Of a DNA stretch of 14,737 nucleotides, positions 1-14,737 are shown piece by piece; the stretch's first letter is position 1; every line of letters begins with the position of its first letter. Both the position numbers and the translations under genes were made by a program. This DNA comes from a virus, in IMG/VR virus record IMGVR_UViG_3300045988_176354, one strand, 5' to 3'. Below the pieces are notes generated by a model that saw only the letters and a program-made list of their open reading frames with translations, did no database searches and had not been told where the DNA came from.

Positions 1-124
1 AGTAGTACAGAATTCTGTAATATTCCGGTTCCCACCGTTACAGATTTCTGAACAGTTGCTTGTACATGTACTGCAAACACATGTCCGCAGTGTAGGTACA
101 CCTGCAAGCAGGGCAGGGGAGTGC
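1..124. repeat. Left inverted terminal repeat, perfect portion (putative replication origin)
   Basis: Bases 1-124 equal the reverse complement of 14614-14737 with no mismatch by manual alignment. The first mismatch is at 125 versus 14613. The repeat begins AGTAGTA and contains the palindromes TACAGAATTCTGTA (6-19) and GTACATGTAC (62-71). Confidence 0.95.
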
Positions 125-295
125 TTGCTTGCTTGTGTATCTAGTAACAATTATCAGTTATAACAATGATACAATTGTGCATAGTATGGTTATATAGTCC
201 ATGTACCCAAGGGGCGCTCTGTGCTATACTATAATTGTACCATAAGGGTACTTATCGCTATACGTCACACTGACACAGAAAAGGAGAATTTGAAA
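125..295. repeat. Left ITR, imperfect inner extension carrying early promoter, 5' UTR and RBS
   Basis: This segment aligns with the reverse complement of 14447-14613, with one 4-nt indel near 125-135, one 1-nt indel and scattered substitutions. Homology stops just before the first start codon on each arm. Confidence 0.85.
202..235 (+). promoter_or_regulatory. Left early promoter (extended -10 type) inside the ITR extension
   Basis: TGcTATACT at 222-230 is an extended -10, and it overlaps TATAAT at 230-235. A weak -35-like TGTACC lies at 202-207 with a 17-bp spacer. The element is mirrored at the right end. GTACCC/GGGTAC inverted repeats (203-208 and 246-251) flank it. Confidence 0.55.
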
Positions 296-296
296 C

Positions 297-374
297 ATGC
301 TTAATCTGTTGTGGGTACTTGGTGCTGTGATTGATATTTTGAGAGGGGTGAATAACGATGATTTATGTTATTGA
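297..374 (+). CDS. Hypothetical 25-aa hydrophobic peptide (MLNLLWVLGAVIDILRGVNNDDLCY)
   Basis: The ATG at 297 follows AAGGAG (281-286) by 10 nt, and the stop TGA is at 372-374. It occupies the position homologous to the first right-arm gene start. It is too short for the supplied ORF track. Confidence 0.25.
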   Translation: MLNLLWVLGAVIDILRGVNNDDLCY

Positions 375-501
375 CATGCTTAATCATGTACATGTATATG
401 AAGGCATGAACATGACGGAAGCAATGAATGCTAAAAACGATTATATGTCTTTTATGGGCATTTCTGAAGATTCTGTACAGATGGAGGTAATTTACAAATG
501 A
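358..501 (+). CDS. Hypothetical 47-aa acidic early protein (MIYVIDMLNHVHVYEGMNMTEAMNAKNDYMSFMGISEDSVQMEVIYK)
   Basis: The ATG at 358 lies 9 nt after GAGAGGGG (341-348). The stop TGA at 499-501 overlaps the next ATG at 498 (ATGA coupling). It is not in the ORF track because of its size. Confidence 0.4.
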   Translation: MIYVIDMLNHVHVYEGMNMTEAMNAKNDYMSFMGISEDSVQMEVIYK

Positions 502-728
502 CAACCTATACAGCAAAGCGCACCGCGCTTGAACGTGCAATCAATGACCTTTTGTGCAATTGTGGTGTGAATGAATCATGCGCAACATGTGACCACTTGC
601 CCGTGTGCGCAATGGCAAGAAGAACAAAGCACATTATCAATGAAGATAAACGCAACGACTGCAATAATGATTTTGCAGCATGGGCAGATGCTTTTATAAA
701 GGGGATGTTTGGCAATGACAATCCGTGA
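498..728 (+). CDS. Hypothetical early protein, Cys-rich (CNCGVNESCATCDHLPVC), possible zinc-binding
   Basis: 76-aa ORF with a GGAGG RBS about 10 nt upstream. It is translationally coupled to the upstream micro-ORF. Five Cys residues fall within 18 residues. Confidence 0.6.
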   Translation: MTTYTAKRTALERAINDLLCNCGVNESCATCDHLPVCAMARRTKHIINEDKRNDCNNDFAAWADAFIKGMFGNDNP

Positions 729-897
729 TTTTTACAGGGTGTGCCTGTCAATGCAGCCTAAAACAAGTATCCGAGTGTATGACAAAGAACGGTGTATCTA
801 TACCGGAGAATATGGAAACTTGCCTTATACACTTGCAAGACATGAGTTTGAGACCATGTTAGTTAATCCCAATATGGAGTATAAATTTTATTTTTAA
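715..897 (+). CDS. Hypothetical small early protein, paralogue of the right-arm 82-aa protein
   Basis: The ATG at 715 is preceded by AAAGGGGA (698-705); the ORF track begins at a TTG at 709. It shares the DFYR(V/M)C, (R/S)VY and TGE(Y/F)xxxP motifs with the ORF at 14198-14446 on the other strand. Confidence 0.65.
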   Translation: MTIRDFYRVCLSMQPKTSIRVYDKERCIYTGEYGNLPYTLARHEFETMLVNPNMEYKFYF

Positions 898-900
898 CTC

Positions 901-929
901 TTGACACATACAATCTAATATGATACTAT
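901..929 (+). promoter_or_regulatory. Near-consensus sigma-70/sigma-A promoter (candidate late and/or small-RNA promoter)
   Basis: TTGACA at 901-906, an exact 17-bp spacer, and TACTAT at 924-929 preceded by TG at 921-922 (extended -10). It starts 4 nt after the stop of the upstream gene. The predicted TSS is near 934-937. Confidence 0.75.
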
Positions 930-930
930 G

Positions 931-1013
931 AAAGCGGGAAAAGATGCGCAAGCTATACGGACGGAATCCGGCGCATGACCTTGTAGCGGGTCAAGAGTCT
1001 TTTCCCGCTTTTT
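931..1013 (+). ncRNA. Structured ~80-nt RNA: three-way junction closed by a 14-bp helix and followed by a T5 tract (pRNA-like candidate and/or leader terminator)
   Basis: Helix A pairs 931-944 with 998-1011 (14 perfect bp). Helix B pairs 945-949 with 971-975, followed by an 8-nt bulge (950-957). A hairpin pairs 958-961 with 967-970. Helix D pairs 977-980 with 989-992 around an 8-nt loop (981-988). T1009-T1013 follow. No ORF is present on this strand. The element lies directly downstream of the promoter at 901-929. Confidence 0.55.
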
Positions 1014-1048
1014 GTATGTCCGTCCGCCCTGAAAGTGAGGTGTAAACC

Positions 1049-1201
1049 ATGGAAGAGATTAGCACTATTATCCAGCAAGTCGGTTTTCCGATTGCGGCAT
1101 TCCTGTTGATGTGGTGGCAGAGCAACACCACAATTAAAGAAAACACCGCCGCAATTGTAAAACTCTGCGAGCACATGAGCAAAACGGACGGTGATGCATG
1201 A
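1049..1201 (+). CDS. YvrJ-like small single-pass membrane protein (possible holin-type function)
   Basis: 50-aa ORF (MEEISTIIQQVGFPIAAFLLMWWQSNTTIKENTAAIVKLCEHMSKTDGDA). The RBS TGAGGTGTAAACC before the ATG is identical to the one before the capsid gene. The VGFPIAAFLL hydrophobic core followed by a helical tail resembles my recollection of the YvrJ family. The stop overlaps the next ATG (ATGA). Confidence 0.55.
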   Translation: MEEISTIIQQVGFPIAAFLLMWWQSNTTIKENTAAIVKLCEHMSKTDGDA

Positions 1202-1425
1202 TGTATATTGTAATGTTTGCTGACATTACAAGCGCTCAAGCGTGGATTGTATACAGCAAATGTAAACATCTGGGCATTGGTTATTATAGCGAATACACCG
1301 CTAACTATAACCAGAACGCCGCATGCGGCCCTATGACAGCAGGCGACAAAGACACGCTTGTTAAACTTATCAATGACCCCGCCAAAACAACCGTATTGAA
1401 AGAGGTGTACAATCATGACTATTGA
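1198..1425 (+). CDS. Hypothetical protein (75 aa)
   Basis: The ORF is translationally coupled on both sides within the late operon. I recognised no motif. Confidence 0.55.
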   Translation: MMYIVMFADITSAQAWIVYSKCKHLGIGYYSEYTANYNQNAACGPMTAGDKDTLVKLINDPAKTTVLKEVYNHDY

Positions 1426-1732
1426 TGATATTATTGCCCTGTGCAAGGCAGGCTATACCAAAGACGACCTTGCAAAGCTTGTCACTTTTGACAATGCTGC
1501 ACCCGCTGCACCCGCTGCACCCGCTGCACATGCTGCACCCGCTGCACCCACTGCACCCGCTGCACATGCTGCACATGCACAGGATGCAGATGGCATTATT
1601 GCCGCAATCAATGCGCTTGGCGCTCAGATTAAAACCATGAACATTGCGGCAACCGAACAGCCAAAGACCCAGACGGCGGAAGATGTGCTTGCAAGCATTA
1701 TCTTGCCGCCCAAACCCGCAACCCAGAAATGA
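1415..1732 (+). CDS. Putative head scaffolding protein with an (AAP/AAH)n linker
   Basis: 105-aa ORF immediately upstream of the capsid gene, the position of phi29 gp7. It has an AGAGGTG RBS and a predicted helical N-terminus and C-terminus separated by an Ala/Pro repeat. The assignment rests on position and composition. Confidence 0.55.
   Translation: MTIDDIIALCKAGYTKDDLAKLVTFDNAAPAAPAAPAAHAAPAAPTAPAAHAAHAQDADGIIAAINALGAQIKTMNIAATEQPKTQTAEDVLASIILPPKPATQK
1496..1576 (+). repeat. Nine tandem copies of a 9-bp unit (GCTGCACCC/GCTGCACAT) inside the scaffold gene
   Basis: Direct reading gives GCTGCACCC x3, GCTGCACAT, GCTGCACCC x2, ACTGCACCC, GCTGCACAT x2. It is in frame and encodes AAPAAPAAPAAHAAPAAPTAPAAHAAH. 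Confidence 0.9.
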
Positions 1733-1742
1733 GGTGTAAACC

Positions 1743-2957
1743 ATGAATGATATGACTATTTCGCAGGCCGCAACCATCCTTGGCGAAGCTGTAGAACAGG
1801 CAACTGGGCAGAAAGTAATTACCAATATTTCCACGCCTGAACAGTTTGTCTCTGTCGCACAGACCGCCCTTAAAACCGGGTATGACCCGATTATTAACGC
1901 ACTGTCGCAGATTTGGAGTAAATCAATTTACGCAGTGCGCGATTATTCCAGCCCTCTAACCAGCTTGGAGATGGACTTGCCGCGATACGGCAATGCACTG
2001 CGCAAGATTAGTCCCGTTGCCGCCAAAATGCAGGATGATCAGCGCTTTATTTGGCCTGTCGCGTATGATGCAACAGGCCACGCCGCCAACGCGCTTGGAA
2101 ACGGCGAGAGCGTTGACATGTACAAAATCAGCAAGCAGGAAGTCTTGCAAACCAACTTTTACGGCACCGCAGTCTACCAGCAGCGCTATACCACGTTCAA
2201 AGACCAGTTTGATGTTGCTATGTCTAGCGCCGACGAGTTTATGCGCTATAATGCGATGAACATGACGGAGCGCAACAACGATAAAGAATCTTATCGGGAA
2301 GCAGTTGCCCGCGGTATTCAGGCGAACTTTATCGCCGCGATTCTGGACGAAAAGCAGGCTTCGCGTGTTGTACATCTGTTGACCGAGTATAACACGGAAA
2401 GCGGCCTAGAGCTTACCGCGCAGAGCGTATACCAGCCCGACAATTTTGCCCCGTTTATGCGCTGGGCTGCTGCGAGAATCAACATTTTGGCCCGGCTGAT
2501 GAGCGAACGCACCCAGATGTACCAGACCGTTGTTAATGCAAAACCCGTCTTGCGTTTTACCCGCGCCGAAAATCTTCGAGTTGCGCTGTATAGCAAGGCT
2601 TATGAACAGATGCGAACTATGGTTATGTCTCCCACTTACCATGACAATTATTTGTCTCTTGGCAACTTTGAAAGCATCAATTTTTGGCAGAGCATCGAAA
2701 CCCCGGACAGCATCGCAATCACGCCGGTATATACCAGCACCACCGGCGCAGTTAAAAAAGCTTCCGCAGAGGTGAAGCAGGCCGCTATCTTTGGCGTTAT
2801 GCATGACCGTGATGCACTGGGATATTGCTACACCAACACATGGAGCGCAACCACGCCGCTGAACATTGACGGCGGCTACTGGAATACCGCAGAGCATGCA
2901 ACTATCAAGACGTTGCAGGACAACACCGAAAAGGCTATTGTCCTGCTGCTTGACTAA
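1743..2957 (+). CDS. Major capsid protein (phi29 gp8-like, presumably HK97 fold)
   Basis: 404-aa ORF after the scaffold gene with a strong RBS (TGAGGTGTAAACCATG) and an intrinsic terminator right after it. The N-terminal region loosely resembles phi29-type head proteins from memory. The assignment rests mainly on synteny and size. Confidence 0.7.
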   Translation: MNDMTISQAATILGEAVEQATGQKVITNISTPEQFVSVAQTALKTGYDPIINALSQIWSKSIYAVRDYSSPLTSLEMDLPRYGNALRKISPVAAKMQDDQRFIWPVAYDATGHAANALGNGESVDMYKISKQEVLQTNFYGTAVYQQRYTTFKDQFDVAMSSADEFMRYNAMNMTERNNDKESYREAVARGIQANFIAAILDEKQASRVVHLLTEYNTESGLELTAQSVYQPDNFAPFMRWAAARINILARLMSERTQMYQTVVNAKPVLRFTRAENLRVALYSKAYEQMRTMVMSPTYHDNYLSLGNFESINFWQSIETPDSIAITPVYTSTTGAVKKASAEVKQAAIFGVMHDRDALGYCYTNTWSATTPLNIDGGYWNTAEHATIKTLQDNTEKAIVLLLD

Positions 2958-2969
2958 CTCTTAATAATA

Positions 2970-3001
2970 GCCCCGTGTCAGTCATGGCACGGGGTATTTT
3001 T
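2970..3001 (+). terminator. Intrinsic terminator or attenuator after the capsid gene
   Basis: The stem CCCCGTG (2971-2977) pairs with CACGGGG (2988-2994), extendable by C-G and T-G pairs. It is followed by TATTTTT (2995-3001). Confidence 0.7.
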
Positions 3002-3016
3002 GAAAGAGGTGAGATT

Positions 3017-4498
3017 TTGAATATCACGCTATATCAATTTGCCAAAAAGCTGAACAGCACCGCCCGCCCATCCGGCACTTCAAAAGGTGTGCAAGGGCAG
3101 TTGCGGGAATCTTGCAGCATGTTAGCGCCGGAAATTGGTTTTGTTGCATTTGGGCAGTCTGAAAGCCCCCATGCATGGAACTATGCATATATCCCAGATT
3201 TTGGCAGATTTTATTTCATTGACAACTGGACATGGGCGGGCGGCATGTGGTACGCAAGTATGACTGTAGACCCTTTGGCAAGTTGGCGCAATGAGATTGC
3301 CGATAGTACAGAGTATATTGTAAGAGCTGCAAGCGCTGTCAATCCTAATATTATTGATACCACATACCCCACATTAAGCTATGCAAGATTAGCAAGGCAG
3401 GATTTGCCTGCAATTTATACAGATAACGTGCAGGGCGGTACTTTTATTTTTGGCGTGCAGGCATCCGGCTATAATGCTTTTGGCTCTACAACTACAATAG
3501 CATGTAAGGCAGACGGTTTTAAAAAGTTAATGACAAAATTACTATCCGATACCGACTATCTCAATATTGACCCTAACGAGATTAGCGGAAATCTTGCAAA
3601 AGCGCTGTTTAATCCTGTCCAGTATTTTAGTTTTGCATATTGGCTGCCTTTTGGGGCAAGTTTTTCTGATGCATCAGCCGTGGAGAGTGTGCCGGTTGGT
3701 TGGTGGAAATTAGATGTCGGAGATAGATTTTGGATACTTGACCAAAATAATGATAGCTTAAAATATCGTTTTAACGTTGCAATCCCCAAGCATCCCGCAG
3801 CAGATAGCAAACATTCTTATTTAAAAGCATCCCCGTACAGCACCTATAAAATGTATATGCCGGGTTTTGGTTTGATTGACATTGACAGCAGCAGATTGTA
3901 TAATGCAAATAGATTGTACGGGAGTCTTGCAATTGACCTTTACACCGGAAACGCGGTTTTGGAACTGTCAGCGCGGGAAGATTATAAAGTCGCATTTCAA
4001 ACCCTGACAGGCAATGTCGCGGTACAAATCCAAATCGGACAAATCACAAGCATGGTTAATACCGCAGGCGGAGTTGTGCAGGCAGTCGCTGGCGGTGTAG
4101 TTGCCGGTGCTCAGTCGTTTTTCCAGCAGGCGGCGGACATTACGCGCAAAGTACACGACTGGATTAACGGAGCCGAAACCTTAGGACTTGACCAAAACGC
4201 GGCGGCAATTTCCAACGGCATCCAGAGCGGAGCACAGCAGGCGACCGCAGAAAGTGTTTCAAAAGGCGGTCAGGGCAGTGTTGTTGAATATGGCTACACC
4301 CCCTATCTGTTAGGCAAGTTTTGGGATTTGGTGGGAGAAGCCCCGGAACACCGCGGTTATCCCGTATGTGAGACCCGCAAAATTGGCAGCTTGTCCGGCT
4401 TTATCATGTGTTCCGACAGCGATTTTTCCGCCCCTGCAACGTCTCTGGAAATTAGCGCAATTCGGGAACATCTTAATAATGGCTTTTATTTTGAATAA
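3017..4498 (+). CDS. Tail knob / distal tail tube protein (phi29 gp9-like)
   Basis: The ORF is open from 2975, but that GTG sits inside the terminator stem. The TTG at 3017 follows AGAGGTGAG (3004-3012). The N-terminal region (NYAYIPDFGRFYFIDNWTWAGGMWYASMTVDPLASW...EYIVRA) parallels the phi29 gp9 region (SYIMFQNADYGNKWFYAFVTELEF...FIVREH) from memory. A Gly/Ala/Val-rich loop lies near the C-terminal third. Confidence 0.65.
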   Translation: MNITLYQFAKKLNSTARPSGTSKGVQGQLRESCSMLAPEIGFVAFGQSESPHAWNYAYIPDFGRFYFIDNWTWAGGMWYASMTVDPLASWRNEIADSTEYIVRAASAVNPNIIDTTYPTLSYARLARQDLPAIYTDNVQGGTFIFGVQASGYNAFGSTTTIACKADGFKKLMTKLLSDTDYLNIDPNEISGNLAKALFNPVQYFSFAYWLPFGASFSDASAVESVPVGWWKLDVGDRFWILDQNNDSLKYRFNVAIPKHPAADSKHSYLKASPYSTYKMYMPGFGLIDIDSSRLYNANRLYGSLAIDLYTGNAVLELSAREDYKVAFQTLTGNVAVQIQIGQITSMVNTAGGVVQAVAGGVVAGAQSFFQQAADITRKVHDWINGAETLGLDQNAAAISNGIQSGAQQATAESVSKGGQGSVVEYGYTPYLLGKFWDLVGEAPEHRGYPVCETRKIGSLSGFIMCSDSDFSAPATSLEISAIREHLNNGFYFE

Positions 4499-4514
4499 GA
4501 GGAGTTGAATATAA

Positions 4515-5066
4515 ATGGCAAGCTATCCGCAATGTATCACGGATGAGAGCACAATCACAGTGACCGCAGCATATCCGTATTATTCGGACGGGTCGCACCA
4601 TGGCGGCATTGATACCAAGCACCCCAATGATTTTCTTGCATTTGCACCGCAGGCCGGTACAATTGTAACGGCGCATACTTGGCAAGGCGGGACAACCGGT
4701 AACGACAGTTGGGGCAACTATATCGTAGTAGATATGGGCAACAACCGTTATTGGCTTGCTGCGCATTTTAAGGCGCAGACGCATACAGTCGGAGAGGTGC
4801 TTAAAGCTGGTGACTTAATCGGTACACAGGGCCGGACCGGCAATGTAACTGGTGTGCATACCCATTGGGAATATTGGGTGGGCGGTCGCTCTACTCGATA
4901 CCGTCAAGACCCTTCCCAGATTTTGGGCATCCCTAACGCGGTTGGGAAATATGATGTGACTTGGAGCGCAGACAATCCGCCCGGCCCCGGCCCGGAGCCG
5001 CCCACGCCGGGTAAAAAAGCAATCCCGGTATGGCTATTGCTCAAAATGGCAAGGAGGTGTAAATAA
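4515..5066 (+). CDS. M23 (LytM-type) zinc metallopeptidase, probable virion-associated peptidoglycan hydrolase (gp13-like function)
   Basis: HxxxD motif (HGGID) and HxH motif (GVHTHWEYW). AGGAG RBS. Pro-rich linker (NPPGPGPEPPTPG) followed by a short basic/hydrophobic tail. It lies between the tail knob and connector genes. Confidence 0.8.
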   Translation: MASYPQCITDESTITVTAAYPYYSDGSHHGGIDTKHPNDFLAFAPQAGTIVTAHTWQGGTTGNDSWGNYIVVDMGNNRYWLAAHFKAQTHTVGEVLKAGDLIGTQGRTGNVTGVHTHWEYWVGGRSTRYRQDPSQILGIPNAVGKYDVTWSADNPPGPGPEPPTPGKKAIPVWLLLKMARRCK

Positions 5067-5977
5067 TGCAAGCCGCGCCTTATATGTATGATTATATCAA
5101 TGCAGAGGTAAGCCAGCACAGCCCCAGTACAGTACACACTAAAAACACAGAGCTGCAACGCTTTTTTGCCCGCTACCTGCTGCAAAAGGCAATGTCTGTA
5201 TTTAAGTGGGACTTGCCCGAAACGTGGGACAGGGACTACTTTTTGTATGTGCTGTACGGCATCGGCTATATTGCGGTACTCAATACCGACAAGTACGGAG
5301 TTATCCCGCAGCAATGCGGGCTTGACGGCTACAACATCTTTTACCAGCCAAAACGCGCACTTATCACAAATCCCTTGCTTAAGGGCTTGCGCAGTTTGGA
5401 TATTGGCACGCAGTGCACGCTTATCAAGCTGCAACCCGATTATGGCAGCGTAATGGATTTGGTGGGATTTTATGCCGATATGATGGCCTTAACAGCCGAA
5501 ACAGCCGGAGTAAACCTTGTAAACAGCCGGTTGTCCTATGTGTTTTTCGGTAAAAATAAAAATACCGCTGAAAGTCAAAAGAAGCTGTTTGACCGTGTGG
5601 CAAGCGGCGAACCTGCAACATTTGTTGATACTGCGCTTTATGATGTCCAGAGCGGCAACCCCTCTTGGATACCGTTCCAACAGAATGTTGGTCAAAACTA
5701 TATTGCCGGTGATGCATTGGCAGACCTTCGCAAATGGGAAATGATGTTTGATACTGATGTCGGCATCCCAAACGCAAACACCGACAAAAAAGAACGTCTT
5801 ATCAGCGATGAAGTAAACGCAAACAACGTGGAAGTAACCAGCAAAGCAGACTTGTGGCTTGACCAACTGCAAAAGAGTTTTGCGCAAACTAGCAAAATGT
5901 TTGGCATTAAACTCGGTGTTGAATGGCGGAACAAACCGCAGTTAAGCGCAGGAAGTGAGGGCGGCAAAGATGAGTAG
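5066..5977 (+). CDS. Head-tail connector / portal (upper collar, phi29 gp10-like)
   Basis: 303 aa, against 309 aa for phi29 gp10. NANTDKKERLISDEVNANNVEV matches the gp10 segment [22 protein letters not shown] recalled from memory. The start overlaps the upstream stop (TAATG), and AGGAGG lies upstream. Confidence 0.8.
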   Translation: MQAAPYMYDYINAEVSQHSPSTVHTKNTELQRFFARYLLQKAMSVFKWDLPETWDRDYFLYVLYGIGYIAVLNTDKYGVIPQQCGLDGYNIFYQPKRALITNPLLKGLRSLDIGTQCTLIKLQPDYGSVMDLVGFYADMMALTAETAGVNLVNSRLSYVFFGKNKNTAESQKKLFDRVASGEPATFVDTALYDVQSGNPSWIPFQQNVGQNYIAGDALADLRKWEMMFDTDVGIPNANTDKKERLISDEVNANNVEVTSKADLWLDQLQKSFAQTSKMFGIKLGVEWRNKPQLSAGSEGGKDE

Positions 5978-6581
5978 AGCGACCTTATCACTGTTAGGGC
6001 TGTACCAGTATGACAACACAATTTTTGATGAGCTTGTGTTGCCGGATGGCATGGATAAACAGCTATACATTAACAACCTGCTGATGGAGACCGCAGAACT
6101 TGAGGTGCTATTTTCAAACCCCGTGACTATGCGATCTGTCATTGGCATTTGGTCAAGCGCACATCTGGACAGTTGGTCAAAAATGTGGAATACAACCAAA
6201 CTAGAATACAACCCCATTGAAAACTATGACCGGCAAGAGGACTGGACAGACAACAACAAAACTAACAGCAAGGTACAAAGCACTGATAAGGGTATTGGCA
6301 AAAATCACAGTACCGATATTAGCAAGGCAGCAGGATTTGACAGCGGAAACCTTGTTACTAGTGGACAAAATGACAACGACAGCACTAACGAGAGTACACA
6401 GACGGGTAATAGTGAGGGGAACAGCAACGAAGAGTTAAAACACACAGGGCGCGTACATGGCAATATCGGCGTGACCACATCCCAGCAGATGATTGAAGAA
6501 GAACGCAGGGTTGCCGATTGGAACATGTACGACTATCTGATTGATAAGTTCAAACAGCAATTTTTGCTGCTTGTATATTAA
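5970..6581 (+). CDS. Putative lower collar / head-tail adaptor protein
   Basis: It follows the connector gene as phi29 gp11 does. The ATG at 5970 comes after AGTGAGGG and overlaps the connector stop by 8 nt; the ORF track starts earlier, at 5955. The middle is low complexity and rich in Asn/Ser/Thr. The assignment is by synteny only. Confidence 0.45.
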   Translation: MSRATLSLLGLYQYDNTIFDELVLPDGMDKQLYINNLLMETAELEVLFSNPVTMRSVIGIWSSAHLDSWSKMWNTTKLEYNPIENYDRQEDWTDNNKTNSKVQSTDKGIGKNHSTDISKAAGFDSGNLVTSGQNDNDSTNESTQTGNSEGNSNEELKHTGRVHGNIGVTTSQQMIEEERRVADWNMYDYLIDKFKQQFLLLVY

Positions 6582-6593
6582 GGGGGTTTTTGC

Positions 6594-7220
6594 ATGTTTA
6601 ACACAAGATGGCCTTATACCGATTTTCACAATCTCAATCTGGACTGGATTTTGGAGACTCTAAAAAAGCAGAATGCAGCTATTGCGGATTTTATTTCGCT
6701 CAATAGCATTACTTACGCAAATCCGCTGCAATGGGATATTACCCGGCAGTATCCCAAAAATCAGGTTGTGCTTGATACCAACGGGGACGGCTATTTGAGC
6801 GTGCAGCCGGTGCCTGTAGGCGTTGAGATTGAAAACGAAAACTACTGGACAAAGATTGGTAATTTTTCCGAATTGTGGGCAAGTGTTAAACTTGCTATAA
6901 CGCCCGTTGATGAAAAATTGAAAACTACTGCAAGCGCTAACCGTAACATTAACGACCTTGTTTGGCTTGATAATGATTTATATGTAATTCTCAAGCCTAT
7001 GGATGCCGGTACACGTTACATTGAAGGTAACAACTGCGCTAAAACTAGCATTGCCGAACGTTTACACTATATTCTTTCGTTGAAAGTTGCCAAATACAAT
7101 GCAGATGATACTTCAATTTCTTTCGGTTTTTTCAATCCTAATAATGGCACCGTGGTTACTGGGGGTGATATTCACATTTATGATGCACCCGTGGAAACTA
7201 TTAAAATTGTTGGCAAATAA
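6594..7220 (+). CDS. Putative tail appendage / fibre-associated structural protein
   Basis: 208-aa ORF with an AAGGGGG RBS in the tail module. The N-terminal segment TDFHNLNLDWILETL resembles N-termini of Firmicutes phage fibre or tail proteins as I recall them. There is no catalytic motif. Confidence 0.4.
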   Translation: MFNTRWPYTDFHNLNLDWILETLKKQNAAIADFISLNSITYANPLQWDITRQYPKNQVVLDTNGDGYLSVQPVPVGVEIENENYWTKIGNFSELWASVKLAITPVDEKLKTTASANRNINDLVWLDNDLYVILKPMDAGTRYIEGNNCAKTSIAERLHYILSLKVAKYNADDTSISFGFFNPNNGTVVTGGDIHIYDAPVETIKIVGK

Positions 7221-7234
7221 GGATAGGTGATATT

Positions 7235-7450
7235 ATGCCAAGTAATTATGTATCTAAGATTACCCTTAATGACCAAGAAGTGATTGTAAAAGATAGTGAA
7301 GCGCGTACAGCTGCTACCACGGCAAGCGCTAATGCTACTAATGCTCTTAACAAAGTCACTGAATTGGAAAAGCTCTCACGTGTGGAAGTTGCATATACCG
7401 CGGATACTGAAACAATTAGTATTACTGCTGGAAACCATAATGTTAATTAA
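7235..7450 (+). CDS. Short fibre protein (71 aa), paralogue of the 137-aa fibre protein
   Basis: The N-terminus (KITLNDQEVIVKDSEAR) and C-terminus (ALNKVTELEKLSRVEVAYTADTETISIT) align with the next gene. It has three Ala-heptads in between. Confidence 0.65.
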   Translation: MPSNYVSKITLNDQEVIVKDSEARTAATTASANATNALNKVTELEKLSRVEVAYTADTETISITAGNHNVN

Positions 7451-7462
7451 AGGAGAAAAAAC

Positions 7463-7876
7463 ATGGCTGAAACTACTAATTTTGTAACGCAAATCAATAT
7501 TGATGGCACTATCTGCGAAATTAAAGACTCTGTAGCACGTACTGATGCAGCTAGTGCTAAGTCTACAGCTAACACTGCTAAGTCTACTGCTGATGCTGCT
7601 AAGTCTACTGCTGATACTGCATCCACTAATGCAACTAATGCTGTTAATAAAGCTAATAGTGCTACCACTACTGCCAACACTGCTAAGACTACTGCTGATG
7701 CTGCTGCAAAAAATGCAAGTGATGCTAAAAATACTGCTAATACTGCATCTACTAATGCAACTAATGCACTTAATAAAGCCACGAAACTTGAAAAACTTCC
7801 GCGTGTTACTGTAACTTATAGTGCTGCGGATACCACTATTAAAGTTGTTACCACTAATACACACGCGACAGCGTGA
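7463..7876 (+). CDS. Fibre protein with a 12-heptad alanine coiled-coil stalk (137 aa)
   Basis: AAGGAG RBS. N-terminus TQINIDGTICEIKDSVAR. Twelve consecutive AxxxAxx heptads. The C-terminus ALNKATKLEKLPRVTVTYSAADTTIKVV is homologous to the 71-aa protein. Confidence 0.7.
   Translation: MAETTNFVTQINIDGTICEIKDSVARTDAASAKSTANTAKSTADAAKSTADTASTNATNAVNKANSATTTANTAKTTADAAAKNASDAKNTANTASTNATNALNKATKLEKLPRVTVTYSAADTTIKVVTTNTHATA
7535..7786 (+). repeat. 21-bp periodic coding repeat (Ala at heptad positions 1 and 5, 12 units)
   Basis: The units are ARTDAAS, AKSTANT, AKSTADA, AKSTADT, ASTNATN, AVNKANS, ATTTANT, AKTTADA, AAKNASD, AKNTANT, ASTNATN and ALNKATK. The DNA units GCTAAGTCTAC(A/T)GCT... are visibly reiterated. 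The repeat generates spurious ORFs in other frames and on the other strand. Confidence 0.85.
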
Positions 7877-7898
7877 TATACAGAAAGGGTGGATTAAA

Positions 7899-9914
7899 AT
7901 GGCGAATCCTATTGTTGATAAATTTAAAATTGATAATACAATTTATGATGTGCAAGACACCAAAGCACGTGATGATGTAGCTAAGAAGATTGACAAGAGC
8001 ACCACAGGAGACCTTGCACAGACGGTCGGCGGGGACTATAACCAGACTGTTGGCGGAACCATGATATTAAATTCCGCCGGCTCTTTCGGAATCCGTCAAA
8101 ACAATACGCCGGTACTAACAGCAACAAACTTTGCGCTTACAATCGGCACGAGCGCAAAAAACATCCCTCTGGATATATACGCGAACCCTAACTTTAAGAC
8201 TCTGCGGGTATCTAATATTGACGACAATTACGCCAATGTAGATATTAACGTAAATAATAGCACAACGCATTTCTTGGTAAGCCGTACCGGCAAAATTCCC
8301 GGCAGTATCAAGCCCTCTCCGCGTAGCATCGAAGAATTTCAGGAACTGAAAAAAGATGGCACCGATGATATTACCGCAACCCTGAACACATACACCAAAC
8401 AATTCCCGCTATTTATTCCGGTCGGTATCTACAAGATTAGCGCACCGGTGCAGCTCAAGCATAGCTTGTATGGTGCAAGCGCGTCTCGCGACCCTGCACG
8501 CGGCAGCAGTGACACGATTCTGCAGTATACCGGCAATCCGACAGCGTTTGGCAGCCTTGGCGTTTTGACTGTATCCGGCAATGATGTAGACGGCAATGTT
8601 GTCATTGCAAATTTGGATATTATTTGCAATGGCATGATTGGCGGCATCGTGTTTACGACAAATGTATACACCGATAATTATATTTACAATGTAAGTATTA
8701 GCGGTGTAAAATCCTATGGCGTGTATTTGCAACCTACTGCCAGCACGTTAAACCGATACTGCTATATGGATAACATTTCGGTATGGGGATTCAGTGACGT
8801 TCACCCAACAGAGCGTGTGACCGGTAACACGGCTTTCTACTGGGGCGACCGCGCTCCCGATTGCATTTGCAACAACCTGCTTGCAATGGTGTGCCAGACC
8901 GGATTTGACTGTCGGACTAACGTGATTGGCTGCAACTGGATTACTTACAACGGTATCCCGTCCGGCGGCACCGGCGGAGCTGATGCAAATGCGTGGTGGG
9001 AAAACACCATCGGCCTAAAAGTCACTAACAACGATGTACACATTACTAACCTGTATCTTGATACTTGCCGCCATGGCATTGTATTTGATGGGCCGGGCAA
9101 GGCTGCCGCATACATTAACAACCTGATTTACACGGTTAATGACAGCACGGCAACCACCGGAGAGGGCAACGCAGCAATTGCGCTTATTGGCACAAGCCCT
9201 AGTCCGCAGTTGACGGTTGACGGCGGTGTAATTAACCGCAGCGCAAAAGTATCTACCACTGTGCAATCGATTGGCCAGTATCCCGTTACTGCCATGGTGT
9301 GCAAGATTAACAACGCGTACATCTACACTAAGCGCGAGTATATTTTTAGCGGTAACAACCAGTATATTTGCAAGGCGGGAGAGCATCGGTGTATTGACTT
9401 TGCAATCACAGACCAGACCCAGTACACCGTTGCGGGGCAGTCGGAGACCGGAGACCCTTACCAGTATAAGGCATTTGCGTATATCCCGGTGCCGTCCGAA
9501 AATAACACTACTCAAGGCAGAATCCGCCTGTGCGATAAGGACAACATGGATTATACAATCTTTGTGACCAAAAACCAGACGAGTAATGCACTTGACATTA
9601 GCGCATTTGACAATCGCGCACTTAATCAGTCGATTTTTAATGCATCCGCAGGTACAAGCAAGACAGTTACTTGGGATATTATCGATAACGCAGACAAGTT
9701 ATACTATGCCGTGGATGCTAACACAATTATCCTGTACTGCAAGCGACACGCTTCTACTACTTACACTGTGCATCTTTCCGGTTTTCAGCCCGGAAACTCT
9801 CCTGTGATGCTTGACCGCATCCGCAATATGGACGGCACGCCAATGGACTTCCCGCGGTGGGACAATCACAACGGCATGACTGCAATCAAGGTTTTGCGGC
9901 CTAACATCTCTTAA
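7899..9914 (+). CDS. Tailspike / pre-neck appendage-like protein with a probable right-handed beta-helix (pectate-lyase-type) domain
   Basis: The ATG at 7899 follows AAAGGGTGGA; the ORF track starts upstream at 7821 inside the previous gene. Its N-terminus shares the fibre motif (KFKIDNTIYDVQDTKAR). The segment DDITATLNTYTKQFPLFIPVGIYKISAPVQL, followed by repetitive N/G/V/I-rich rungs, resembles phi29 gp12-type depolymerase spikes. Confidence 0.65.
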   Translation: MANPIVDKFKIDNTIYDVQDTKARDDVAKKIDKSTTGDLAQTVGGDYNQTVGGTMILNSAGSFGIRQNNTPVLTATNFALTIGTSAKNIPLDIYANPNFKTLRVSNIDDNYANVDINVNNSTTHFLVSRTGKIPGSIKPSPRSIEEFQELKKDGTDDITATLNTYTKQFPLFIPVGIYKISAPVQLKHSLYGASASRDPARGSSDTILQYTGNPTAFGSLGVLTVSGNDVDGNVVIANLDIICNGMIGGIVFTTNVYTDNYIYNVSISGVKSYGVYLQPTASTLNRYCYMDNISVWGFSDVHPTERVTGNTAFYWGDRAPDCICNNLLAMVCQTGFDCRTNVIGCNWITYNGIPSGGTGGADANAWWENTIGLKVTNNDVHITNLYLDTCRHGIVFDGPGKAAAYINNLIYTVNDSTATTGEGNAAIALIGTSPSPQLTVDGGVINRSAKVSTTVQSIGQYPVTAMVCKINNAYIYTKREYIFSGNNQYICKAGEHRCIDFAITDQTQYTVAGQSETGDPYQYKAFAYIPVPSENNTTQGRIRLCDKDNMDYTIFVTKNQTSNALDISAFDNRALNQSIFNASAGTSKTVTWDIIDNADKLYYAVDANTIILYCKRHASTTYTVHLSGFQPGNSPVMLDRIRNMDGTPMDFPRWDNHNGMTAIKVLRPNIS

Positions 9915-9918
9915 CAGC

Positions 9919-9953
9919 AACAGCCCCTGCCAATACGGCAGGGGCTGTTTTTT
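9919..9953. terminator. Convergent (bidirectional) intrinsic terminator between the late operon and the right-arm operon
   Basis: AACAGCCCCTGCC (9919-9931) pairs with GGCAGGGGCTGTT (9937-9949) around a 5-nt loop, followed by TTTT (9950-9953). It overlaps the ATPase stop codon. The U-tract is weaker on the - strand. Confidence 0.8.
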
Positions 9954-11016
9954 ATGATTTTCGGCTTGAGATTTTTGCGCCCTCTCGGAAATACTTATCT
10001 AGTAATACTTCGCAAATTGGCGACTCAAATAAAACAATGTCGGTATAATAGTACGCAAGGCGAAACCATGCAAAGTGGGCGTTAAACATCTGTATGCCGC
10101 GTTCTGTGCTTTCATATACAGGGCAATTTCCAGATTTGTGGGTTGTGACATAATATTTTTCTTTCGATTTATGCTTATATATTTCGAGTTCGCCCATAAC
10201 ACATATGGGTTTATACTCAATAATGTTTTGGGGCTTTATCTGGCTGTATTCCTGCCTAAAATCGTTATTGAGCGCCATAGCACTGTATAACTTATCTTTA
10301 GTAAGCCGGTACAATGCGGTATTGGCTTTTTGCACCGAGATTGGAGAGTGTTGCAGCATCACAAGAGTAATACCGCGCTCCGTGTCTTGCCACATTTCCG
10401 TTTTAGTATCAATCATTTTTTGAGCACGCGAAACAAGCCCCATATCCAAAAACAGCGGGTTTGCAATATCGTTTGCGTTGGCGAGACACAGCATTTTAAG
10501 GGGCGGTTCGCCTTTTAACTCTCTGTTACGGTTAATTGTTTCATATGCGTTATAAAATGCAGCAGCTTCATTTTTTAGCGGACGTTCGTGTTTTTCGGGT
10601 ATAAATTCATCATATATACAAATTTTACAATCCTCTGCGCTAAAACCGCGCATGTTGGAGATTGTAGATAATGCGCAGGTGTAACCATACGGCAGGCCGC
10701 CGGTGTATTTGCCATCGTCATCGACATCATAAAATGCGCTACTACCCTTGGATATCGGAAAAGGTTTGATGTTCAAACCCATATCTTCACAGACCGGCTT
10801 GATGGGGCTGAACTCTGGTTTATTAACTAAGTCAATGGCGGTTTGCGTTCGGCGCATGAGCATAAATGTTATACGATGCTCAAGTACATATTTTAATGCG
10901 CCATATGTTTTACCGGTGCCGCGTCCGCCTACAATCATAATATAAGGCGTTTTTAAGCCCATAATATAATCCATGTTCAAATATCCCGATTCTAAGTATA
11001 GCTTGTTCTTTTTCAT
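9952..11016 (-). CDS. DNA encapsidation (packaging) ATPase, phi29 gp16-like
   Basis: Walker A GGRGTGKTY (phi29: GARGIGKSY), MLMRRTQ (phi29: IYVRRYK) and Walker B ICIYDEFIPEK (phi29: IVFDEFIREK). INRNRE...LCLANANDIANPLF corresponds to phi29 VFRNRE...CLSNAVSVVNPYF. All phi29 segments are from memory. 354 aa. Confidence 0.85.
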   Translation of the reverse strand: MKKNKLYLESGYLNMDYIMGLKTPYIMIVGGRGTGKTYGALKYVLEHRITFMLMRRTQTAIDLVNKPEFSPIKPVCEDMGLNIKPFPISKGSSAFYDVDDDGKYTGGLPYGYTCALSTISNMRGFSAEDCKICIYDEFIPEKHERPLKNEAAAFYNAYETINRNRELKGEPPLKMLCLANANDIANPLFLDMGLVSRAQKMIDTKTEMWQDTERGITLVMLQHSPISVQKANTALYRLTKDKLYSAMALNNDFRQEYSQIKPQNIIEYKPICVMGELEIYKHKSKEKYYVTTHKSGNCPVYESTERGIQMFNAHFAWFRLAYYYTDIVLFESPICEVLLDKYFREGAKISSRKS

Positions 11017-11040
11017 CTTTTACTCACTTTCGTATATTTC

Positions 11041-11074
11041 AAAAGGGCGGCGGTTTTCAAGCCGCCGCCCTTTT
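11041..11074. terminator. Strong GC-rich hairpin terminator between the SSB-like gene and the ATPase gene
   Basis: AAAA, then GGGCGGCGG (11045-11053), an 8-nt loop, CCGCCGCCC (11062-11070), then TTTT. The symmetric flanks give a U-tract on either strand. On the - strand it lies 5' of the ATPase RBS (AAAGTGAG). Confidence 0.75.
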
Positions 11075-11107
11075 GTTGGGGAGGAATTATGTCAAGAATG
11101 GAAATGG

Positions 11108-11458
11108 TTAGTTCATCTTGCAGCCGATATAATGTCTGCCGTTTTTGCTTTCGCCACCGATGACTTCAATGTCAATAGTGGCAAGGTCTGCGCCGTACTG
11201 GTTGGCAACATCAACGATAGCATCAAAGTCGCGTTTGAACGTGCTGGAAATGGTGCTGAACGTGTCGCCTTCGCTGGTAAGCACTGCAAGCACTTCCTGC
11301 TCATCGCCCTTGGCGTTGACATCTTCATACAGGGCATACGCTTCAATATTGAAAGTCGCGCCTTCAAGCGTTTTCATCGGGCGGGAATCGGGGTTGCGGG
11401 TCAGGCTATAAGCCTGCTTCATGGTCAGGTTTTCGGGGAAGCTCTTAATGATTTTCAT
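11108..11458 (-). CDS. Hypothetical early protein, SSB-sized (possible single-stranded DNA-binding protein)
   Basis: 116-aa ORF with an AAGGAG RBS, directly downstream of the polymerase gene in the replication arm. Its size and position are comparable to phi29 gp5. I recognised no definitive motif. Confidence 0.35.
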   Translation of the reverse strand: MKIIKSFPENLTMKQAYSLTRNPDSRPMKTLEGATFNIEAYALYEDVNAKGDEQEVLAVLTSEGDTFSTISSTFKRDFDAIVDVANQYGADLATIDIEVIGGESKNGRHYIGCKMN

Positions 11459-11537
11459 AATTGTTTACTCCTTTTCGTGTGTTTGTGTTTTGTAGCTTCC
11501 TGCTACAATTAAATGATACTGCTTATTTTACCAAATG

Positions 11538-13634
11538 TCAATATCCATTTTCAAAATATTCTTCAAGCCTGCCAATGCCTTTTCGGGTATAGTCACAACG
11601 CAAAAGCAAGTCCATGTATTCCGAAGTAATTCCAAGCTTGTATGTGCTTTCTCGGATAACGACATTTGATGTAATTGGCAATGTATGACCGTCTATTGTA
11701 ATGCTGTCTATCTCTGGACTATCGTTATATACGGATTCTGTACCGCCAGCATCCCGGAAAATAAAACCGGGCTTAAATGCATCAATACCGCCATTGCGTT
11801 CCAACTCTTTTGCGCCCTCTTTTTTGTTTACACCGGCGATTGTGCAGCACAATGGGCTTTCTGGCATTTCGCGGTAACAATATTTTTTCGCGCCCAGTGT
11901 TGCAAATTCGCACATATCATGTTCAGGTTCAAATACGCCCATATAATGCATTTTGCCGGATGGGTCAGCAGCATAAGCGCCTGATGCTTTACTATCTTTG
12001 ATTCTGGCTTTATTGTACTTCGTCCAGTCAATGTCGCCTAGATACTTGACAGAATCAGTATCACAATAAACAAAGCCATCCCCTGCAAGCTCTATGCCCT
12101 CTTCAAGACGATATCGCGCATTGGCAGTAACCCAAACACCCCACTGATAGCACAGAAAGGCGTTGCGCAGATTCTGCGACAATATTTTTTCAAGCGGCGT
12201 TTTTTCATCAATTTCAAATTCCTCTTCAGGTGTGTATAATATGGAGCGTTTGCCGGGGTCTTGTGCCATCATGCCATATATACTATTGAGCTTGTTTTTA
12301 CTTTTCATGTAATACAACTCTTGACCGGGTACATTCTTCAAACTGGTTTTTGCGCGGTAATAATCTATTGCACATTCGATTAGTTCGCGGGGCAATTTGG
12401 CGTAAGTCGATTGCCAACAATCAAACGCTCTAAAACCGCTAAACTTGTACTCTTTAAGGATTATGGCAAGGTCAACATCTGTCACGGTTGTTTCGAGATA
12501 TTTCGCGCTTAATATTCGCCCGTTGTCGCGGTCTGGGTCAATAACATTCCGGCTCTTATCAATCGTAAGATACGGGCAACCCCAGCAAGGGTTGATTAAC
12601 TCAACGTCTGTTAATGCGATACGCATTATTAGCGCTTTGCGGTGCTGGTTTAGTTTCCGCTTGAGACCATCAAGTGTTATTTCGCCAATAGGTTCAAATG
12701 CCCGCATTGGGTACAGACAATTACATAGCACATCCGGGTAACTGCTGCTGCGGTCTGCGCTCTGGATTTTACCGCGCAGCACTTGACCGGTATAATAGCG
12801 GTTGGCGTGAGTGTTGCCGCCGCGAAACGCTTCGCGCAACATTGTGTATAATTCTGCATCGGGCTGGATTGCACCGAGACGTTCCATTCCCGCGCGCTTC
12901 ATCGCGGCGCGTGCATCGCGGCGCACATAGCCAGTTGAGGTCAAAGGGATTGTGTAGAGGTTGTCATTGTCGTGGTGCATCTCAATGGTGAGGGCTTCAC
13001 ACAGGCCTAGCACATCATTTACACAATATTCCAATTCATCATCAGACAAGACCGTCCATGGATAGCGGGGTTTATTGTAGTCAAATTTTACGCCAGATAG
13101 TTTGCCGTGGGCAACGCCCATTTTGTGGGTATATGCATCTAGAGACATATTAGAGTGTAGGTAACTACACCTAAACTCAAAAAAATTATTGTACATTGTG
13201 CATTTTAGCACTTTCCGGCAGTCAACGGCAAAAATCTCATCATTTGTAAAATGATAGATACCCCGCAAAAATTGAAACTCATATGACAGATTATGAACAT
13301 ATACACATAGCTGCAAATGATAATCTTCTTGAGATTGTTCTCGCATGCAGGCTTCGAGACTGGCACAAAATGCTTCAAATTCTTCCCATGTTCTGCCAAC
13401 GACAGTAAGATTTATAGGTTCTGCAAAATGCCATTGCCAAATATACATCACAGCTTGTTCTATCGACTTAATTCGGGTTGTTTCAATGTCAAACGCTGTC
13501 ACAATATCAAGAAATTTTGTCTTTTTGGTTTTCGTTATTTTCCTGTCCAGCACTGGCAGCGCGGAGAATTTCTCAAGAGGAAAATCAACCACCGAACAAA
13601 CGGCTTGCCCATTCTTCAAGGTCTTTACTTTCAA
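11538..13634 (-). CDS. Protein-primed family-B DNA polymerase
   Basis: Exo I FDIETT, Exo II HNLSYEFQF, Exo III YCVNDV, motif A DRSSSYP, motif B KNKLNSIYGMM, motif C YCDTDS, and KxY GAKKYCY. The apparent TTG start at 13634 follows AAGGTGA. 698 aa. Confidence 0.9.
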   Translation of the reverse strand: MKVKTLKNGQAVCSVVDFPLEKFSALPVLDRKITKTKKTKFLDIVTAFDIETTRIKSIEQAVMYIWQWHFAEPINLTVVGRTWEEFEAFCASLEACMREQSQEDYHLQLCVYVHNLSYEFQFLRGIYHFTNDEIFAVDCRKVLKCTMYNNFFEFRCSYLHSNMSLDAYTHKMGVAHGKLSGVKFDYNKPRYPWTVLSDDELEYCVNDVLGLCEALTIEMHHDNDNLYTIPLTSTGYVRRDARAAMKRAGMERLGAIQPDAELYTMLREAFRGGNTHANRYYTGQVLRGKIQSADRSSSYPDVLCNCLYPMRAFEPIGEITLDGLKRKLNQHRKALIMRIALTDVELINPCWGCPYLTIDKSRNVIDPDRDNGRILSAKYLETTVTDVDLAIILKEYKFSGFRAFDCWQSTYAKLPRELIECAIDYYRAKTSLKNVPGQELYYMKSKNKLNSIYGMMAQDPGKRSILYTPEEEFEIDEKTPLEKILSQNLRNAFLCYQWGVWVTANARYRLEEGIELAGDGFVYCDTDSVKYLGDIDWTKYNKARIKDSKASGAYAADPSGKMHYMGVFEPEHDMCEFATLGAKKYCYREMPESPLCCTIAGVNKKEGAKELERNGGIDAFKPGFIFRDAGGTESVYNDSPEIDSITIDGHTLPITSNVVIRESTYKLGITSEYMDLLLRCDYTRKGIGRLEEYFENGY

Positions 13635-14211
13635 TTTTCACCTTGCCCCCTTTTATACGAGAATATTTAGCGGGATAGTCACGGGCAGATTGTTCTTGCT
13701 TTTTGATAAAATCTGTAAACCACTTTTGCAGTTTTGATGCTGAGATTTTTCCTTTAGAAACGCTATTATAAAGCATTGCAATAATTTCTGAGTCTACAAT
13801 TGTATTTTGCGCAATTGTTCTCATGTCTTCCATAAACTCTACAAAAGATGTAAAATTCTGTTGTGTGATAAAATCATAACCGTTTGCATTAAGCTTGGTT
13901 ACCATGTCTTTGCGTTCACGCTTAAAACGAGTGATTGATATATCTTGATTCAAAAAGCGCTTTGCTTCTGCAAGAGCATATACAAGCTGCTGCTTGTTCT
14001 TAATCTGCGCAACGGGTGGTAATTTACCATAGTGCTTGACTTCAGAGAGTTCAGCAAATTCAGATTTTTCAAGTCGCTCTTGACGTTTACGCACAATAGA
14101 GCGTAGTTTGCTGTATTCTTTGCGCAACTCTGCTTCGGTGTGCTTATTAAGATAATACGGGGTATACTCTAAATCTTGCCACGCGTATTGCGTGGGTTTA
14201 CGCTTTGCCAA
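13585..14211 (-). CDS. Putative terminal protein (replication primer protein)
   Basis: The ORF lies immediately upstream of the polymerase gene and overlaps it, as in phi29 gene 3/gene 2 synteny. It is basic, helical and charged (AELRKEYSKLRSIVRKRQERLEKSEF). The preferred start is the TTG at 14211, 8 nt after AGGAAAGGAG; the ORF track starts at a TTG at 14238 with no RBS. I could not verify sequence similarity. Confidence 0.5.
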   Translation of the reverse strand: MAKRKPTQYAWQDLEYTPYYLNKHTEAELRKEYSKLRSIVRKRQERLEKSEFAELSEVKHYGKLPPVAQIKNKQQLVYALAEAKRFLNQDISITRFKRERKDMVTKLNANGYDFITQQNFTSFVEFMEDMRTIAQNTIVDSEIIAMLYNSVSKGKISASKLQKWFTDFIKKQEQSARDYPAKYSRIKGGKVKIESKDLEEWASRLFGG

Positions 14212-14446
14212 ATTCCATGCTCCTTTCCTGCAATGCAAAGGTTAATTTTACGATTTGAGAATCTCGTGCAATAATATTCATATCTTCGATGGTTGCATCA
14301 CGATATACACGGGGCATTGACCGGAATTCTCCAGTCCACATAGGCAATCCACCTTTTTCCGCACTGTATACACTAACCAAAATATCGGGGTTCAGGGTGT
14401 AACACATGCGGTAAAAATCCAAGGGTGTGATGTTGCGTTTTTTCAT
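14198..14446 (-). CDS. Hypothetical small early protein, first gene of the right arm, paralogue of 715-897
   Basis: The ATG at 14446 follows the ITR-borne RBS AGGGAG. 82 aa. LDFYRMC, VSVY and TGEFRSMP align with the left-arm protein. Confidence 0.7.
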   Translation of the reverse strand: MKKRNITPLDFYRMCYTLNPDILVSVYSAEKGGLPMWTGEFRSMPRVYRDATIEDMNIIARDSQIVKLTFALQERSMEFGKA

Positions 14447-14613
14447 TTCAAATTCTCCCTTTCTGTGTCAGTGTGTAGTATAGCGATATGTACCCTTATA
14501 GTACAATTATAGTATAGCACAGAGCGCCCCCTCGGGTACATGGACTATATAACCATACTATGCACAATTGTGTCATTGTTATAACTAAGAATTGTTACTA
14601 GATACACCAGCAT
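14447..14613. repeat. Right ITR, imperfect inner extension
   Basis: Its reverse complement aligns with 125-295, with indels and substitutions. Confidence 0.85.
14511..14541 (-). promoter_or_regulatory. Right early promoter (mirror copy of the left one)
   Basis: The reverse complement of 14511-14519 is TGCTATACT (extended -10). The TGTACC -35-like element has an 18-bp spacer here, one extra G compared with the left copy. Confidence 0.55.
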
Positions 14614-14737
14614 GCACTCCCCTGCCCTGCTTGCAGGTGTACCTACACTGCGGACATGTGTTTGCAGTACATGTACAAGCAACTGTTCAGAAATCTGTAA
14701 CGGTGGGAACCGGAATATTACAGAATTCTGTACTACT
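14614..14737. repeat. Right inverted terminal repeat, perfect portion
   Basis: It is the exact reverse complement of 1-124. Confidence 0.95.

Follow-up and report, generated by a model that had tools for sequence, protein, structure and literature searches.

A non-coding element of about 80 nt at the head of the structural operon of a small, phi29-like gut phage is probably the gene of a compact prohead (packaging) RNA, a small homologue of the phi29 pRNA, as judged from its sequence and those of its relatives. The DNA that was analysed (the window, 14,737 nt; IMG/VR record IMGVR_UViG_3300045988_176354) is a complete phi29-like genome of 14.7 kb, which has terminal inverted repeats of 295 bp at its ends and encodes a family-B polymerase of the protein-primed type; its Pfam matches are PF05352, PF05894 and PF03175. 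The original prediction of a miniature, pRNA-like three-way junction in this genome had also named a gp10-like connector and a gp16-like ATPase among its products, and both identifications were upheld by Pfam, PHROG and PDB matches. The gp10-type connector (portal; 5066..5977, + strand) matches PF05352 (4.5e-19), the PHROG category upper collar connector and the structures 7pv2, 7pv4 and 1h5w, its best PDB matches being the portals of phi29, GA-1 and phiCPV4. The gp16-type packaging ATPase (9952..11016, − strand) matches PF05894 (8.9e-13) and the PHROG category terminase, and its best PDB match is phi29 gp16 (7jqq, 6.5e-10). These two proteins are the presumed partners of the RNA.

The ORF upstream of the element and its promoter ends at 897. 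Downstream, the structural operon opens with a + strand gene (1049..1201) for a small membrane protein in which the motif VGFPIA occurs. This gene begins 36 nt downstream of the RNA, and its ribosome-binding site is outside the RNA structure. A protein-coding reading of the element was ruled out, as no + strand ORF spans 898-1048, and a tRNA/tmRNA search gave no match.

Fold, promoter and expected transcript

The unconstrained minimum free energy (MFE) folds of 925-1020, 931-1016 and 934-1013 all gave the three-way junction that had been predicted. The fold z-score was -4.0 to -4.6, and none of 200 shuffled sequences folded as well (0/200). The junction, the bulge, the two hairpins, the linker and the U5 tract were all found where they had been placed, on the + strand. 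Helix A is formed by 931..944 and 998..1011, a pairing seen in the MFE folds as well as in the substitutions of relatives, and the MFE structure lengthens it to 930/1012 and 945/997. Helix C pairs 945..949 with 971..975; of the five base pairs originally claimed for this arm, the four between 946-949 and 971-974 are present in the MFE helix, whereas the fifth, U945-A975, is only an equally possible alternative to U945-G997. Between the two strands of helix C lie an 8-nt 5' bulge, AAGCUAUA (950..957), which is the counterpart of the CE or 'right-hand' loop of phi29, and the helix E hairpin CGGA-CGGAA-UCCG (958..970) with its pentaloop at 962-966. The helix D hairpin follows (976..993), with a stem of 977-980/989-992 that can be extended by U976-A993 and U981-G988 and a loop, UGUAGC (982..987), that is the counterpart of the D or 'left-hand' loop of phi29. 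A linker of 4-5 nt (994..997 in the table of components), whose sequence is not conserved in the family described below, leads from helix D back to helix A. Reading of the sequence also bore out the complementarity proposed between the bulge and this loop: GCUAUA (952-957) and UGUAGC (982-987) can form 6 bp, including one G-U pair (U956-G983).

A promoter scan located the near-consensus promoter (901-929) that had been described as firing directly into this non-coding segment. It consists of the -35 box TTGACA (901..906, + strand) and the extended -10 box TG-A-TACTAT (921..929, + strand), the latter also seen in the comparison of relatives, with a 17-nt spacer; 10 of the 12 consensus positions are matched and the extended -10 TG is present. 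The -35 box is invariant in 12 close relatives, in which the spacer is variable. In the wider family, an upstream promoter match of at least 9/12 was found in 47 of 49 distinct members, compared with 8.6% of control windows, and in most lineages the -10 box lies 14-19 nt from the junction.

Given the position of the -10 box, transcription would be expected to start at about G934-G937, and the RNA would thus comprise approximately 934-1013, or ~78-80 nt. With such a start, only about 934/936-944 of the 5' strand is likely to be transcribed, and helix A in the transcript is probably 9-11 bp long, as in other lineages, rather than 14 bp. The 14-bp helix of the original prediction therefore exists as pairs in the DNA-derived fold but probably not at that length in the RNA, and with the shorter helix U1009-1011 would belong to the terminator tail and not to the helix. 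The U5 tract read from the sequence (1009..1013, + strand) gives the element, together with helix A, a 3' end resembling an intrinsic terminator. A U-rich tract follows helix A in ~60% of the lineages and is absent in the others.

Conservation and covariation in related phages

Approximately 90 related phage contigs of 12-15 kb from gut and rumen carry one copy each of the RNA, always on the late-gene strand, behind a sigma-70-type promoter (TTGACA/TATAAT) and heading the structural-gene operon. These relatives came from synteny, from a scan for a stem plus a U tract, from searches anchored on the CGGAA hairpin and from a structural descriptor accepting any E loop. Alignment of the connector against IMG/VR was far more productive in finding them than a metagenome scan, and the scan with one ATPase sequence returned close relatives only. 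Blastn of the element against distant loci gave no match, nor did the strict structural descriptor match in three MAG contigs (L106-L108) or in L096. A covariance model (R1), based on an N-padded, parse-based alignment, was weak and not relied on: its best score was 34.5 bits, the window was missed through the filters and flanking sequence was pulled into helix A; it did reveal one further member, L085.

The family form of the RNA is 58-85 nt long and combines the same architecture, retained in 49 distinct relatives, with very different sequence. Helices C, E and D span 4-6, 4 and 4-7 bp, respectively, and the 5' bulge is 7-8 nt long; the junction strands are short (0-5 nt) and not conserved. 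The pentaloop CNGAA is the sole invariant sequence block (CAGAA in L085). Among 11 close relatives of the window phage, the RNA is nearly invariant and the promoter spacer freely variable. The gap between the RNA and the start codon ranges from 14 to 101 nt across lineages, the first downstream gene differs between lineages, and in the lineages compared the ribosome-binding site always lies outside the fold.

Across the family, 32 of 35 helix pairs have changed on both sides in the structure-guided alignment, among them 15/17 aligned pairs in helix A, 6/6 in helix C and 6/7 in helix D. The four stem pairs of helix E covary even in an unfitted MAFFT alignment. RNAalifold, when run on the plain MAFFT alignment, recovered helix E alone, because bulges of 7 or 8 nt and D loops of 4-8 nt shift the register; for helices A, C and D the structure-guided alignment was therefore used for counting. 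An alignment-free check gave a similar picture, as the unconstrained MFE structure of each sequence holds on average 92% of the helix pairs. Covariation in helix A had been put forward as a check in the original prediction, and it was found: one relative (L012) carries the compensatory changes G934U and C1008A, and others (L002 and L007-L013) have G-U-compatible changes in this helix.

The complementarity between the bulge and the D loop covaries as well, with at least 17 different complementary sequence pairs among the relatives. Examples are GCUAUA/UGUAGC, UGUGUCA/UGAUGCA, AGACAA/UUGUCU, GUGCA/UGCAC and UCGCC/GGCGA, and further ones are GUGC/GCAC as against GCAC/GUGC, AACC/GGUU, GAGC/GCUC and ACAGC/GCUGU; in L002, A957G in the bulge is accompanied by G983A in the loop and the pairing is kept. 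When the longest complement was scored free of register, the cognate mean was 4.59, compared with 3.26 ± 0.15 after loop shuffling (maximum of 2000 shuffles, 3.79). When the register was fixed, without being fitted to bulge/loop pairing, 63% of the cells pair, compared with 42 ± 3% in shuffled data (0/500) and 29-34% in most slid registers, and the covariation score of the same test was 0.38 versus 0.15. One clade retains a complement of just 3 bp, CGC/GCG, and L095 retains just UCC/GGA. In phi29 itself, the loops normally form 3-4 pairs, and activity needs no more than two G/C pairs (PMC12670572), which places the CGC/GCG lineages within the working range.

Comparison with the phi29 pRNA

The element order helix A, helix C, 5' bulge, 4-bp E hairpin, C', D hairpin and A' is that of the Rfam consensus structure of the phi29 prohead RNA, as the original prediction had it. 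The likeness extends to the encoding phage, which in both cases is protein-primed and has a gp10 connector and a gp16 ATPase. Shared details of the RNA are a bulge of 7-9 nt on the 5' side only, an E loop of 5-6 nt and a covarying bulge/D-loop complement of 3-7 bp, in which the first paired base of the bulge meets the last base of the D loop.

The two RNAs also differ in several respects. The family members measure 58-85 nt, whereas the phi29 pRNA has 120 nt (minimal) to 174 nt, and their helix C has 4-6 bp, compared with 9 bp in phi29. Helix A of the window RNA is uninterrupted over 9-15 bp and has no bulges, in contrast to that of phi29, where bulges including CCA are needed for ATPase function; interrupted and longer A helices do occur in one family clade (L015) and in the cultured phages phiCPV4, phi24R and CpV1. 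The junction linkers are 0-1, 0-2 and 4-5 nt in the family versus 1, 3 and 0 nt in phi29, so that the long linker runs from D to A here and from C to D in phi29. The E loop is CNGAA in the family and UUGAGU in phi29, and the gene lies at the head of the late operon in the family but at the left genome end in phi29.

The Rfam pRNA model RF00044 (gathering threshold 100 bits; 145.4 bits for phi29 as positive control) had no match at E ≤ 10 in the whole window or in 890-1050 (161 nt), a miss that had been anticipated. Since there is no RF00044 score, the homology rests on architecture and on intermediates. Rfam scans of the same two regions found no riboswitch or ribozyme, and gave chance-level matches to the L20 leader (at a terminator), sRNA-Xcc1 and SpF43 only.

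Such intermediates are provided by more distant cultured phages, namely the Amedibacillus phage AD70P2 and the C. perfringens phages phiCPV4/CPS2, phi24R and CpV1, which carry the same RNA at 65-120 nt. Their connectors share 25-30% identity with that of the window, and the RNAs of the cultured phages (Guelinviridae) lie where the window RNA does, immediately upstream of the genes for scaffold and capsid. Compared with the window RNA, those of phi24R, phiCPV4 and CpV1 are larger and have long, interrupted A helices and C helices of 6-8 bp. In the phi24R RNA (~118 nt), the C helix has 8 bp and a 1-nt bulge, the bulge/loop pair is GUCA/UGAC and the junction is built as in phi29, the linker from C to D being U-rich and that from D to A 1 nt long; this RNA is almost superimposable on the phi29 pRNA. 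The bulge/loop pairs of the other RNAs are GCCA/UGGC in phiCPV4 (~110 nt), CGCA/UGCG in CpV1 (~93 nt) and AUCC/GGAU in AD70P2, and the E loops of the cultured-phage RNAs all end in GAA (UGGAA, GUAGAA and UCGAA). As structures read from sequence, the C. perfringens versions bridge the size gap to the phi29 pRNA, and a structural continuum extends from the window RNA to it. Together, the covariation, the Rfam consensus order and these bridging forms support the pRNA-like interpretation proposed at the outset.

A pRNA outside the Bacillus phages has also been proposed for the Streptococcus phage Cp-1 (PMC6266182), which belongs to another phage family, Madridviridae. This putative pRNA is unreliably found by a covariance model of Bacillus phage pRNAs (PMC6266182).

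Possible function, alternatives and significance

As a packaging RNA, the element would work in the following way. An RNA of ~78 nt, which may accumulate as a discrete species, would be made from a strong constitutive promoter heading the structural operon. The 5' and 3' ends of this RNA would pair to form helix A, of about one turn, and in the window phage the U tract would end most transcripts, with some readthrough into the capsid genes. The RNA would fold as a three-way junction, and neighbouring molecules would be linked 'hand in hand', the 8-nt bulge of each pairing with the hairpin loop of the one after it, such that the loop-paired RNAs would encircle the prohead's gp10-type connector at its narrow end as a closed ring. 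The conserved CNGAA loop might touch a conserved prohead protein, while helix A would point outward and dock the gp16-type ATPase that packages the protein-primed linear genome. DNA packaging would then require the RNA.

A different and rather unlikely explanation is that the RNA acts in cis as the 5' leader of the structural operon, its bulge and loop pairing within one molecule to give a pseudoknotted three-way junction. By binding a phage or host protein (e.g., through the CNGAA loop) or by acting on RNA polymerase, such a leader would influence the timing, readthrough or stability of the late transcript. The location suits this explanation, as transcription of the late operon always begins with the RNA, which shares the strand of the operon and lies 14-101 nt ahead of its first gene. 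Several lineages have no terminator after helix A, so that the RNA is there part of the mRNA, and in the window phage helix A and U5 would act as an attenuator ahead of the capsid genes. Arms C and D are also short and similar in length, with a linker of 0-2 nt, which is compatible with an intramolecular pseudoknot; short, similar arms and a short linker are the geometry of junctions with intramolecular loop-loop contacts, e.g., the purine riboswitch. However, a complement of up to 6-7 bp between arms of 4-6 bp would be expected to strain a single molecule, and no conserved alternative pairing, ribosome-binding-site sequestration or universal terminator was detected in the family. The junction strands are too short and variable to offer a ligand pocket, and the downstream gene varies. 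A leader function also leaves unexplained both the element-by-element layout of the phi29 pRNA and the phi29-type junction of phi24R. In the window phage, moreover, the folding of helix A amounts to termination, which is hard to square with an antitermination RNA.

The purine riboswitch and the hammerhead, three-way-junction RNAs whose loops touch within one molecule, and the processive antitermination RNA HK022 put are small RNAs at operon 5' ends in which a closing helix or two hairpins are combined with tertiary contacts, and the element departs from each of them. Unlike the purine riboswitch, it has short, unconserved junction strands and no ligand pocket, and the hammerhead core is absent. 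A riboswitch reading was rejected in view of the lack of an Rfam match, the unconserved junction, the ribosome-binding site outside the fold and the variable downstream gene. A put-like antiterminator was likewise rejected, as the completed fold forms a terminator in the window phage, the opposite of the effect of the HK022 RNA.

It is less likely still that the element encodes a trans-acting small RNA with another job (regulatory sRNA, decoy or scaffold) that resembles pRNA in shape only. Such an RNA would account for the promoter of its own and, in many lineages, the terminator of its own; the invariant pentaloop is a possible protein-binding site, and a sequence-level match to pRNA is absent. 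In contrast, a covarying, self-complementary loop pair is the hallmark of a pRNA that assembles with itself, and ordinary sRNAs have no use for one; no conserved single-stranded seed beyond 5 nt was found. Among the genomes examined, the RNA was seen only in those with gp10-type and gp16-type genes. The long G+C-rich helix followed by U5, downstream of an ORF that ends at 897, might suggest a mere elaborate intrinsic terminator of the upstream early genes with incidental internal hairpins, but this is highly improbable and contradicted by the comparative data, in that a consensus promoter conserved in 47/49 lineages separates the upstream gene from the structure, covariation is seen in the internal arms and in the bulge/loop complement, and several lineages have the RNA without a U tract; termination is at most a secondary role of the element.

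The packaging-RNA reading bears on how widely such motors occur. No RNA other than pRNA is known to be an essential structural component of the motor with which a virus packages its DNA, and pRNA is also much used in RNA nanotechnology. According to reviews up to 2024-2025, it is restricted to phi29 and the Bacillus phages related to it (PMC11476376, PMC5066667), and a 2025 covariance-model search found new pRNAs in Bacillus phages only (PMC12670572). Taking the observations jointly, we lean towards a broader view, in which pRNA would be ancestral and widespread in the phi29-like phages of Clostridia, the forms of 58-85 nt would be the smallest natural packaging RNAs, and the RNA would also serve as an attenuator. 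If so, its range would include the Guelinviridae and a large uncultured clade from gut and rumen, and not Bacillus phages alone. The smallest form would have a one-turn helix A, arms of half length and a re-wired junction, and this would entail a tighter ring or a different subunit number, as well as a different docking of the ATPase. As an attenuator, the same RNA would meter transcription into the capsid genes in phages like that of the window.

On this broader view, RNA-dependent motors would be widespread, and the old question of why these motors use RNA would become testable in other hosts. Natural variation would define a minimal core made up of junction, interlocking loops, E hairpin and a single turn of helix A, and the family would supply novel self-assembling RNA modules and, with them, many loop pairs that are orthogonal to one another. 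In the deposited records, the RNAs of the cultured phages are unannotated, and those of CPS2 and phage cpx place a small 'hypothetical protein' over the region; the comparison thereby flags an unannotated or mis-annotated gene in genomes of C. perfringens phages that are under development as antimicrobials.

Promoter and fold of the window RNA

The original prediction of a promoter at 901-929 (TTGACA-17-TG-A-TACTAT) firing into a three-way-junction RNA was borne out, with the proposed junction emerging as the unconstrained minimum-free-energy fold whether 925-1020, 931-1016 or 934-1013 was folded (z-scores -4.0 to -4.6; 0 of 200 shuffled sequences folded equally well). With helices named after phi29 prohead RNA (pRNA), this fold consists of a closing helix A (931-944/998-1011), a first arm comprising helix C (945/946-949 with 971-974/975), the 8-nt bulge AAGCUAUA (950-957) and the E hairpin CGGA-CGGAA-UCCG (958-970), and a second arm, hairpin D (976/977-992/993), which is followed by a linker of 4-5 nt; a U5 tract lies at 1009-1013. 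As had also been claimed, the bulge bases GCUAUA (952-957) are complementary, when read from the sequence, to the D-loop bases UGUAGC (982-987) over six pairs, one of them G-U. No plus-strand ORF crosses the RNA segment, the RNA matched no Rfam family, and neither a tRNA nor a tmRNA was found in the window. Both ends of the RNA are predictions; the -10 spacing across the family described below places the likely transcription start near G934-G937.

The RNA was nearly unchanged in 11 contigs that are 90-98% identical over the region. In these close relatives, the promoter hexamers were invariant while most of the 17-nt spacer was variable, a pattern characteristic of a functional promoter. Pairing of helix A was kept by G934U together with C1008A in one contig (L012) and by C1008U, giving G-U, in another (L002), and A932G likewise gave G-U in five contigs. 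L002 also carried A957G in the bulge and G983A in the loop, each compatible with the bulge/loop duplex.

Covariation across the phage family

Contigs whose connector is 50-64% identical to that of the window showed no nucleotide similarity to the window element. In the corresponding gap, which lies a few kb upstream of the connector gene and immediately ahead of the small-protein, scaffold and capsid genes, they have a promoter and, behind it, an RNA with the same layout. Family searches anchored on the E hairpin found the RNA in nearly every contig covering the region, and a descriptor accepting any E loop found it in the remaining ones, with the loop CAGAA or CUGAA. The RNA was present in 8 of 11 contigs binned into MAGs; the strict descriptor had no match in the other three or in the distant genome L096. 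Each genome held one copy, always on the late-gene strand.

Among the 49 distinct sequences that the parser could handle, the RNA measured 58-85 nt (median 74). Helix A has 5-17 bp as drawn, helix C 4-6 bp, helix E 3-5 bp (mostly 4) and helix D 4-7 bp; the 5′ bulge has 6-9 nt (mostly 7-8), the pentaloop reads CNGAA and the D loop has 4-8 nt, while the A-to-C and C-to-D linkers are 0-2 nt each and the D-to-A linker is mostly 4-5 nt. An upstream promoter matching TTGACA-16..18-TATAAT at 9 or more of 12 positions was found for 47 of the 49, compared with 8.6% of control windows. The distance from the end of the -10 box to helix C was 14-19 nt in most members, and this constant spacing suggests that transcription starts at the base of helix A, giving that helix about 9-11 bp.

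When 34 diverse members were aligned with guidance from the structure (A4), substitutions were seen in both strands for 32 of the 35 pairs of helices A, C, E and D, and a position showed as many as six pair types; the figures for helices A, C and D rest on this structure-guided alignment, which was built from the helices and pairs at 100% by construction, so that pair-type diversity alone is evidence. Two less biased approaches agreed with the helix covariation. Sequences folded singly with 10-nt flanks recovered on average 92% of the assigned pairs (at least 80% in 42 of 49 sequences), and RNAalifold on a plain MAFFT alignment recovered helix E with 5-15 double changes per pair, the other helices being lost in that alignment to register shifts. 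A covariance model of our own was of poor quality and was left out of the evidence.

The key point is that the complementary core changes between lineages and the partner strand follows. Where the window has GCUAUA/UGUAGC (bulge/D loop), the pairing is UGUGUCA or UGUAUCA with UGAUGCA in L014 and L100/L101, AGACAA/UUGUCU in L015, GUGCA/UGCAC in L027, UGUCA/UGACA in L028, AGUCA/UGACU in L030, UCGCC/GGCGA in L042, GGAC/GUCC in L044, GUGC/GCAC in L045 and its swap GCAC/GUGC in L052, AUGC/GCAU in L053, AACC/GGUU in L066, AACUA/UGGUU in L067, GAGC/GCUC in L072, GCAU/GUGC in L077, GGACAA/UUGUCC in L091, ACAGC/GCUGU in L105 and CGC/GCG in one clade (L numbers denote related phage contigs or genomes). 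In a register-free test, whose statistics, like those of the fixed register, are inflated by relatedness among the sequences, the longest bulge/loop complement averaged 4.59 bp over 29 distinct combinations, compared with 3.26 ± 0.15 after shuffling of loops (maximum of 2000 shuffles, 3.79) and 3.08 for non-cognate pairings. With a fixed register that was not fitted to pairing (bulge positions 3-8 opposite the final six positions of the loop), 63% of cells paired versus 42.4 ± 3.1% after shuffling (0/500) and 29-34% in five of six slid registers, and the covariation score was 0.38 versus 0.15. The number of independent sequence switches is a stronger argument than these statistics.

A palindrome, (T)GTTTCACGTGAAAC(A), which resembles an operator for a conserved phage regulator, had no match in the window with up to three mismatches allowed. 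It recurs in relatives, inside the spacer of the RNA promoter (L085, ~4598-4625; L099, upstream of 5078), just 3′ of the RNA (L015 clade, ~5375-5400; L066 clade, ~3015-3030) and in several copies in phiCPV4 (L097; 7838-7911 and 9835-9980).

Gene context and comparison with phi29 pRNA

The position of the RNA goes with the head of the structural operon and not with the ATPase gene. One alternative is that the RNA is a simple cis element of the gene behind it. In most lineages, this first gene encodes a small membrane protein with the motif VGFPIA (window 1049-1201), and helix A runs into a U-rich tract in roughly 60% of lineages, the window included. The gene context argues against such a reading, because the downstream gene is variable (holin-like in the L028 clade, coding for an unrelated protein of 94 aa in L042 and for a scaffold-like protein with repeats in L053, AD70P2 and L095), as are the distance to the start codon (14-101 nt) and the U tract, which is missing after helix A in the L028, L042, L066, L077 and L091 lineages. 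Furthermore, the ribosome-binding site never lies within the fold, the junction strands are short and without conservation across the family, and the conserved features are internal to the RNA: the junction, the interlocking loops and the CNGAA hairpin. The VGFPIA-type proteins are 50-88 aa long, with a hydrophobic segment at the N-terminal end and the general motif (V/C)GFPI(A/V).

As for where the loops meet, contact within one molecule looks strained, given a complement that reaches 7 bp and arms that have just 4-6 bp with 0-2 nt between them. The long linker between D and A should bring D round towards A, away from the bulge, as is reportedly the case for family C junctions in the scheme of Lescoute and Westhof.

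The homology of the window RNA to pRNA gained no support from score-based tests (Rfam scans), in which the Phage_pRNA model scored phi29 pRNA, the positive control, at 145 bits. In the phi29 Rfam consensus, helix A is followed by 1 nt and helix C (9 bp, 1-nt bulge); then come a 9-nt bulge confined to the 5′ side, helix E (4 bp, 6-nt loop), C′, UUU, D (6 bp, 5-nt loop) and, with no linker, A′. The order of elements in the window RNA is identical, the 4-bp E helix is common to both, and the last D-loop base is the partner of the first paired bulge base in the window RNA as it is in phi29 (A45-U85). More distant phages carry intermediate forms at the same genomic position: AD70P2 (~65 nt, E loop UCGAA, bulge/loop AUCC/GGAU), MT836587.1 (L095; ~70 nt, AGCC, UCC/GGA), CpV1 (~93 nt, GUAGAA, CGCA/UGCG), phiCPV4 (~110 nt, two-part helix A, 7-bp helix C, UGGAA, GCCA/UGGC) and phi24R (~118 nt, 26-bp bulged helix A, 8-bp helix C with a 1-nt bulge, GUAGAA, GUCA/UGAC, a U-rich C-to-D linker and a 1-nt D-to-A linker). 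Written in dot-bracket form, the phi24R and phi29 RNAs can almost be superimposed, and we therefore regard the window RNA as a shortened pRNA homologue rather than a look-alike, and quite probably as a compact prohead RNA.

Across 15 C. perfringens phages, the phiCPV4 RNA region is conserved at 97% identity or more and almost never annotated; that of CPS2 is 90.6% identical to it, with compensatory changes in helix A. A short "hypothetical protein", probably a mis-call, is annotated over the region in CPS2 (L109; NC_048707.1, 1337-1459) and MW679027.1 (1787-1957), and the region is unannotated in the other 13 of 15 distinct C. perfringens phages matched.

All functional statements on the window RNA are made by analogy with the phi29 model (Guo et al. 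1987 and later work, summarised in PMC5066667 and PMC12670572). The RNA would accumulate as a discrete species, and the bulge of one molecule would pair with the D loop of the next to close a ring on the connector, while the CNGAA hairpin may touch a prohead protein and helix A may dock the ATPase. In the window phage, helix A and U5 should in a presumed second role end most transcripts and so meter read-through into the capsid genes. phi29 normally uses 3-4 loop pairs and needs no more than two G/C pairs (PMC12670572), which makes the CGC/GCG lineages plausible.

"According to current knowledge", pRNA is unique to phi29 and related Bacillus phages (PMC11476376, a 2024 review of 2115 phi29-related genomes; also PMC5066667), and each of the 12 further pRNAs found in a 2025 Infernal search seeded with phi29, GA-1 and DLc1 came from a Bacillus phage (PMC12670572). 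One paper refers to a pRNA in Streptococcus phage Cp-1, which Bacillus-based models cannot detect reliably (PMC6266182). The searchable literature contained no report of a pRNA in Guelinviridae or gut phages. The RNA would be a much smaller form of a known kind, with a distribution far wider than assumed.

The genome that encodes the RNA

The window is a complete linear phage genome of 14,737 bp with inverted repeats of ~295 bp at both ends (92-99% complementary), far longer than the 6-bp repeats of phi29. These repeats (1-295 and 14443-14737) are made of three adjoining blocks, each repeat containing an inward-pointing promoter-like sequence. The genome encodes a gp10-type connector (5066-5977; PF05352, 4.5e-19), a gp16-type packaging ATPase (9952-11016, minus strand; PF05894, 8.9e-13) and a family-B polymerase of the protein-primed type (11538-13634, minus strand). 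Among solved structures, the ATPase best matched phi29 gp16 (7jqq, 6.5e-10), and the connector best matched the portals of GA-1, phiCPV4 and phi29. Of cultured phages, Amedibacillus phage AD70P2 (Guelinviridae) has the closest connector sequence, with 29.5% identity, compared with 23-28% for Bacillus phi29-like phages and ~27% for C. perfringens Guelinviridae. The related contigs came from human gut and ruminant samples, some being binned into Clostridia MAGs.

In the window clade, the polymerase-ATPase block (9952-13634, minus strand) lies at the right end on the opposite strand; in the other clades (L014-L019 and L094 were compared) and in AD70P2, the ATPase gene is directly upstream of the RNA on the same strand. 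Strong terminator hairpins were seen at 2970-2995, directly 3′ of a 404-aa ORF (1743-2957) that is probably the major capsid gene, judged from size and position; at 9919-9949, a 13-bp bidirectional hairpin between the convergent late operon and the ATPase gene; and at 11044-11071, upstream of the ATPase gene, with flanking A and U runs, where weak Rfam matches to L20_leader and HCV_5BSL1 also landed. A 12/12 consensus promoter (TTGACA-17-TATAAT) lies on the plus strand at 3876-3904, inside ORF 2975-4498. A 9-nt tandem repeat in nine copies (GCTGCACCC/GCTGCACAT; 1476-1583) codes for PAA/HAA repeats within ORF 1415-1732, whose product is probably a scaffold protein; at this place the repeats of relatives are PAPAPA or EQKKE. 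Finally, ORF 7463-7876, whose product is Ala/Thr/Lys/Ser-rich and heptad-like, contains a repeat of 21-nt periodicity at 7534-7779, in which a 99-nt unit occurs in about seven overlapping copies that are 64-77% identical; a second, related block is found at 7311-7355.
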